A stretch of DNA of 64,000 bases, taken from assembly GCA_964291405.2 (NCBI GenBank), contig OZ219926.1:3904001-3968000 (forward strand). The letters are read 5' to 3'. Below are positions 1 through 64,000 of this stretch, one piece after another. A program made the position numbers and the translations under genes. Source of the DNA: Thermodesulfobacteriota bacterium. Its GTDB lineage: Bacteria; Desulfobacterota; Binatia; Bin18. The notes below the pieces were generated by a model. The model was not told the DNA's origin and did no database searches. It saw nothing but the letters and a program-made list of their open reading frames with translations. Every line of letters starts with the position of its first letter. Position 1 is the stretch's first letter.

Positions 1-623
1 CCGGCGGAATGCACTTTGTTCCGGATATTTAAACGAATAAGCAGAGCGGTAATCGGCTCTATCAAACTGGCGGCGGCCAGCGGGCCAACGTCAACCGTGT
101 GAATACCCAGCTTCTCTACTAGCTCAATCACCGTTGGTCTGGCGTCCTTATCTCCACAGACCAGGACATCACAGTCAATTTCAGCGTTGACGTCACGCAA
201 GAGGTGAGCGGAAATGTTTTGTAACGCACACACGACCTGGACTTCGTCGCCGAGGATTTGTTTCGCTTCTTCTGTCGCAGAGCCTGCTTCCGGCATGACT
301 ACCCGCCGGGCGTTATCCGGGTCGAGCGGGACCGACACGTCCACAAAGATCTTTCCCTTAAGCTGATCTTTCACGGACTCTACCGTCTTAACGTGGGCGG
401 AGTACGGTACGGTGATAAACACCACGTCGGCTGCGGCCGCGGCCGTGACATTATCCGTTCCGCGCAGGAGGTCCCGACCGAGTTCCTGATTGAGTTCGCT
501 TGCTACGCGTTCTCCCTTTTCCTGTTGGCGTGAGCCGATAATGACCTCTTCTCCCGCGAGCGCCCAGCGCAGGGCCAGACCGGGGCCTTGTTCTCCAGTT
601 CCTCCCAAAATGGCAATCTTCAC
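1..623 (-). CDS. npdG: NADPH-dependent F420 reductase (partial, runs off left edge; absent from ORF track)
   Basis: Manual translation from GTG at 623: MKIAILGGTGEQGPGLALRWALAGEEVIIGSR...; Rossmann GGTG motif, later FVP-Y/DVSVP-type motifs; purine-rich RBS upstream. Confidence 0.9.
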   Translation of the reverse strand, partial: MKIAILGGTGEQGPGLALRWALAGEEVIIGSRQQEKGERVASELNQELGRDLLRGTDNVTAAAAADVVFITVPYSAHVKTVESVKDQLKGKIFVDVSVPLDPDNARRVVMPEAGSATEEAKQILGDEVQVVCALQNISAHLLRDVNAEIDCDVLVCGDKDARPTVIELVEKLGIHTVDVGPLAAASLIEPITALLIRLNIRNKVHSA

Positions 624-657
624 GCGTTCTCTCCTCTCTTTCCTGTAGCTTGATTTT

Positions 658-2313
658 TTATTGGCTTCCGCCAACTGAGGCCTTGATATACTTTTCCGTG
701 ACCGGCGATAAGTCACGCGGCGACACCATAACCTCAATGATGACAAAAGACGAGGTCCGGTCGGCTTCCAATAACGTCTGGCGCAGCTCTTGGACTGTCG
801 CGGCCCGTAACCCCTTGCCGCCCCACTCTTGGGCCAGCGTGGCATAGGGCCACGGCGGAATGGTGAGCAAGTCCTGCCGTTCGGAAACCGGCCGAAAAAT
901 ACCCCAGCCTCCGTTATTCATGACCAGGACAATAGGATTGAGTTTGTGACGGGGCGCGTGCGAGATCTCCGAGCCTGTCATCTGAAAAGCTCCGTCCCCA
1001 CACAACACAATCGGCCGCTGACCGGTCCCCAATTGAGCGCCGAGTGCACCGGGGACGCCAAAGCCCATCGAGGCATAATACCCTTGGGCGAGATAGCCAC
1101 CGCCTTGGCCAATTTTAATATCCAGCCCGGCGAACAGCATATCGCCCGCCTCAGCCACAACCATATAGCCTTCGCGCCCATCAAGGAATGTGTTGACTTC
1201 CCATAACATATCCGAGACCTGGATCGCCCGATCATCTCCGGGTGGCTGCGGAGCGAGATTGTCATAATAGGTAATCTCTTCCCGATGCAGCCTCAGCGGA
1301 GCCTGCAATAAAGACTGGACGTAATCCTCAATGGTGACCTCGGTATAGGTATGAAAGCTGACATGCACCTTATTCTCCGCGGCCCAGATCGAGTGGTGAC
1401 GGTCGATGTACTGCGGCTGTGAGCCCAGATTCATATCGGTCAGGAGGGAGCCCAGGTGGAGCACCAGGTCGGACTCCTCAATCCGTTTGCGGATGGGCGC
1501 CGGCGAGATGGCCCCAATATGGACGCCCATATACTGGGGATGATCCATGGGGAAGGCGCCCTTGGCCAAAACGGTCGTCAGGCAGGGCCCGCCGATCTTT
1601 TCGACCAGGGTAATGATATCGGTCGTGAGATGATGCCGGAACGTTTCAATACCAATGATAACGGCCGGTTTGCGGGCCTGATTGAGACGGGTAGTTGTCT
1701 CCCGGACCGATTCCTCAACCTTTTGAGTGTCGGACGGAGTTCGAGAAAAGCTGCCGTCCCACCCTCTGATCCGTACAGGGACACCAATCTCCTGCTCAAC
1801 CATATCCTGATGGATCTCGATATAGCCCGGTTGCTGATGCCGCCAGATATTCTGGACCACTTCGTCAATATCCGTTGCCGCGGTCCGTGGGTCGTCAATG
1901 ATTTTTGCGGCGCAGGTAATCTCCTGAAAAATATGGAATTGGGACTCAATCTCTCTGGCCTGGTGATGGACTAACACCCCGAGTTTGCGTTTCTCCTCAC
2001 CCGGCCCACCGCTGATGACCAGGACCGGCACTCGCTCGGAATATGAGCCAGCGACGCTATTCACAACATTATGTCCCCCGGCTCCATAGGTCACACACAG
2101 GACACCGATTTTTCCGGTGGCCCGCGCGTATCCATCGACGGCGAAGCCGGCACCCGGCTCATGCGAAGAGGTAATGACTCGTATATCGTGGGGCTGGCCG
2201 AACTTCATGAAAAGCTGAATGACCAGATCACCAGGAATCCCAAACAGGTGGGTCAGGCCAATCCTGCGCAAATACGCGACAAGATAATTCCCAAGTTGCA
2301 TCCGCGCTTCCAT
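658..2313 (-). CDS. Thiamine-diphosphate-dependent 2-keto acid decarboxylase (pyruvate/indolepyruvate decarboxylase family)
   Basis: GIPGD, HE (SHEPGAGF), HH (LVHHQ) and GDGAFQMT...NN motifs; start moved to ATG 2313 behind GGAGGG. Confidence 0.85.
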   Translation of the reverse strand: MEARMQLGNYLVAYLRRIGLTHLFGIPGDLVIQLFMKFGQPHDIRVITSSHEPGAGFAVDGYARATGKIGVLCVTYGAGGHNVVNSVAGSYSERVPVLVISGGPGEEKRKLGVLVHHQAREIESQFHIFQEITCAAKIIDDPRTAATDIDEVVQNIWRHQQPGYIEIHQDMVEQEIGVPVRIRGWDGSFSRTPSDTQKVEESVRETTTRLNQARKPAVIIGIETFRHHLTTDIITLVEKIGGPCLTTVLAKGAFPMDHPQYMGVHIGAISPAPIRKRIEESDLVLHLGSLLTDMNLGSQPQYIDRHHSIWAAENKVHVSFHTYTEVTIEDYVQSLLQAPLRLHREEITYYDNLAPQPPGDDRAIQVSDMLWEVNTFLDGREGYMVVAEAGDMLFAGLDIKIGQGGGYLAQGYYASMGFGVPGALGAQLGTGQRPIVLCGDGAFQMTGSEISHAPRHKLNPIVLVMNNGGWGIFRPVSERQDLLTIPPWPYATLAQEWGGKGLRAATVQELRQTLLEADRTSSFVIIEVMVSPRDLSPVTEKYIKASVGGSQ

Positions 2314-2380
2314 ACGCCCTCCCTGTGGATAGTGTAGCAGATTCCCGGCAAGAAAGGGTAATAACATACTTGCTGACTAG

Positions 2381-2918
<538 letters not shown>

Positions 2919-2938
2919 CCGGCGCCCGAACCACTTCG

Positions 2939-3304
2939 ATGCCGACCCTAGACTTCAAAGGCAAGCAGATCGTCTATGCCCATCACCTGACCGTTCCTTC
3001 CAGAACACTGGAGGCGGACGCCGAAAAGTCGCTCCCATCCAAAGACCACCACCAGCCCTCCCTTGACGACAACCTGATTATTCACGGCGACAACCTGCAC
3101 GCCCTCAAAGCGCTCATGCCGCGCTACGCCGGACGGGTGCACTGCATCTCTATCTACACGGTGCGCTTTACCGAGCGGATTTATGTCCTGCACATGTTCC
3201 AAAAGAAAGCCAAGCAGGGAATCAAAACGCCAAAATAGGATATTGACCTCATAAAGCAACGACTCAAGGAAGCTGAGGCGTTACAGAAGGCAGGCGGAAA
3301 ATGA
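2939..3304 (+). pseudogene. Chimeric pseudogene: N-terminus of a type III R-M Mod methyltransferase fused to the C-terminus of a RelE/Gp49-like toxin, with an internal TAG
   Basis: MPTLDFKGKQ...NLIIHGDNLHALKALMPRYAGRVHCI (stops just before the expected DPPY), then IYTVRFTERIYVLHMFQKKAKQGIKTPK*DIDLIKQRLKEAE; TAG 3236-3238; natural stop TGA 3302-3304 overlaps the next ATG. Confidence 0.8.
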
Positions 3305-3654
3305 CACGAACAAAGAGGTCAACGAACCCCACTGAATATGAGGAGAGTAGCGGCAATATATTTGCGGACATTGGTCTGCCCAACACAGAGGAACATTTGG
3401 CGAAGGCGGAACTCGCCTTTCAAATCTGTCAGATCATCCGGGAACGGAAGCTCACTCAGGTCAAAGCCGCCAAGCTGCTCGGTATCAAACAGCCGAATGT
3501 CTCTGCACTCATGAAAGGCCATTTGGATGGGTTCTCGGCTGAACGCTTGTTTCGCTTTCTCAATAAGCTGGATAAGTCGATCGAAATTGTCGTCAGGGAC
3601 AAGCCGCGTCAGTCCAAGCAGGCCGATGTACGTGTGGTGGTCGATGCTGCGTAG
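3301..3654 (+). CDS. XRE-family HTH antitoxin (HigA-like partner of Gp49/RelE toxins)
   Basis: SSGNIFADIGLP...KAELA...LTQVKAAKLLGIKQPNVSALMKG...FSAERL. Confidence 0.85.
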   Translation: MTRTKRSTNPTEYEESSGNIFADIGLPNTEEHLAKAELAFQICQIIRERKLTQVKAAKLLGIKQPNVSALMKGHLDGFSAERLFRFLNKLDKSIEIVVRDKPRQSKQADVRVVVDAA

Positions 3655-3773
3655 TGGTTTCTCCTGAGGAGGGCATGTAATGCCACGTCTGTTTGCAAGC
3701 GGAGAGGCGGAATGGCATCCAGCCCCGCCGTCCCGTCCCGGTTGGTTTCCACTCCGCTCACCGCCCGACTGAC

Positions 3774-3827
3774 TGGGAGTGCAGGCTTCCAGCCTGCTTC
3801 GGGGCGGGCAAGATGCCCGCGCTCCCA
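3774..3827. repeat. REP-like inverted doublet
   Basis: tgggagtgcaggcttccagcctgc (3774-3797) and gcgggcaagatgcccgcgctccca (3804-3827) are imperfect inverted copies, each with an internal hairpin; related doublet at 51108-51157. Confidence 0.7.
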
Positions 3828-4251
3828 AGGAGGCCGGACGAAGCGGGGTGTCTCCGTCTCCTTACATCTTCCTCAAGCGGCCCTCAGGATCGACCCTCAG
3901 ATTTCATAAAACGTGAAATTTCATCCTGGATGAAAACCCGATCCGCACCCCCAATCCCCGCTGGATGCAGCCCCCAATCACCCCGCACAACGACCCCTCC
4001 TAACCCTTCCTGAAGCCCCATTTAAGGGGCCATTAAGACCCGAGATTGATATCAAAAACAGGTGAAATGAAGGTGAAATCGCGTGAAATTTTCAAGAACC
4101 TGGAGAAATGCCCTAAGTCCCGATGAATAAATGATTTTCGCCCGATTTTGGGCATTTCTCGCGTGAAATTTATCCAGTTTTTGAGGCAAAATGGTCCTTG
4201 AGTTTTGCAAAATTTTGGCCCTTGCGTTCTGCAATTTCACAGGAACGGCGC

Positions 4252-5154
4252 TTAGCCGAAAAACTCCTCGACATTACCGGAAACGACCGGCACACTCTGG
4301 ACGGCATTATTCCGAAAGACCCGGAACAGAACGGTCTCGCCAGCGGGTCGGCTCCAGAGTCGTTCATAAAAGGCGCGTCGGTCGGCTATTTCTTGCTCGT
4401 CGATAGCGAGAATTACATCCCCGGCTTTCAGCCCTGATTTGGCCCCTGGACCCTCGGGTAACAGGCCCGCGATAACAAGGTGTTCTTTGACCGTATATGA
4501 ATACATGCCGATCCAGGCGCGTGAGGGCCGGGTGACCCGCCGTCCATAGCGCAGGAGTTCGTCTCGATGTTCGGTGAAGTGTTCAACCGGAATAGCCAGA
4601 GAGAATTTTCCAATTTCATTGAGATTGAGGGAGACGACACCGACCATACGGCCGTGCATGTCGAACATGGGACCGCCGCCTAAGCCCGGATTCATAGCCG
4701 TACTCGTCAACGCTCGCTCCAGGCTATACTCCCAGTAGGCATCAAACTGGGAAACCGAGGTGAGTCCGCCGCCATTCACCCGTCGGCCGTTTTCTTCTCC
4801 CGCACTGGCGACCAGGAAAATCTCATCCCCCGCGTTCAGCGCGGTGGAAGGCTGAAGGGGGACAGCGGGAAAACCGGTTTGAGATATCTTTAACACGGCA
4901 ATACCGCTCGCAAAATCCTGCGCAACCACCTCAGCTTCGAGTTGGGTGTTATCAATCATGCTGACCTGAACCTGAGACGCACCAATAACGATGTAATTGA
5001 CGGTCAGAATATAGCCGTCCGGACTCACCACTGCCCCGGACCCCATACGCTCAGTGCCTAACAGTTGGGCAGAATGGTGCTGTGAGGGAACGGTGACCTG
5101 AATGGCAACCGTCGAAGGAACCACTTGTTCAATAAGCCTGACCGAAGCGTTCAC
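4252..5154 (-). CDS. Trypsin-like (S1C/HtrA-like) domain plus PDZ domain protein, catalytic residues degenerate
   Basis: GSGAVVSPDGYILT, NPGLGGGP, C-terminal PDZ (GPGAKSGLKAGDVILAID). Confidence 0.8.
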   Translation of the reverse strand: MNASVRLIEQVVPSTVAIQVTVPSQHHSAQLLGTERMGSGAVVSPDGYILTVNYIVIGASQVQVSMIDNTQLEAEVVAQDFASGIAVLKISQTGFPAVPLQPSTALNAGDEIFLVASAGEENGRRVNGGGLTSVSQFDAYWEYSLERALTSTAMNPGLGGGPMFDMHGRMVGVVSLNLNEIGKFSLAIPVEHFTEHRDELLRYGRRVTRPSRAWIGMYSYTVKEHLVIAGLLPEGPGAKSGLKAGDVILAIDEQEIADRRAFYERLWSRPAGETVLFRVFRNNAVQSVPVVSGNVEEFFG

Positions 5155-5349
5155 GCTGTCCCCTTTGAGTCTGCGGAGTCAACAATAACTAATGCCTCAC
5201 CTGTATGAAAGCAACCCCTCAAGACTCTGGCCTGCCGCCGCCTGCCCGAGCGGCCCTGCGTGTGCTAATATCCCGTACTTTTCAGGCACGTTCGCTTTGG
5301 CCATTATGGCGAGGCGCGGACACGACTGACCAGAAGGGGTAACCGTACC

Positions 5350-7539
5350 GTGATGAAACGTTCGACCGAGCCGCACACATCGACCCTGTCCGAGTATGAA
5401 TCAAAGCGTGTGATTGCCGGATACGGGGGTGTGATTTCTCGAGAAGTTCTTGTCCAGGACCCGTCCGAGGCAGGTCGTGCGGCAGCGGGGATTGGTTTTC
5501 CGGTTGTGGTGAAACTGTGCGGAGCGCGTATTGCTCACAAGACCGAACGTGACCTCGTCCGCCTCGGTCTTGATACGACCCAGGCTGTTGAGCGGGCGGC
5601 GCACGAGCTGTGGGCGCGACGTCGGGATGAAGATGGAGAAGTCAGTCTGCTCGTTGCTGAGATGGTTGCCGGGCAGAGAGAGTTGATCGCCGGTATGGTC
5701 CGTGACCCTCAATTCGGTCCGTGCGTCCTCCTGGGCCTTGGCGGCGTTCTGACCGAAGCGCTCGGCGATGTGGTCTTTGCCCTGGCACCGCTCTCTCACA
5801 CTCAAGCGAGAGCCATGGTTGAGGGGATGCGGTTCGAACATCTCGTTACCCAACCGTTTCGGGGCGAGGAGCCGGTTGATCTCGATGCCCTGGCCGATCT
5901 CCTGGTTGGGCTGGGCCGCCTGGCCGTCGAGCGACCTGACATTGAGAGCGTGGACGTGAACCCCCTGATCGTTGTCAACGGAAAACCCATTGCGGTTGAT
6001 GCCCTGGTCGTCACGAATCCGACGCCCCGCACCAGACCCACGGTTCAGCGGCGGGCCCCTGAAGATACCCTTAAACGCTTCCGCCCCCTGTTTCACCCGC
6101 GTGGTGTGATCGTTGCCGGGGCGTCCTCCCATCCAGGGAAATTCGGGTTTGTCTCTTTGCACAACCTCAGACGCTTCGGTTATCAAGGCGAAATCTTTCC
6201 AGTCAATCGTGACGGCGCGGAGATTCTCGGCCAACCCACCTATCGGACTGTAGAGGAGATTCCGCCGAATAAGGCCGACCTTGTCTTTGTGTGCACACCT
6301 GTTGCGGCCAATATCGAACTGCTGCGTTCCTGTGCCAAGATCGGCGTGCGGGCCGCCTTTGTCGCCAGTGGGGGCTATCGGGAGGCTGGAGAGGAGGGCC
6401 GCCGCCTGGAAAACGAACTGGTCGAAACCGCCGAGGAGCTTGGCCTGCTGCTGGCCGGGCCGAACGGCCAAGGGGTGATCTCGACGCCGGTATCGATGTG
6501 TGCCCAAATTGTAGCGCCGTATCCTCCGGCGGGCCGCCTGTCCGTTGTAAGTCAGAGCGGGAACCTGCTATCTGCCTTCCTGAACTACTCCGTCCAGACC
6601 GGAGTCGGCGTAAGTAAGGCTGTTTCTGCCGGTAACTCCGCCTACACGAATATCGCTGATTATCTGGAATATTTTGCGGCCGACCCGGAAACTGACGTCG
6701 TTCTTGCTTATCTCGAGGGCGTACCTGACGGTCCTCATTTCATTGACGCAGTCCGCGGTCTCACCCGGCGCAAGCCGTTGGTGTTGGTGAAAGGCGGCGC
6801 TGCGGCAGAGGGGCAGCGGGCGGCCTTATCGCATACCGGTTCGCTGGCGACGGACGACCGTGTCTTTGACGGGCTGTGCCGTCAGTTTGGCATATTGCGG
6901 GCGCCGACGATCGAGCATGCCTTTGAGTGGGCGGCGACCCTGGCGACCCAGCCGCTCCCGCAAGGCAGACGAGTCGTGGTCTTTACCACCGTTGGCGGCT
7001 GGGGGGTCCTGACCGCGGATGCCTGCGCCCAGGTCGGGCTCGACCTTATCCCCCTCCCCCAGGGCCTTATAGAGACGATTAGTACCCTGGTCCCGGCCCG
7101 CTGGAGCCACAATAATCCGATTGATCTGGCGGGCGGCGAGACTCGGGATACGGTTCCTCAAGTCCTTGACCTCGTCTGTGGCCACCCCGAGGTCGATGCG
7201 GTGCTGCATCTTGGTCTGGGTATCCAGGCCGCAACTGCTCACGGCTTTAAGGGTGGTGCATTCTATCCGGACTACGGCTTGGAGCGCATGGCCGGATTCC
7301 ATGAAAACCAAGAGCGACGCTATGCCGCAGCCGCGGCCGCAGCTTCAGGCCGGCATCAAAAACCCGTCCTCACGACCACCGAACTCGTCTATACTGCTGC
7401 GGAGTACGGTAATGTCGGCCCCCTCGCCGTCCGTGAAGCCGGGCGTGTGTGTTACCCAAGCGCCCACCGGGCGGTTGCCGCGCTCCGGGCTGCGATAGAG
7501 TATGCGGAATTTCGCCGGCGTTATGATACGACTGAATGA
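5350..7539 (+). CDS. NDP-forming acyl-CoA synthetase (acetate-CoA ligase family), ATP-grasp domain first then CoA-binding/ligase domains
   Basis: LSEYESK...GFPVVVK...HKTE...DPQFGP...DVNP; GPNGQG, SQSG, SHTGSLA (phospho-His), NPIDL. Confidence 0.88.
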   Translation: MMKRSTEPHTSTLSEYESKRVIAGYGGVISREVLVQDPSEAGRAAAGIGFPVVVKLCGARIAHKTERDLVRLGLDTTQAVERAAHELWARRRDEDGEVSLLVAEMVAGQRELIAGMVRDPQFGPCVLLGLGGVLTEALGDVVFALAPLSHTQARAMVEGMRFEHLVTQPFRGEEPVDLDALADLLVGLGRLAVERPDIESVDVNPLIVVNGKPIAVDALVVTNPTPRTRPTVQRRAPEDTLKRFRPLFHPRGVIVAGASSHPGKFGFVSLHNLRRFGYQGEIFPVNRDGAEILGQPTYRTVEEIPPNKADLVFVCTPVAANIELLRSCAKIGVRAAFVASGGYREAGEEGRRLENELVETAEELGLLLAGPNGQGVISTPVSMCAQIVAPYPPAGRLSVVSQSGNLLSAFLNYSVQTGVGVSKAVSAGNSAYTNIADYLEYFAADPETDVVLAYLEGVPDGPHFIDAVRGLTRRKPLVLVKGGAAAEGQRAALSHTGSLATDDRVFDGLCRQFGILRAPTIEHAFEWAATLATQPLPQGRRVVVFTTVGGWGVLTADACAQVGLDLIPLPQGLIETISTLVPARWSHNNPIDLAGGETRDTVPQVLDLVCGHPEVDAVLHLGLGIQAATAHGFKGGAFYPDYGLERMAGFHENQERRYAAAAAAASGRHQKPVLTTTELVYTAAEYGNVGPLAVREAGRVCYPSAHRAVAALRAAIEYAEFRRRYDTTE

Positions 7540-7569
7540 CAAGCCGGAAAGAAGACACGGGAGGGAAGC

Positions 7570-8670
7570 ATGAGACCTGACTACACCGTCATTGATGCCG
7601 ATGGGCATGTCGATGAGAAGGCCGTCAATTGGGTTGACTTACTGCCCGAGCGCTATCACAAGGACGCGCCCTGTTGGGTGAGCTACCCCGACGGTCGCAA
7701 GCATCTGGTGGTTGAGGGCAAAATGTGGCCCAGTCGGCGTGATTTCTACGGCCGACTCGGCATGTGGCCCGAGCCCAAGAAGCCGGACCACCAATGGGGC
7801 TGGGATCGCGTGGGGATGCAGGACCCGCACAAGCGTATCCCCGATATGGACCTCGAAGGAATCGACATTGCCGTCCTGTTCGGGACCTTTATCGGTCTCG
7901 GCGCCGCCGCGTCAATTGAAGACCCCGGCCTGGGTATGGCCGTCTCCGTCGCCTATAACAACTGGCTGGCCGAATACTGCAAACCCTACGCGGACCGCCT
8001 TAAAGGCATCGCCATGATTCCCATGCAGGATCCCGAGGCGGCGCGGGGCGAAATCAGACGGACGGTCGAGCAACTGGGCATGGTCGGTGTCCAGGTCCTG
8101 ACGAATTTCGGTGGCAAGCTCCTGCACGAAGCCGAGTTCGACCCGATTTGGGAAGAAGCCCAGGGACTAGGAGTCCCCATTTGTGCGCATATCATCTCAA
8201 CCAACTCCGCAGGTGTCGATCGCTTTGATCGCTACGTGTTCAAGCACGCCTTTTATTCGCTCGACACCATGCTGGCCGTTGCCTCGTTTGCCTCCGGGGG
8301 AATCTTGGAACGATTCCCGAAGCTGAAAGTGGCCTTTATGGAAGCCGGCGCCGGCTGGGTCCCATGGATGATGGATCGGCTCCACGAGCACTATGAGCTG
8401 CTGCCGCAGCAAATGCCCTGGCAGCAGCGCAGCCCTGAGGACTGGATTACGAGCGAGAACTGTTTTTTCGCGGTCGAGCCGGACGAAAAGACCATTCCGT
8501 TCGTGGCCCAGCTGATCGGAGAAGAGCGCCTGATCTACGCCTCGGACTACTCGCACTGGGACTGTATGTGCCCGGATTCGGTCAAAGCCATCTATGAGCG
8601 GACGGATATATCGGACGGGCTGAAGAAGAAAATCCTGAGTGAGAATGCCGCACGCTTATTCAACCTCTAA
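7570..8670 (+). CDS. Amidohydrolase_2 family protein (decarboxylase/hydratase-like)
   Basis: DADGH, AYNNW, EAGAGW, ASDYSHWD, ENAARLF. Confidence 0.85.
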   Translation: MRPDYTVIDADGHVDEKAVNWVDLLPERYHKDAPCWVSYPDGRKHLVVEGKMWPSRRDFYGRLGMWPEPKKPDHQWGWDRVGMQDPHKRIPDMDLEGIDIAVLFGTFIGLGAAASIEDPGLGMAVSVAYNNWLAEYCKPYADRLKGIAMIPMQDPEAARGEIRRTVEQLGMVGVQVLTNFGGKLLHEAEFDPIWEEAQGLGVPICAHIISTNSAGVDRFDRYVFKHAFYSLDTMLAVASFASGGILERFPKLKVAFMEAGAGWVPWMMDRLHEHYELLPQQMPWQQRSPEDWITSENCFFAVEPDEKTIPFVAQLIGEERLIYASDYSHWDCMCPDSVKAIYERTDISDGLKKKILSENAARLFNL

Positions 8671-8684
8671 ACGCGGGTGACCCT

Positions 8685-9644
8685 ATGCATGACTACATCA
8701 CTCCCGCAGGCTGGCGAACAGGGATCGAGGAGGTTGCGCCGAAAGTCTACGCCTATATTCAGGCGTATGGGGAACTGGGCGTCAGTAATGCCGGCCTGCT
8801 ACTGGACCGTGAAGGAATCATGGCGATTGATGCCCTCATGGTTCCGTCCATGACTACCCGCTTTCTCGGGGCGATTAAGAAAGTGACGAGACGACCGGTC
8901 TCCCGGCTGATCAACACCCACCATCACGTCGATCACAGCGGCGGAAATTTTCTTTTTCGCGACGCCCAGGTCATCAGCCACACCTTCTGTCGTGACGAAC
9001 AGCTCCGGGAGGGCATACCTGTTAAACAGCTCCAGCAGCGCATTCCGCGCTTTGCCAAGGAGTTCTCCAAGCTCAAACCCAGGGTCCCGGACCTGACCTT
9101 TGAAGACCGGCTGGTCTTCCACCAGTCCGGACGCGACGTGGAACTGCGCCATCTCGGGCCGGCCCACACCTTTGGCGACGCCTTTGTCTATTTGCCCAAA
9201 GACAAGATTCTATTTGCCGGGGACCTGGCTTTTTACTATGTCACGCCCCTGGCCTTTCAAGGTCATGTCGGCAATTGGATCAAGGTTGCCGATCGGATTT
9301 TGAAGCTGGACGTGGACCTCATCGTGCCGGGGCACGGTCCGCTTGGCGGTAAAAAAGAACTGCGCGAAATGCGATCCTACCTCATGCTCATCCGGCGCGA
9401 GGCCAAGAAACGCTTTCAGCTCGGTATGAGCCCCGAAGAAGCCGCCCGCGACGTGAAGCTTGGCATCTACGCTCGCTGGCGCGAGCCCGAGCGGATTCTG
9501 CCCAACATCATGCGGCTCTACCAGGAGTTCCAGAACGAACTCGACCGCCCCATCGACCGGCAGCGTATGATGGACGGCATGCGCCAGCTTCGGGCCGAAC
9601 GCCACGGCCACGCCGCGGGTGAGCCGGATTGGTGCTGTACCTAA
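8685..9644 (+). CDS. Metallo-beta-lactamase fold hydrolase (cyclase-like)
   Basis: SNAG, NTHHHVDHSGGN, AHT.GD, FAGDL, VPGHG. Confidence 0.85.
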   Translation: MHDYITPAGWRTGIEEVAPKVYAYIQAYGELGVSNAGLLLDREGIMAIDALMVPSMTTRFLGAIKKVTRRPVSRLINTHHHVDHSGGNFLFRDAQVISHTFCRDEQLREGIPVKQLQQRIPRFAKEFSKLKPRVPDLTFEDRLVFHQSGRDVELRHLGPAHTFGDAFVYLPKDKILFAGDLAFYYVTPLAFQGHVGNWIKVADRILKLDVDLIVPGHGPLGGKKELREMRSYLMLIRREAKKRFQLGMSPEEAARDVKLGIYARWREPERILPNIMRLYQEFQNELDRPIDRQRMMDGMRQLRAERHGHAAGEPDWCCT

Positions 9645-11095
9645 GCAGCTTCTTCCTCTACCAGTGCCCGCGCCTGTGATTCCACCACCGTTCCCTTAAA
9701 GAAGTCCGGGTTGACGGCGCTCCAGAAGCGGACGGGATTTCCGAACACAAAATCCTTGAAATTCTCGTCCGTCATCACCCCGTCTTCGACGTTTTCATAC
9801 GCCTCGGGCAACACCCCAGCCATGTCCGGCACATCGAAGTGGCCGATGTCCGAGCCAAACAGTGCGTTGATCTTGGCCCCATACGGATTGACTTTGGTGT
9901 TGAAGGCCCAGGCGTTCATCGGGTCGTCGGCCTCGCAGCCGAAGTAGAAATTCGGCACAAACAGGTCGCGGATGTCTTCGGCCCGCTCGATCCCGCAGGG
10001 CGCAAAATCGTCCAGTTTTTCCGGCTCCTTGGTGAGCAGGCCGAGATGGGCCTGCGTCGCCTTCTGCCCCAGCTTTTCCACCGCCGCGGGCGAAGCATAT
10101 TTCTGAAACAAGTCAACCAGCATTTCCTGGTTCAGATTGGCGGGATTCACATTATCCAGCGCTTTGGGGTTGCGGATTTTCCAGTGCCCGATGAGGTCGC
10201 TATACAGGCCGCAGGCCCAACCCACACCGCCCTCTAAAAAGGCAAAGCGCAGTTCCGGGAAACGCCGCGTCACGCCGTTCATGAAGATGGATTTGCAGAC
10301 CGCCTCTCCGGCCTGGGCAAAATGGCCGATGTGGTTGTACACAAAATTGGAAATCGAGGCCCGCATGCCAATGCCTGACGAGGCCGAGTGAAAGCTGGGC
10401 GGGATGCCCACTTCGAGGCATTTCGCCCAGACCGGGTCATAATCATGCGCGCTATCTATGCCCAGGGTGTCGTGCCAGATTGCATAACGGCCAGCCTCGG
10501 GCGCCTTGCGTGCCACCGCCGGAACCTGACGCCGGATGAGGCTTGACAGCATGGCCACCTTAAAGCCCTTGCTCTTGATGAAATCCAGCTCTTCAAGCGC
10601 CTCCTCCGGGGTAAACATGGGCACCACCGCGGCAGGAGTCAGGCGATCTTCCAGGCCGGCGAACTGATCGGCTGTATACATATTAAACGCACGACAGGCC
10701 GCCCGCCGCACTTCATTATCGCGCAGAAACGGCGCGAACAGCGCGCCTCCGGTCGGGTAGATCACCCCAAAGTCGATGCCAAGCTCATCCAGCCGCTCAT
10801 ATAGCAGCTTGGGCAGCATCGCGGTCGCACGGTCACGCGTATTCTTGGTCGGCACTCCCCACCAGGCCGGCTGGAGCATCCGTCGATCACGGCGTTCCTC
10901 TTCCGAGAGTCCCGCCCATTTCTTATTGCCGAACTGGTTGGCAACCTTGCCATAGCGCTCGGCCACACGTTCTCCCGCGACCTCGTGTAAATAGTCCATA
11001 GCCGCAGGCTCAAACTCGATCCAGTGACCGTCCGAGTCAATGACCGGATGGCTCAGTTGTGAATGAATATGCTCGGCTTTCTGGTGTGACGACAT
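9641..11095 (-). CDS. Amidohydrolase_2 family protein
   Basis: DSDGH, FH, EGGVGW, GCEADD, GSDIGHFD. Confidence 0.85.
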   Translation of the reverse strand: MSSHQKAEHIHSQLSHPVIDSDGHWIEFEPAAMDYLHEVAGERVAERYGKVANQFGNKKWAGLSEEERRDRRMLQPAWWGVPTKNTRDRATAMLPKLLYERLDELGIDFGVIYPTGGALFAPFLRDNEVRRAACRAFNMYTADQFAGLEDRLTPAAVVPMFTPEEALEELDFIKSKGFKVAMLSSLIRRQVPAVARKAPEAGRYAIWHDTLGIDSAHDYDPVWAKCLEVGIPPSFHSASSGIGMRASISNFVYNHIGHFAQAGEAVCKSIFMNGVTRRFPELRFAFLEGGVGWACGLYSDLIGHWKIRNPKALDNVNPANLNQEMLVDLFQKYASPAAVEKLGQKATQAHLGLLTKEPEKLDDFAPCGIERAEDIRDLFVPNFYFGCEADDPMNAWAFNTKVNPYGAKINALFGSDIGHFDVPDMAGVLPEAYENVEDGVMTDENFKDFVFGNPVRFWSAVNPDFFKGTVVESQARALVEEEAA

Positions 11096-11428
11096 GGGCT
11101 CCCTCCTTGGCGCAGCGGAAAATGCAATATGATCGAATTGTTCTGGGGTGTGTTGTAGCAGGATCGGGGGGAGGGGAAAATATCTCTTCCCATTCTGTGT
11201 CTCTACCCGCCATTGACATTCACTCTCCTATTAGGCAGCGTTCGCCCATTTACTGCCAGCAATGTACTCGTTGAGTCGGGTTGCCTGCTGAATATAAGAA
11301 CCACCATACTGCTTGGGAGTCATGACCCGCGCCGTGGTGAATATGCAGGACTCACTCCATTCACTGTTGTGCCGTAGATACGGCCCGGCAGTCCTGCTGG
11401 AACTTGAGAGGTGTAAGGAGGAAACGGA

Positions 11429-11722
11429 ATGTATCGTCTCGGCTTGTGTCTCTGTGTACTTGTCCTGTGGGTGGCTCCTGCCGCTGCTTGTATGTTCGAT
11501 ACGGATTGTAAGCCTGGCTCAAAATGTGTGAAAGCCAGTGGCTCGCTGTACGGGTATTGCGTGGGCGGTTTATTCCCCGGAAACGACAATGATCGCCAAC
11601 CCGCAAGAAACCCGCTCGATTTCACTGGAAAGCAGGGAAACACATGTCAGTTTGACACGGATTGCGGCCCCGGTAACCAGTGTGTCAAAGGCGCGGGGAG
11701 CATTTATGGAACGTGCTTGTAG
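11429..11722 (+). CDS. Small secreted cysteine-rich protein with two internal repeats
   Basis: RBS AAGGAGG; signal peptide ending APAAA; repeats CMFDTDCKPGSKCVKASGSLYGYC and CQFDTDCGPGNQCVKGAGSIYGTC. Confidence 0.8.
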   Translation: MYRLGLCLCVLVLWVAPAAACMFDTDCKPGSKCVKASGSLYGYCVGGLFPGNDNDRQPARNPLDFTGKQGNTCQFDTDCGPGNQCVKGAGSIYGTCL

Positions 11723-11747
11723 ACACACTAAAATGAAGGGGAGGACT

Positions 11748-12143
11748 ATGATCGATTGAAAAGGAATACTGCTCCTGGGATGTCTGTTGTTCCAAGCGTG
11801 CTCGGTAGGCATGGCGATGTCAGGCCGGCCCGACCCCAACACCGGGGCGCTCCACGTTGGGTAGGCACGGGATGAAGTGCTGTTGCATCTCGGGCAGCCC
11901 ACGAAAACGTTGGCTATTGCCACAGGCCGGACGGATGAGTTCCATTTGCAACGCGGGAATCAGGCGTCAACAGGGCGGACTATGGGTCATGCAGTGATGG
12001 ATGTCCTGACGCTTGGAGCGTGGAAGATTATAGGAACGCCAGTTGAGGGATTCATGGGTGAAACATTTACGCTATCCATCTCGTATGATGAAGCGGAGAA
12101 GGTGACGAAAATTACGAGTACGCCAGGAACACAAGAGTTCTAA
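11748..12143 (+). pseudogene. Lipoprotein pseudogene with two in-frame stops
   Basis: RBS GGGGAGGA; MID*KGILLLGCLLFQACSVGMAMSGRPDPNTGALHVG*ARDEVLLHLGQP... continuous frame; lipobox-like FQAC; TGA 11757-11759, TAG 11862-11864. Confidence 0.7.
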
Positions 12144-12344
12144 ATTCTGCTCTTCATCAAACGAAAGCGGGAGGGGTTCGTTCTTCTTGGGAAAGGCATA
12201 ATGCAAATTTCGCTGAAAAGCGCCCCAATTCGGGGCCGCACGCATCAAAGCCGTGACGGTTGCTAGGCGCTCTTTCAGCCTTGGATGCCTAAGCCCAGGA
12301 GTGAACAACTGGTGATACTTGTTTTTCCGGCTTCCGTGGGTCTG
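12072..12344 (-). pseudogene. C-terminal remnant of a P63C-domain (phage-associated) protein
   Basis: GSRKNKYHQLFTPGLRHPRLKERLATVTALMRAAPNWGAFQRNLHYAFPK resembles the P63C C-terminus; no N-terminal part or RBS. Confidence 0.6.
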
Positions 12345-12374
12345 AGATGAGAAATATGTTGCCTGATGGGAGGG

Positions 12375-13133
12375 CTAATCTCTACCCAGCATAACAAGTT
12401 TTGAGCCGTTCGGTAGAAGCGCTACGATGCCCCCCTCTCTTTTGATTCTTAAGTCTTTGAGCTTTTCTTCCTGCTCTCTAAGGTGTTTCTGATTCCCTCT
12501 ACAGAGTGTTTTGATCGTTTTCTCGTAAATACGATCCAGCAAGCTGATTACAGCTTTAAGATGCTGATCAAGGTTCTCTTGAAGATCCACCCCCTCAACC
12601 TTCTTGGTTGTCTGATTGAAAAACTGAAATCTGAAACCCGAAAGCGATACTTCTGCTGGGGCGTATGACTCGGTCTGATTTGGTTTCCTGTCCTTGGAAA
12701 AATTAATACTGTGTGCACCAAATTTGTTCCGAATCTCTCGAATCCTAAGCGAGCGAATTTGGGCTTCTATTTTCTGAAGATCGGGAGTATTTGTCAGCTT
12801 ATAGAGTTTCAGTAGAGCTTCCTGCTGCATGTAAGTGGCGTTTAGAACTCCGTAGAGTCGGAGATATTTTTCTCCTATATCGTAGTATCTCGTCGGGCCA
12901 TCGAGACCAAAACAGAGGAAATTTTTAAGCGCGGCACTTGTGTCGCCGATGATGTCCATTGCGCTACAAAGAAAATTCCAATCATCGTCTTTGTTCAGTC
13001 TCAGCGTTTCTTTGATACTCTCTTTGCTGGGAAGAACTTTCTCGTTGATCAAACCGCGAAAGGCGTGACTGTACTCATCTAGAACTTTAACATCATCTAG
13101 GTTTTCTTGAGAGTTGAGATTGTTGTGAAGCAT
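12375..13133 (-). CDS. Hypothetical AT-rich protein, candidate HEPN-like domain
   Basis: Intact ORF visibly more AT-rich than flanks; helical sequence with REIRNKFGAH (R-N-x4-H); start at ATG 13133 is uncertain. Confidence 0.6.
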   Translation of the reverse strand: MLHNNLNSQENLDDVKVLDEYSHAFRGLINEKVLPSKESIKETLRLNKDDDWNFLCSAMDIIGDTSAALKNFLCFGLDGPTRYYDIGEKYLRLYGVLNATYMQQEALLKLYKLTNTPDLQKIEAQIRSLRIREIRNKFGAHSINFSKDRKPNQTESYAPAEVSLSGFRFQFFNQTTKKVEGVDLQENLDQHLKAVISLLDRIYEKTIKTLCRGNQKHLREQEEKLKDLRIKREGGIVALLPNGSKLVMLGRD

Positions 13134-13400
13134 TGATTCTTTACATACCCGATTTTTAGACGTGGGTGTACAGCTTCCCGAAACACTCTGTCGCCACGAA
13201 GCGCCCAGACTTGTTGTGTTTACTGGTAGCTTCCACACTGGAACATCCGTCTACTGGCTGCGCAGAGACCCCACCAAACCACAATTCCTCCATGTTCCAA
13301 AAATTTCCGGCCTTCGTGGCAATCTCTTTACCTTTGTTTTCTGCTTGCATACTATGGTTCGCATTAAATGTGTTCTCATTGAGAAAAGAGATGGCGGAGC

Positions 13401-13746
13401 GTGAGGCGGACAGTACAACCCAAAGAGGTTCTGATCTATGCTGATGAAGCAGGTCACGAACCGTTTACGGCTTGGCTGAATCAGCTACGTGACCGCGCCG
13501 GTCGCCAGCATATTCTGGCTCGATTGCGTCGCTTAGAACAGGGTAACTTTGGTGACTGTAAAGCTCTCGGTGAGGGGGGTGTATGAACTCCGCGTATTCT
13601 TTGGTCCTGGCTACCGAGTGTATTTCGGGGAAGATAGTAATACTATTGTAGTGCTTCTCACCGGAGGCGATAAACGCAGCCAAGCCAGAGATGTCGCAAA
13701 CGCGAAAAAGTGTTGGAAAGAATATCAGAGCCATGCGAAAGCTTAG
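13401..13746 (+). pseudogene. RelE/HigB-like addiction module killer protein, frameshifted at a G6 run
   Basis: Frame 1 ...EPFTAWLNQLRD...ARLRRLEQGNFGDCKALGEG joins frame 2 VYELRVFFGPGYRVYFG...LLTGGDKRSQARD if one G of 13574-13579 is removed. Confidence 0.8.
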
Positions 13747-14053
13747 AACTCTAGACGCGGTAGAAGCAGACTACCTCCGAGACCATCCTGAGGAGATGGA
13801 AGAGTATATGTCTGTCATCTTTGACGAGTACGCTCGTGATGGGAACACCGGCGCGTTGCTAGCGTCGTTGCGAACTATGAGCAAGGTCAAAGGTATCACA
13901 ATGACTGCACGGGAAGCCGGCCTGTCCCGAAAGGGATTACAAAAGGCACTCTCAGAAAAGGGGAATCCGAAGTTTGAAAGCATCAACGCCATTATGCACG
14001 CCCTCGGTTACAGGCTCAGTCCGCGGAAGCTCGATATGACAGCAGCAAAATAG
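13733..14053 (+). CDS. Addiction module antidote protein (HTH)
   Basis: YLRDHPEEMEEY...LLASLRTMSKVKGITMTAREAGLSRKGLQKALSEKGNPKFESI. Confidence 0.85.
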   Translation: MRKLRTLDAVEADYLRDHPEEMEEYMSVIFDEYARDGNTGALLASLRTMSKVKGITMTAREAGLSRKGLQKALSEKGNPKFESINAIMHALGYRLSPRKLDMTAAK

Positions 14054-14144
14054 CGCGATGAAGCGTCGCCGGTGACACCCTCTCAAGAGAGCTCTCTGCT
14101 TTAACAACAAAATCGCGGTACTCACTGGCGCAGGAAACGACCCT

Positions 14145-15368
14145 TCAAGAGAGTAACAGTCCGAGAGGAATCACGAACAGCCCCTTCTCCAGCGCAAATG
14201 CCTCAGTGCCATTATAGGCAAGAATGCCGACGGGGGCGCCTGGCGTTTTTGCTTGAAAGGCTCGCAGGCCAGCCAAATCGTTTTTTCCAAACCGGCTGGC
14301 GGCTTTGACCTCAACGGCAACGCAGCGGCGTTTGTGAGAAATGATAAAATCGACTTCGTGGCGCCCCTGTATGCCCCAGAAGCTTAACTCTGCATCTGGA
14401 AGATGGGCGCCGAGGATGCCACATAGATTCTGGTAGACATAGGTTTCATACACGGCTCCCCGTAAGGGTTCGTCGGCTGCGACACTAAGGTCTGAGGTTG
14501 CGGTTAAATGACAGGCCAGGCCTGAATCCGTGAGAAATATCTTTGGTGATTTCAACAAACGAGTTGCGCGACTGCGTATATACGGCAGAAGACGGCCAAG
14601 GATAAAAGACGTTTCCAGCAGGCCCAGATACCGCACCGTTGTACTGACCGGGAGCTTTGCATCGCGGGCAATTTCGCTCTGATTCAGAATCTGACCGGTT
14701 CGAGCTGCTGTCAGGCGTAGGAGCGTTCGAAACGTCACGAGGTCGGCAACCTGAGCCAAGTCCCGCACGTCGCGCTCAAGATAGGTTTGCTCATAGCCCA
14801 GCAGCCACAGGTCTCGATCAATATTTTCGCCAACGACGACGGACGGCATACCGCCATACAGGACTTCTCTGTCCGTTAGAACCGACAGCGACGGAGCAGG
14901 AGGAAGTTGCAGCTCTTTCAAGAAAGCGACAAGGAACGGCGCCTGCGTCGCGCCACGTCGTTCGCGCCGGGTGAAAGGCTGCAAGGGAAGCGAAATCGCC
15001 CGCCCGGCAAGGGACTCGCCCACCCCTTTGAGTAAAGAGAGATTGGCGGAACCGCTTAATACAAACCGGCCAGGCGTGCGCTGCTGATCGACCGCACGCT
15101 TGATGGCAACCAGCAGTTGCGGACACCGCTGCACCTCGTCAATTGTAACGGGCTCTTGCCCGCGAATGAGACTCTCAGGATCAAGCCGAGCCGCCTCCAG
15201 GGCGGCAAAATCATCCAGAGTGACATACCGCCGTCCCTCAAAGGCGATATCCTCCTGAAGAAAGGTCGTCTTCCCCGCCTGCCGCAATCCTGTGATAACG
15301 ACAACGGGGAATGTTTTGAGTGCCCGCCGGACGAGGGAAGATAGTTCTCGCTGATAGTATGTTGTCAT
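14145..15368 (-). CDS. AAA_14 ATPase with DUF4143 and C-terminal PD-(D/E)xK-like domain
   Basis: Walker A GLRQAGKT, Walker B IDEVQ, SGSAN, YGGMP, TYLERDV, KSPK.F..DSGL, EVDF...EVK. Confidence 0.88.
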   Translation of the reverse strand: MTTYYQRELSSLVRRALKTFPVVVITGLRQAGKTTFLQEDIAFEGRRYVTLDDFAALEAARLDPESLIRGQEPVTIDEVQRCPQLLVAIKRAVDQQRTPGRFVLSGSANLSLLKGVGESLAGRAISLPLQPFTRRERRGATQAPFLVAFLKELQLPPAPSLSVLTDREVLYGGMPSVVVGENIDRDLWLLGYEQTYLERDVRDLAQVADLVTFRTLLRLTAARTGQILNQSEIARDAKLPVSTTVRYLGLLETSFILGRLLPYIRSRATRLLKSPKIFLTDSGLACHLTATSDLSVAADEPLRGAVYETYVYQNLCGILGAHLPDAELSFWGIQGRHEVDFIISHKRRCVAVEVKAASRFGKNDLAGLRAFQAKTPGAPVGILAYNGTEAFALEKGLFVIPLGLLLS

Positions 15369-15652
15369 AATTAACTATATGATAGTGGTAAAATGACATG
15401 AGTGGAAGGTAGAAATACTCTTTTTCCTTAGTGCAGGTCTACCTGTATCGTTTCCACAGTGCGTCCTGGAGGCCTAATTCCTCCACCTTCCTTATCTATA
15501 GAACGGCTCGATTTGTTGCGTTTGGTAGAAGCTTCTCTTATGCATTGTATTGTATCTGAGAGGGATTTTCCGCATGGGACGAGTGACACTTCGTGGTCAG
15601 ACCTACGTTCCGCACTCGTCATCGCTTTCGGCCTAGGACAAGGAAATACCGT

Positions 15653-16567
15653 ATGAACGACATCCGTTTTGACAACAAAGTCGCCGTCATTACCGGCGCG
15701 GGTAATGGTCTGGGGAAAAGCCACGCCCTCTTCCTCGCTTCGCGTGGGGCGAGGGTGGTGGTGAATGATCTTGGGGGAACGGTTGCGGGCACCGGGGGCT
15801 CGCGGGCGGTGGCTGATACGGTTGTGGAGGAGATTACAGCCGCGGGTGGGGAGGCGGTGGCGAACTACGATACGGTTGCTACCGAAGAAGGTGGGAAGCG
15901 TGTCATCCAAACGGCGCTGGATACCTTTGGTACGGTGGACATCCTGATTAACAACGCGGGAAACGTGCGGGATAAAAGCTTTGCCAAAATGAACCTGGAC
16001 GATTTTCGGTCTCTGATTGATGTGCATCTCATGGGGGCGGTCTATTGTACCCACGCGGCCTGGCCCATTATGCGAGAAAAGGGTTTTGGCCGTGTGGTGA
16101 TGACCACGTCATCCGCCGGCCTATACGGCAATCATGGTCATACCAACTATGGGACGGCGAAAATGGCGCTGATTGGGCTCATGAACTCTCTCAAGGAAGA
16201 GGGCCGACGCTATAATATCACCGTCAACGCGATTGCCCCTATTGCGCTGACGCGTATGTCCGAACCGGCCACCACCCCGCAATACGCCCCGTTGATGAAA
16301 CCCGAGTTTGTCACTGCCGCGGTCGCCTGGCTGTGTGCGCCTGACAACACGGACTCCGGACATATTATCCAGGCCGGGGTAGGCTATTACGCTAAGATAG
16401 AAGTCCGGGAAGCGACCGGGGTGCTGTTTGACTCCGAGACGATTCCACAGCCGGAACAGATTCGTGATCGGTATCCGGAGATTGCGGACATGGGCGGGGC
16501 TGTACCGTATGAGAATGCCTCAGCTGTGATTCGTAAAGTTTTCAAGATGGTCAAGCCGAAGGGGTAG
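15653..16567 (+). CDS. SDR oxidoreductase (MFE-2-like 3-hydroxyacyl-CoA dehydrogenase type)
   Basis: TGAGNGLG, VVVNDLGG, NNAG, YGTAK; RBS AAGGA before ATG 15653. Confidence 0.88.
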   Translation: MNDIRFDNKVAVITGAGNGLGKSHALFLASRGARVVVNDLGGTVAGTGGSRAVADTVVEEITAAGGEAVANYDTVATEEGGKRVIQTALDTFGTVDILINNAGNVRDKSFAKMNLDDFRSLIDVHLMGAVYCTHAAWPIMREKGFGRVVMTTSSAGLYGNHGHTNYGTAKMALIGLMNSLKEEGRRYNITVNAIAPIALTRMSEPATTPQYAPLMKPEFVTAAVAWLCAPDNTDSGHIIQAGVGYYAKIEVREATGVLFDSETIPQPEQIRDRYPEIADMGGAVPYENASAVIRKVFKMVKPKG

Positions 16568-16582
16568 GGGGAATCGTTCGTC

Positions 16583-17512
16583 CTAGAAGTCCTCAACCAA
16601 GACCGTACTTAAATACCGCTCAGCCGAGCTGGCCAGAATAACAACTAGCATCTTCCCGGCATTTTCGGGACGGGCAGCGACCTGGAGTGCGGCCCAGACT
16701 GTGGCGCCGCTGCTGATGCCGGCAGGAATGCCCTCGTGCCTGGCAAGTCGGCGCGCCGTGGCGAGCGCGTCTTCATCACGAACGGTGATAATTTCATCGA
16801 TAATACCGGTATTCAGAATAGCCGGGACGAACCCCGCGCCGATCCCTTGAATCTGGGTAGGTCCGGGCTGGCTGCCCGAGAGTACTGCTGAACTGGCTGG
16901 CTCGACGGCGATAGCCTGGAAACTCGGTTTGAGAGGCTTAATCACCTCGGACACCCCAGTGATGGTCCCGCCCGTTCCTACACCGCTGATAAAGATATCG
17001 ACCTGGCCGTCGGTGTCCTCCCAGATCTCGTGGGCCGTGGTCTGGCGATGGATGTCCGGGTTGGCCGGATTCTCAAACTGCTGTGGAATAAAGGCGTGAG
17101 GGATGCTTGCGGCGAGTTCCTCGGCTTTGCGAATCGCACCGGGCATCCCTTCGCGGGCAGGGGTGAGGACTAATTCCGCTCCAAGGAAACGTAACAGATT
17201 GCGCCGCTCTATGCTCATGGAGTCAGGCATGGTCAGGATGATCCGATAGCCCCGGGCTGCGGCAACAAAGGCGAGAGCGATGCCGGTATTGCCACTGGTC
17301 GGTTCAATGATGACACTCTCTGCATTGAGCTTGCCGGCCTGTTCCGCGGCCGCAATCATATTGGAGCCAATCCGATCTTTCACGCTGCCCAGGGGATTGA
17401 AGAACTCCAGCTTGGCATACACCTCCGCTTCCATACCCTGGGTGAGGCGATTGAGCCGCACTAAGGGCGTATGACCAATGGTTGCGGTGATGTCGTGAAA
17501 CAAACGAGCCAT
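16583..17512 (-). CDS. cysK: Cysteine synthase A
   Basis: [63 protein letters not shown]. Confidence 0.95.
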
Positions 17513-17590
17513 CCTGATTGCCGTGGCTGACTTGCTGCTCGGTGCCGACGAAGAGGGCTAGTCAGCAAGGCCGGATGCCCGTCCTCTGCT

Positions 17591-17983
17591 TCACTTCTTG
17601 AGCTGAAGCGAGAGGGAGTTCATGCAGTAGCGCTGTCCGGTTGGTGGTGGCCCATCGTCAAAGACATGGCCGAGGTGGGCGTCGCAGGTGTTGCACAGCA
17701 CTTCGATTCGGATCATGCCGTGGCTATGGTCCGATTCCAGGCGCACGCTGCCCGGCTGCACTGGTTCCCAGAAGCTGGGCCAACCACTGCCCGACTCGTA
17801 TTTGGTGGATGAGTTAAACAGGTCGGTGCCGCAACACACGCACTGATAAATACCCTCATCCTTGCAATTGTTGTATTCGCCCGAGAACGGCCGCTCGGTC
17901 GCTTTCATCCGACAGACGGCAAACTGCTCGGGAGTGAGCTGTGCGCGCCATTCCTCTTCGGTCTTCTCGACTTTATCGCCCAT
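17591..17983 (-). CDS. msrB: Peptide-methionine (R)-S-oxide reductase
   Basis: TERPFSG, CxxC pairs, [24 protein letters not shown]. Confidence 0.95.
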
Positions 17984-18083
17984 AGTGTACGCTCCCTCCT
18001 TGGTCTGTACTCTTTACTCCCGTCTGATAACTTCACCTATATACAGCGAGAAACACCCGTCGAAAAGAGTGCGGAGGAGCACC

Positions 18084-19007
18084 ATGAGTGGCGTAAAAAT
18101 CGGTATCGGCTTTGGACAGTGGAAGTATGGCTTACCCGACCCCGAACTCCTGTGCAGCAGCGCAGAATCGGCAGAGGCCGCCGGGCTTGATTCGTTATGG
18201 TTGTCCGATCATATCGTGACCGTCAACCCCACGCTGGACATCTCCTGTCTGTTCGCCATGATCGCCGGTCGTACCTCCCGCCTGAAAATGGGACCGAGCG
18301 TCTTTACCCTGCCGGCGCGCCATCCGGTCCAGGTGGCCAAGACCTATGCCACCCTCGACTATCTTTCAAACGGGCGGATGATCATGGCCGTCGGGAGCGG
18401 TAACGATCCGCGCGATTTAGTTGCGTGTGGGGTGCCACCCCAAGCCCGCGGCCGTCGCCTCGAAGAAGGGATCGAGATCCTGCGCAAGCTGTGGACCGAG
18501 TCGCACGTCACGCATCACGGGGAGTTCTACGATTTTGAGGATGTGACGATTGAGCCCAAACCAAAGCAGGGCGCGCTCGATATCTGGATTGGCGGCAGGA
18601 GTGACGCGATTCTCAAACGCGTCGTCCGTCTCGGGGACGGCTGGTTCCCTGCACTGACTTCACCCCCCGAGTTTCAGCGCGATATGGAAAAGCTCAGGGT
18701 GTATGGGGAAGAGTACGGACGGACGATTGATCCGCGCGAGGCTGGAGTGCTGCTCTTCACTCATGTGTGTGACGACCGAGCCGCTGCCATGAAAACGGTC
18801 GAGCCGTTCTTCCACGGCCTGCGGGTCGATCCGGAGGCCATCATGCGGCGTTCGCTGATCGGCTCGGCCCAGGAGTGTGTGGAGCAGCTCGAGCGCTTTG
18901 TCGAAGTCGGTTGCGATAAATTCGTGCTCCGGCCGATCTGCCCGCCAACTGACATCCCGTCCCAACTCGAACACTATGGACAAGACATCCTGCCCCATTT
19001 TGTGTAG
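18084..19007 (+). CDS. Luciferase-like (LLM) flavin/F420-dependent oxidoreductase
   Basis: DSLWLSDH, RHPVQVAK..ATLD.LS.GR, IWIGG, GDGW; RBS GGAGGAG. Confidence 0.85.
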   Translation: MSGVKIGIGFGQWKYGLPDPELLCSSAESAEAAGLDSLWLSDHIVTVNPTLDISCLFAMIAGRTSRLKMGPSVFTLPARHPVQVAKTYATLDYLSNGRMIMAVGSGNDPRDLVACGVPPQARGRRLEEGIEILRKLWTESHVTHHGEFYDFEDVTIEPKPKQGALDIWIGGRSDAILKRVVRLGDGWFPALTSPPEFQRDMEKLRVYGEEYGRTIDPREAGVLLFTHVCDDRAAAMKTVEPFFHGLRVDPEAIMRRSLIGSAQECVEQLERFVEVGCDKFVLRPICPPTDIPSQLEHYGQDILPHFV

Positions 19008-19037
19008 CGGCCGCCGGAAGCACGGGATCGCAGGGTT

Positions 19038-20090
19038 ATGATTAAGGCCAAGGCTGAAGTCGAACAGCTTGAGCCCTATGTTGCCCCGCTTGAAGGGCGG
19101 CGGCCAATGCTGCGCCTCGACTTTAACGAAAACACGCTCGGCCCGAGCCCGAAAGTGGTTGAGGCCATTCGCCGCCTCCCGCCTAATGCCTATGCGACCT
19201 ATCCTGAATATGCTGGCCTGAATGAGGCTTATGCGGCGTCCATCAACGTCCCGGCCCAATACGTTGAAGCTTTTAACGGGGTGGACGCGGCCATTCACAC
19301 CATTTTTGATGTCTACGGCGAAAAGAGGAGCACCTTTCTGACAACCGCGCCGACCTTTGGCTATTACAAGCCGTGCGCGCTTCAGCACGGCATGCAGCAG
19401 GATGAGGTCCTGTATCCCGCTGACCTGAGCTTCCCGCTTGAGCCTATGCGTGAGCGGCTCACGCATACGCCTCGGCTATGTTTTATCTGTAATCCCAATA
19501 ATCCAACCGGCACGCTGCTCGAACCGCAGACCTTGCTGGAGTTGGCCCGCACCGCGCCCGACACCTTGGTTGTGGTAGACGAGTTATACGCGGATTTCAC
19601 AAAGAAGTCGGTCCTGCCGGCCGCCCTTGAGTTGGACAACGTCGTGGTGCTTCAGTCCCTGTCCAAATCTGCGGGCCTGGCCGCATTGCGCTTAGGCTTT
19701 GCCATTGGCCAGCCCGAGGTGGTGAGTCGGCTCAGCCGCGTCACTGGCCCCTATGATATTAACGCCTTTGCGGTGATTGCTGGAAGAGCCGCGCTTGCCG
19801 ACCGTGCCTATGTCGAACAGTACGTCCAGCAGGTCCACGCTGCCAGGGAGTGGGTGACGCAACAGCTCCGGCGTTTGGGCGTGCGATATTTTGGACAGGG
19901 CGGCAACTATCTGCTCGTCTGGCCGCCGCAAGAGTGCGAGGTGGTTGAAAGCGCACTGCGCGAGCAAGGCATCCTAGTCCGTAATATGCAGGGCAAGCCC
20001 GTGATTGACGGCAGCTTTCGGCTGAGTCTCGGTACGCTCGAACAGATGCAGCGGTTCATGCAGGCGTTTACCGAGATCGTCGAGTCGTAG
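19038..20090 (+). CDS. hisC: Histidinol-phosphate aminotransferase
   Basis: LDFNEN, NGVD, CNPNNPTG, VDELY, SLSKSAGLAALRLG. Confidence 0.8.
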   Translation: MIKAKAEVEQLEPYVAPLEGRRPMLRLDFNENTLGPSPKVVEAIRRLPPNAYATYPEYAGLNEAYAASINVPAQYVEAFNGVDAAIHTIFDVYGEKRSTFLTTAPTFGYYKPCALQHGMQQDEVLYPADLSFPLEPMRERLTHTPRLCFICNPNNPTGTLLEPQTLLELARTAPDTLVVVDELYADFTKKSVLPAALELDNVVVLQSLSKSAGLAALRLGFAIGQPEVVSRLSRVTGPYDINAFAVIAGRAALADRAYVEQYVQQVHAAREWVTQQLRRLGVRYFGQGGNYLLVWPPQECEVVESALREQGILVRNMQGKPVIDGSFRLSLGTLEQMQRFMQAFTEIVES

Positions 20091-20246
20091 CACGGGGGAA
20101 ACGCCCTAAATACCCTCGCCGTTCTGATGGAAGCTCACGCCGGTATTCGCGCTCAAAGCGGCCGCTCTCCAGAGCGCAGTACATGCTGCACTCTTTGATC
20201 GCTCCATTTCAGCGAATCTGCGTCAGGTTTGACTGGTGAAGAGTGT

Positions 20247-22064
20247 CTAGGCCGTGCACTCGCCTTCGCCGCGTTCAAGTTTATAGACCCGATTCTGGTT
20301 CCAATCGATAAACTCGTGTATATGCTCATCGTCAAATGTCACCGGAAGTGATAGATCTGTGATCAGGTTCTCAAATGAGTCGGCTCCCACACGCTCGACG
20401 AAGGCAGCGAACGCCTCGCCCGCACGACGATACGTCTGATAATACTGGACGAATCGTTCGACCGCCTCGGGGACCCGTTTGGACGGAACACGGACATCCA
20501 GGCGTTGACCCATAAGGACCTGGCCTCCATCGTATTGGCCGCCCAGCATGACGATATAGGCCGGGACCTGATGCTTGTCGAACTTCATGGCCGCACCGTA
20601 AAAGCCGATATCGGCAATATGGTGGCGTCCACAGCCGTTGGGACAGCCACTGATCTTGATATGGATTTTTTTGGTGAGCGAATCATCGATGGCGAGGGCT
20701 TCAGCTCGCCGTTGGATTGCCTGCGCCAGACCCATGGAGTTCGTAATGCCGAGCTTGCAACTGTCAGTCCCAGGACAACTCACGACGTCATTGATCTGAT
20801 GCGCCCCGGCATCGCCCAGACCGATTGCCTGCAAGCGCCTCCACACATCATACAAGCTCTCGTTCCGAACCCAACGCAGCACCACGTTCTGTTCGTCCGA
20901 TGTCCGCGCGTGGCCTCCGGTGAACTCGCGCATGATCTGCGCCACACCGCGGAACTGTTCCGGCGTCAGATTCCCCTGAGCGATCTTCACTGCTGCGGTC
21001 GAAAAGCCATCCTGGCGTTGCGGCTGCACATTGGCTGCGGCCCAGCGGGCGAACTCCTGATGGTCGCCGTTCGGGCTGCCGGGATTGATGGGCGCACGCG
21101 GGGCTCGCTCTCCTTCGTTGTCATTCCATTGCAGGGGCTCGGGGTCAAAGTTGCGCTCGTTGACCCAGTCGCCTCGCATTTCCGCATCAACGAGCGCGCG
21201 AAACGCCTCCAGGCCAATCCGGTCGATAAAGAATTTGATCCGGGCGCGGGCGCGGTTTTTGCGCAACTCGTCTTGTCGGTCAAAAATGCGGATAACCGCT
21301 TCCGCGACTCTGAGATAGTCGTTGAGCCCAACAAAGTTGTACAACACGCGACCCACCCTGGGCAGAATCGATGTCCCCCCGCCAGTATAGACGCGAAAGC
21401 CCTTGCAGTTGTCTTTGAGGCGAGGAATAAAGCCTAGGTCGTGGATACCCGTCACTGCACGGTCTTTCTCGGTACTGGAGAAGGCGATCTTGAATTTTCG
21501 GGGAAGAGCCTGAGTCAGTTCGTTCCGAATAAAATAGCGGACCAGTACGCCCACGTATGGGGTAGGGTCAAATGTTTCGTCCGGGTCGACACCGGCAAAG
21601 GGATCACACACCACATTCCGGACCGTATTGCCGCACGCCTCCCGCGTCGACAAACCGGCGTCACCAAGCCTTCGCAGTATCCGTGCGGCTTCCAACAGTG
21701 GAATGAAATGGAACTGGACATTTTGCCGGGTCGTGATGTGGCCTTTTTTGAGCGGTGCATAGGTTTCGGCGATCTCGGCAAAGGTGTCGAACTGATCCGG
21801 CGTGAATCCACCAAAGGGGAGCTTGACCCGGATCATCTGGACGTCCGGCTGCCGTTGTCCATAGACGCCCTGGCGGAGCCGGAAACCCATAAATGTCTGA
21901 CGGCCTGTCTCTCCATCAAGGAACTTTTGCGCTTCAGCATCAAAATCGTCGAATTCCCTTTCGAGAATGGGGATGACACGGCCGGGAATATGTGGGTGCA
22001 TTTCAGGGTTCTCAAGCGTGCCTACACGTCCCCTCTGGTCGCCTGCTGTCGTAGATGTATTCAT
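20247..22064 (-). CDS. Ferredoxin-type sulfite/nitrite reductase hemoprotein
   Basis: GVYGQR, TTRQNVQ, ACGNTVRN, LPRKFK, siroheme/4Fe-4S motifs CPGTDSC and SGCPNGCG. Confidence 0.9.
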   Translation of the reverse strand: MNTSTTAGDQRGRVGTLENPEMHPHIPGRVIPILEREFDDFDAEAQKFLDGETGRQTFMGFRLRQGVYGQRQPDVQMIRVKLPFGGFTPDQFDTFAEIAETYAPLKKGHITTRQNVQFHFIPLLEAARILRRLGDAGLSTREACGNTVRNVVCDPFAGVDPDETFDPTPYVGVLVRYFIRNELTQALPRKFKIAFSSTEKDRAVTGIHDLGFIPRLKDNCKGFRVYTGGGTSILPRVGRVLYNFVGLNDYLRVAEAVIRIFDRQDELRKNRARARIKFFIDRIGLEAFRALVDAEMRGDWVNERNFDPEPLQWNDNEGERAPRAPINPGSPNGDHQEFARWAAANVQPQRQDGFSTAAVKIAQGNLTPEQFRGVAQIMREFTGGHARTSDEQNVVLRWVRNESLYDVWRRLQAIGLGDAGAHQINDVVSCPGTDSCKLGITNSMGLAQAIQRRAEALAIDDSLTKKIHIKISGCPNGCGRHHIADIGFYGAAMKFDKHQVPAYIVMLGGQYDGGQVLMGQRLDVRVPSKRVPEAVERFVQYYQTYRRAGEAFAAFVERVGADSFENLITDLSLPVTFDDEHIHEFIDWNQNRVYKLERGEGECTA

Positions 22065-22108
22065 AGTTCGGTCCCCTCGGAGTCAGTTGCTAGGTATAAG
22101 GTTAAATA

Positions 22109-22246
22109 TCTACTAAATCTATGGATTTTATAGATTTTAAAGTTTATTTATAAATATTCGTCCCTCCCTGTCAAGCACCTTGCGAGTGAAAACTCTGTAA
22201 ACACACGGGGATTGACCGAGAGAGTCATTGTCTACTAAATAAATAG
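22109..22246. promoter_or_regulatory. Two candidate Rrf2 operator sites
   Basis: TCTACTAAAT at 22109-22118 and 22231-22240 in the AT-rich divergent intergenic region. Confidence 0.55.
22147..22174 (-). promoter_or_regulatory. Sigma70-like promoter for the sulfite reductase gene
   Basis: Minus strand TTGACA (22174-22169), 16-nt spacer, TATAAA (22152-22147). Confidence 0.55.
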
Positions 22247-22252
22247 GGGTTT

Positions 22253-22717
22253 ATGAAAATCTCGAAGAAAAGCGAATATGCTCTCAGAGCACTTGCCTGC
22301 CTGGGGGCGCCGGGTGCCCCTGAGGTGTTGTCTATTCAGGAGATTGCCCGTCGAGAGCGCATTCCCAAGAAGTTTCTGGAACAAGTGCTGCTCGCCCTCA
22401 AGCGAGTAGGGCTTGTCCAGAGTACGCGTGGCAAGGCCGGAGGGTATACCTTATCAGGCGACCCGCAGGCCATTTCATTACAGACGGTTGTCTGGGCGGT
22501 GGACGGTCCACTGGCCCTCTTACCCTGTGTAGCCGACGCAAACCCGGTCAAATGTGCGGACTGTGCCACTCTCGAATATTGCTGGCTGCGCGGTATTATG
22601 CTGGAAGTCGGTGAGTCCATCGCCGCCGCCTTTGCTCGAGTGAGTGTGGCGGAGATGTGTCAACGGGCGGAAGCCAGTCGCCGCCACGAGTCGCACGTGC
22701 CGATGTATGATATCTAG
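22253..22717 (+). CDS. Rrf2 family transcriptional regulator (CymR/IscR-like, Cys-rich C-terminus)
   Basis: KKSEYALRAL, FLEQVL..LK..GLV.S.RG..GGY.L, C...C..C.....C. Confidence 0.92.
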   Translation: MKISKKSEYALRALACLGAPGAPEVLSIQEIARRERIPKKFLEQVLLALKRVGLVQSTRGKAGGYTLSGDPQAISLQTVVWAVDGPLALLPCVADANPVKCADCATLEYCWLRGIMLEVGESIAAAFARVSVAEMCQRAEASRRHESHVPMYDI

Positions 22718-22759
22718 AGACGCGGTTGGGAGAGGTGCCCGCTCGCTGGACAGAAAGGC

Positions 22760-22788
22760 TTGACGTAGACCCGCAGTCTTTTTAGGGT
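22760..22788 (+). promoter_or_regulatory. Sigma70-like promoter for the GST gene
   Basis: TTGACG (22760-22765), 17 nt, TAGGGT (22783-22788). Confidence 0.45.
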
Positions 22789-22832
22789 CAGTATGTAAAG
22801 AGATTTGCGCGCAATACGAAGAGGAGCCCGGT

Positions 22833-23456
22833 ATGACTATCAAGAGAAAGCTGTTCGACTATCTGCCTTGACCGTTCGCCATGAGGACAAGGATTGTTCT
22901 CAAAGAAAAGGCGCTCGACTTTGATCGCATTCTGATCGACCTGCCGAGCAAAGAACAAAAAGAGCCGTGGTTTCTTTCGATTAACCCGTATGGGAAGGTT
23001 CCGGTGCTTACCGAAGAAGGTGCCTGGGTTTACGAGTCGGCCATCTGTAACGAGTATTTAGAAGACAAATACCCCACGCCGGCACTCTCCCCGTCGGCGC
23101 CGGCCGCCAAGGCTGAAATGCGGCTGCTCATCGAACTGTGTAACAGCCAGTTCGTGCCGCCGATTATCCGTCTGCTCTACACCAGCCGGAAACCCAAAGC
23201 CGAGCAAGACCCGGCACGCATGGCCCGGAATACCGACCAGCTCAACGCGCTCTTTCCGCAACTCGAAGAACAGCTCCAGAATCAAGACTATCTCATGGGC
23301 GACTATAGCCTGGCCGATCTTACCTTTACCCCGTTTCTTGGGTTGTGTGACAAATTAGGCATCGACCTCAGTCCATTTCCACACGTCGCGGCCTGGGCCG
23401 AGCGGTTGAAGAGCCGGCCGAGTTACGAAGAGGTCCGGATTGGTCTGACCGGTTAG
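22833..23456 (+). CDS. Glutathione S-transferase, probable selenoprotein (Sec at codon 13)
   Basis: RBS GAGGAG 22821-22826; MTIKRKLFDYLP-TGA-PFAMRTRIVLKEK in frame with the 22881 ORF; NPYGKVPVL, YESAICNEYL, YSLAD GST motifs. Confidence 0.85.
22872..22902 (+). promoter_or_regulatory. Candidate bacterial SECIS hairpin
   Basis: Stem tgaggacaa (22882-22890) / ttgttctca (22894-22902) with one G-U pair; G-containing apical loop 18-19 nt after the TGA. Confidence 0.7.
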
Positions 23457-23619
23457 CCCACTTCTCCCTCTTTTTCTCGGGCGGCACATCTCGGGAGCGG
23501 TGGAGCCGCCGTCCCTGTGGGCGTGGGGGCGTGGTGCGAAGCCGGGCTGGATTTTTCCTGCTGCCTCGCCGGGAGCAAGCGCTACGAAAGCCGAGCGAAC
23601 TCCGGAACACAGAGTCCGA

Positions 23620-25239
23620 ATGAAAAAACGGGTTATCATCAGCATGGCGACACGTCTGGTCTGGGGAGTCTGTCTGCCGCTGCTCTTTTGCCTCGCTCCT
23701 GCCTCTGCTCAACCCGCTAAGGTGTTTGTGAACTCGGCCGTACTCGCCATCGGTGAACGGCCCGTCCTGCTGGACCTCAAAAGCCAGCGTATTATCAGCC
23801 GTGGCGAGAATTTTGAGCCCGACCTGAGTCCCCGCCCCGGAGCCGAGCCGCGGAAGGTGTCAGAATTTCGTTACGTACTCTTCCGAGACTTGGAGAAGGG
23901 CCGCGTGCGCTATGAGTGGGAGCGTACGCTGGTCTATCCCTTCCAGGAAACCTGGGCCTACACCGAGATCATGAACGGACTCGACGGAGCCATACTCGGC
24001 TGCGACGGCTTTGAGAGTCCCTGCCGCCGGGCCATGTCGGCCTCCCGTATTGCCGCCCGCCACAAAGAGCTGCGGCGCTCGCCCGTCTCCATCCTGATTC
24101 ATGCCCTGAGTCGTGCGGGTTCTTTTCTGCGTCTGATGGATCAAACGATTCATGGCCGCCGCCAGGTGGTTGTCTCGTTTAATGACAATACCCAACTTGT
24201 TCTGTTAGCCATCGACTCGGAAACACGCCTGCTGACCAAGGTCGTCTTTGTCGAAGACGACCCCTTGTACGGCGATGTGCAGAACGAGGTGTTTTTTTCT
24301 GACTGGCGCCAAGTCGGGAAGCTCAAACTCCCGTTCGAGCGCATCTATCGGGTCGACGGCCAGACCATCATGGTCGAACACGTTGAAGCCATTCAGAACG
24401 ATGTCGACCTGTCGCGCGTCGACTTTACCATTCCGGAAGAGATCGAGCACCCGGAAGAGTGGGACGGAGCGCGCGGAGAGCAGAGTTCGCACTGGGTGCT
24501 GCGTCAGATTGCGCAGGGCCACCCGGTCGATACGCCCGATTCAACGCTCGCGTTGCGTGACTTGGCCCCAGGCGTGATGCACATTGTCGGGGGCAGATAT
24601 CAGAGCCTGGCGGTTGAGATGGGTGAGTACCTGATTGTGGTTGAGGCCCCCCAGGACGACACGCACTCACGCGCCGTGCTGGACACCTTACGTCAGCGAT
24701 TTCCAACCAAGCCGGTCCGTTTTGTCGTGAATACCCATTTTCATAGCGAGCACGCGGGGGGACTGCGGACCTATGTGGCTGCCGATACCATTGTGGTGAC
24801 CAGTGCGTTGAACGTTCCACTCTTCCAGGATGTCTTTCGCGCTCTGCACACCCAAGTCCCGGACAGCCTCCAGCGTCGCCCGAGAATTGCGGTGATTGAA
24901 GCGGTCAGGAATGAACGCAAGTTTTTCGTGGATGAAAATCGGGTGGTGATTGTCTACCCGATTGAGACCGTTCATGTAGACGGCATGTTGATCGTCTATC
25001 TGCCTGAGGAACGCCTGCTTTTTGTGGCCGACCTGTTTACGCCGGGAGCCGTCCGACAGGTTGCCGATTGGGCTCGGGACCTCCTCAACGCCATTGAGAG
25101 CTACGACCTCGCAGTCGAGAGCATTGTCGGCAGCCGGGGAGGAGTCGGGACGCTGGATGAGTTGCGCCGCGTTGTTCGTGATCAGAATCGGTTGAGCCAA
25201 GAACGTGGGCCGCTACGAGCCACCGAAGATGACAGTTGA
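23620..25239 (+). CDS. Exported protein with C-terminal metallo-beta-lactamase-like domain (degenerate metal site)
   Basis: Signal peptide ...LAPASA; NTHFHSEHAGG, HVDGML, FVADLF; start uncertain (23620 or 23644). Confidence 0.75.
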   Translation: MKKRVIISMATRLVWGVCLPLLFCLAPASAQPAKVFVNSAVLAIGERPVLLDLKSQRIISRGENFEPDLSPRPGAEPRKVSEFRYVLFRDLEKGRVRYEWERTLVYPFQETWAYTEIMNGLDGAILGCDGFESPCRRAMSASRIAARHKELRRSPVSILIHALSRAGSFLRLMDQTIHGRRQVVVSFNDNTQLVLLAIDSETRLLTKVVFVEDDPLYGDVQNEVFFSDWRQVGKLKLPFERIYRVDGQTIMVEHVEAIQNDVDLSRVDFTIPEEIEHPEEWDGARGEQSSHWVLRQIAQGHPVDTPDSTLALRDLAPGVMHIVGGRYQSLAVEMGEYLIVVEAPQDDTHSRAVLDTLRQRFPTKPVRFVVNTHFHSEHAGGLRTYVAADTIVVTSALNVPLFQDVFRALHTQVPDSLQRRPRIAVIEAVRNERKFFVDENRVVIVYPIETVHVDGMLIVYLPEERLLFVADLFTPGAVRQVADWARDLLNAIESYDLAVESIVGSRGGVGTLDELRRVVRDQNRLSQERGPLRATEDDS

Positions 25240-25764
25240 AAACGATTCCCTCATAACGGACCGACAGGCGGAACAAGATCGGGTCTGGATGCACGCCGCC
25301 CCGAAGCCGCCCTGGCCGAAGCCGCAGACGAGGTGCCCATTGGTGCGGTCGTCGTCCTGGAAGGGCAAATCATCGGCAGAGGCCATAATACGCCTATTTC
25401 AACCACCGACCCGACGGCTCACGCGGAAATCCAGGCCGTGCGACACGCCGCGCAGCAGATGAAGAATTACCGGCTGGTAGACGCGACGCTGTACACAACC
25501 GTAGAGCCCTGTCTCATGTGTATGGGGGCGTTAGTGTCTGCACGAATAAAACGCCTCGTCTTCGGCTGTTTTGATCCTAAAGCCGGCGCCGCGGGGTCGC
25601 TGTATAATATTGCCCTGGATACCCGTCTGAATCATCGCCTGGACATCACGAGTGGGGTCTGTGAAGAGGAGTGTCGGACGCTACTCCAACGCTTCTTCCA
25701 AGAGAAACGGCAGCGCGCCACAAGGACTGACCCGTCTTTGCGCCCGTCCGGAAATCGCCTATAG
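25229..25764 (+). CDS. tadA: tRNA adenosine(34) deaminase, apparent frameshift near the N-terminus
   Basis: EVPIGAV, DPTAHAEI, TVEPCLMC, DPKAGA, LNH; upstream DRVWMHAA is in another frame, break at about 25300. Confidence 0.85.
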
Positions 25765-25790
25765 TGAGGGGCGAGCTTCGCTCAGGAGTC

Positions 25791-25880
25791 GGAGAGGTGG
25801 CAGAGTCCGGTTGATCGCGCACGACTCGAAATCGTGTATACCTTCGGGTATCGAGGGTTCGAATCCCTCCCTCTCCGCCA
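25791..25880 (+). tRNA. tRNA-Ser(CGA)
   Basis: GGAGAGG acceptor stem, anticodon arm cacga-ctCGAaa-tcgtg, long variable arm atacc-ttcg-ggtat, GGTTCGAATCC, encoded CCA. Confidence 0.95.
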
Positions 25881-26051
25881 TAACCTTAATATAAGTATCT
25901 GAAATATATAGACTTTTATAAAATCTACCTTATTATCCCCTTCATTTCTCTCACCATTTTTATATAGTATAGAGGGGAACATCTCGGACCTGCTGAGACA
26001 TCTCGCGCCCGGTCTCCTTGCCGCCGACGGGCAACACCAGGGGCACCACTC

Positions 26052-27860
26052 ATGAAGATTGTCGACGAACAGCGCGGCACGCGCGGTTTTCAAACGGATG
26101 TGGCCATGCGCGACGGGGTCACACTCAACACCTTTGTGTTTCTGCCGGCCAAAGGTGGTCCGCGCTTTCCCGTCATCGTGCACCGCACGCCCTACGGCAT
26201 CACGACTCCAGCGGGCGAGGCGGTGACCGACCCGGCCCAGGGCTGGTTGCCCAGTGCGGTCGCACCGCTGTACGGCCCCATCCTGCGCGGCTGGCAGGCC
26301 ATCGTCGACCACGGCTATGTGGCCGTGTATCAGGATACGCGCGGCCGCTACGCCTCCCAGGGTGAGGACCGCGTCTACGCCGACGATGCCGCCGACGGGT
26401 ACGACACGCTGGAGTGGATCGCGAGACAGCCCTGGACCAATCAGCGGGTGGGTGTCTCGGGCTCCTCTGCGGCAGCCACCACTGCATTAGCCGCTGCCAG
26501 CACCGGGCACCCGTCGCTGCGGGCCTTTTTTGCCCAGGTCGGCGCGTCCAGTATCTATGACGATGTCGTGTACGAAGGGCAGGCGATCGAGCTGGAACGG
26601 CTGTGGCTGTGGGTGGCGAAGAACATTCCCGGCTTGTCATCCTCCCATCGGCACGCCGCCATGCGCCGCGCGGATACGACCGAGGCCATGATGGTAGCCG
26701 CCCGCGACTCGGCCGGCGCCTGCTACGACCGGCTGGTAGCCGCCAGCCACGACACGCCGCCGTTCACTGATTGCCCGGACTGGCTGCGCTTGCCGTTGAC
26801 GAATCACCCGGACTTCACCGTCTGGCAGCCGTTCCTGAACGAGATCCTCACCCATCCGGCGCCTGACGCGTTCCGGACGGCGCACGATTTCCGCCGCGCC
26901 ATTACTATTCCCGGCTTTCACGCCACCACCTGGTACGACATCTTTCTGACCAGCGTGATGGCGGCATTTCAGGAGATTCAGGCGCGCACGGGGACGCAAA
27001 AACTGTGGATCGGCCCCAACGCGCACCATTTCATCTATCAAACCAACTGCTGGCCCCGCGACCCTTATTTCGAGTGGTTCGGCCACTATCTGAAGGACGA
27101 GCCATCTGATTTGATCGACGAAGCGGCCGTCTTCTATTCGCCCCGGGCGTGGGTCGAGGCGACAGAGAGCTACCGGCCCGATGATTGGCGACGTACGGAG
27201 ACCTGGCCGCCGGCCGGCGCGAGAACGCAGCGCGTATTCCTGACGGGCGACGGCCGCCTCGACGCGGCCCCGGCTGGGGGCTCACGGCGGTATATCTACG
27301 ATCCGCGCCAGCCGAACCCCACACTCGGCGGGCGCAACATGCTGATCACTGTCGGCCAAGTGGACCAACGCCCGGTCCAGGCCCGGCGGCACTACGGCCT
27401 GATGTATACCGGGGAGAAGCTGGACCGTGACCTGACGCTGGCGGGTGCGGTGCGGGTCACGCTCCATGTGAGTTCTGACTGCCCCGACACCGACTTTATT
27501 GCCAAGCTCATCGAAGTCACACCGGACGGGCGTACGCTGTTGCTCATGGATGGGGTGACCCGCGCCCTGTATCGGGAGTCGATCCTCGACCCGGCCAACA
27601 ATCATCCACAGCCTCTCGAACCCGGAACGGTCTATCCCGTCACGATCAACTTGGCCGAAATCCACCATACGGTTCGCGCCGGCAGCCGCCTGCAGGTCGA
27701 CATCGTCAGCAGTAATTTCCCGCGCCGCGCCCGCAACACGAACAGCGGCCACCCTGTCCTCGCGAACGACAGCGAGGCCGATATCCGTGTGGCGACCAAC
27801 ACGGTCTATCACGCCGCCACGACGCCATCCTTCGTAGAGATGTCGGTGTTGGTGAATTAG
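26052..27860 (+). CDS. CocE/NonD family hydrolase
   Basis: MRDGVTL, RTPY, QDTRGRYASQG, DGYDTLEW, GSS nucleophile elbow, WYD, YDP..P.PT.GG, SSNFPR..RN.N.G. Confidence 0.9.
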   Translation: MKIVDEQRGTRGFQTDVAMRDGVTLNTFVFLPAKGGPRFPVIVHRTPYGITTPAGEAVTDPAQGWLPSAVAPLYGPILRGWQAIVDHGYVAVYQDTRGRYASQGEDRVYADDAADGYDTLEWIARQPWTNQRVGVSGSSAAATTALAAASTGHPSLRAFFAQVGASSIYDDVVYEGQAIELERLWLWVAKNIPGLSSSHRHAAMRRADTTEAMMVAARDSAGACYDRLVAASHDTPPFTDCPDWLRLPLTNHPDFTVWQPFLNEILTHPAPDAFRTAHDFRRAITIPGFHATTWYDIFLTSVMAAFQEIQARTGTQKLWIGPNAHHFIYQTNCWPRDPYFEWFGHYLKDEPSDLIDEAAVFYSPRAWVEATESYRPDDWRRTETWPPAGARTQRVFLTGDGRLDAAPAGGSRRYIYDPRQPNPTLGGRNMLITVGQVDQRPVQARRHYGLMYTGEKLDRDLTLAGAVRVTLHVSSDCPDTDFIAKLIEVTPDGRTLLLMDGVTRALYRESILDPANNHPQPLEPGTVYPVTINLAEIHHTVRAGSRLQVDIVSSNFPRRARNTNSGHPVLANDSEADIRVATNTVYHAATTPSFVEMSVLVN

Positions 27861-28022
27861 GGCGACGTCGGAGGGATGGACGCCGAGCCCCAGGGCTGCG
27901 TGGGAGTGGGGAGCAAGACAACTGGCCTGGTATCGCCGTACTCACGACGGGCAGAATCCGTGCGATAACAAGACCCGGCGCACCGGCTAGAGATTCTGAG
28001 CGCCGCCGCCAGGGCGGTAGAC

Positions 28023-28169
28023 CTAGAGCAAATTACGATTCTGTGTAGCCGCCCGTCATTCCTGCGAAAGCAGGAATCCAGCCCCGCCCCCCGCCCTCTG
28101 GATGCCGGATCACGTCCGGTATGACGAAGGTGGAGCGATGTGGCTACAACTTATCGTAAACTGCACTAG
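28023..28169. mobile_element. MITE-like element with 28-bp imperfect terminal inverted repeats bounded by CTAG
   Basis: Left ctagagcaaattacgattctgtgtagcc; right reverse complement ctagtgcagtttacgataagttgtagcc; internal palindromes attcctgcgaaagcaggaat and atgccggatcacgtccggtat. Confidence 0.7.
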
Positions 28170-28294
28170 TGGTCGTGCCCTGCCGCCCGGCCGTCTACGA
28201 TCTGTGAACCGTCAACACCACCATCGACCTTGTCCGCGTGTGTCCTCGCCTACCATATCGCTCCTCCGTTTGTTCTGTGGTATGGTCACTAACG

Positions 28295-29578
28295 ATGGAT
28301 ATCGGACTTGGTATTGCCCTGCTGGCCGGCTTCCTGTCTTTTGCCTCGCCGTGCGTCCTGCCCATCGTGCCGGGCTATCTGACCTTTATTACCGGGATGA
28401 GTTTCGAGCAACTCACCGCCCGCCAGCGCTCGGCGCAACTGATGACCAGTGCGCTAATCAAGAGCATACCCTTTGTGTTGGGTTTCTCTCTGGTGTTCAT
28501 TGCCCTTGGCGCCTCGGCTTCTGCGGTGAGTGGACTGCTCAGATCAAACCTGGGCATCCTCAAAGGCGTCGCCGGACTTGGCATTATGGTCCTGGGCCTG
28601 CATCTGGCCGGGGTCTTACCCATCCCGGCCTTACTCCGCCAGCGCAGCTTTTCCAAAGAGCCCGCCGAGCCTGGGATGATCCGGGCTTTTGTGGCTGGGC
28701 TGTTTTTTGCCTTTGGCTGGACGCCGTGCGTTGGCCCTATTCTGGCCGGCATTCTGGCGATTGCCGCCACGACCGAAACGCTCAGTCACGGGGTCCTCCT
28801 GCTGGCGGTGTATTCGCTTGGACTCGGCATCCCGTTTATGCTCTCGGCCGCTTTCCTGAACGGCTTTCTGTCGCTCTTCCAAGGGATGAAGAGCTATCTG
28901 CGGCAAATGGAAGTGACGGCTGGCATGCTGCTCGTCCTGGTCGGTTTGCTCATCTTTACCGATAAGCTCGCCTGGGTCTCGTCGCGGTTGACTTTTTTGA
29001 ACCCGGAAGAGCTCCTCGTCAGCGAGGTCCAAGAAGCGGGTGCTTCCACACCGGTGGCGTCTGACGCGCTGCCGACGCCGAGCAGATACGGCGATTATAA
29101 TTTTACCCTGACGACCATTGATGGCGACCGGGTGAGTTTGTCCGACTATGAGGGAAAAGTGGTCCTGGTCAATTTCTGGGCGACCTGGTGCGGCCCGTGC
29201 GTCATCGAAACGCCGGCCTTGGTCCGCATGTATCACAAGTATAAACGCCACGGATTTGCCGTGATTGGAGTGGCCTTGCAGAGCGAAGAAGACGGGGTGC
29301 GGGATTTTGTCCGAAAATACAATATCCCGTACGCCATTGGCCGCGACCCATCGGACGAGATCGGTCTGCGCTATCAGGTGTTTGCCCTGCCCAGCAGTTT
29401 CCTCTTTGCCCCTGACGGTACGGTACAGCGTGCGTTTACCGGCTATGTCGCCGAAGCTGTCCTGGACCGTGAACTCGAAAAAACCTTCCGGGCCAGTCCG
29501 ACGCGACAACAGACGCCTCAGGTTGAAGCGATTGTCTATCCGCTCGACGCTCCGGGTAGGGAGGAGAGGAAGCCATGA
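28295..29578 (+). CDS. CcdA (DsbD-beta) fused to TlpA-like thioredoxin (DipZ-like)
   Basis: SPCVLP and GWTPCVGP in the membrane domain; NFWATWCGPC in the soluble domain. Confidence 0.9.
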   Translation: MDIGLGIALLAGFLSFASPCVLPIVPGYLTFITGMSFEQLTARQRSAQLMTSALIKSIPFVLGFSLVFIALGASASAVSGLLRSNLGILKGVAGLGIMVLGLHLAGVLPIPALLRQRSFSKEPAEPGMIRAFVAGLFFAFGWTPCVGPILAGILAIAATTETLSHGVLLLAVYSLGLGIPFMLSAAFLNGFLSLFQGMKSYLRQMEVTAGMLLVLVGLLIFTDKLAWVSSRLTFLNPEELLVSEVQEAGASTPVASDALPTPSRYGDYNFTLTTIDGDRVSLSDYEGKVVLVNFWATWCGPCVIETPALVRMYHKYKRHGFAVIGVALQSEEDGVRDFVRKYNIPYAIGRDPSDEIGLRYQVFALPSSFLFAPDGTVQRAFTGYVAEAVLDRELEKTFRASPTRQQTPQVEAIVYPLDAPGREERKP

Positions 29579-30018
29579 TTCAAAGTATTTTTCATATCAA
29601 CATCAACGTCTCCGACTTTGAACGTTCGCTCGCGTTCTATAAAATGCTGGGCTTTCGGGTCGTCAACGATCTTGGGACCGGCAGCAGCCCGCAACTGGAC
29701 GCCGGCCTGCAGATTCCGAACGGACAGGCGCGAGCCGTGCTCCTGATGCTGGGCGATAACCCCCATGCGACGCGCATCGATCTGATCGAATGGAAGCAGC
29801 CCAAGACGGACGGGACTCCCTATCCCCATCTCGCCCATGCGGGTATCGCTCGTATTGCCCTGAAAACGAAAAACCTGATGCAGGAGTACGAAGACCTCAA
29901 AGCCAAGGGGGTCGAATTCCTCTCGCCACCCCAGGAGACTATTCTCGGTGGTGGGATGACCCGTTTTGTGTGCTTCCACGATCCTGATGGAACCGTGTTG
30001 GAACTGATCGAGTTTTAA
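29575..30018 (+). CDS. VOC (glyoxalase-like) family protein
   Basis: FHININVSDFERSLAFY, DPDGTVLELIE. Confidence 0.85.
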   Translation: MIQSIFHININVSDFERSLAFYKMLGFRVVNDLGTGSSPQLDAGLQIPNGQARAVLLMLGDNPHATRIDLIEWKQPKTDGTPYPHLAHAGIARIALKTKNLMQEYEDLKAKGVEFLSPPQETILGGGMTRFVCFHDPDGTVLELIEF

Positions 30019-30048
30019 TCAGAGCGGCTGCACGGAATCAAAAACGCG

Positions 30049-30483
30049 ATGGACAGCAGCACAACACCGGCTCAGGGTGGGTTTCGTCATGCTGTTGGCT
30101 CTCTGGCGAGCGATTCGGGTCGGGTTGAACTCCGGGCCGGTCAGCATGCCTGGGCGCTTGATGAGCCCAAAGCCTTAGGGGGCAATGGAGCGGCCCCCGA
30201 TCCGATCACGGCCTTCCTGGGCAGCCTATGTGGCTGTCTGCTGATGTCCCTTGAGATCACGGCGCGGGCGCGTCAAGTGCCGCTTGCCGGGGCGTCGGTT
30301 TCCGCCAGGTCGAACACAAAAGGGTTCGTGAAAACCATAGACGTTGACCTGACCGTGCGTAGTGCTGCGTCTGAAGAGACGGTCCGAACTGTGGTCACCC
30401 GAGCGGAAAAGGGCTGTTATGTGCGCGGGCTCTTGAAAGACAGTATTGCCTATTCCCTCAATGTTACCGTCCTGTCTGCCTAG
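30049..30483 (+). CDS. OsmC/Ohr family protein
   Basis: DEPKALGG.GAAPDP...GSLCGC and second Cys in AEKGCYV. Confidence 0.8.
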   Translation: MDSSTTPAQGGFRHAVGSLASDSGRVELRAGQHAWALDEPKALGGNGAAPDPITAFLGSLCGCLLMSLEITARARQVPLAGASVSARSNTKGFVKTIDVDLTVRSAASEETVRTVVTRAEKGCYVRGLLKDSIAYSLNVTVLSA

Positions 30484-30484
30484 G

Positions 30485-31210
30485 ATGCGAATCCCTCGCT
30501 TCTCCTGTGCTCTGGTTCTTTGTCGCTGGGGCTCAGTCTGCTGTGCGTGTATTGTCTGGTTATCGAGTGTTGGTGTAACTTTTGCGGCCTGTGACGAGCA
30601 CCTGAAAGAGGTCGAGCGGAGCGTTGGTCTGCTTTTGCATGGGCTGCGGACGACTCAGGGAACGGTTCGCGAGGTCGAATCGAAGACCCAGGGGCAGGAG
30701 GCCATCTACCAGAACTTACGCCTCCATCCTCCCGAGGAATACGATCCGGCATTGGCTCGACAGATTGGAAAAATCCGTCGGACCATCGTGCGTCCCAAGC
30801 GCACCCTGCTTGTACAACTGAAAGAACAACACGCAGCGACGCGCCGGCAGTGGGAGCAGGATATACGACTGGCCCATGAGCGGTTTCTTGAAGCCGAGGC
30901 CGCGTATCGAAAAAGGCTGCTCACGCAGGAGGCGTTCTGCCAGGCTCGCGAGGTCTATGCCGAGGCGCTGTCCCGCTATCGGGGTGGGCTGGAACAATAT
31001 CGAACCGGACTTACTCTGTACACGGACGCCTTGAACACCTACCGTGAACAATTCGTCGTCCCGTGCATTCGTGGCTACACCGAGCCTGCTCTCTGGCAGG
31101 CCCTCATCACCAGGTTTGAACAGGACGATTTCTTACAAGAACTTCTGAACGCTCTGACCGCAAACGCGATTCGCAGCCTCCCGCCGGAGGCGCCTCCGGA
31201 TGTAAGCTGA
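30485..31210 (+). CDS. Hypothetical exported, helical protein
   Basis: Hydrophobic N-terminus ending VTFA; tightly packed between co-oriented genes. Confidence 0.55.
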   Translation: MRIPRFSCALVLCRWGSVCCACIVWLSSVGVTFAACDEHLKEVERSVGLLLHGLRTTQGTVREVESKTQGQEAIYQNLRLHPPEEYDPALARQIGKIRRTIVRPKRTLLVQLKEQHAATRRQWEQDIRLAHERFLEAEAAYRKRLLTQEAFCQAREVYAEALSRYRGGLEQYRTGLTLYTDALNTYREQFVVPCIRGYTEPALWQALITRFEQDDFLQELLNALTANAIRSLPPEAPPDVS

Positions 31211-31243
31211 CGGATACGCAAGCGCCTATTACCAAGGATAATC

Positions 31244-31804
31244 ATGCCTACGACTCCTGCGACGCTGTATCTCATTCGCCACGGGCAGGCCAGCGCCGGC
31301 TTTGATCAAGCCTATGACCCAGGCCTCGATGCCACTGGCCTGGCCCAAGCCGAAGCCATAGCGAACGAGTTGGAATCGCTGGGACCGCTGCCTATCGTCA
31401 CCAGCCCGCTCCAGCGCACGCGCCAGACCGCCGCGGCGTTTGAGAAACGCTGGAAAGTCCAGGCCCGAATTGAACCGGCGGTGGCGGAGATCCCTTCTCC
31501 CACGAAGGATCTGCAAGCCCGCGCAGATTGGCTCAGACAGGCTATGCGGGGCCGTTGGAGTGAGCTTGCGCCCCAGTATCAGGAGTGGCGGGATCAGGTC
31601 GTTGCCGCCCTGGTTGCCCTCAAGACCACAACCGTCGTCACCTCCCACTTTATTGCCATTAACGTGGCGGTCGGCGCGGCCACTCAGGACGGTCGGGTGA
31701 TCTGCTTTGAACCGGATAACTGCTCGTGTACCCGTCTGGAAGTGCGCGATGGCCGACTCCGTCTAGTCGAACTGGGCCGCCAGCGAGAGACCCGGATTCT
31801 CTAA
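31244..31804 (+). CDS. Histidine phosphatase family protein
   Basis: LIRHG, SPLQRTRQTA, AEI, TSH. Confidence 0.88.
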   Translation: MPTTPATLYLIRHGQASAGFDQAYDPGLDATGLAQAEAIANELESLGPLPIVTSPLQRTRQTAAAFEKRWKVQARIEPAVAEIPSPTKDLQARADWLRQAMRGRWSELAPQYQEWRDQVVAALVALKTTTVVTSHFIAINVAVGAATQDGRVICFEPDNCSCTRLEVRDGRLRLVELGRQRETRIL

Positions 31805-31895
31805 TCTCGGGCCGCTCCGGCCTTGCGTTCTGCCTGCGGGAGTGTTTGAAACAGGTCGAAAACCGTACGCCCGAACGTTTCCGGGGAGGAAAGTT

Positions 31896-32987
31896 ATGAC
31901 AACACCCGAAGCTGAAATGATGCTGACGCCGCGCACGTCGCTCACCACCGAAACCGCGCCGGTGCTGGACCAGCATCGCTTTGATGAAGCTGCCCTTGAA
32001 GGCTATATGCACGAACATGTCGACGGCTTTACCGCGCCACTACACGTCGGTCAGGTCCGGGGCGGCATGTCCAACCCGACCTTTGTGTTGACCGACGGCG
32101 CGGGTAGGCGTTATGTGCTGCGCAAAAAACCACCGGGCAAACTTCTGCCCTCCGCCCACGCGGTTGACCGTGAGTTCCGAGTTATTTCCGCCCTATGGGA
32201 AACCGATGTGCCGGTCGCGAAACCCTATGTCCTGTGCCAGGATCCCAGCGTCATCGGGGTGGACTTCTATATCATGGATTTTGTGGATGGCCGGGTCTTC
32301 CGTGGCTATGAATTGCCCGAGCTGACACCGGCGGAACGCCGCGAGATTTACCAGGCCATGGTCGACGTCATGGCCAAACTCCATCAGGTCGATTTTCGGG
32401 CCGTCGGGCTGGAAGGCTACGGCAAGGTAGGCGGGTATATGGAACGCCAGGTGCGACGCTGGTCCAAGCAGTATGAGGCCAGCAAGACAGACGACCTGCC
32501 GGCCATGGAAAACCTCATGCAATGGCTGCCCGAACATTTGCCCGCGCATCACGAAACAACCATCGCCCACGGGGATTTTCGTCTGGAAAACATGATCTTT
32601 CATCATACTGAGCCTCGGGTGCTGGCCGTGGTGGACTGGGAGCTGAGTACGCTGGGGGCGCCCCTATCCGACTTGGCCTATAACTGCCTGCCGTACTATG
32701 TCCCGGACGATATGCGCGGCGACCTGACCAGCATCGACTACGCTAGCTACGGCATCCCGTCCGAGGAGGAATACGTCGCCTGGTACTGTCAGAAGACGGG
32801 TCAGCAAGACATCCCGGAGTGGAAATTCTATCTGGTGTTCTCGCTCTTCCGGCTGGCCGCCATCGTGCAGGGCGTCTATAAGCGCGGCCTCGAAGGTAAT
32901 GCCAGTTCGCCTGAAGCCATCACTCGAGGGGAAAAGTGTAAACAACTCTGTGCGGCCGGCTGGAGCCTGGTTGAGCAGGGAGTCTAA
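31896..32987 (+). CDS. APH-like phosphotransferase (ACAD10/11 N-terminal kinase-like)
   Basis: GGMSNPT, LRKKPPGKLLPSAHAVDRE, HGDFRLEN, DWELSTLG. Confidence 0.9.
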   Translation: MTTPEAEMMLTPRTSLTTETAPVLDQHRFDEAALEGYMHEHVDGFTAPLHVGQVRGGMSNPTFVLTDGAGRRYVLRKKPPGKLLPSAHAVDREFRVISALWETDVPVAKPYVLCQDPSVIGVDFYIMDFVDGRVFRGYELPELTPAERREIYQAMVDVMAKLHQVDFRAVGLEGYGKVGGYMERQVRRWSKQYEASKTDDLPAMENLMQWLPEHLPAHHETTIAHGDFRLENMIFHHTEPRVLAVVDWELSTLGAPLSDLAYNCLPYYVPDDMRGDLTSIDYASYGIPSEEEYVAWYCQKTGQQDIPEWKFYLVFSLFRLAAIVQGVYKRGLEGNASSPEAITRGEKCKQLCAAGWSLVEQGV

Positions 32988-33020
32988 GCCCCCTTCGGTG
33001 TGCTTCTTGCCAGACGGAAC

Positions 33021-34322
33021 CTACTCGTATCCGGCACCGCCTATGGGTGTCACGCTTACGCGCGGAGGCGACAGGAAAAAGGCAGCGGTGGACCGAATCA
33101 CCTCCGGGTCGGTCGTCTCCAGCAGTACGCCAAAGGCTGAGAGACGGTATCTTCCCGCGGCCAGCCGCGCGATGTTGGAGAAATGAAACCCGAAAGATGG
33201 CTGCCCGCTGTGAGGTGGTCCCGTGTTGGAAAAATACGTCTGTTGTGCAAGCTGTTGGAGCCCGCCTTCGAGCCGTATGACCAGTAAGAGCGTCTGGCCC
33301 GTGGGGAGCTGTAAGGCTGCCCAGCGAGGAGACTGTTCTTCTCCCACGGGCAACTCATCTGCCTGCAATAACCGAGCCTGACCGAAATCGAGAAAATTGA
33401 AATAGGTACTGACCTCGCCGTCGGCCAAAATAAAACGTGGCGGAATCTTGAGCTTGACCAGGGTCGTGCCCTCGACAAAGTCCGGATAAAAGATGAGATC
33501 AATCCGCCCCCTGGCGCGGAGGCCAAAGGGGAGGGGAAACCAATAGCGCGCGCGGCGAATCACCCGGATCGGGCCCTGGGTATGGCCGTATAGCCGGGCG
33601 TGCAGGTCTTTGTCGGTACGCCGGATGTTCAGTAATCCGCCCAGAAAATCGACCTCGGCATCAACGCCAATATGCGATATGAGGTTCTGACCCAGATCGC
33701 CCGGTGAGTCCACAAAAGCGAGATGGCTGGGTAGCGGCGTATCAAAAGCTACGCTATAGCCTTCGGCATAGACATGATCCTGTTGGGGGTCGTAGCGAAC
33801 GAGACCGGGCCGGGTAGGCTGAGTCGATTGCACACCCACCCGAATATAGACAAAGCCAAGTGGGGTCTCGTCAGAGCCGAGGCGAACCTCATGCCACCCG
33901 CCTGCTGGAAACGTTGCCGCAGGGGCGTGTTTCCCCATATCCCGTCTCAGGAAAACAATCACATCGTTGGGGTCAAACCGCCCTGGCTGGTCGTCTTGGC
34001 TGGGACGCGGGCCGGCCTTGATGACCCACCGGCCACGTCGGTCGCGTACGTCAATCTGAAAAGGGATGGGTGTTAGAGACGTGGAGTGGAAGGCGAAGAG
34101 CTGAATGTGCGAGAGGGACTGTTGATGTAAGAAGGGTAGGCTGGGTCCCTCAAGGACGATCACGCCGGGCCGGGCCGGTGTAGCTTCCGCCCAGAGCCGG
34201 ACTGGTAAGCTCGTGAGCAAACATGCGATGAGAAACGCAAGACGGATATGCTGCACGAACTGTCTCCGGGCTACGGAGGAAAGGGGGGAGACAGGGGCAG
34301 CGCTTGGTGCCGCCCCTGTCAA
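33021..34322 (-). CDS. Hypothetical exported protein
   Basis: 433-aa ORF following the aminotransferase; signal-like segment; PIPFQID...D.ND.IVF...DMG motif. Confidence 0.6.
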   Translation of the reverse strand: MTGAAPSAAPVSPLSSVARRQFVQHIRLAFLIACLLTSLPVRLWAEATPARPGVIVLEGPSLPFLHQQSLSHIQLFAFHSTSLTPIPFQIDVRDRRGRWVIKAGPRPSQDDQPGRFDPNDVIVFLRRDMGKHAPAATFPAGGWHEVRLGSDETPLGFVYIRVGVQSTQPTRPGLVRYDPQQDHVYAEGYSVAFDTPLPSHLAFVDSPGDLGQNLISHIGVDAEVDFLGGLLNIRRTDKDLHARLYGHTQGPIRVIRRARYWFPLPFGLRARGRIDLIFYPDFVEGTTLVKLKIPPRFILADGEVSTYFNFLDFGQARLLQADELPVGEEQSPRWAALQLPTGQTLLLVIRLEGGLQQLAQQTYFSNTGPPHSGQPSFGFHFSNIARLAAGRYRLSAFGVLLETTDPEVIRSTAAFFLSPPRVSVTPIGGAGYE

Positions 34323-34343
34323 TTTTTTGACGGGGCTCGTCCG

Positions 34344-35780
34344 CTATTTCCCGCTGGCTCGCTGCCACTCGCCGTCAAGCTCCTCCGCCACTTCTCGAAT
34401 CGCCCTGCCAAGGGTATCCACCATCTCGTCAATCTGCTCTCGGGTGATGATTAAGGGGGGGCAGAGCGCAACACTGTTCGCGCCGGCCACGCGGGTAATC
34501 AAGCCGTTATCCAAGGCTTTTTCCCAGACCTGTTGCGCAATGCGCAGCTCGGCCGGGAACATTTCCTTGGTGGCTTTATCCCTGACCAGTTCGACCGCGG
34601 CGATCAGACCCTTGCCACGCGTGTCACCCACGATGGGCAGCTCGTGGAGGGCGGCCAGGCGTTTCTGCAAATAGCGGCCCTGGGTGCGGGCGTTCTGGAC
34701 GAGTTTCTCCTTTTCGATGATTTCAAGATTGGCCAGGGCTGCGGCGCAGACGGTTGGATGGCCGGTATAGGTGTAACCGTGCCAGAAGGCGTAATCATCG
34801 CCCGTATCCAAAAAGGTCTGGAAGATTTCCTCTTTGAACAGGACCACACCAAGCGGCAGATAACCGCTGGTGACGCCTTTTGCCGAAACCAGAATATCCG
34901 GCACAACGCCAAAGCCAGTCGAGGCAAACATGGTGCCGGTGCGGCCAAAGCCGGTAATGACTTCGTCACACACCATGAGGATATTATGGCGCGAGCAGAT
35001 CTCCCGAATCTTGGGCCACCAGCCATCGGGCGGAACAATCACGCCGCCCACGCCCTGAATCGGCTCGGCCACAAAGGCTCCAATCGTTCCCGCGCCTTCG
35101 CGCCGGATGATTTTTTCAAGCTCCTCCGCGCCATTGTTCTCGCGATAGGTATACGGGCGGGGCATATGGATGACACCGGGCAGGCCAGGATCGACCTGAT
35201 TATTAAAAAGCGGAATACCGGTCAGCGACGCGGCACCGCTTGACGTGCCGTGATAGGCCTGTTCCAGGGTGATGAACTTCGTCTTCTTGGGCTTCCCTTT
35301 GGCTTTCCAATAGGCGCGGACCAGACGAATCATCGACTCGTTCGACTCCGAGCCGCCTGAGGTCAGGATCACCCGACTCAGACCCTTGGGCGCGATCTTG
35401 GCCAGCTTGGCCGCCAGTTGCACGGTCGGGACCGAGGTCGGGCCGATCAGCGTCGGCGCAAAAGCCAGCTTGTTCATCTGCTCGGCCACGGCGCGGTTGA
35501 TTTCTTTGCGGCCGTGTCCGATATGCACATTCCACAGGGAGGCGAGGCCGTCGATATACTTCTTGCCTTCCGTATCCCAGAGATAGATGCCTTGGCCTTT
35601 GACAAAAACGGGTACTCCCTTATTTTGCTGCAAGCCGAGCGGCACAAAGCCGTGGACAAGGTGGGCCGCATCCTGCTTGCGCAGTGCTTTTGCCTGTTGC
35701 GGAGGTAGGGCCACCGAAGACGGTTTCTTGCGTGGCCGTAACGGAACGACCTTCCCCTGCGTTTTTGCCTGCCGTGCCAT
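34344..35780 (-). CDS. Class III (omega) aminotransferase
   Basis: DGLASLWNV..GHG, SGGSE, YHG, EPIQG.GG, DEVITGFGRTG, SAKG, HGYTYTGHP; start ATG 35780 after AAGGAG. Confidence 0.9.
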   Translation of the reverse strand: MARQAKTQGKVVPLRPRKKPSSVALPPQQAKALRKQDAAHLVHGFVPLGLQQNKGVPVFVKGQGIYLWDTEGKKYIDGLASLWNVHIGHGRKEINRAVAEQMNKLAFAPTLIGPTSVPTVQLAAKLAKIAPKGLSRVILTSGGSESNESMIRLVRAYWKAKGKPKKTKFITLEQAYHGTSSGAASLTGIPLFNNQVDPGLPGVIHMPRPYTYRENNGAEELEKIIRREGAGTIGAFVAEPIQGVGGVIVPPDGWWPKIREICSRHNILMVCDEVITGFGRTGTMFASTGFGVVPDILVSAKGVTSGYLPLGVVLFKEEIFQTFLDTGDDYAFWHGYTYTGHPTVCAAALANLEIIEKEKLVQNARTQGRYLQKRLAALHELPIVGDTRGKGLIAAVELVRDKATKEMFPAELRIAQQVWEKALDNGLITRVAGANSVALCPPLIITREQIDEMVDTLGRAIREVAEELDGEWQRASGK

Positions 35781-35896
35781 ACCACTCTCCTTTCGCTGTG
35801 AACTCTTGCGCTGTACCACGGATGCGATCATATACGAGTCGCGCGAAAAATCCCAGACTGATACCCTGCTGATGAGACATATACAAAGGAGGAAAG

Positions 35897-36904
35897 ATGA
35901 AAACAAAGCGAATGGGGCGAACCGGTCTGAACGTTTCCGAAATCTGCCTGGGTACGATGACCTTCGGGCGTCAATGCGAAGAAACGCAGAGCTTCGCCAT
36001 CATGGATACCGCATTCGAGAACGGCGTGGATTTCTTTGATAGCGCCGATGTGTATCCGGCGGGCGGTGGTGTCGAAACCGCGGGCCGCACCGAAGAGATT
36101 GTCGGTAAATGGCTAAAAGGCCGGCGCGAGGACATTGTCCTGGCCACCAAATGCTGGGGCGCGATGGGTGACCGGCCGAACGACCGGGGCCTCTCGCGCA
36201 AGCATATCTGCGCCGCGGTTGAGGCGAGTCTCAAGCGCTTGCAGACGGATTATATTGACCTGTATCAGGTCCACGCACCCGACCCGAAAACGCCGATCGA
36301 GGAGACCCTGCAAGCCCTGGACGACCTAGTCCATCAAGGCAAGGTGCGTTACATCGGCTGCTCAAATTTCCAGGCCTGGCGTCTGGCCCTGGCCCTGTGG
36401 CAGAGCGACAAGCTCGGTCTGGCGCGCTTCGACTGTGTTCAGCCGCGCTACAATATGCTGTTCCGTGAAATCGAACACGAACTCTTTCCCCTGTGTCGCG
36501 AACAGGGCATCGGCATGATTCCGTACAATCCGCTCGCCGGCGGGTTTCTGACCGGCAAACACAAAGCCGGCGCGGAACCGGCCGCGGAAACGCGATTTGC
36601 CCTGAGTGGCAGAGCCGGGGAAACGTACCGCCGGCGCTACTGGCAGGAGGCCCAGTTTGCCGCGGTCGAGCATCTCAAGGAATTCTTTACCGCGCACAAT
36701 AAACCACTGGCTCAAGTGGCAGTCGCCTGGGTGCTCGCCCAGCCCGAAGTCACCTCACCGATTGTCGGCGCGACCTCAGTCGAACAACTCGAACAATCCC
36801 TGCCGGCGGTCGAGATGAGCCTCGACGAAGAGGAGATGGAACTGTGTAACGACCTGTGGTTCTCGCTGCCGCGCCTGCGGGATAAGGCGGTGGCGTTGCG
36901 GTAG
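35897..36904 (+). CDS. Aldo/keto reductase
   Basis: LGTMTFG, DSADVY, LATK, SLKRLQTDYIDLYQVH, GKVRYIGCSN. Confidence 0.92.
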   Translation: MKTKRMGRTGLNVSEICLGTMTFGRQCEETQSFAIMDTAFENGVDFFDSADVYPAGGGVETAGRTEEIVGKWLKGRREDIVLATKCWGAMGDRPNDRGLSRKHICAAVEASLKRLQTDYIDLYQVHAPDPKTPIEETLQALDDLVHQGKVRYIGCSNFQAWRLALALWQSDKLGLARFDCVQPRYNMLFREIEHELFPLCREQGIGMIPYNPLAGGFLTGKHKAGAEPAAETRFALSGRAGETYRRRYWQEAQFAAVEHLKEFFTAHNKPLAQVAVAWVLAQPEVTSPIVGATSVEQLEQSLPAVEMSLDEEEMELCNDLWFSLPRLRDKAVALR

Positions 36905-36940
36905 ACGCGAGGGGACTACGAGGCGGTATGCTGTTGTGCT

Positions 36941-37050
36941 GTCGTCATGCCGGACTTGATCCGGCATCCAGAGGTTGGAGGATGGGAAGAGTCCTTTGAG
37001 TCTGTTGAGTCCTTTGAGTCTGTTGGGTCTCTGGGGTCACCGGCATCCAG
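36941..37050. repeat. Palindromic repeat plus 9-bp tandem repeats between convergent genes
   Basis: gtcatgccggacttgatccggcatccagag matches (inverted) the MITE interior near 28096-28127; gagtccttt/gagtctgtt units at 36989-37038; ccggcatccag repeated at 36961 and 37040. Confidence 0.7.
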
Positions 37051-37065
37051 GGGGCAGCGTCTGCC

Positions 37066-38394
37066 TCAATCCTCTTCCTCGATGAATACCAGATGTCCAG
37101 CTTCCTCCTGGGCGCGGATTTTCTCTTCAATGTCGGCCGAGAGTTCTATCTTGCGGTGTTGAGGAAACTTCTCCCGGTCTACGGTCGGACGCAGAAAATA
37201 CTGCTCCGGGGTCAGTACTTCGGATTGACTTTTAAGCTGGGCAAAATACCACACGCGGGGGAGCACCCCAGGACTAAAGAAAACTTCCTGGTCTTCAGCC
37301 GACCATTCTTTGAGATGGTGGGTATCATGCACGCTGTAGCGCATGTAATCGAGCGTGACATCCCAGTAATGGTTAAACAATAGGCCGTAGCCTTTGTCTC
37401 CCATGTTGGGATTCCGATAGGTCGCGATGCGGGTTTCGATGAAAATCAGATTGCCATCCTGGCCGTACTGCTCTATCCGCAACGGATAAAAATAATGCTT
37501 ATCCAGCCAATAGATAATCTTTGGCGCATAATATCCGGGCAGCCATTCTTCTTCGACTGAAGCTTCTACTACCCAACAATCAATACCCCCCTCTTTGGTG
37601 TAAAAAGGGTAGTCATCGCCCATCATTTTAATCTGATCAGTCGGAACATCGTGGAGGGTGCCGTCTGACTCTCCTAAGGTGACAGTTGACCGGGTCGTGG
37701 GGAAGCGGACTGTTTTCTGCAGCGTGTCGACGCCAATGAGCTTCCAGGAAAACTCCCACGGATCACGGCCAAAGATATCGTCAAAACTCTCTGCCCCCTG
37801 TGCCAATTTATCGCCTCGACGTGGCTGGGGCTGACGACGAACCCGCCGCAAGGCGGGTGAATAAACAAAGAGATCCCAGCGGGTCAGTGGCTCTTGTCCA
37901 GCTCGGTACATGGTCATAAACATCTGGTTCCCGAGGTCTTCTGGCGGGAAAAAGGTTTGACCAGTTATTTTTCGTGTCGGCTCACCTGGTTTCGTTCCGT
38001 AGATCTCGCCTTCTAAGCCCTGCATGCCCTTTGCATTTGGAACATAGAATATCGGGCTGTGCATTTTATCCGTAATGAGATACCCGTGTGCGGTCAGCGC
38101 CCCACTCACATCGACAAAATTGCACGACCAGCGTGGCGAGTGGCTGAACTCCATGGCCCGATAGCCCATCTCCTCTGCGGTATAGGGCGGCTGAAACGGA
38201 TAACGCTCGGCGGGTATATACGGCTGCTCCGGGTCGCGTGGCGTATCGGTTCGAGGATCGAACAGTTCACGCTCCGCCTCGGTCAGCTCGCCCACCACCC
38301 GCCAGGTTTTTGCCGTCGCGGGCGAGTCGGCCCATACCACGGGCGCCAGGCATAAGCTGAAAATAAAGAATGAGAATGTCAGACCCAACCGCAT
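37066..38394 (-). CDS. DUF1329 / lipoprotein-sorting-like exported protein
   Basis: Signal peptide; YSPALRRVRR, DD..GR..WEF.WKLIG, YPLRIEQY. Confidence 0.75.
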   Translation of the reverse strand: MRLGLTFSFFIFSLCLAPVVWADSPATAKTWRVVGELTEAERELFDPRTDTPRDPEQPYIPAERYPFQPPYTAEEMGYRAMEFSHSPRWSCNFVDVSGALTAHGYLITDKMHSPIFYVPNAKGMQGLEGEIYGTKPGEPTRKITGQTFFPPEDLGNQMFMTMYRAGQEPLTRWDLFVYSPALRRVRRQPQPRRGDKLAQGAESFDDIFGRDPWEFSWKLIGVDTLQKTVRFPTTRSTVTLGESDGTLHDVPTDQIKMMGDDYPFYTKEGGIDCWVVEASVEEEWLPGYYAPKIIYWLDKHYFYPLRIEQYGQDGNLIFIETRIATYRNPNMGDKGYGLLFNHYWDVTLDYMRYSVHDTHHLKEWSAEDQEVFFSPGVLPRVWYFAQLKSQSEVLTPEQYFLRPTVDREKFPQHRKIELSADIEEKIRAQEEAGHLVFIEEED

Positions 38395-38415
38395 GGCTCC
38401 GGCCTCGTATCCCTG

Positions 38416-39753
38416 CTAGCGTCGTCCCTCAGTCAACTTGTTCACATCGTACAGACTCAGCACCTCCTCCATATCCACCTCCGGGTAGCCCATATCCAGC
38501 GCCGGAAATAACGACGCCTGGTCGGTTTTCACGTCAACGACCGTGACGCCAAGATACCGAACGAGATGTGCGCCCGTATTCATTTCCGGCAGGTGTTGGG
38601 CGTCTTCGGACCAGGAGTGCTGCATGCCCCACACCTTCCACAGCGTCCCTTCCCGGTTGAACGCCATACCGGAGACGACCCGATAGGTCTGGGCGTCCAT
38701 AAACAGGAGCTTGCTGCTGTAGGGATGATTTTCCCGCTTGGGCTTGAGCTCGACCACCATGGCCTTGCGCAGCTCCCACGGCCCGAGCGGTGCCCGGCCC
38801 GCGGGCCCGTAATAGTGCGCATAGGCGTGGGGCGAGTTCATGATGTGCAGTACATCCTTCCAGCCGTGAAAAGTCCAGTCATAATCCAGTACCCGCCCGG
38901 AGAAGCCGAAGAAGTCATCGATGGTCGTATCCGAGCCCTGGAAAGAATCGGCCTTCTCTTCCGCGGACACGCGGCGGACTTTGCGCAGGGACGGAACATA
39001 GGTCCACGCCTGGTCAGGCTGGTGCGGGTCGCTGGAACGCTGGATGAGCACCCGCAGACCGCGCATTTCATACGGGTCGGTAAAGTCGTTGATATCTTTC
39101 CACTCAAATTCCGCGGCCCCATCAACGGGTAGGGTGTAATTCTGTTCGGGCAGCATGGCGAGATGGCTGTGATACACCCGCTGATAGCGCTGCTGGAGCA
39201 CGCGCTCGACTGTGCCACCCGGTTGAATCATATCCTCGGGTATGCCCGGCAACACACCGTGCGTCCCTCCCGGTTTGATCATGATCGTGGCGAAATTGCC
39301 GACCTTGATGCCATAATGCTGCCAGCGGAAATTAAAATTCCAGCCAATCCTGAGACCCGCGGTCGGGTCTGCCGGGTCCAACTGGTCCGCGGGAAACGGT
39401 TGGCCGGCAACATAATTTTTTAGACTGCCGTCCTCGGCAAGCTGGGTCTGGCCGGTGAATTTCTCGGTTGCTTCGAGATAGTCTGTCCGCGGGGGATAAT
39501 CGCCTGGGGAGCTGATGTCGAAGGTCACTTCCGGAAACTGAAACTCTTCAAAATATCCGGGTGGCACAAAGGGCCGGATCTTGTCCATATCGCTCAGCCC
39601 CAGGGTCTCGCCGGGCGTAAACTCCGGCTGGGCGTCTTGATACTGCCGCGCCCATTCCAATACGGTCTCCCGGGTCATGCCGCTGCGCTCATCCTGCGCC
39701 CAACTCGGCCCGGCCCAGACCAGTAATCCTACGAATAGAACAATAAACGGCAT
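38416..39753 (-). CDS. DUF1329 family exported protein
   Basis: Signal peptide; NYVAGQPFP, IGWNF, AWTYVPSLRKVRR, WELRK, HPYSSK; RBS GGAGGA. Confidence 0.82.
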   Translation of the reverse strand: MPFIVLFVGLLVWAGPSWAQDERSGMTRETVLEWARQYQDAQPEFTPGETLGLSDMDKIRPFVPPGYFEEFQFPEVTFDISSPGDYPPRTDYLEATEKFTGQTQLAEDGSLKNYVAGQPFPADQLDPADPTAGLRIGWNFNFRWQHYGIKVGNFATIMIKPGGTHGVLPGIPEDMIQPGGTVERVLQQRYQRVYHSHLAMLPEQNYTLPVDGAAEFEWKDINDFTDPYEMRGLRVLIQRSSDPHQPDQAWTYVPSLRKVRRVSAEEKADSFQGSDTTIDDFFGFSGRVLDYDWTFHGWKDVLHIMNSPHAYAHYYGPAGRAPLGPWELRKAMVVELKPKRENHPYSSKLLFMDAQTYRVVSGMAFNREGTLWKVWGMQHSWSEDAQHLPEMNTGAHLVRYLGVTVVDVKTDQASLFPALDMGYPEVDMEEVLSLYDVNKLTEGRR

Positions 39754-39940
39754 TCGTCCTCCCTTACGGTCTCGCTCACGGTCCAGACTAACGGTTCTCT
39801 GCAAGACAGGCTATCCCTCCCGATTGCCGCTGGGACAAAAAAATGTCTTTGCAAAAAATACAAGCTTGGCTATGGTAACGATGGGCACCCGCCCGTACGG
39901 TTCCTCAATACTGAAGCGTAGAGAGACACAGGAGGCCAGC

Positions 39941-40507
39941 ATGAAAACGATCTCGGTGAGCCCTGAAGACATGGAAGCCCGCATTGCCCGCTTCCAAGAC
40001 TTGAAGCCCATTCCGGCTATGCAGAACGGCAAAATTCCGCTGGCAGCCCGGGACCACATCTACGCCCGTAAGCTCTTGCCCGTTATCTCCTCTAAGGGCG
40101 GAGAAGGGCCGTTTGGGCCGGCCCCGATTGCTGAAGCCGATGGCTATTCCATGACGCTGGCCGTGTGTCCACCCAACCAGGGGCCGGGACTGCACGCCCA
40201 TCACAAGACGCACGAGATTTTTACCTGCCTCAAAGGGACGTTCAAAATCCAGTGGGGTGATGACGGAGAACACGAAATTGTACTGCATCAATTTGACACG
40301 ATCTCAGTACCGCCAGGCGTGTGTCGCAGCTTCACGAATATCGGCGATGACGAAGGTTGCCTCCAAGTGCTCATTACCGGTGGCGTGCACGATATGCAGG
40401 ACATCGCTTTTCCACCCAGCGTGGCCGCGCAGATAGACCAGACCGGCCCGGGAGTGTTAGAGGAGATTAAGAAGACCGGCCTCGCGTTTAACGCAGGCCA
40501 AGAATAG
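39941..40507 (+). CDS. Cupin domain protein
   Basis: GPGLHAH..THE.F, DTISVPPGV.RSF.N; RBS AGGAGG. Confidence 0.85.
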   Translation: MKTISVSPEDMEARIARFQDLKPIPAMQNGKIPLAARDHIYARKLLPVISSKGGEGPFGPAPIAEADGYSMTLAVCPPNQGPGLHAHHKTHEIFTCLKGTFKIQWGDDGEHEIVLHQFDTISVPPGVCRSFTNIGDDEGCLQVLITGGVHDMQDIAFPPSVAAQIDQTGPGVLEEIKKTGLAFNAGQE

Positions 40508-40555
40508 AGATTCAAGAATAGCGCTGTAACCGACGCGTTTCATAAGGAGGCCAGC

Positions 40556-41038
40556 ATGAGTGTTGACGAGTTAGTCCAACGGCTCCAGGTTTTGGAAGAC
40601 ATTGAGGCCATTAAAAAAGTCAAGGCCGAATACTGCGCGCACTGTGACAACGGCTACAACCCGGACGGGATTGCCGAGCTGTTTGCCGAAGACGGGGTGT
40701 GGGACGGTGGGGTTGACGTGTTTGGCAAATACGACGGCCGGGAAGCCATTCGGAAGTTCTTCACCGGGGCGACCAGAGTCATTCCGTTTGCCGTGCACAA
40801 CGTCATGAATCCCATCATTGAAGTCGACGGCGACACGGCCACGGGGCAGTGGTATCTGTTCCAGCCCTGCACGATGACCGAGAAAGACGGGGATAAAGCC
40901 GTGTGGGGTGCGGCCAAATATAGCGACGACTATGTGCGGGTCGATGGCGAGTGGAGAATCCAGACCCTGCGCGTCAAGTTCGAGTTCTGGACACCCTTTG
41001 AAAAGGGCTGGGCGGAAAAGCGGATGATTCAGGACTAG
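40556..41038 (+). CDS. SnoaL-like/NTF2 family protein (BaiE/LinA-like)
   Basis: LEDIEAIK..KA.YC...D, LFAEDG.W, HN..NP.I.VDGD.A.G.W, Y.D.Y.R.DG.W.I. Confidence 0.85.
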   Translation: MSVDELVQRLQVLEDIEAIKKVKAEYCAHCDNGYNPDGIAELFAEDGVWDGGVDVFGKYDGREAIRKFFTGATRVIPFAVHNVMNPIIEVDGDTATGQWYLFQPCTMTEKDGDKAVWGAAKYSDDYVRVDGEWRIQTLRVKFEFWTPFEKGWAEKRMIQD

Positions 41039-41064
41039 CGGTCTCGTCCCGACAGGAGCGGCCT

Positions 41065-42249
41065 ATGCAGTTTTATAATTTTCATCTCATGCCGTGGCCC
41101 GACCTGCCCGCCGACTTTGCCGACAAGACCAAACATGAATCGGCCTGGGTGACGCTCTCGAATAAATACTACGATCCCGAAAAAGGGCATACGGTCTACA
41201 ATCAATATCTGGACCAGCTTGAGTATGCCGAAAAGCTGGGGTTCGAGGGCGTGTGCGTCAACGAGCACCATCAGAACACCTACGGCACCATGCCGTCGCC
41301 GAACATTATGGCCGCCATGCTGGCCCGCCGGACCTCGCGGATGAAGATTGCGATGGTCGGCAACGGCCTGCCGCTCCGCGATCATCCTCTCCGGGTCGCC
41401 GAAGAAGTCGCCATGCTCGATGTCGTGACCGGCGGGCGGATTATTTCCGGCTTTGTGCGCGGCATTGGGGACGAATACTTTTCCCTGGGGATCAACCCCA
41501 CGTATTCGCTGGCGCGTTTCCGCGAAGCGCACGATCTGATCATCCGCTCCTGGACCGAGACCGGCCCGTTTTACTTTGACGGCGAGCATTATCAAGTCCG
41601 CTACGTTAATGTCTGGCCGCGCCCCCTCCAGAAACCACACCCGCCGATCTGGATCCCCGGCTTCGGCAGTAAGGAAACCGTCGAGTGGTGCGCCCATCCC
41701 GACCGCAAATACCCCTATCTTGCGGTGTTCATGCCGGATGACCTGGTGAAGTGGTTCTTCGATGCCTACCGCGAGGCTGCGGATCAGTACGGTTACGAAG
41801 CCTCGCCCTATCAAATGGGTCACCTCCTGCCGGTCTACGTGGCCGAGACGGACAGCCGCGCAGAAGAAGAGGCCGAGGCTCATATCCTGTGGCTCTACCA
41901 CTACGGCCTGCGTCATAAATGGCAAATGTTTTTCCCGCCGGGCTACACGTCCGCGACGTCCATGCGGCGCATCCTGGCCCGCGCGGCCGACTTCGATTGG
42001 GAAAGCATGGATTTCAAGCAGCTCAACGAGCGCGGCTACTGTGTCGTGGGCAGCGCCAAGACCGTGCGCGAGCGTCTCGCCCACCTGGTCAAGGAACTCG
42101 GCTTCGGCCTGCTGCTTCCCCTCCTGCACGCGGGCGATATGCCGCACCATCGGGTCATCAAGAACATGGACCTGTTTGCCGCCGACGTGATGCCTGCCCT
42201 GCGCGAGGAATTCAGCGCGATGTCGCAGCGCTGGCTGGAGGCGGCATAA
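41065..42249 (+). CDS. LLM flavin-dependent oxidoreductase
   Basis: NEHHQ, MPSPN, HPLRVAEE.AMLD, GFVRG.G.EY, PRPLQKPHPPIW. Confidence 0.88.
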   Translation: MQFYNFHLMPWPDLPADFADKTKHESAWVTLSNKYYDPEKGHTVYNQYLDQLEYAEKLGFEGVCVNEHHQNTYGTMPSPNIMAAMLARRTSRMKIAMVGNGLPLRDHPLRVAEEVAMLDVVTGGRIISGFVRGIGDEYFSLGINPTYSLARFREAHDLIIRSWTETGPFYFDGEHYQVRYVNVWPRPLQKPHPPIWIPGFGSKETVEWCAHPDRKYPYLAVFMPDDLVKWFFDAYREAADQYGYEASPYQMGHLLPVYVAETDSRAEEEAEAHILWLYHYGLRHKWQMFFPPGYTSATSMRRILARAADFDWESMDFKQLNERGYCVVGSAKTVRERLAHLVKELGFGLLLPLLHAGDMPHHRVIKNMDLFAADVMPALREEFSAMSQRWLEAA

Positions 42250-42300
42250 GCACGCCGGGGAACGGCCTTCGCCCACACGACAACGGCCAAGGAGGCTCGC

Positions 42301-43563
42301 ATGGAATTCGGACTGACCGCGGACCATATTCGTATCCAGACAGTTGCCCGTCAGCTCTCCGCTGACTTTGCGACCCGTGCGGCCGAGCACGACCGGGACG
42401 GCTCTCCGCCCAAGGAGAATTATGCGGCCCTCCGAGACGCCGGCTTCTACGGCTTGGTCGTCCCCAAGGAGTACGGCGGCCAAGAGGCCGGGCTCCTCGG
42501 CTATACCATTGCCGCCGAGGAAATCGCCCAAGGCTGTGCGTCGACGGCGCTCTCGTTCAATATGCACGCCGCAACTTTGGCCTCGCTGATGCACTCGGCT
42601 CTGCCGGATGAAATAAAAAAATGGGTAGCTGAACTGGCGACCAAACAAGGCAAGCTGATTGCCGCCATTCTCTCCGAACCGAGTACCACCAGCATTGTAC
42701 CCATGACGTTTGCCTGTTCAACGCGGGCTCGCCGGGTGTCCGGGGGCTATCGGCTTTCGGGTAAGAAATCGTTCTGCTCCATGGGCGAATCGTCCGACTA
42801 TCTCTGTCTCTTTGCCCATCCCGAGGAGATTGCCAATCCACAAACGGCCCTGGTTGCGGTAGTGCCGACCGACTCGCCCGGCGTGCGCTTCGAGCATGTG
42901 TGGGACACGCTCGGCATGCGAGCGACCCGCAGCGATAATCTGATCCTCGAAGACTGCTTTGTGCCGGACGAGGCCATCCTGGGCGAACCCATTCCCAAGA
43001 TTGGTGAATGGCTGGCCACCAATGAGCCGAGTTTCAATATTCCGTATACCGCCGTCTATCTCGGCGTTGGCTTTGCGGCCTTGAGTGCGATCAAAGACAA
43101 TGTGACGCAGCGCCAGCCCAAAGGCTACGGCCAGCCCTTGGCCTATCATCCCGACATTCGGCGCCGGGTTGCCATGATGAGCGCCCAACTGGAAGCCGCC
43201 CGCTGGCTGCTGCGCTACGTGGCCTGGCTGGCCGACGAAGCCTATGAACGCCAGCGCTATACGGACCGCCCAAAGCAGTATGGCACAACAGTGGAAGGAC
43301 AGACCGCGGAGGTCCTGGCCACCTACTTCAAAGCTAAATATATTGTCGGAGAAGCCGTCACTGCCGCGACCCGCTCGGCGCTCGAAATGGGGGGCGGTCA
43401 CGCCATCTTTAAGACCTCGGCGCTGGAGCGTCTGTTTCGCGATGGCGCAACCGCGACCATGCAGCATCCGCCCAGCGATTTTTGTCTGTCGTCCTTGAGC
43501 GTCCACGAACTCCAGCTCGACCCGCAGCAGATTCAACCGCCCCTCGCTCAGATATGGGAGTAG
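42301..43563 (+). CDS. Acyl-CoA dehydrogenase-fold protein (DszC/SfnB-like oxygenase candidate)
   Basis: ASTALSFNMH, GKKSFCS, WDTLGMRATRS, LERLFRD. Confidence 0.8.
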   Translation: MEFGLTADHIRIQTVARQLSADFATRAAEHDRDGSPPKENYAALRDAGFYGLVVPKEYGGQEAGLLGYTIAAEEIAQGCASTALSFNMHAATLASLMHSALPDEIKKWVAELATKQGKLIAAILSEPSTTSIVPMTFACSTRARRVSGGYRLSGKKSFCSMGESSDYLCLFAHPEEIANPQTALVAVVPTDSPGVRFEHVWDTLGMRATRSDNLILEDCFVPDEAILGEPIPKIGEWLATNEPSFNIPYTAVYLGVGFAALSAIKDNVTQRQPKGYGQPLAYHPDIRRRVAMMSAQLEAARWLLRYVAWLADEAYERQRYTDRPKQYGTTVEGQTAEVLATYFKAKYIVGEAVTAATRSALEMGGGHAIFKTSALERLFRDGATATMQHPPSDFCLSSLSVHELQLDPQQIQPPLAQIWE

Positions 43564-43674
43564 GGCGGCTGAGCTACGCGTCTCCTGACAACCGCGTCGA
43601 TCCCGTCCGGTGCGGCAGAGGTTGAGGGTCCATTCCCTTTTCTATAGGAATGGGCCAGTACCAAGGAGAAGACA

Positions 43675-45108
43675 GTGAAAAAACGCATCTATTTCAACGC
43701 CTTTCATATGAACTGTGTGGTGCACCAATCGCCCGGCCTGTGGGTCCTGCCGGAAGATAAGATGGAGAACTACACCGACCTCAATACCTGGATTGAATTA
43801 GCCCGGTTATTGGAACGGGGGAAATTCGACGCTCTGTTCCTGGCCGATGTCGTGGGTGTGTACGATGTGTTCCGGGGTAATCGGGAGGCCGCCCTGACCC
43901 AGGCCGCGCAAACACCGGTGAACGACCCCATGCTGCTGGTCCCGGCTATGGCCGCAGCAACAGAACACCTGGGCTTCGCCTTTACCAGTTCGATCCTCCA
44001 GTACCCTCCCTTCACTTTTGCCCGGCTTATCTCGACGCTTGACCATCTTACCCAGGGCCGGGTGGCCTGGAATATCGTGACCTCGTATCTGGAAAGCGCC
44101 GGGCGCAGCTATGGCCGGTCCGGTTTGCCCGAACATGACGAACGCTACGACATGGCGGATGAGTATTGCGAGGTGTGCTACAAGCTGTGGGAATCGAGCT
44201 GGGAGGATGGCGCGGTGGTCAAAGACAAGCAGCGCGGCATCTACGCCGACCCGAGCAAGGTGTGGAACGTTGTCCACGAGGGCAAGTATTACAAAATGGA
44301 CGGCTGTCATCTGTCCGAACCGTCCCCGCAGCGCACCCCGGTGTTATACCAGGCCGGCTCCTCATCCCGTGGACAGGCCTTTGCCGCCCGCCACGCCGAG
44401 TGCGTGTTTATTGCTTCCCCGACGCTTGAGGTTGCGCGGCAGACCATCCAGGCGACTCGGAAACAGGCAGAGCAGAACGGGCGCAACCCGGAGGATATTC
44501 TTTTCTTTGCTTATCTCAAAACGGTCACCGGCGGCACAGAAGCGGAAGTCAAGCAGAAGTATGACGATTACCTGGAACACACGAGCTATGACGGATCAAT
44601 GGCCTTGTGGTGTGGCTGGGCCGGCTACGATCTCGGCCAGCTCGACCCGGACGAACCACTCGAATATGTTGAAACAAACGCTATCCGTACGCTCTGGAAC
44701 AACTTCGTCCACTTAGACCCGGAGCGTAAGTGGCGGATACGTGACCTGGCCAAATATGTCGGCCTTGGTGGTGGCGGCCCGGTGGTGGCGGGGACACCGG
44801 AACAGATCGCCGACGAATTTCAGAAATGGACCGAGGCCGGAGTCGATGGGTTCAACCTCGCCTACGCCGTGACGCCGGGAACGTTTGAAGAGTTTGTTGA
44901 CGGCGTCGTGCCGGTTCTCCAAAAACGCGGAATGATGCAAACGGAGTATCAGGACGGTACCCTGCGCGAAAAACTCTATGGGGCCGGACAAGCACGGCTG
45001 AGCCCGCCACATCCGGCGGTGCAATACCGGCGCTCCGAATCGGCTCCCGCCCAGGTCTCCTCTCAGTCTCGCCGGGACGGCTCGGCCAGCGTTGCCGTGG
45101 CGAAATAA
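43675..45108 (+). CDS. NtaA/DszA/SnaA family FMNH2-dependent monooxygenase
   Basis: FDALFLADVVG, NDP, STLDHLTQGRVAWNIVTS, HDERYD.ADE, PSPQRTPVLYQAGSS, VDGFNL, GTLREKL. Confidence 0.9.
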   Translation: MKKRIYFNAFHMNCVVHQSPGLWVLPEDKMENYTDLNTWIELARLLERGKFDALFLADVVGVYDVFRGNREAALTQAAQTPVNDPMLLVPAMAAATEHLGFAFTSSILQYPPFTFARLISTLDHLTQGRVAWNIVTSYLESAGRSYGRSGLPEHDERYDMADEYCEVCYKLWESSWEDGAVVKDKQRGIYADPSKVWNVVHEGKYYKMDGCHLSEPSPQRTPVLYQAGSSSRGQAFAARHAECVFIASPTLEVARQTIQATRKQAEQNGRNPEDILFFAYLKTVTGGTEAEVKQKYDDYLEHTSYDGSMALWCGWAGYDLGQLDPDEPLEYVETNAIRTLWNNFVHLDPERKWRIRDLAKYVGLGGGGPVVAGTPEQIADEFQKWTEAGVDGFNLAYAVTPGTFEEFVDGVVPVLQKRGMMQTEYQDGTLREKLYGAGQARLSPPHPAVQYRRSESAPAQVSSQSRRDGSASVAVAK

Positions 45109-45196
45109 ACGACGCTCAGGATCTGATAGATGTGGCCGCAGGGCGGGATGTAAGCCCTCGGGGAGAGAGCGCCGCCTGCGGAGCCGACACGAGCGT

Positions 45197-45490
45197 CTAG
45201 GCGTCCACCTTATCGAAATACTGAATCTTGGGCGGGGCGGTGACCAGGGCTTGGAGGGGAGCGAGGGTACCGGTTTCCGACCGCCACTGTAAATAGCGCT
45301 CCTGATGGGCGCGGGAGTCCCATATTTCATACAGGACCATGTTGCCTTTGGTCTCGGTGTTGTCGTAGAAATCAACACTCTGACAGCCGTCGTAAGCCCG
45401 CGTGTCGGTCAATAACTCCCTCATCACCGCCTTCATATCATCAACTGCTTCCGGTTTTACCGATAACTCGATCAAGACCATTGTGCTCAT
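45197..45490 (-). CDS. Antibiotic biosynthesis monooxygenase (ABM) family protein
   Basis: LTDTRAYDGC, E.WDSRAHQERYLQWR.ETG. Confidence 0.8.
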   Translation of the reverse strand: MSTMVLIELSVKPEAVDDMKAVMRELLTDTRAYDGCQSVDFYDNTETKGNMVLYEIWDSRAHQERYLQWRSETGTLAPLQALVTAPPKIQYFDKVDA

Positions 45491-45669
45491 ACCTTTCATC
45501 CTCCTTCGCGGGCATGAATAACCATCCGTATCCCCAACCAGATCATGACCCCCAGATGGAAGCAAGCGGTCGCCTGAACAGTATTTTCATCTCGACGAGA
45601 CGTGGTATAGGAGAGGAAGCAGAACATTCCCTCCGTAAGTGGAAAGGCCAGGGAGTTAAGGGAGACTTC

Positions 45670-46575
45670 ATGAAAATCGGTTTTATGCTGCCCGCATTTG
45701 GCGCGATGGCGACCCATGAGAATATGCTGGCCATGGCCCAGCTCGCCGAAGATCGCGGCTTCGAGTCGATCTGGGCGCCCGACCATGTCATCATGCCGAC
45801 CAAGATCGATACCCCGTACCCGTACAGCAAGTCGGGGCGTTATATTGCCGACCCCAAGGGCGCCCATCTGGAGCCGTTTACCGTGCTGTCGTTTGTGGCG
45901 GCCTGTACCCACCGGGTGCGGCTGGGGTTTACCGTGATCGTGGCACCGTACCGCCATCCGGTGGTGACCGGCAAGATGCTGGCCTCGTTGGACGTGCTGT
46001 CAAATGGCCGTTTGATTGTCGGGGTGGGCAGCGGCTGGCTGGAAGAGGAGTTCCAGGCCCTGGAGGTTCCGTTTGCCAAACGCTGGACGCGCACGGACGA
46101 GCATATCCAGATCTGGAAAGAACTCTGGACGGCCGAGGAGCCGCGCTTTGAAGGCGAGTACCACCGGTTTACGGACGTCCAGTGTCGGCCTCAGCCGCTC
46201 CAAAAGCCGCACCCGCCGATTACGATTGGCGGGCGTGGGCGAGCCGGCCTCCGCCGGGTGGTGAGCATGGCCGACGGCTGGCAGGTCGTCTCCGAGCATC
46301 CCGACGATGTGTATAGCACCGAAGGCGACTTGGCGAAGGATTTGCAGACGCTCAGGCAGATGTGTGACGAGGCGGGCCGCGACTTCTCGACCATAGAGAT
46401 TACCGCGGTGATTATCGCCGGCACGGCCGAGGGGGTTCTTAAGGACCTACCGGGTTGGGAACGCCTGGGCGTGAGCCGCTTGATCCTTGACTTTCCGTCG
46501 TTTGTGTCCGACCCTGGCGAGATGGCTGCCATCTTGGAAAAAATTGCCGCCGAGGCCGAGATGGAAGCGACCTAG
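45670..46575 (+). CDS. LLM class probable F420-dependent oxidoreductase
   Basis: FESIWAPDHVIMP....PYPY...G, RHPVVTGK.LASLDVLSNGR..VGVG.GW.EEEF. Confidence 0.88.
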   Translation: MKIGFMLPAFGAMATHENMLAMAQLAEDRGFESIWAPDHVIMPTKIDTPYPYSKSGRYIADPKGAHLEPFTVLSFVAACTHRVRLGFTVIVAPYRHPVVTGKMLASLDVLSNGRLIVGVGSGWLEEEFQALEVPFAKRWTRTDEHIQIWKELWTAEEPRFEGEYHRFTDVQCRPQPLQKPHPPITIGGRGRAGLRRVVSMADGWQVVSEHPDDVYSTEGDLAKDLQTLRQMCDEAGRDFSTIEITAVIIAGTAEGVLKDLPGWERLGVSRLILDFPSFVSDPGEMAAILEKIAAEAEMEAT

Positions 46576-46647
46576 CCGAATCCTGTCCTCTGTCTTAACC
46601 CACGCGGTCTTACGGCGGCGCGAACGTCCTAAAACCTGGGGCGAGCT

Positions 46648-47832
46648 ATGGCCAAGCGGAGTGCCGGGTACGATGTCGTCATTGTTGGTGGAGCCATTAT
46701 TGGCAGTGCCGTCGCCTACTTTCTCACTGCGGACGATGACTTTCAGGGCCGCGTGCTCATCATCGAAAAAGATCCCTCCTATCAGTATTGCTCAACCACA
46801 CGCTCTTTAGCTTCGATTCGACAGCAGTTCTCGACCCCGGTGAATATTCACCTGTCTCAGTTTGGGGTGGAGTTCCTACGAACGGCCAAAGACCGCCTGG
46901 GGGCGGATGTCGAGGTCAGCTTCAGAGAGGCGGGCTATCTGCTGCTGGCGAGTGGGCAGGGGAAAGCTATTCTTGAACGCAACGTGCGGGTCCAAACCCA
47001 GCAGGGCGCAGATGTCTGTCTGCTGGGTCCGGCCGAATTGCAGGCGCGTTTCCCGTGGCTCGCGACCTCGGACCTCGCTGCCGGTTGCCTTGGGCTATCC
47101 GGGGAAGGCTGGTTTGATGCCCACAGCCTGCTGTACGCGCTCCGCAACACGGCCGTCGCACGGGGCGCTGAGCTTCTGACCGGCGAGGTCGTTGCGCTGC
47201 ACGTTACGCGGCAGCGTCTGGAGGCCGTGCAACTCGCCGACGGACGGGTATTTTCGTGTGGCGAGCTGGTGAATGCCGCCGGTCCGGCTGCCGGGAAGAT
47301 CGCTCGTATGGCCGATATTGAGCTGCCGGTCGAAAGTCGGAAACGGTGTGTGTTCGTGTTCGATTGTCGGCAGGCCGACGTGCTGCAAGCCTGCCCCTTG
47401 GTCGTGGATGTCTCCGGCGTCTATTTTCGTCCCGAAGGCCAGTACTTCGTGTGCGGGGTGTCTCCACCGGCAGACCAGGACCCCCCGACAGAAGATTTTC
47501 GGGTGGAGTATCATCTGTTCGATGAGATCGTCTGGCCGGCCCTGGCGCACCGCGTTCCCGTTTTCCAAGCGATCAAGCAGGTCAACGCCTGGAGCGGGCA
47601 CTACGCCTATAACACGCTTGACCAGAACGCCATTGTGGGTCGGCATCCCGTACTGAAAAATTTCCTTTTTGCCAACGGTTTTTCCGGCCACGGGGTCCAA
47701 CAGGCCCCTGGCGTTGGTCGCGGTATTGCCGAGTTGATTGTGCATGGCGCATACCGGACGGTAGATATCACGCCGCTCGGGTTTGAACGTGTGGTCGCGG
47801 GGCGACCGCTGCAAGAACTCAATGTGATCTAA
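46648..47832 (+). CDS. FAD-dependent oxidoreductase (DAO/sarcosine oxidase beta-like, FOXRED1-like)
   Basis: GGAIIG, IRQQFS, EGWFD, NAAG, DQNAIVG, NGFSGHGVQQAP. Confidence 0.88.
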   Translation: MAKRSAGYDVVIVGGAIIGSAVAYFLTADDDFQGRVLIIEKDPSYQYCSTTRSLASIRQQFSTPVNIHLSQFGVEFLRTAKDRLGADVEVSFREAGYLLLASGQGKAILERNVRVQTQQGADVCLLGPAELQARFPWLATSDLAAGCLGLSGEGWFDAHSLLYALRNTAVARGAELLTGEVVALHVTRQRLEAVQLADGRVFSCGELVNAAGPAAGKIARMADIELPVESRKRCVFVFDCRQADVLQACPLVVDVSGVYFRPEGQYFVCGVSPPADQDPPTEDFRVEYHLFDEIVWPALAHRVPVFQAIKQVNAWSGHYAYNTLDQNAIVGRHPVLKNFLFANGFSGHGVQQAPGVGRGIAELIVHGAYRTVDITPLGFERVVAGRPLQELNVI

Positions 47833-47853
47833 ATATTTTTAGGAGGGTGCAGT

Positions 47854-48987
47854 ATGGCTGAGTACAAAGTTATTTCATCCGATAGTCATGTGTTCGAGCC
47901 GTCGGATTTATGGATCAGCCGGGTCGATGCTCGGTTCAGAGATCGGGCTCCGCATGTCGTTCGCCGCGAAGAAGACAATACTGATTGGTGGGTCTGCGAT
48001 GGGGTGAAAGGGGTCAGCGGAGGGTCCGGCGGCTCACAGGCCGGAAAGCGGTTCGTGCCCGAAGAGCGGGACTCGATGAGGTTTGGTGACGTTATGGAAA
48101 ACGTCCGGCCCGGAGCCTATCTCCCCGAGGAACATCTTAAAGACCTGGACCTGGATGGCATTGATGCCGACGTGCTCTACCCGACGCAGGGACTGCTGCT
48201 GTACAGCATTCCGGATGGTGAGCTCCTGACCGTCCTGTGCCGGGCCTATAACGACTGGCTGGCCGAGTTCTGCCAGCCCTTCCCGCAGCGGATCAAGGGC
48301 ATTGCCATGCTGAATGTTGACGATGTCGCGGAGAGTGTCAGGGAGTTGGAGCGCTGCGCCAAGCTGGGGCTGTGCGGTGCAATGATCACGGTCTACCCGT
48401 TGGAGGGACATAGCTATGATTCTCCCGAGTACGAGCCGCTGTGGGCCGTGGCCCAGGATTTGGGCCTCCCGCTGAGCCTGCATATTGCGACCAACCGGCC
48501 CGCTCCAAACTCGCCCCTGGTCGATCTGGAAGCGGTCAGCACCGCCTTTCTGACCAATGTCGATTACTGGGTGCGCATGTCGCTGTCGCATATTATTTTC
48601 AGTGGCGTGTTCGAGCGCTATCCGAAACTCCAAATCGGGTCGGTCGAGCAGGAGTTGGCCTGGGTGCCGCATTTCCTGGAACGGATGGACTACAATTTCA
48701 TCCAACGCCCGGCGACCGGAGGCCGGCAGAAATTCAAGGAAGATATGCTGCCGAGCGACTATTTCCGGCGGAACGTCTTCCTCAGCTTCCAGGAGGATGC
48801 CCTCGGTATCAGGGACCGCGATATCATCGGTGTGGATAATATCCTGTGGGGCTCGGACTACCCCCACCCGGAGTGTACCTTCCCCAACTCGCGCCAGGTG
48901 CTTGAGACCATCCTGGCGGACTGTAGCGAAGGGGAAAAGGCGAAAATTGTCGGGGGGAATACCGCCCGGATTTATCATTTTGATTAA
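47854..48987 (+). CDS. Amidohydrolase_2 family protein
   Basis: SSDSH, LYPT, AYNDW, SLH, SFQED, WGSDYPH. Confidence 0.88.
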   Translation: MAEYKVISSDSHVFEPSDLWISRVDARFRDRAPHVVRREEDNTDWWVCDGVKGVSGGSGGSQAGKRFVPEERDSMRFGDVMENVRPGAYLPEEHLKDLDLDGIDADVLYPTQGLLLYSIPDGELLTVLCRAYNDWLAEFCQPFPQRIKGIAMLNVDDVAESVRELERCAKLGLCGAMITVYPLEGHSYDSPEYEPLWAVAQDLGLPLSLHIATNRPAPNSPLVDLEAVSTAFLTNVDYWVRMSLSHIIFSGVFERYPKLQIGSVEQELAWVPHFLERMDYNFIQRPATGGRQKFKEDMLPSDYFRRNVFLSFQEDALGIRDRDIIGVDNILWGSDYPHPECTFPNSRQVLETILADCSEGEKAKIVGGNTARIYHFD

Positions 48988-49049
48988 AAGTGGGGTGATA
49001 AAGAGGGGGTAGGTAGGAGCGAGGAAGAGCGAAAATCGAAAGAGGGACG

Positions 49050-50282
49050 ATGGCGCATACTTTACAGCCTCCCGGTATTGAAAATGCCGAAGCTTTGTAC
49101 GCGCGGATTCGCGCCGAGAATCAGGGTCACTGGCCCAGGTTTTCGGCGGCGGAGTACCAGCGTCGCTATGAGGCAATCCGCACTGCGATGGCTGAGCGTC
49201 ATATCGACTGTCTGCTCATGTTCAGCAACGGGTATGTCTTTAGCGCGAATCTGATCTATGTCGGCAATTATATCGATATTGCCTATGGAGCCATTGTCTT
49301 TCCGCTAGACCAGGAGCCTACCTTGTTTGCGAGTCTCTATTCGTTCCTGCCGCAGGCGGCTGCGCAGTCGGGCATCCGGGACGTTCGCTGGGGAGCCGGA
49401 GTGAACCACCAGGCGCTCGTGGAGCGGCTTAAAGAGGGCGGGCTGGAAACGGGAACGGTGGGTATTGCCGACCGTGTGCCCCACGACCTCTGGCTCTTCT
49501 TGCACGATGCCCTACCTGAAGCGACCTTTGTCGAGGCTCAGGACCTGATGTACCAGATCCGGCTGTGCGCCAGTCCGGAAGAAATCGAATGGTATGAAAA
49601 GGGCGCGGAACTGTGCGATCGCGCCTTTCGTGCAGTCGTTGATACGGTCGAGCCGGGCATGAAAGATCATGAGATCGTCGCCACGCTCCATGGAACATAT
49701 CTCAAGTTAGGGGGCTCTCTGTATGGGGCGGCACTGGCGTCTACCCCAATGGCTCAGCCGTCTATTCCCTACTCCTGGTGGGTCGCGGGAGGGTCTACCC
49801 GGACTATTCGGCCCGGGGATCTGATTCTGACCGAGACCACGGGAACGTATTATGGTTACCCAGGGCAGCTCATCCGTCCGGTCGCTTTGGGAGAACCACC
49901 GCCTCAGCTCAAAAAACTGGAGGAATTAGCGGTCACGCTGTACTCGGAGGTTCAAAAAGTTGTGAAGGTCGGCAATACGCCGCGGGATGTGTTTGCGTTG
50001 TCTCGGCGTATTCTTGACGAAGGGTATACGGTTCAGTGTCCTGTGATCCATGGATATACCCAGGGGATCAACCCACCCTATGCTTCGGTTCCGGGTGACC
50101 CGTGCTGGGCGGTCGATCTTGATGTCCCTTTTCAAGAGAATCAGCTCATTGTCATTGAACCCAATCCCGTCACACGGGATATGCAGCGTGGGTTCTTCAT
50201 TGGGGATATGAATCGGGTGACCCCGCGGGGCGCGAGTTCGCTCCACCAGTATCCGCTACAGCTGACGGTGAAGGCGGTGTAG
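49050..50282 (+). CDS. M24 (pita-bread fold) hydrolase, creatinase/Xaa-Pro-peptidase-like
   Basis: FS.AEY.RR, S.EEI, GDLI..E....Y.GY..Q..R, HG, IEPNP. Confidence 0.78.
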   Translation: MAHTLQPPGIENAEALYARIRAENQGHWPRFSAAEYQRRYEAIRTAMAERHIDCLLMFSNGYVFSANLIYVGNYIDIAYGAIVFPLDQEPTLFASLYSFLPQAAAQSGIRDVRWGAGVNHQALVERLKEGGLETGTVGIADRVPHDLWLFLHDALPEATFVEAQDLMYQIRLCASPEEIEWYEKGAELCDRAFRAVVDTVEPGMKDHEIVATLHGTYLKLGGSLYGAALASTPMAQPSIPYSWWVAGGSTRTIRPGDLILTETTGTYYGYPGQLIRPVALGEPPPQLKKLEELAVTLYSEVQKVVKVGNTPRDVFALSRRILDEGYTVQCPVIHGYTQGINPPYASVPGDPCWAVDLDVPFQENQLIVIEPNPVTRDMQRGFFIGDMNRVTPRGASSLHQYPLQLTVKAV

Positions 50283-50382
50283 CACATCCCCCGGATTCTT
50301 CTCTCTCCGCCAGGCCCAACGGGAGGGACATGGTCTTTCCTCTCGTGATATATAAACGGACGGGGTCAATAAGGAGGCACGC

Positions 50383-50883
50383 ATGGGGCAAGAGTCGGAC
50401 CGTATGCTGCGGGAGCTTGTTGAAAAAGAAGCCATACGCGAGCTGGTCCATCGCTATTGTTGGGCCGTGGACCGGGGGGAATTTCAAGATGTGATGGCGC
50501 TGTTTCACGATTCGTGTGACCTGGTCGTCAGCCCTCCGGGCCGCCGCCGAGAAGGGCGCGCCGCCGTCGAGCGCTGGTACGGACGCTATATGCGCCATCG
50601 TCTCGGGGTCTTACGGCATCTCATTCATAACCAGGTCATCACCCTTGACGGTGAGCGGGCGTTTTCAAAGAGCTATTTTGATGCAGTCGGCGACCTGAAG
50701 GGCGAATCTATTGTTGTTGCCGGATTTTATGAAGACAAGCTGCTCCGTGTTGAAGGGGAGTGGAAATTTACGGAGAAAGTCATTGGTACGGACTTCATGG
50801 TCCCGTTGCATGAAGGCTGGGGTGGAGAGAAATTCAAAGTCCGGCCGTGGTGGTATGACGGGGAGAAGGCGTCGAAGGAGTGA
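50383..50883 (+). CDS. SnoaL-like/NTF2 family protein
   Basis: EAIRELVHRYC..VD, RHLIHNQVI.LDG, GFYED...R..GEWKF. Confidence 0.82.
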   Translation: MGQESDRMLRELVEKEAIRELVHRYCWAVDRGEFQDVMALFHDSCDLVVSPPGRRREGRAAVERWYGRYMRHRLGVLRHLIHNQVITLDGERAFSKSYFDAVGDLKGESIVVAGFYEDKLLRVEGEWKFTEKVIGTDFMVPLHEGWGGEKFKVRPWWYDGEKASKE

Positions 50884-50920
50884 AAATCCTCTCCTCGGAC
50901 GTGTGGTGCGAAAAGGAATC

Positions 50921-51157
50921 CACCCCGGCCCTTCGGGCCACCCTTCCCAAGAGGGGAGCTTTTTTATCCCCTCCTCGGAGGGAATTATGCACTTTAAGAC
51001 ACCTAGCGCATTTCACGAGAGGTTGTAGCCGTGCCAGTCCGCTCTCGTCGGGAAGGCCACTGGACTGCTCCAAGCGGCCCAGAAGGGGAGGTGGGGGGCT
51101 CCCTTCCTGGGAGGGCAGCCATCCTGGTCGCTATGCGGGCTGGAAGCCCGCACTCCT
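50921..51157. repeat. Composite of repeat remnants (hairpin repeat, solo MITE end, REP doublet)
   Basis: ggcccttcgggcc hairpin and cccctcctcggaggg; ctagcgcatttcacgagaggttgtagcc at 51003-51030; REP doublet at 51108-51157. Confidence 0.6.
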
Positions 51158-51229
51158 AAAGGAGAAGAGAGCCGTGCTCCACAGCAGCGTAGTTCGCTGC
51201 TATGCCAAAAGCGGGTGGGTAAAGCCTTT

Positions 51230-52540
51230 TTATGTGTTTTCGTCCGGAACCAGTCCTATTAAATCGATCACGACCTTGCAGCCAGGAATCGGAAGCGGAC
51301 CGGGGATACGAACGGTGGTACTTGCCGGGGGGTCGGTCGGAAAGGCTTCGGCCCACGCGGCGAAAGACGTAAAAAACTCGCCAAAGTCCGTATAAAACCC
51401 GCGCCGGCGGAGCAGTTGATCATGCGAGGTGCCGGCCGCTCGACAGATCGCCTCGATGTTTTTCACAATATAGTTTACCTCTTTTTCCGCGGCGGACGAG
51501 TAGTACGGAAAATTCGGGTCAACCCGCGCCTCAGCCGGTACGCCGGTGCGATAGTCGGTGGCCATCTGACCAGAGAAAAAGAGAAAGGGGCCGGCCTGTA
51601 CGGCTTGCGGCTCGTGGGCCAGAGGAAGAGGAGCGGCCTCGGTTCGGATGGTGCGCTTCGCCGGTCCGTCCTGTGGGACATAAGCAACCAGGTTGATGGC
51701 GATACGTAAGCCCGGAACGCCCAGGTCGTTGACCGGTACGGTGGTTCGGGCTGGTGGGTCTGTGGGAAAATACTGTTTCCAGATCTGTTCCAGGCGGTAA
51801 AAGTCCTGGATGTCCGTCATATAGACTTCTGCCTTGACGACATCCTCAAGCGATGCCCCGGCAGCCTGCAGAACGGCCTGTTGGGCCTTCAGAATATATT
51901 CGGTTTGTAAGCGGGCGCTCTCCGCATAATAGGGAAAGTTGGGGTCGACCTGAGCTTCGGGCGCAAGTCCGCTTGAAAAGTCGGTGGCCGTCAGGCCGGC
52001 GGTAAAGATAAACTCGCCGGCTTTCACGCCGTAGTGATACAGGGCCTGGCCGTCGAGCCCGTGTATGGCCGGCGGGGGCAGGGCCTCGGCCTGAATAACC
52101 TCCGGCCGCTGGCCGGTCTCGGACACAAAGCCCACCAGGTCGGTCTCCAGGGTACAGCCCGGTACGGGCAGTTCTTCCAAGAGAACAGTAGTATGCGGCG
52201 GGACGCCAGTGGAGCCAAACGTCTGCTGCAAGACCTCGGAAACGCCGTGCAACTCCTGGGTATGGGTATGGTAGAGCGTGAATGAGACACACTGTTCCAG
52301 GGAGGAGCCGGCGGCCTCAAGCGTGGCGCGCAGATTGTTGGCTATATACTGGGTCTGGCGTTCGATATTGCTGCCGTGGTGGGGGAAGTTCGGGTTAATG
52401 GTGGCCGCCGGCGGAATGCCGGTCTGAAAATCCGAGGCCACTTGGCCGGAGATAAAGACAAACGGTCCGGCCTTGACGGCGGGTGAGTATGCAACACGCG
52501 GCATGGGAAGAGCCTCTGGAAAGATCGCCTCTTTTTTCAT
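51230..52540 (-). CDS. Protein of three tandem RidA/YjgF domains
   Basis: Three repeats: AGPFVFISGQVASD..NPNFP, AGEFIFTAGLTATD..DPNFP, AGPFLFFSGQMATD..DPNFP. Confidence 0.88.
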   Translation of the reverse strand: MKKEAIFPEALPMPRVAYSPAVKAGPFVFISGQVASDFQTGIPPAATINPNFPHHGSNIERQTQYIANNLRATLEAAGSSLEQCVSFTLYHTHTQELHGVSEVLQQTFGSTGVPPHTTVLLEELPVPGCTLETDLVGFVSETGQRPEVIQAEALPPPAIHGLDGQALYHYGVKAGEFIFTAGLTATDFSSGLAPEAQVDPNFPYYAESARLQTEYILKAQQAVLQAAGASLEDVVKAEVYMTDIQDFYRLEQIWKQYFPTDPPARTTVPVNDLGVPGLRIAINLVAYVPQDGPAKRTIRTEAAPLPLAHEPQAVQAGPFLFFSGQMATDYRTGVPAEARVDPNFPYYSSAAEKEVNYIVKNIEAICRAAGTSHDQLLRRRGFYTDFGEFFTSFAAWAEAFPTDPPASTTVRIPGPLPIPGCKVVIDLIGLVPDENT

Positions 52541-52680
52541 GCTGCCTCCTTTCCCCTGCCGTCTTCCTCTTTCTTCGCGGCCATGTCAAGGCTCGAACCC
52601 CGTTCGCTTGCAGGGCGTCTCAGCCAGTGTCACAATTGAGCCCGGCGGGATTCTATCGAGCAGTCATAAGGAGGGTCGGC

Positions 52681-53673
52681 ATGCAGAAAATCCAACGCGG
52701 CGAGGTAACCAAATATGCCTTCGATAACCGGGACGAGCCCGTCCTGCGGGTCCAGACCGGTGAAGTCTTTCAGGTGGAGACCGAGGATGCGCTCACAGGC
52801 CTCATCGAGGACGACAGCGATAACCCGGTTGTCCATCAGTTTGTGGATGACCCCCATGTTGCCGCGCTCGCGGTCGCCTACCCACCCAAATACAATCCCG
52901 TGGTTGGCCCGGTTTATATAGAAGGCTGCGAGGCAGGCGATGTGCTAGCCGTGCATATCGACTTTATCGATCCCTGGCGCTACGGCTTTTCGGGCATTCT
53001 GCCCGGCATCGGCCCGTACGGAAATTCGACCCTGTTCGACGGCCAATGCGCTCAGGCCCGGGTGCAGGTGATTGAGCATCTGCCCGGACCGAGTGGCCAT
53101 ACCCGCGACGGCAAGGGCGTCTACTCCGATAAGCTGACCTGGGACCTCCAACCCTTTTGCGGCACGCTGGCCACCGCACCGGAGCGGGAAGTCTTCACGT
53201 CTCTCCTCGGACAGGGCCCCTTTGGCGGCAATATCGATTGCCGCGATATTTGCGCCGGGCATACGATCTATCTGAACTCCTATAATCCGGGTGGCCTGCT
53301 GTATATCGGAGATATTCACGGCGGCCAGGGAGACACCGAGTTTACCGGTATTGCCGACGAGACCCGTGCCACCGTGCAGTTGAGCTGTACGGTGGTGAAA
53401 AACAAGCGTCTGCCCTGCGTGCGGATTGAAAAACCCGACAGTATTGTGGCGGTGGGCATTAACCGGCCTATGGAGCATGCCGTGTATGATGCGGCCCAGA
53501 ATATGCTCGAATGGCTGCGCGAAGACTATGACATCAAGCCACAGGACATGTATATCCGCATGTCGTGCGATCCCGCTTTCCGGGTGCGGACCTATCAGAT
53601 GGTCCGGGCGCTCACCATCGAACACGTTGTCGGGGCAGAATATCCCAAGGAACGGCTGAGCGCGGCCTTTTAA
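52681..53673 (+). CDS. Acetamidase/formamidase family protein
   Basis: ETEDA, NPVVGPVYIEG...GDVL, GGNID, GDIHGGQGDTE..G.A.E; RBS GGAGGG. Confidence 0.88.
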   Translation: MQKIQRGEVTKYAFDNRDEPVLRVQTGEVFQVETEDALTGLIEDDSDNPVVHQFVDDPHVAALAVAYPPKYNPVVGPVYIEGCEAGDVLAVHIDFIDPWRYGFSGILPGIGPYGNSTLFDGQCAQARVQVIEHLPGPSGHTRDGKGVYSDKLTWDLQPFCGTLATAPEREVFTSLLGQGPFGGNIDCRDICAGHTIYLNSYNPGGLLYIGDIHGGQGDTEFTGIADETRATVQLSCTVVKNKRLPCVRIEKPDSIVAVGINRPMEHAVYDAAQNMLEWLREDYDIKPQDMYIRMSCDPAFRVRTYQMVRALTIEHVVGAEYPKERLSAAF

Positions 53674-53689
53674 CGACAGGAGCAAACCC

Positions 53690-55225
53690 ATGACTAACTT
53701 ACTCGTACACGGCAAATACCTCCTCAACCCGGCCCAGCCGGGAGAAAAAACGGCGGTGGTGCAGGACGCGGCCGTGGCCGTGACCGGGACCAGCATTGCG
53801 GCGGTGGGGAGTTATGGCGCGCTCAAAAAACAATACCCCGACTACCGGGAGGTCGGTTCACACGAACATCTCGTGATGCCCGGCCTGATAGACGTGCATC
53901 ACCACGGTTGGGGGCTCAGCGCGATCCAGCAGGGCGCGCTGGACGATACCCTGGAGCCGTGGATCTACGACTTGCTGATGCTCAAATCCCCGACCAACGT
54001 CTATCTGGATACGCTCTACGGCAATATGAAGCTGCTTGAGTCCGGGGTGACGACGGTCCTGCACAGTCATTTCTGCCGCACGGGGAACTACGAGGACGAG
54101 GTCAACGCGACGCTCAAAGCCTATGAGACCTCGGGGCAGCGGGTTGCCCTGGCGCTTGAGGTGATGAACCAGCACCCGTTTGCCTATGACGACGACTGGT
54201 TTCTGCAACACCTGAGCGCACCGCTCCGCACACGGGTCGAAGCCGCACTGAAGGCCCGTCCGCCCATAGACCGCGATACCTATCTGAACCTTGTCGAGAA
54301 GTATTATACCGAACACAATCAAGAGGGCGCGGCCAAGGTAAAAATTCTCTACGGGCCGATTAACGCCGTCTGGACAACACCGGATATTCTCGAAGCGATC
54401 GGGGAGCGGGTCCAACAGGGGAGGGGACTCCACCTGCACGTCGTCGAAACGCCGTATCAGGCCGAATACTTCTTTAAGCACTACGGCAAGAGCAACATGG
54501 CCTGGCTGCACGATATGCGTCTGCTCGGTCCCCGCACCTCTTTTGCTCATGCTGTCTGGACAACGCGGGACGACCTGGCGCTCCTGGCCGAGACCAGGGT
54601 GACGGTGTGCCACAACGCCAGCTCGAATCTGCGTCTCCGGAGCGGTATCGCCCCGGTGGCTTTTATGCACGAGCGTGGCGTCAATATCGGAGTCGGGACG
54701 GATGGCGGAACGCTGAACGATGATGACGATATGGTCCAGGAACTACGTCTGGTCTCCAAGCTGCACCGCCTGCCACGTCCGTCCTCGCCCTGGGTCAGCC
54801 CACACGACGTCATTCGCATGGCCACGCTGAACGGGGCGCGGGCAACCCTGCGGGCAGACGCCATTGGCAAGCTCGAGCCGGGCCGGGCCGCGGACATCAT
54901 TCTGGTCAATCTGCAAACCATGACCCAGCCGTATCTTGCGCCTGACATCCATATGGCTGATGCCTTTGTCTATCGGGCCAAGGGGACGGATGTGGAGACC
55001 GTCATTATTGATGGTGAGCTGGTTATGGAAAACCGCACGCACCTTCGTTTCAACAAGGACGACCTGCTCGCTCAGCTCCGCGAGGCCGCGGCTCAGCCGC
55101 CAACCGCCCAGGACCTTCAGCGGGCCGACCTCTTCCGGCAATGCCGTCCGGTGTGTGTCGAGTTCTTGAATCAGTATCTGGACCGGGAGATGGCCCCGCA
55201 GTATGTGCTTAATCGGACGGCGTGA
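53690..55225 (+). CDS. Metal-dependent deaminase/chlorohydrolase (Atz/Trz/SsnA-like amidohydrolase)
   Basis: PGLIDVHHH, HLHVVE, AHAVW, SNLRLRSG, GTD, ATLNGA. Confidence 0.88.
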   Translation: MTNLLVHGKYLLNPAQPGEKTAVVQDAAVAVTGTSIAAVGSYGALKKQYPDYREVGSHEHLVMPGLIDVHHHGWGLSAIQQGALDDTLEPWIYDLLMLKSPTNVYLDTLYGNMKLLESGVTTVLHSHFCRTGNYEDEVNATLKAYETSGQRVALALEVMNQHPFAYDDDWFLQHLSAPLRTRVEAALKARPPIDRDTYLNLVEKYYTEHNQEGAAKVKILYGPINAVWTTPDILEAIGERVQQGRGLHLHVVETPYQAEYFFKHYGKSNMAWLHDMRLLGPRTSFAHAVWTTRDDLALLAETRVTVCHNASSNLRLRSGIAPVAFMHERGVNIGVGTDGGTLNDDDDMVQELRLVSKLHRLPRPSSPWVSPHDVIRMATLNGARATLRADAIGKLEPGRAADIILVNLQTMTQPYLAPDIHMADAFVYRAKGTDVETVIIDGELVMENRTHLRFNKDDLLAQLREAAAQPPTAQDLQRADLFRQCRPVCVEFLNQYLDREMAPQYVLNRTA

Positions 55226-56664
55226 GCAGGGGTGATGTGGAGACCCCTATCGCACGCCGCGACTTTCACAAGCTGATGCTGAGGGCTGGGGCGGTCGTGT
55301 TGCCTGGTTGTCGATCCCAAATATACTCTGCGGTTCCTCCCGGCGGCAGAGTCCTGATTGTTGGGGCCGGCATGAGCGGGCTGGCTGCGGCCCGAGAGCT
55401 CCAGCGCGCCGGTTATGCGGTCACCATTCTGGAAGCCCGAGACCGTATCGGCGGCCGGGTCTGGACTGACCGCCGCTTTGAAACCCCCATTGATCTCGGG
55501 GCGTCCTGGCTGCACGGCGGGCGGGGCAATCCGCTCAAGGCCGTTGCCGCGAACCTGGGTCTCAGGACGCGGGTGAGCGAGTATGGCAATCTGGCGGCCT
55601 ATGAACTAGGCACGGCCGGCCGGTCGGCCGTGCCCCGCGCCGCGTTTGAGTCCGAATATGCGAAATTGGAGGCGGCGATATATAGACAGAGCGGCTGGAC
55701 CTATGTCTCGACCCTGGCTCGCCGCTGGCTAGGACGCCCCGGCACCAGGGTTTCGGTTGCCGATGTCTTGGACGCGCTCCCTGCTCCGTTGACCGAGGCC
55801 GGTCGTCTGGCGCGCTGCCGGATCGAGAGGGGGATAGAAAACCTCTACGCCGCGTCTCCGCACGATCTCGGTTTTGCCGGTCTACTGTACGAATCGATAA
55901 CCGGCCCAACAGGGGAAAGGTTGGCTTCGGAGGAGCAATTCGTACTCGACGGGATGGACAGGCTGGTCCGACACCTTGCCGAAGGTCTCCCGGTCCGGTT
56001 CGGTCAGACTGTCAAGCGAATTGCATACGGAGCAGACGGCGTCCGGGTTGAGACAGAGCGGGAAACGTTTACCGCAGACGGAGTGATTGTCACCGTTCCC
56101 ATCGGGGTGCTGCAATCGGACCGGATCGTCTTTGAGCCGGCATTACCCCCCTCACATCGGATCGCCTTGTCCCGCATCGGTATGGGACTCTTCAATAAGA
56201 TTATCCTGCGCTTTCCACGCGTGTTTTGGCCCGAGGAGCCGGATTTTGTTTTTGTGTGTGGCCGCAGCCTGTGCTCTTTCTACGTCAATTTTGCCGCTTA
56301 TGCTGGCATACCTATGCTGGTCGGTCTCAGCGGCGGGACTGCCGCCGACGAGATTGAGGAGCTGTCAGACCAGGCCATTGTGATGCGGCTGCGGAAAGAC
56401 TTCTCCAGCGTGATGGGGACGACCATTCCCGAACCAACCGATGTGATGATCCAGCGCTGGCGCTCGGACCCGTTTGCGCGCGGGTCGTATGCCTATCTCC
56501 GTGTCGGGGCGAACGGCGGGGAACCGGAGGTTCTTTCAAGGCCGATTGCGGGTCGGCTGTTTTTCGCTGGGGAAGCCCTGCATCTCCATGACCCTGGGAC
56601 GGTTCACGGAGCGTACTGGACGGGCCAGCGCGCGGCCCGGCAGGTCCGGGCTCAGCGTGCTTGA
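55222..56664 (+). CDS. Flavin monoamine oxidase family protein, possible Tat substrate
   Basis: RRDF near N-terminus; GAGMSGLAAA, EARDRIGGR, DLGASW, GSY, FAGEA, GTVHGA. Confidence 0.88.
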   Translation: MSRGDVETPIARRDFHKLMLRAGAVVLPGCRSQIYSAVPPGGRVLIVGAGMSGLAAARELQRAGYAVTILEARDRIGGRVWTDRRFETPIDLGASWLHGGRGNPLKAVAANLGLRTRVSEYGNLAAYELGTAGRSAVPRAAFESEYAKLEAAIYRQSGWTYVSTLARRWLGRPGTRVSVADVLDALPAPLTEAGRLARCRIERGIENLYAASPHDLGFAGLLYESITGPTGERLASEEQFVLDGMDRLVRHLAEGLPVRFGQTVKRIAYGADGVRVETERETFTADGVIVTVPIGVLQSDRIVFEPALPPSHRIALSRIGMGLFNKIILRFPRVFWPEEPDFVFVCGRSLCSFYVNFAAYAGIPMLVGLSGGTAADEIEELSDQAIVMRLRKDFSSVMGTTIPEPTDVMIQRWRSDPFARGSYAYLRVGANGGEPEVLSRPIAGRLFFAGEALHLHDPGTVHGAYWTGQRAARQVRAQRA

Positions 56665-56667
56665 ATG

Positions 56668-56937
56668 TCACGCAGCCTGTCTTCTCCGTAACGCTTGAGA
56701 GAGGTCCCAGGTTGCCTGGAGATTCATCCAAAGCTTAGCGGACGTGCCCAAGGCTGCTGACAAGTCGAGGGCTGCGTCTGCGGTGATACCGCGCTTTCCC
56801 TTAATCAGTTCGTTGAGGCGAGTTCTCGTCCAACCTATTTGTCCCGCGAAGGTCGCCTGAGAGATGCCCGCTGGTTCAAGAAATTCCTCAAGGAGTATTT
56901 GTCCGGGATGAAAAGGATTTTTGGGGATTTCTCGCAC
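56668..56937 (-). CDS. higA: HigA family antitoxin without adjacent toxin
   Basis: HPGQILLEEFL, LNELIKGKRGIT, LWMNLQ..WDL; only 33 bp separate it from the upstream gene. Confidence 0.85.
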   Translation of the reverse strand: MREIPKNPFHPGQILLEEFLEPAGISQATFAGQIGWTRTRLNELIKGKRGITADAALDLSAALGTSAKLWMNLQATWDLSQALRRRQAA

Positions 56938-56970
56938 GCTGGATGCTCTCGAAGCGGAGGGCGCCTCCGC

Positions 56971-57960
56971 CTAAAACGTCTTCAACTCCAAAAACTCGCC
57001 CACGTCCTGACCAAGCCCCTGGCGGACGGCCTCTTTGTAGACGGCGAAGCCGGCGGCGACATCCTGGATGGCGGTGCCCACGGATTTGAACAGGGTGATC
57101 TCGTCCGGTCCCGTGCGGCCTAGGGCGCGACCGGCGACTACTTCTTTGAGTTCCGTCACCTTGGCGCGGTCATACGCCCCGGCTGCCATTGCCGCTTTGA
57201 GGTCGCCCGACTCGCCTTCCATCTGCACCCGCGAATCGACCACAATGCGTTCCGCGCGCTGGAAGGTTTCCGCGTCAATCTCGCGCAATTGCAAGCCGGT
57301 TGAGCCAATCGAATTGACGTGGCTACCGGTTTCCATCCACCTGCCACGGTAGGCGATCAGATCACCGACACCGGTGGTGTTGGTCGCCACCACCACAATA
57401 TCAACACCGCTGACCGCTTCCTCCGGGGTCGTGACCGCGCTGAGGTTGATACATAGTTGCTCGCTCATCCGTGTGGCAAAGCGCTCACGATTCGCCTGAG
57501 TGGGGCTAAAGACTTTGCCGGCCTCAATTGGTCGGACGGCGCACGCGGCCTGCAAGTTTGTCGTCGCTTCCAGGCCCGAGCCGATCACACCCACAGTCCT
57601 GGCTTTGGGTGGGGCCATATACCTGGTGGCCACGCCGGTCGTCGCGCCGGTGCGCGTCGCGGTCAGATAGGCGGCGTCCATGAGCGATAAGAGGCGTCCG
57701 TCTTTTTCGTCATAGACCGCAATGAGATAGCGCACGCCGTGCTGGACCGAGCCGTGAAACACCTTGTAGCCCATCAGACCGCTGTCCCGCATCACCGTCG
57801 GCATGACACGAAAAAAGCCCGAGGTCGTTGCCAGGTTGAGACGTGGGGGAAGTTCAACCGCACCCCTGGCCTCTTCGCGCAAGCCCTGCTCGATACGGTC
57901 GATCTGGGTCTTGATGTCCGTGGCTTGTTCTACGTCGCTGTTTGTCAGGAGTAAGGTCAC
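56971..57960 (-). CDS. Ornithine cyclodeaminase / mu-crystallin family protein
   Basis: LTATRTGA, IGSG, HVNSIGS, REID, EITLFKSVGTAIQD. Confidence 0.9.
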   Translation of the reverse strand: MTLLLTNSDVEQATDIKTQIDRIEQGLREEARGAVELPPRLNLATTSGFFRVMPTVMRDSGLMGYKVFHGSVQHGVRYLIAVYDEKDGRLLSLMDAAYLTATRTGATTGVATRYMAPPKARTVGVIGSGLEATTNLQAACAVRPIEAGKVFSPTQANRERFATRMSEQLCINLSAVTTPEEAVSGVDIVVVATNTTGVGDLIAYRGRWMETGSHVNSIGSTGLQLREIDAETFQRAERIVVDSRVQMEGESGDLKAAMAAGAYDRAKVTELKEVVAGRALGRTGPDEITLFKSVGTAIQDVAAGFAVYKEAVRQGLGQDVGEFLELKTF

Positions 57961-57969
57961 GCGGTCTCC

Positions 57970-58989
57970 CTAGGCCGGGTTGCGCCCGATAAAGAACTCC
58001 TTGTCGTCCTCGACCGGAACCTCGAGTCCGGAGGCGATCAGCCCCTGGCGCAAGGGCTTCATCTGTCGGTCGTTCAGACGCATGGTCGGCGTACGGAGCG
58101 GGCCGCCGTTAAAGCCGCTCAGCCAGCCCTGGTATTTCCAAATCATGCGGTGCAGGAAGTTCGAGCCCGCCAGCATGGCCATGGCCTGCATACTCGCCTG
58201 ACGCGCCGGGTGAATCTGCCAGTATAATTCCATGGCGGCCTCGAACTGCCCGTCCTGGATCAGACCGAAAATCCTGGGGATCATCGGTCCCCAGTACTCA
58301 TAATTGCTCGTCCCCATAAACTGCATGGGCACCAGGCCGGCCATGGGCAGGCCGTTGCCTTCGATCGGTTCGGTGACAACGACCCGTTCGCCAAAACGTT
58401 TATACACGTCCACAAAGCCGCCGATGGACGGCATGCCGCCTTCCGCCTTGATCGCGGCGATATTCGGCACCTCGTCGAGCAGGCGCTGGATCAGCTCCGG
58501 CCCAAAGCCCGCGGCCGGATGGATGCGTTCAAACCCCCACAGCGGAACGGGGAAGAGCATCACCGCCAGATTGGTGTTGTCACAAAATGTTTTGGTGTAG
58601 CGATAGATATCGTCGGCGCTGTCCGGGTAAAAGGTGGGCGGGTAGGAGAGCAAGACGAGGTCAGCGCCCGCCCGTTCGGTGGCTTGGACGGCCTCGATAT
58701 TTTCTTCCAGATTATTGAAGCTGGCGTGGTGGATAAGATGGAGCTGCCTCCCGGCTTCATCTGCCGCCCACTGTGCGAATTGGACGTACTCGTCAAACGT
58801 GGTCGCGGTCTCGGCCACGAGTAAGGTGCCCCAAAACCCGTATTCGATTTCCTTACGCACGTCGTGGCGAATGGCTTTCTCGTTCAGGCCGCGTAGATCC
58901 TGGGTAAAGGTGGGGGTGATGGTATTGGCCACCCCTTTCATGGTTGCCTTGGCCCACTCGCGTGCTTCGTGTTTTCGATAGTCTGCCAT
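57970..58989 (-). CDS. DHDPS-family aldolase (putative hydratase-aldolase)
   Basis: TIM-barrel pattern, LLSYPP.F, Schiff-base Lys in IAAIKAE; context of ring-cleavage genes. Confidence 0.75.
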   Translation of the reverse strand: MADYRKHEAREWAKATMKGVANTITPTFTQDLRGLNEKAIRHDVRKEIEYGFWGTLLVAETATTFDEYVQFAQWAADEAGRQLHLIHHASFNNLEENIEAVQATERAGADLVLLSYPPTFYPDSADDIYRYTKTFCDNTNLAVMLFPVPLWGFERIHPAAGFGPELIQRLLDEVPNIAAIKAEGGMPSIGGFVDVYKRFGERVVVTEPIEGNGLPMAGLVPMQFMGTSNYEYWGPMIPRIFGLIQDGQFEAAMELYWQIHPARQASMQAMAMLAGSNFLHRMIWKYQGWLSGFNGGPLRTPTMRLNDRQMKPLRQGLIASGLEVPVEDDKEFFIGRNPA

Positions 58990-59000
58990 GCCGTCGCTCC

Positions 59001-60512
59001 TTATCCCTTGAGAGAGTTGAGAAAATTCCGCACCAGGGCCTCACATTCGCCGCGTTTATGCGTGCCGTAATACAGAATCCGATTGTTAATAGGGTCACCG
59101 GCAAAAAACCACTCGTACAATAATTGCCGGCCGCCAAACTGGGTGCTGATGGCATCCCAGGCCAGCTTCATGATACGCACCCGCTCCTCGGCCGGGGTGT
59201 CACGGCCACGCAGATAACGCGGCAGGAGCTCTTGCAGGGCAGGGTTGGCGAAATCCTGCTCGGTCGGGGTCATGACCAGGCCGCTGCTGCCCGCAAGGCG
59301 GATGACCTCAACCGCCCTTGTGTGGACGAAGGGAAAAAAGATGCGCAGCGTGGTGATGCCCAACATGCCCTTGTCCGGCGCTCCAAAGAGGGTGGCCAGA
59401 CCCGGCACGAAGCTCTTTGCCGTGGCGACCGCTTCCGACGTCGAATCCGTCTCGCCTTCGCCGGCCTGGGCGTTCGTCCAGACTTCGTGCGCCGTGGCCG
59501 TCACCAGGCCGTCAGCCAGCTCGACGAACGAGACGAGTTCACCTATGAGTTCCTGATAGCGCACGATCTCCGAGCGCCCGATGCTGTGGGCGACCAGACA
59601 GGCCAGGCCGGTCATAAAGCGCAGTTTGACCACACCACGAATGACAGCCTGCAAGGCAAAATAGCCCGGCATGCGGGGTGCGATGAGATTGTAGGTTTCC
59701 ACGTCCCGAGCGGCAAAAACTCGTTCCCACGGGACGAGCACATTGTCAAAAACAGCAATGGCGTCGCCTTCGTCGAACCGACTGCTCAATGGTCTGTTAA
59801 AGTCTCCGGCCCCGGCATCATAGGGCTCCCGGCAGATAAACTTGAGCCCTGGGGTCGCCACCGGGATGGAAAAACTGACGGCATACGCTTCTTGTCCCGG
59901 CTTGCGCGGCATATATGGCGCAACCCAGATATCGTCGCTGATCGGGGCGAGGGTGGACAGCATGCGGGCGCCGTTGACGATCAGGCCGGCATCGGTCTCC
60001 TTGACGATGCGGATGCTTTCCTGGTCCTCGACGCCTTTGGTCTTGTCAATCTGTGGATCGACCAGGGTATGGGTCAGGCAGAGGTCTTTTTCGCGGCACA
60101 ACTCATAATACGCCCAGGCATTGTCTCCAAAGCGTGGCTCGTTGCGTCCCAGCCAGGCAGTGATGGCCGCCATATCGGCGACAAAGGCATTCATATAGTC
60201 GGGCAAGCGACCCATCATGCCGCAGGTCAACTCGCACCGGGTCGTCTCACCAAAGCGCCGTTTTTCAATGTCCGCCCAGCTTTCGGCCAATACAAACGAG
60301 GTGCTGACCGGCTCATTCGAGGTTGGAGAGGGATAGGTCAAAATGTCTTTATAGGTTTCTTCATGTTGGCGGTCGTATAGTTTGGCCATCTCCCGGATGA
60401 CACCCTGAAAGGCGGGGTAGGTGGTCACGTCACGAACAAGCTCTCCGTTGACGTACAACTCGCGGCCGTCTCGGAGTCCGTCAATATATTCCTGGCCGGT
60501 ACGTGCGCCCAT
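59001..60512 (-). CDS. 4-hydroxyphenylacetate 3-hydroxylase family flavin monooxygenase (HpaB-like)
   Basis: RTGQEYI..L.DGR, MGR.PDY, PQID, GARML.T, RFDE.DA..VFD.V.VPWERVF, F..RQ.LYE. Confidence 0.9.
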   Translation of the reverse strand: MGARTGQEYIDGLRDGRELYVNGELVRDVTTYPAFQGVIREMAKLYDRQHEETYKDILTYPSPTSNEPVSTSFVLAESWADIEKRRFGETTRCELTCGMMGRLPDYMNAFVADMAAITAWLGRNEPRFGDNAWAYYELCREKDLCLTHTLVDPQIDKTKGVEDQESIRIVKETDAGLIVNGARMLSTLAPISDDIWVAPYMPRKPGQEAYAVSFSIPVATPGLKFICREPYDAGAGDFNRPLSSRFDEGDAIAVFDNVLVPWERVFAARDVETYNLIAPRMPGYFALQAVIRGVVKLRFMTGLACLVAHSIGRSEIVRYQELIGELVSFVELADGLVTATAHEVWTNAQAGEGETDSTSEAVATAKSFVPGLATLFGAPDKGMLGITTLRIFFPFVHTRAVEVIRLAGSSGLVMTPTEQDFANPALQELLPRYLRGRDTPAEERVRIMKLAWDAISTQFGGRQLLYEWFFAGDPINNRILYYGTHKRGECEALVRNFLNSLKG

Positions 60513-60533
60513 GGGTGCTCCTCTCTCGGCGGA

Positions 60534-61343
60534 TTACATCATGAGCATCAGGCCGCCGTCCACATAAATCAATTGACCGGTGATGTAATGCGCCGCTCGA
60601 CTGGTGAGCAGCAGCACTGCCTGGCCAATATCAACCGGCTGAGCCCAGTCCCCGATCGGAATTTTTTCTGCAAACGCTGCGTCTAGCGGTTCTGTTGTAT
60701 CGTGCCCCATTTCTTTGGCCAGATTGCTCCGCACGCGCAAGGAGCCCGGTGTTTTCACCGCTCCCGGCGCAATCGTATTGACCGTGATTTTATGGGGTGC
60801 GTACTCTAGCGCACTCGCCCTGGTAAAGGCGTTCAGGCCGCCTTTGCTGGCGTCGTAATGGGCCATGCCCAGATAGGTCCGGGCGGTGTTGATGGAGGAA
60901 ATGTTAATAATCCGCCCGCCGCACCCGCCGGCTATCATCTGCTCGGCGGCAAAACGGGTGCACAGGAACGGACCGCGCAGGTTCACCTCCAATACTTTAT
61001 CCCACAGCGCGGTTTCCATTTCGGCCAGCCGGGCCATGGGATAGATGGCCGCGTTATTGACCAGAATGTCGACGCGCTGGAACTCGTCCATGACCGCGGT
61101 CACCATATTTTTGACCGAGGTTTCGTCGGACGTATCCGCGCCGATCGCCAGGGCTGTCCGGCCCTGATCGTTGAGGGCTTTGGCCGTGGCGGCCGCGGTT
61201 TCAGCATCGGTATCCGCCAGGGCAATACGGGCTCCGGCAGCGGCCAGGGTCTCCGCGACGCCCCGGCCGATGCCTTTGGCGCCGCCTGTGATGAGGGCCA
61301 CCTGGCCGTCGAGATTGAAGAGTTCAGCGATTGAGGCGTCCAT
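60534..61343 (-). CDS. SDR dehydrogenase
   Basis: TGGAKGIG, NNAA, YDASK, ITGQ..YVDGG. Confidence 0.88.
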   Translation of the reverse strand: MDASIAELFNLDGQVALITGGAKGIGRGVAETLAAAGARIALADTDAETAAATAKALNDQGRTALAIGADTSDETSVKNMVTAVMDEFQRVDILVNNAAIYPMARLAEMETALWDKVLEVNLRGPFLCTRFAAEQMIAGGCGGRIINISSINTARTYLGMAHYDASKGGLNAFTRASALEYAPHKITVNTIAPGAVKTPGSLRVRSNLAKEMGHDTTEPLDAAFAEKIPIGDWAQPVDIGQAVLLLTSRAAHYITGQLIYVDGGLMLMM

Positions 61344-61379
61344 AGCGTGTCCTTGCTGGGAGAAGGGTGAGGGTTTGTA

Positions 61380-61889
61380 TCAGAAAAAGACCGTCATGTT
61401 CTCCAGTATATTATGATCGAGCAGGATAAAGCGTTCTTCATTCTTCCAGGTATTATCAATGCGCCGCCACCAGTCCTCCCGGCAGCCAACAAACAGATGC
61501 TCGGTCCCTTCCCAGCGACTGCGGAAGACCTGAAAATTTGAGCCGACTTTCACTCGGTCCGGCCCGTCGGTCTCAAGGATTTGCACATTGGAGACAAAAT
61601 GCCGGATACGGGAGCGCGGCTCCTCGGCATGGGCCGCCCCGGTTCTCAGGCGTTTGACGCGCAGGGTCAGGCTGGTTTTGTCATCATCAAAATGGGCCAG
61701 GAGATGAGGCTGAGACAGGTCTTCCTGTCCCGACTCCAGATTGCCGCGGACCGGAGCCCAATAGCGAAGCCTGTCGGTAAACAGCTCAAGCCATTCTTCG
61801 AGCTTATCGTTGTCCAGCAACCAGGCCTCGTGATAGAGCAACTCTTCGAATGCGTGACGGAGTCGGGTGCGGTCTGCCGCGTTCATCAT
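61380..61889 (-). CDS. Aromatic ring-hydroxylating dioxygenase beta subunit
   Basis: EA.LLD...EEWL.L, RYWAP, L..R..RL, EEP.SR.RH.VSN, G.RED. Confidence 0.92.
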   Translation of the reverse strand: MMNAADRTRLRHAFEELLYHEAWLLDNDKLEEWLELFTDRLRYWAPVRGNLESGQEDLSQPHLLAHFDDDKTSLTLRVKRLRTGAAHAEEPRSRIRHFVSNVQILETDGPDRVKVGSNFQVFRSRWEGTEHLFVGCREDWWRRIDNTWKNEERFILLDHNILENMTVFF

Positions 61890-63151
61890 GCTCCACCCAT
61901 GAGAGTCTGCCACTGCTCGTACACGCCAAAGATGCTGATTTCCGTTGAGGGGGGGTGGATCAGACCGGGCTTGTCCGGGTCGGTGCGACCATGCCCGGCG
62001 CCCATCTGGTAGTTGAGGGGGAAGTTCCGGCGGTGCAGACCACGCATGGCCTTGACGCTATTGCCCCACATCTCGCCGTCGTCCTGCTCGAAGATGCCGC
62101 TGGGCGAAAAGGTCAGAACCTGCATCTTCCGGGCGATCTCGACAACCTCAGGTGGAGCTTCTTGCTCGATCATGCCCCAGGAATACACCTCCATATTATG
62201 CGGGCCACGTGGATGCCAGACTCGAATGGTCAAGAAACCCAGAAAGGTCAGAATGGAAAAATTCGGAAACACGGTTCCAACATGGACACAGCCGACCAAT
62301 TCGCTCTGGGCCGGTGTCAGGCGTTGTCTGGCCGCGACCTGCATCTGCTCCATATGGTGTGCCAGCGGGGCGGGCACGCCGCCGGCTATGTCAATCTTGA
62401 AATTGATCCAGCCATGCCCGTTCTCCAGCTTGGCTTCAAAATCTCGCACCCAGGGCCGGTCCCCGAGAAATTGCCCGTTTGCCGGGCCGAGGCCGATCTT
62501 AAGCATGCTCTCGTGGGCCGCTCCGGTATGATAGTTGTCGCCATTGAACTGTTCGGCGGCCAGTTTCCAGTTGCCGTCCAGATTCCAGCGGTGCAGTCCG
62601 GGCATGACAACCATGCCGCCTTCAGTCTTGTTGAAGATGAGATCGAGATACCACTTCATATCACCGAGGTAGGCATCCAGGCTCTGGGCGTTCTCGTCGA
62701 AACAGGCAAAGATGAGGCCCCGAAATGATTCCACGCGGGGCACTTCGATCAGCCCCCAGTCCTCTCGGTTGAGTTCCTCGTAATAGGCTTCCTTGAATTG
62801 CGGAACGCCGACAAGCCGGCCCTGGTTGTCATACGTCCAGCCGTGGTAGGGGCAGGTAAACGCTTTGGCGTTGCCGGCGTCCAGGCGGCACATACGCGCG
62901 CCGCGATGGCGGCAGGAGTTCAGAAAGACCCGGATTTTTCCGGTTGCCGTCCGGCAGACCAGGACGGATTCCTCGCCCATATAGTGGGTGACGAAGTCGC
63001 CCGGATTCGGGAGCTGGGATTCATGCGCCAGGTAGAGCCAACAGCGGCCGAAGATTTGCTCCTGTTCGTCCCGGTAGACTTCTTCGTCAACAAAGACCCG
63101 GGGGCTGACCGTGCATTTCTCCAAGTCAACCAAGTGTGACCAGTCTGTCAC
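61886..63151 (-). CDS. Rieske aromatic ring-hydroxylating dioxygenase alpha subunit
   Basis: CRHRG...CPYHGW Rieske site; NWKLAAEQF..DNYH....H; FEQDDGE. Confidence 0.95.
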   Translation of the reverse strand: MTDWSHLVDLEKCTVSPRVFVDEEVYRDEQEQIFGRCWLYLAHESQLPNPGDFVTHYMGEESVLVCRTATGKIRVFLNSCRHRGARMCRLDAGNAKAFTCPYHGWTYDNQGRLVGVPQFKEAYYEELNREDWGLIEVPRVESFRGLIFACFDENAQSLDAYLGDMKWYLDLIFNKTEGGMVVMPGLHRWNLDGNWKLAAEQFNGDNYHTGAAHESMLKIGLGPANGQFLGDRPWVRDFEAKLENGHGWINFKIDIAGGVPAPLAHHMEQMQVAARQRLTPAQSELVGCVHVGTVFPNFSILTFLGFLTIRVWHPRGPHNMEVYSWGMIEQEAPPEVVEIARKMQVLTFSPSGIFEQDDGEMWGNSVKAMRGLHRRNFPLNYQMGAGHGRTDPDKPGLIHPPSTEISIFGVYEQWQTLMGGA

Positions 63152-63204
63152 GCCGCGTGCTCCTTCAATTCCTTCTCCCCGGAGAGGGGGAGGGAAAATC
63201 GTGT

Positions 63205-64000
63205 CTAATGACTCACGTGCTTATGACCCCAAATGCTGCCGGTCCGATGGAGTTGAACCTGCCAGGTCGTGTCATCAACCTCACGCGCGCCCCAGCCGTA
63301 TTCGACGCTAAAGCCGGATGGGGTTTTGAGATAAAAGGACAGCATCAGGTCATTGGTATGACGCCCCAGGGTCATATCAATCGGTACTTCTTTGCTCTGA
63401 CACAGGTCGTAGGTTGACCCCACATCGTCCAGATTTTGGAGTTGCAACATAAAGTGGTGCATGCGTTTGGGCATCTTGCCTTCCCAAAAGGCCATGCTGT
63501 GGTGACGCGGGTTGCAGTGCAGAAAAGCGAGGTTGAGCGTGGAGGCCACGCCGCGCTCGGGCTGGGGACGCACCCAATCGCTCAGGCGAAAGCCCAGCAC
63601 GTCACGGTAGAAGTGCAGGCTTTGCTCCAAACTATCGACCGTCATGGTGATGTGGCCGAGCCCCATATCTCCGGTGGTAAACCCGGAAATCGGCCGGGGA
63701 GATTGAAAGGGTTTGTCAACACCGACTAGGGGCCCGTAGAAGATTTCTGTTGCCAGGCCGTTCGGGTCCTGGAGTTTGAGCAGCCCAACGACCCGCCGGG
63801 CTTCAGCCTCTTCCGGGCTTCCCCATTCCACGGCAATACCATTGGCGCTGAGCTGATCGCCCATCGCTGTGAGCGTTTCCTCGTCCGCCACTTCCCAGCC
63901 GACCAGGGTGAGGTCGTCCGCGTCACCGGGGGAGACAATGAAGCGGTGGTGGTAGTCGTCCATCCGCAACAGCAACGAGCCGTCCGGGTCGCGGGTATGG
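63205..64000 (-). CDS. Type I extradiol dioxygenase (BphC/HsaC-like), partial at right edge
   Basis: LRMD..HHR, GLGH, FLHCNPRHHS, HHFML, GRHTND...SFY..TPSGF.VEYG, WGH. Confidence 0.92.
   Translation of the reverse strand, partial: HTRDPDGSLLLRMDDYHHRFIVSPGDADDLTLVGWEVADEETLTAMGDQLSANGIAVEWGSPEEAEARRVVGLLKLQDPNGLATEIFYGPLVGVDKPFQSPRPISGFTTGDMGLGHITMTVDSLEQSLHFYRDVLGFRLSDWVRPQPERGVASTLNLAFLHCNPRHHSMAFWEGKMPKRMHHFMLQLQNLDDVGSTYDLCQSKEVPIDMTLGRHTNDLMLSFYLKTPSGFSVEYGWGAREVDDTTWQVQLHRTGSIWGHKHVSH

What the first reader, a model, noticed from the sequence alone, without database searches (positions are those of the whole stretch)
22821..23456. Hidden selenoprotein: glutathione S-transferase with U-P-F active site and SECIS-like hairpin
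Seen in the sequence: a strong RBS (GAGGAG) precedes ATG 22833. The frame MTIKRKLFDYLP-TGA-PFAMRTR runs straight into the 191-aa GST ORF, which alone lacks the first beta strand of the fold. The TGA (22869-22871) sits where Cys-type GSTs have their CPF/CPY catalytic Cys. A 9-bp hairpin with a G-containing loop follows 18-19 nt later. Established: bacterial SECIS elements lie immediately 3' of the UGA, and Sec replaces catalytic Cys. Sec-GSTs are rare and known mostly from predictions. Inference: this encodes a 207-aa selenoenzyme that standard pipelines truncate.
Basis: partly seen in the sequence, partly recalled or inferred. Interest (0 to 1): 0.85.

Follow-up and report, generated by a model that had tools for sequence, protein, structure and literature searches.

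The report
Selenocysteine glutathione transferase gene, annotated short
This is a real gene for a glutathione-transferase-type enzyme whose catalytic cysteine is replaced by selenocysteine, written as a TGA "stop" that gene callers misread; the type has been predicted since 2005, so the find is sound but ordinary.

Summary
ATG 22833 follows a GAGGAG Shine-Dalgarno site and opens a 207-codon frame with one in-frame TGA (22869-22871). That frame runs into the 191-aa GST ORF.

The selenocysteine reading is strongly supported:
- The TGA is invariant in 45 of 45 distinct orthologous sequences from Candidatus Binatia assemblies.
- The codons before it vary synonymously, so they are translated.
- One nested ortholog and all 31 members of the sister clade have Cys there (CPF motif).
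- The site aligns with Cys32 of human GSTO1.
- An 8-9 bp hairpin (22882-22902, loop AGGAU) meets all four published bacterial SECIS criteria and shows compensatory changes at wobble positions.
- selA, selB, selD and tRNA-Sec are in the genome.
- A confident AlphaFold model puts strand beta-1 upstream of the TGA and Sec13 at the start of helix alpha-1.

It is not new in kind. GST selenoproteins were predicted from the Sargasso Sea (2005) and GOS (2008) and are listed in the 2022 and 2026 reviews. This scan has reported the same thing on other DNA, including Binatia (e1-1117580, e1-4510551).

What remains is an annotation correction (98 of 120 listed database homologs start at the internal Met) and a conserved neighbourhood of unknown meaning. 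Selenium incorporation and enzyme activity are untested.

The parts
22821..22826 (+). Shine-Dalgarno site GAGGAG, 6 nt before the true start
   Evidence: Read directly. A purine-rich GGAG-type site sits before the upstream ATG in the orthologs printed. Nothing comparable precedes the internal ATG 22881.
22833..23456 (+). Full coding sequence of the Sec-containing GST (207 residues plus TAG stop)
   Evidence: Translation with TGA read through. Pfam GST_N_3 matches residues 7-83 from profile position 1, and GST_C matches 109-196. The AlphaFold2 model has pLDDT 93.9. Foldseek TM is 0.85 to solved GSTs.
22869..22871 (+). UGA selenocysteine codon (residue 13, motif U-P-F-A)
   Evidence: TGA in 45 of 45 distinct ortholog sequences, never TAA or TAG. 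Cys is aligned here in L072/P0014 and in 31 of 31 sister-clade loci. It aligns with Cys32 of human GSTO1, PDB 1eem.
22881..22883 (+). Internal Met codon that gene callers take as the start (Met17)
   Evidence: Start of the 191-aa ORF. 98 of 120 listed database homologs begin MRTRI. One ortholog (L037) has Gln here.
22882..22902 (+). Bacterial SECIS hairpin: 8 bp stem plus AGGAU loop (or 9 bp plus GGA)
   Evidence: -9.0 kcal/mol, z = -3.65. 98.0% of 344 cells are paired across 43 sequences, 2 of 8 pairs have compensatory changes, and 0 of 500 shuffles reach the score. The loop codon AGG is invariant in 45 of 45 sequences, while other Arg codons vary.
22253..22717 (+). Upstream Rrf2-family regulator gene (context, not part of the gene)
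   Evidence: Pfam Rrf2, 1.7e-32. Present upstream in 30 of 49 Sec-clade loci and 0 of 31 Cys-clade loci.
23620..25239 (+). Downstream metallo-beta-lactamase-fold gene with a signal-peptide-like N-terminus (conserved neighbour, function unknown)
   Evidence: Pfam Lactamase_B, 4.5e-10. Present downstream in 45 of 49 Sec-clade loci and 0 of 31 Cys-clade loci. All NCBIfam hits are far below cut-off.

Best explanation
Window 22833-23456 (+) is one gene for a 207-residue cytosolic-type glutathione transferase. Its catalytic residue is selenocysteine, encoded by UGA 22869-22871. During translation, SelB carrying Sec-tRNA(Sec) is recruited by the mRNA hairpin at 22882-22902, which lies inside the coding sequence and also encodes M-R-T-R-I-V-L. 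Sec is therefore inserted instead of terminating. The product has the complete thioredoxin-like N-domain and helical C-domain. Sec13 sits at the N-terminus of helix alpha-1 in a U-P-F-A motif, the position of the catalytic Cys in Cys-type GSTs (omega, DHAR, lambda). By inference, it works as Cys-type GSTs do: the selenolate attacks a glutathionyl mixed disulfide or a similar electrophile, forms an enzyme-Se-SG intermediate in the G-site, and a second GSH releases it. Sec would give a lower pKa and higher nucleophilicity. The recoding signals and the fold are shown. The chemistry and the substrate are inferred.
For: (1) Frame and fold. Pfam GST N-domain models align from residue 6-7, upstream of the TGA. 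The AlphaFold2 model (pLDDT 93.9, pTM 0.89) places beta-1 at residues 6-9 and alpha-1 at 14-25. Foldseek gives TM 0.85 to solved GSTs.
(2) Conserved TGA. Among 61 related genomes, 36 hold an ortholog at 63% identity or more. Of these, 35 have exactly one in-frame TGA, and the 36th is cut by a contig end before the site. In the GTDB species set, 46 of 47 Sec-clade loci with the site visible have TGA and 1 has Cys. TGA is present in 45 of 45 distinct sequences.
(3) The upstream peptide is translated. Codons -8 to -1 keep R-K-L-F-D-Y-L-P/A while using up to 5 Arg and 6 Leu codons. All 8 third positions vary, against 1 second position.
(4) Sec/Cys pairing. P0014/L072 read LFDYLACPFAMRTR. The sister clade is 31 of 31 Cys. 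In the tree, the Sec clade is separated by a 100/100 branch, and L072 is nested as sister to a Sec row with 100/88 support. U13 aligns with Cys32 of GSTO1 1eem.
(5) SECIS. The element meets the four criteria quoted in PMC13188914 Fig. 2: loop AGGAU of 5 nt, stem of 8 bp, G at loop position 2 with the N1-G-G-N-N2 pattern, 18 nt from UGA to the loop, and -9.0 kcal/mol. Pair 24-30 is GC in 31 and AU in 12 sequences with none unpaired. Pair 21-33 is AU 24, GU 11, GC 6, other 2. In-register pairing is 4.5 of 8 in the 31 Cys-clade loci, against 8 of 8 here.
(6) Machinery. SelA scores 524.7 bits, the SelB wing domain 79.9 bits, SelD 308 bits, and tRNA-SeC (tca) lies beside selA.
(7) One 249-nt contig of an RNA library covers 22795-23042 across the TGA, with no difference listed at the codon. 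A 2345-nt DNA contig also bridges it.
Against: There is no direct evidence of selenium in the protein. No Rfam family matched the hairpin: 2 chance-level hits elsewhere, E 5.3 and 8.2. The wider 81-nt fold is not more stable than shuffles (z = -0.77). Some Cys-clade sequences also fold into other hairpins of similar energy (mean -9.5 kcal/mol), so stability alone does not discriminate. Two Sec-clade sequences (L084, L106) have a G-G mismatch in the stem. The hairpin lies in a conserved coding stretch, so part of its conservation reflects protein constraint. The related sequences are kin, so shuffle counts overstate independence. The RNA-library contig does not prove transcription, because DNA can be present in such libraries. 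The activity and substrate are inferred only from similarity to Cys-type GSTs at 25-30% identity.
Confidence: 0.92

Rival explanations
1. The TGA is a true stop. A 12-codon upstream ORF ends there, and the real product is the 191-aa protein from ATG 22881, as public annotation has it.
For: Table 11 gives this ORF. 98 of 120 listed database homologs are called this way.
Against: The 191-aa form lacks beta-1 and the catalytic residue. No Shine-Dalgarno site precedes ATG 22881. The three codons between the TGA and the ATG (P-F/Y-A) are under protein-level constraint with synonymous variation. In L037 the internal Met is Gln. The stop is never TAA or TAG in 45 sequences. Cys-form homologs are continuous through the site.
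Confidence: 0.03
2. The UGA is read through, but by a standard amino acid (near-cognate Cys or Trp, or a local code change) and not by selenocysteine.
For: Nothing specific. It cannot be excluded without protein chemistry.
Against: A complete Sec machinery is present. A covarying hairpin matching the SECIS model lies at the right distance. The aligned residue in relatives is Cys, the usual Sec partner. The MAG-completeness estimate of 97.5% was obtained without any code change.
Confidence: 0.03
3. The gene is a pseudogene inactivated by a nonsense mutation, or the TGA is an assembly error.
For: A single window cannot exclude it. One relative (L106) has a second in-frame TGA and may be damaged.
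Against: The same TGA occurs in 35 genomes of at least two families and in 46 of 47 public loci, with purifying selection on both sides. A separate public DNA contig carries it.
Confidence: 0.01

Closest known systems
GST / GST-like prokaryotic selenoprotein family (Zhang, Fomenko & Gladyshev 2005, Sargasso Sea, PMC1088965; GOS 2008, PMC2398784; reviews PMC9312934 and PMC13188914)
   Same: GST-domain protein (COG0625 / PF13409) with a single Sec and no UxxC/CxxU motif. It was predicted by Sec/Cys pairing plus a bacterial SECIS and is biochemically uncharacterised. I saw tables and passages only.
   Different: The catalogued examples are from marine metagenomes: 4 sequences in 2005 and 12 in 2008. 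This one belongs to a large Candidatus Binatia branch. I could not see where Sec lies in the catalogued sequences, because supplements are closed and accessions cannot be fetched, so orthology is untested.
Omega-class GST (human GSTO1, PDB 1eem) and other Cys-type GSTs (DHAR, lambda)
   Same: The catalytic residue is at the N-terminus of alpha-1 in a C/U-P-F-A-x-R-T-R-hydrophobic-V-L-K motif. U13 aligns with Cys32. The V-P and E-S G-site motifs are conserved.
   Different: Whole-protein E-value is only about 1e-19. Query residue 7 aligns with GSTO1 residue 26, so the omega N-terminal extension is absent. The residue is Sec, not Cys. That Cys32 is the catalytic residue is recalled knowledge, not a result of any call.
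Burkholderia 'stringent starvation protein A'-named GST homologs (PDB 6v91, 4qq7)
   Same: These are the best PDB sequence matches (E 1.5e-26 and 1.9e-26), also with a CPFS motif at the aligned site. 4qq7 was solved with bound glutathione.
   Different: They carry Cys, not Sec. About 30% identity. They are named after a transcription-associated protein, and there is no evidence here for such a role.
Escherichia coli fdhF-type bacterial SECIS
   Same: A hairpin inside the coding sequence just 3' of the UGA, with a G in the apical loop, read by SelB. The consensus criteria are quoted.
   Different: No sequence similarity, and no Rfam model matches. This one has a short perfect 8-9 bp stem without the bulged U; the bulged U is recalled, not from a call.

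Membership tests
Bacterial selenoprotein gene (SelB/SECIS-dependent UGA recoding) | In-frame UGA aligned with Cys in homologs (Sec/Cys pair) | tested here: met
   L072/P0014 have Cys at the site. All 31 sister-clade loci have Cys.
Bacterial selenoprotein gene (SelB/SECIS-dependent UGA recoding) | bSECIS consensus: 3-9 nt apical loop, 4-16 bp stem, G in the first two loop positions, 16-37 nt from UGA to loop, MFE at or below -7.5 kcal/mol (PMC13188914 Fig. 2) | tested here: met
   Loop AGGAU (5 nt), 8 bp stem, G at loop position 2, 18 nt spacing, -9.0 kcal/mol. Covariation in 2 of 8 pairs.
Bacterial selenoprotein gene (SelB/SECIS-dependent UGA recoding) | selA, selB, selD and tRNA-Sec present in the genome | tested here: met
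   All protein matches are above the curated cut-offs, and tRNA-SeC (tca) lies next to selA.
Bacterial selenoprotein gene (SelB/SECIS-dependent UGA recoding) | TGA-containing orthologs in other organisms, with coding conservation on both sides | tested here: met
   35 genomes. 46 of 47 loci. Synonymous variation upstream and downstream of the TGA.
Bacterial selenoprotein gene (SelB/SECIS-dependent UGA recoding) | Selenium actually incorporated at the UGA | not testable with these tools
   Needs 75Se labelling or mass spectrometry.
GST-like selenoprotein family (Sargasso/GOS catalogue) | GST N- and C-terminal domains (COG0625 / PF13409) | tested here: met
   PF13409 at 2.4e-19, starting at residue 13. 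PF00043 at 5.4e-12.
GST-like selenoprotein family (Sargasso/GOS catalogue) | One Sec, no UxxC/CxxU redox motif (the reviews list the motif as '-') | tested here: met
   The motif is U-P-F-A with no second Cys within the xx spacing. The review table entries were seen.
GST-like selenoprotein family (Sargasso/GOS catalogue) | Sequence orthology, and the same Sec position, as the catalogued marine representatives | not tested
   The representative accessions named in the reviews could not be fetched, and the alignments are in figures or supplements that I could not see.
Omega-class GST | Catalytic Cys in a CPF motif at the start of alpha-1 | tested here: met
   U13 aligns with Cys32 of 1eem. The model has alpha-1 at 14-25. 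The residue is Sec in place of Cys.
Omega-class GST | Class-specific N-terminal extension of about 20 residues, and class-level sequence identity | tested here: not met
   Query residue 7 aligns with GSTO1 residue 26, and the protein has only 5 residues before beta-1. Whole-protein E-value to GSTO1 is about 1e-19; best PDB sequence hit is 1.5e-26. It works like an omega/Cys-type GST but is not filed as omega class.

The most novel reading that the evidence does not exclude
The Sec-GST is not a stand-alone housekeeping enzyme. It would be the cytoplasmic arm of a Binatia-specific module: an Rrf2-type Fe-S/redox-sensing regulator upstream, the Sec-GST, and a secreted MBL-fold protein downstream, often next to a divergent sulfite/nitrite-reductase-family gene. 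Selenocysteine became fixed in this module early in the clade because it permits a chemistry that the Cys paralogs in the same genomes cannot do, for example peroxidase-like or persulfide/selenide transfer.
Probability: 0.1. Interest if true: 0.5.

Novelty: new member of a known kind. Interest (0 to 1): 0.25.

Why it matters
There are two practical points. First, public protein databases hold this whole Binatia branch as N-terminally truncated 191-aa proteins that lack the active site. 98 of the 120 listed homologs start at the internal Met, so domain, structure and function predictions made from those records are wrong. Second, a natural Sec/Cys pair marks residue 13 as the catalytic nucleophile. 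It also offers a clean system for measuring what Sec adds to a GST scaffold: the Sec orthologs, one recent Sec-to-Cys revertant (L072/P0014) and Cys paralogs in the same genomes. It does not open a new category, because the selenoprotein family has been in the literature since 2005.

Tried and rejected
- Rfam at a permissive threshold on 22780-23000 gave only two chance-level matches (nuoG RNA, E 5.3; eiav_FSE, E 8.2), and neither lies on the hairpin. No curated SECIS family covers this element.
- The MFE fold of 22860-22940 includes an outer stem that pairs the UGA region with 22908-22913. The whole fold is not significant (z = -0.77), and that outer stem is not kept in the orthologs (the sequences differ there). 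I dropped it.
- The sigma-70 promoter scan of 22650-23600 found nothing. A TTGACG-17-TAGGGT seen by eye at 22760-22788 is below the tool's threshold and is not claimed.
- In one search the RNA-library contigs X14 and X16 both begin at 22795, and none of the three RNA libraries covers the Rrf2 gene. X14 and X16 are from one study, and contigs cannot show transcript ends, so I draw no transcription start and no statement on operon structure.
- NCBIfam has no specific model for this protein. All 10 hits are far below their cut-offs.
- The function of the downstream MBL-fold neighbour could not be resolved. PDB hits are E 1.6e-5 or weaker, and all 20 NCBIfam hits are far below cut-off. I do not call it a beta-lactamase.
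- A literature search for 'Binat' plus 'selenocysteine' returned 13 papers. None of the 12 listed titles or abstracts concerns a Binatia GST selenoprotein (listing only).
- Of three further TGA-bearing GST paralogs fetched (L042-L044), my pattern picked up only L043 and L044. L042 was not examined further.

Full report
**1. The observation**

The sequence is as described.
- GAGGAG lies at 22821-22826, and ATG 22833 follows after a 6-nt spacer.
- The frame reads MTIKRKLFDYLP, then TGA at 22869-22871, then PFAMRTR. It continues with no further stop to TAG 23454-23456.
- Reading the TGA through gives 207 residues.
- The table-11 ORF list holds only the 191-aa ORF that starts at ATG 22881.
- The hairpin is at 22882-22902. 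On its own it folds at -9.0 kcal/mol, z = -3.65, and 0 of 200 shuffles fold as well.
- The larger 81-nt fold is unremarkable (z = -0.77).

**2. The N-terminal extension belongs to the protein**

- Pfam GST N-domain models align from residues 6-7, upstream of the TGA: GST_N_3 covers 7-83 from profile position 1, and GST_N covers 6-77. The top model, GST_N_2 (PF13409, 2.4e-19), starts at residue 13. GST_C covers 109-196.
- An AlphaFold2 model was built from a 41-row alignment (A5). It has mean pLDDT 93.9 and pTM 0.89. Strand beta-1 is at residues 6-9, helix alpha-1 is at 14-25, and residue 13 is the N-cap of alpha-1.
- Foldseek finds solved GSTs at TM about 0.85.
- The 191-aa form would lack beta-1 and the catalytic residue.

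**3. Conservation of the TGA**

The genome search with the read-through protein covered 61 genomes: the window's own and 60 relatives.
- 36 genomes have an ortholog at 63% identity or more.
- 35 of those carry exactly one in-frame TGA. This covers all 28 genomes of the genus, the window's own included, plus 7 genomes of other genera, one of them in a second family.
- The 36th ortholog (G030) is cut by a contig end after the site.

A scan of one genome per GTDB species returned 80 loci, and the record titles are mostly Candidatus Binatia MAGs.
- 49 loci belong to the close clade, and 47 of those show the site.
- 46 have TGA and 1 (L072) has TGC.
- The remaining 31 loci, at 42-46% identity, all have Cys in a CPF (once CVF) motif.

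Across 45 distinct 90-nt sequences the codon is always TGA, never TAA or TAG.

**4. Both sides of the TGA are translated**

- Codons -8 to -1 keep R-K-L-F-D-Y-L-(P/A) while using 5 Arg codons (AGA and CGN) and 6 and 5 Leu codons.
- All 8 third positions vary, against 4 first and 1 second positions.
- The three codons between the TGA and the internal ATG (P, F/Y, A) also vary synonymously.
- In one ortholog (L037) the internal Met is Gln, so initiation there is impossible in that genome.
- A purine-rich Shine-Dalgarno site precedes the upstream ATG in the orthologs printed.

**5. Sec/Cys history**

A maximum-likelihood tree was built from 76 rows with the site masked. Four of the 80 loci were left out: L089, L090 and L092 are truncated, and L106 has a second TGA.
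- A 100/100 branch separates a clade of 44 Sec rows plus 1 Cys row from the 31-row Cys clade.
- The one Cys row (L072) is nested, as sister to a Sec row with 100/88 support.
- The simplest reading is one Cys-to-Sec change at the base of the clade and one recent reversion. The direction rests on midpoint rooting only.
- L072 still has 7 of the 8 stem pairs.
- More distant paralogs (about 40% identity, P0114-P0121) have Ser at the site, as Ser-type GSTs do.
- Two other GST paralog groups in the same class also have TGA at this site (L043 reads UPYC, L044 reads UPYAHRTRIVL). L044 has the same AGGAU-loop hairpin.

**6. The hairpin as a SECIS element**

The consensus model quoted in the 2026 review (PMC13188914, Fig. 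2 legend, passage seen) sets four conditions. All four are met.

| Criterion | Here |
|---|---|
| Apical loop of 3-9 nt | AGGAU, 5 nt |
| Stem of 4-16 bp | 8 bp |
| G in the first two loop positions (pattern N1-G-[G/U]-N-N2) | G at position 2, and A/U can pair as N1/N2 |
| 16-37 nt from UGA to the loop | 18 nt |
| MFE at or below -7.5 kcal/mol | -9.0 kcal/mol |

Covariation was counted on 43 distinct Sec-clade sequences.
- 98.0% of 344 cells are paired.
- Pair 24-30 is G-C in 31 sequences and A-U in 12, never unpaired.
- Pair 21-33 is A-U 24, G-U 11, G-C 6, other 2.
- 0 of 500 shuffles reach the observed pairing or covariation score.
- Sliding the 3' partner by 1-3 columns drops pairing to 39-51%.

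The covarying positions are synonymous wobble sites: ACA/ACG with ATT/ATC, and AGA/AGG with GTT/GTC. The loop Arg codon is AGG in 45 of 45 sequences, whereas other Arg codons in the same stretch use 3-5 codons. In the 31 Cys-clade loci the same register pairs only 4.5 of 8 on average.

Caveats:
- The sequences are kin.
- The stretch is also protein-constrained.
- Two sequences have a G-G mismatch.
- Cys-clade mRNAs fold into other structures of similar energy.
- Rfam has no matching family.

**7. Machinery**

The genome (97.5% complete, 3 contigs) has:
- SelA at 524.7 bits.
- A SelB winged-helix domain at 79.9 bits, in a 645-aa frame.
- SelD at 308 bits.
- A tRNA-SeC (tca) about 250 nt from selA.

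Earlier notes of this scan report three other selenoprotein genes in the same genome. I did not re-test them.

**8. Reads**

- 20 public runs in 13 studies hold the stretch or part of it. Several are labelled sponge metagenome.
- One 249-nt contig of a metatranscriptome library covers 22795-23042, bridging the TGA, with no difference listed at the codon.
- A 2345-nt DNA contig bridges it with no differences.
- Contigs of RNA libraries do not prove transcription.

**9. What it probably does**

- The N-terminal 80 residues align with human GSTO1 (1eem). The query 'CPFAMRTRIVLK' lies opposite 'CPFAERTRLVLK', and residue 13 lies opposite Cys32. That Cys32 is the omega-class catalytic nucleophile is recalled knowledge.
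- The V-P (56-57) and E-S (68-69) G-site motifs are conserved in the alignments.
- I therefore infer a Cys-type, thiol-transferase or reductase-like mechanism through an enzyme-Se-SG intermediate.
- It is not an omega-class member. It lacks the N-terminal extension, and its whole-protein E-value to GSTO1 is only about 1e-19.
- The best PDB sequence matches are Burkholderia proteins named SspA, with a CPFS motif (E about 1e-26).

**10. Context**

- An MBL-fold gene follows in 45 of 49 Sec-clade loci.
- An Rrf2-family regulator precedes in 30 of 49.
- A divergent nitrite/sulfite-reductase-family gene is present in 22 of 49.
- None of these occurs at the 31 Cys-clade loci.
- Three of the four loci without the MBL gene are short.
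- The function of this neighbourhood is unknown.

**11. Novelty**

- 'Glutathione S-transferase' is listed among the new selenoprotein families of the Sargasso Sea, with 4 sequences (PMC1088965, tables seen).
- The GOS table lists it with 12 sequences (PMC2398784).
- Both reviews' tables list it as PF13409 or COG0625, with one Sec and no motif. The 2026 review also says that nearly all such families remain uncharacterised (PMC9312934 and PMC13188914).
- This scan has reported Sec-GST genes on at least eight other windows, two of them explicitly Binatia.
- My two literature searches found no paper on the Binatia branch. Supplementary tables that I could not open may list it.

It is a new member of a known kind. 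Its value is an annotation correction, and it gives a natural Sec/Cys comparison set.

Noticed in passing
window 23500-25239 (likely start ATG 23620): A 539-579 aa protein with a signal-peptide-like N-terminus and a C-terminal metallo-beta-lactamase-fold domain (THFHSEH motif). It is conserved immediately downstream of the Sec-GST in 45 of 49 Sec-clade loci and absent from all 31 Cys-clade loci. The roughly 300-residue N-terminal part matches no Pfam family. Its similarity to class B beta-lactamases is far below cut-off.
   Followed up: partly
window 22253-22717 and 20247-22064 (-): An Rrf2-family regulator (weak best matches to IscR, SUF regulator and CymR, all below cut-off) and a divergent NirA/sulfite-reductase-family hemoprotein gene lie upstream of the Sec-GST. 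They are present in 30 and 22 of 49 Sec-clade loci. This hints at a link to sulfur or Fe-S metabolism.
   Followed up: partly
L106 (CBDESS010000002.1), about locus 1501-1560: This ortholog has a second in-frame TGA six codons before the Sec codon (…DRN-TGA-FDYLA-TGA-PF…). It is either a damaged copy or an assembly error.
   Followed up: no
L043 (G037:C15) and L044 (G039:C85): Two further GST paralog groups (37-40% identity) also carry TGA at the catalytic site (motifs UPYC and UPYAHRTRIVL). L044 has the same AGGAU-loop hairpin. Sec at this GST position therefore recurs in several subfamilies of the class.
   Followed up: partly
G000:C3:39564-40481 (own genome, outside the window): The SelD match lies within a 759-aa stop-to-stop frame, which could mean that SelD is fused to another domain.
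   Followed up: no
L061, L062, L069, L070, L072, L078, L081, L085, L092 (record titles): Several public MAG records that carry this Binatia-type gene are titled 'uncultured Enterobacteriaceae' or 'Klebsiella pneumoniae'. In the tree they nest among the Binatia rows. The titles look like mislabels.
   Followed up: no
L094 and L107 (Cys-clade loci), about 17-35 nt after the Cys codon: Two Cys-form genes have an 8-bp hairpin with a 3-nt loop at nearly the same place as the SECIS element of the Sec clade. This may be chance or a relic.
   Followed up: no
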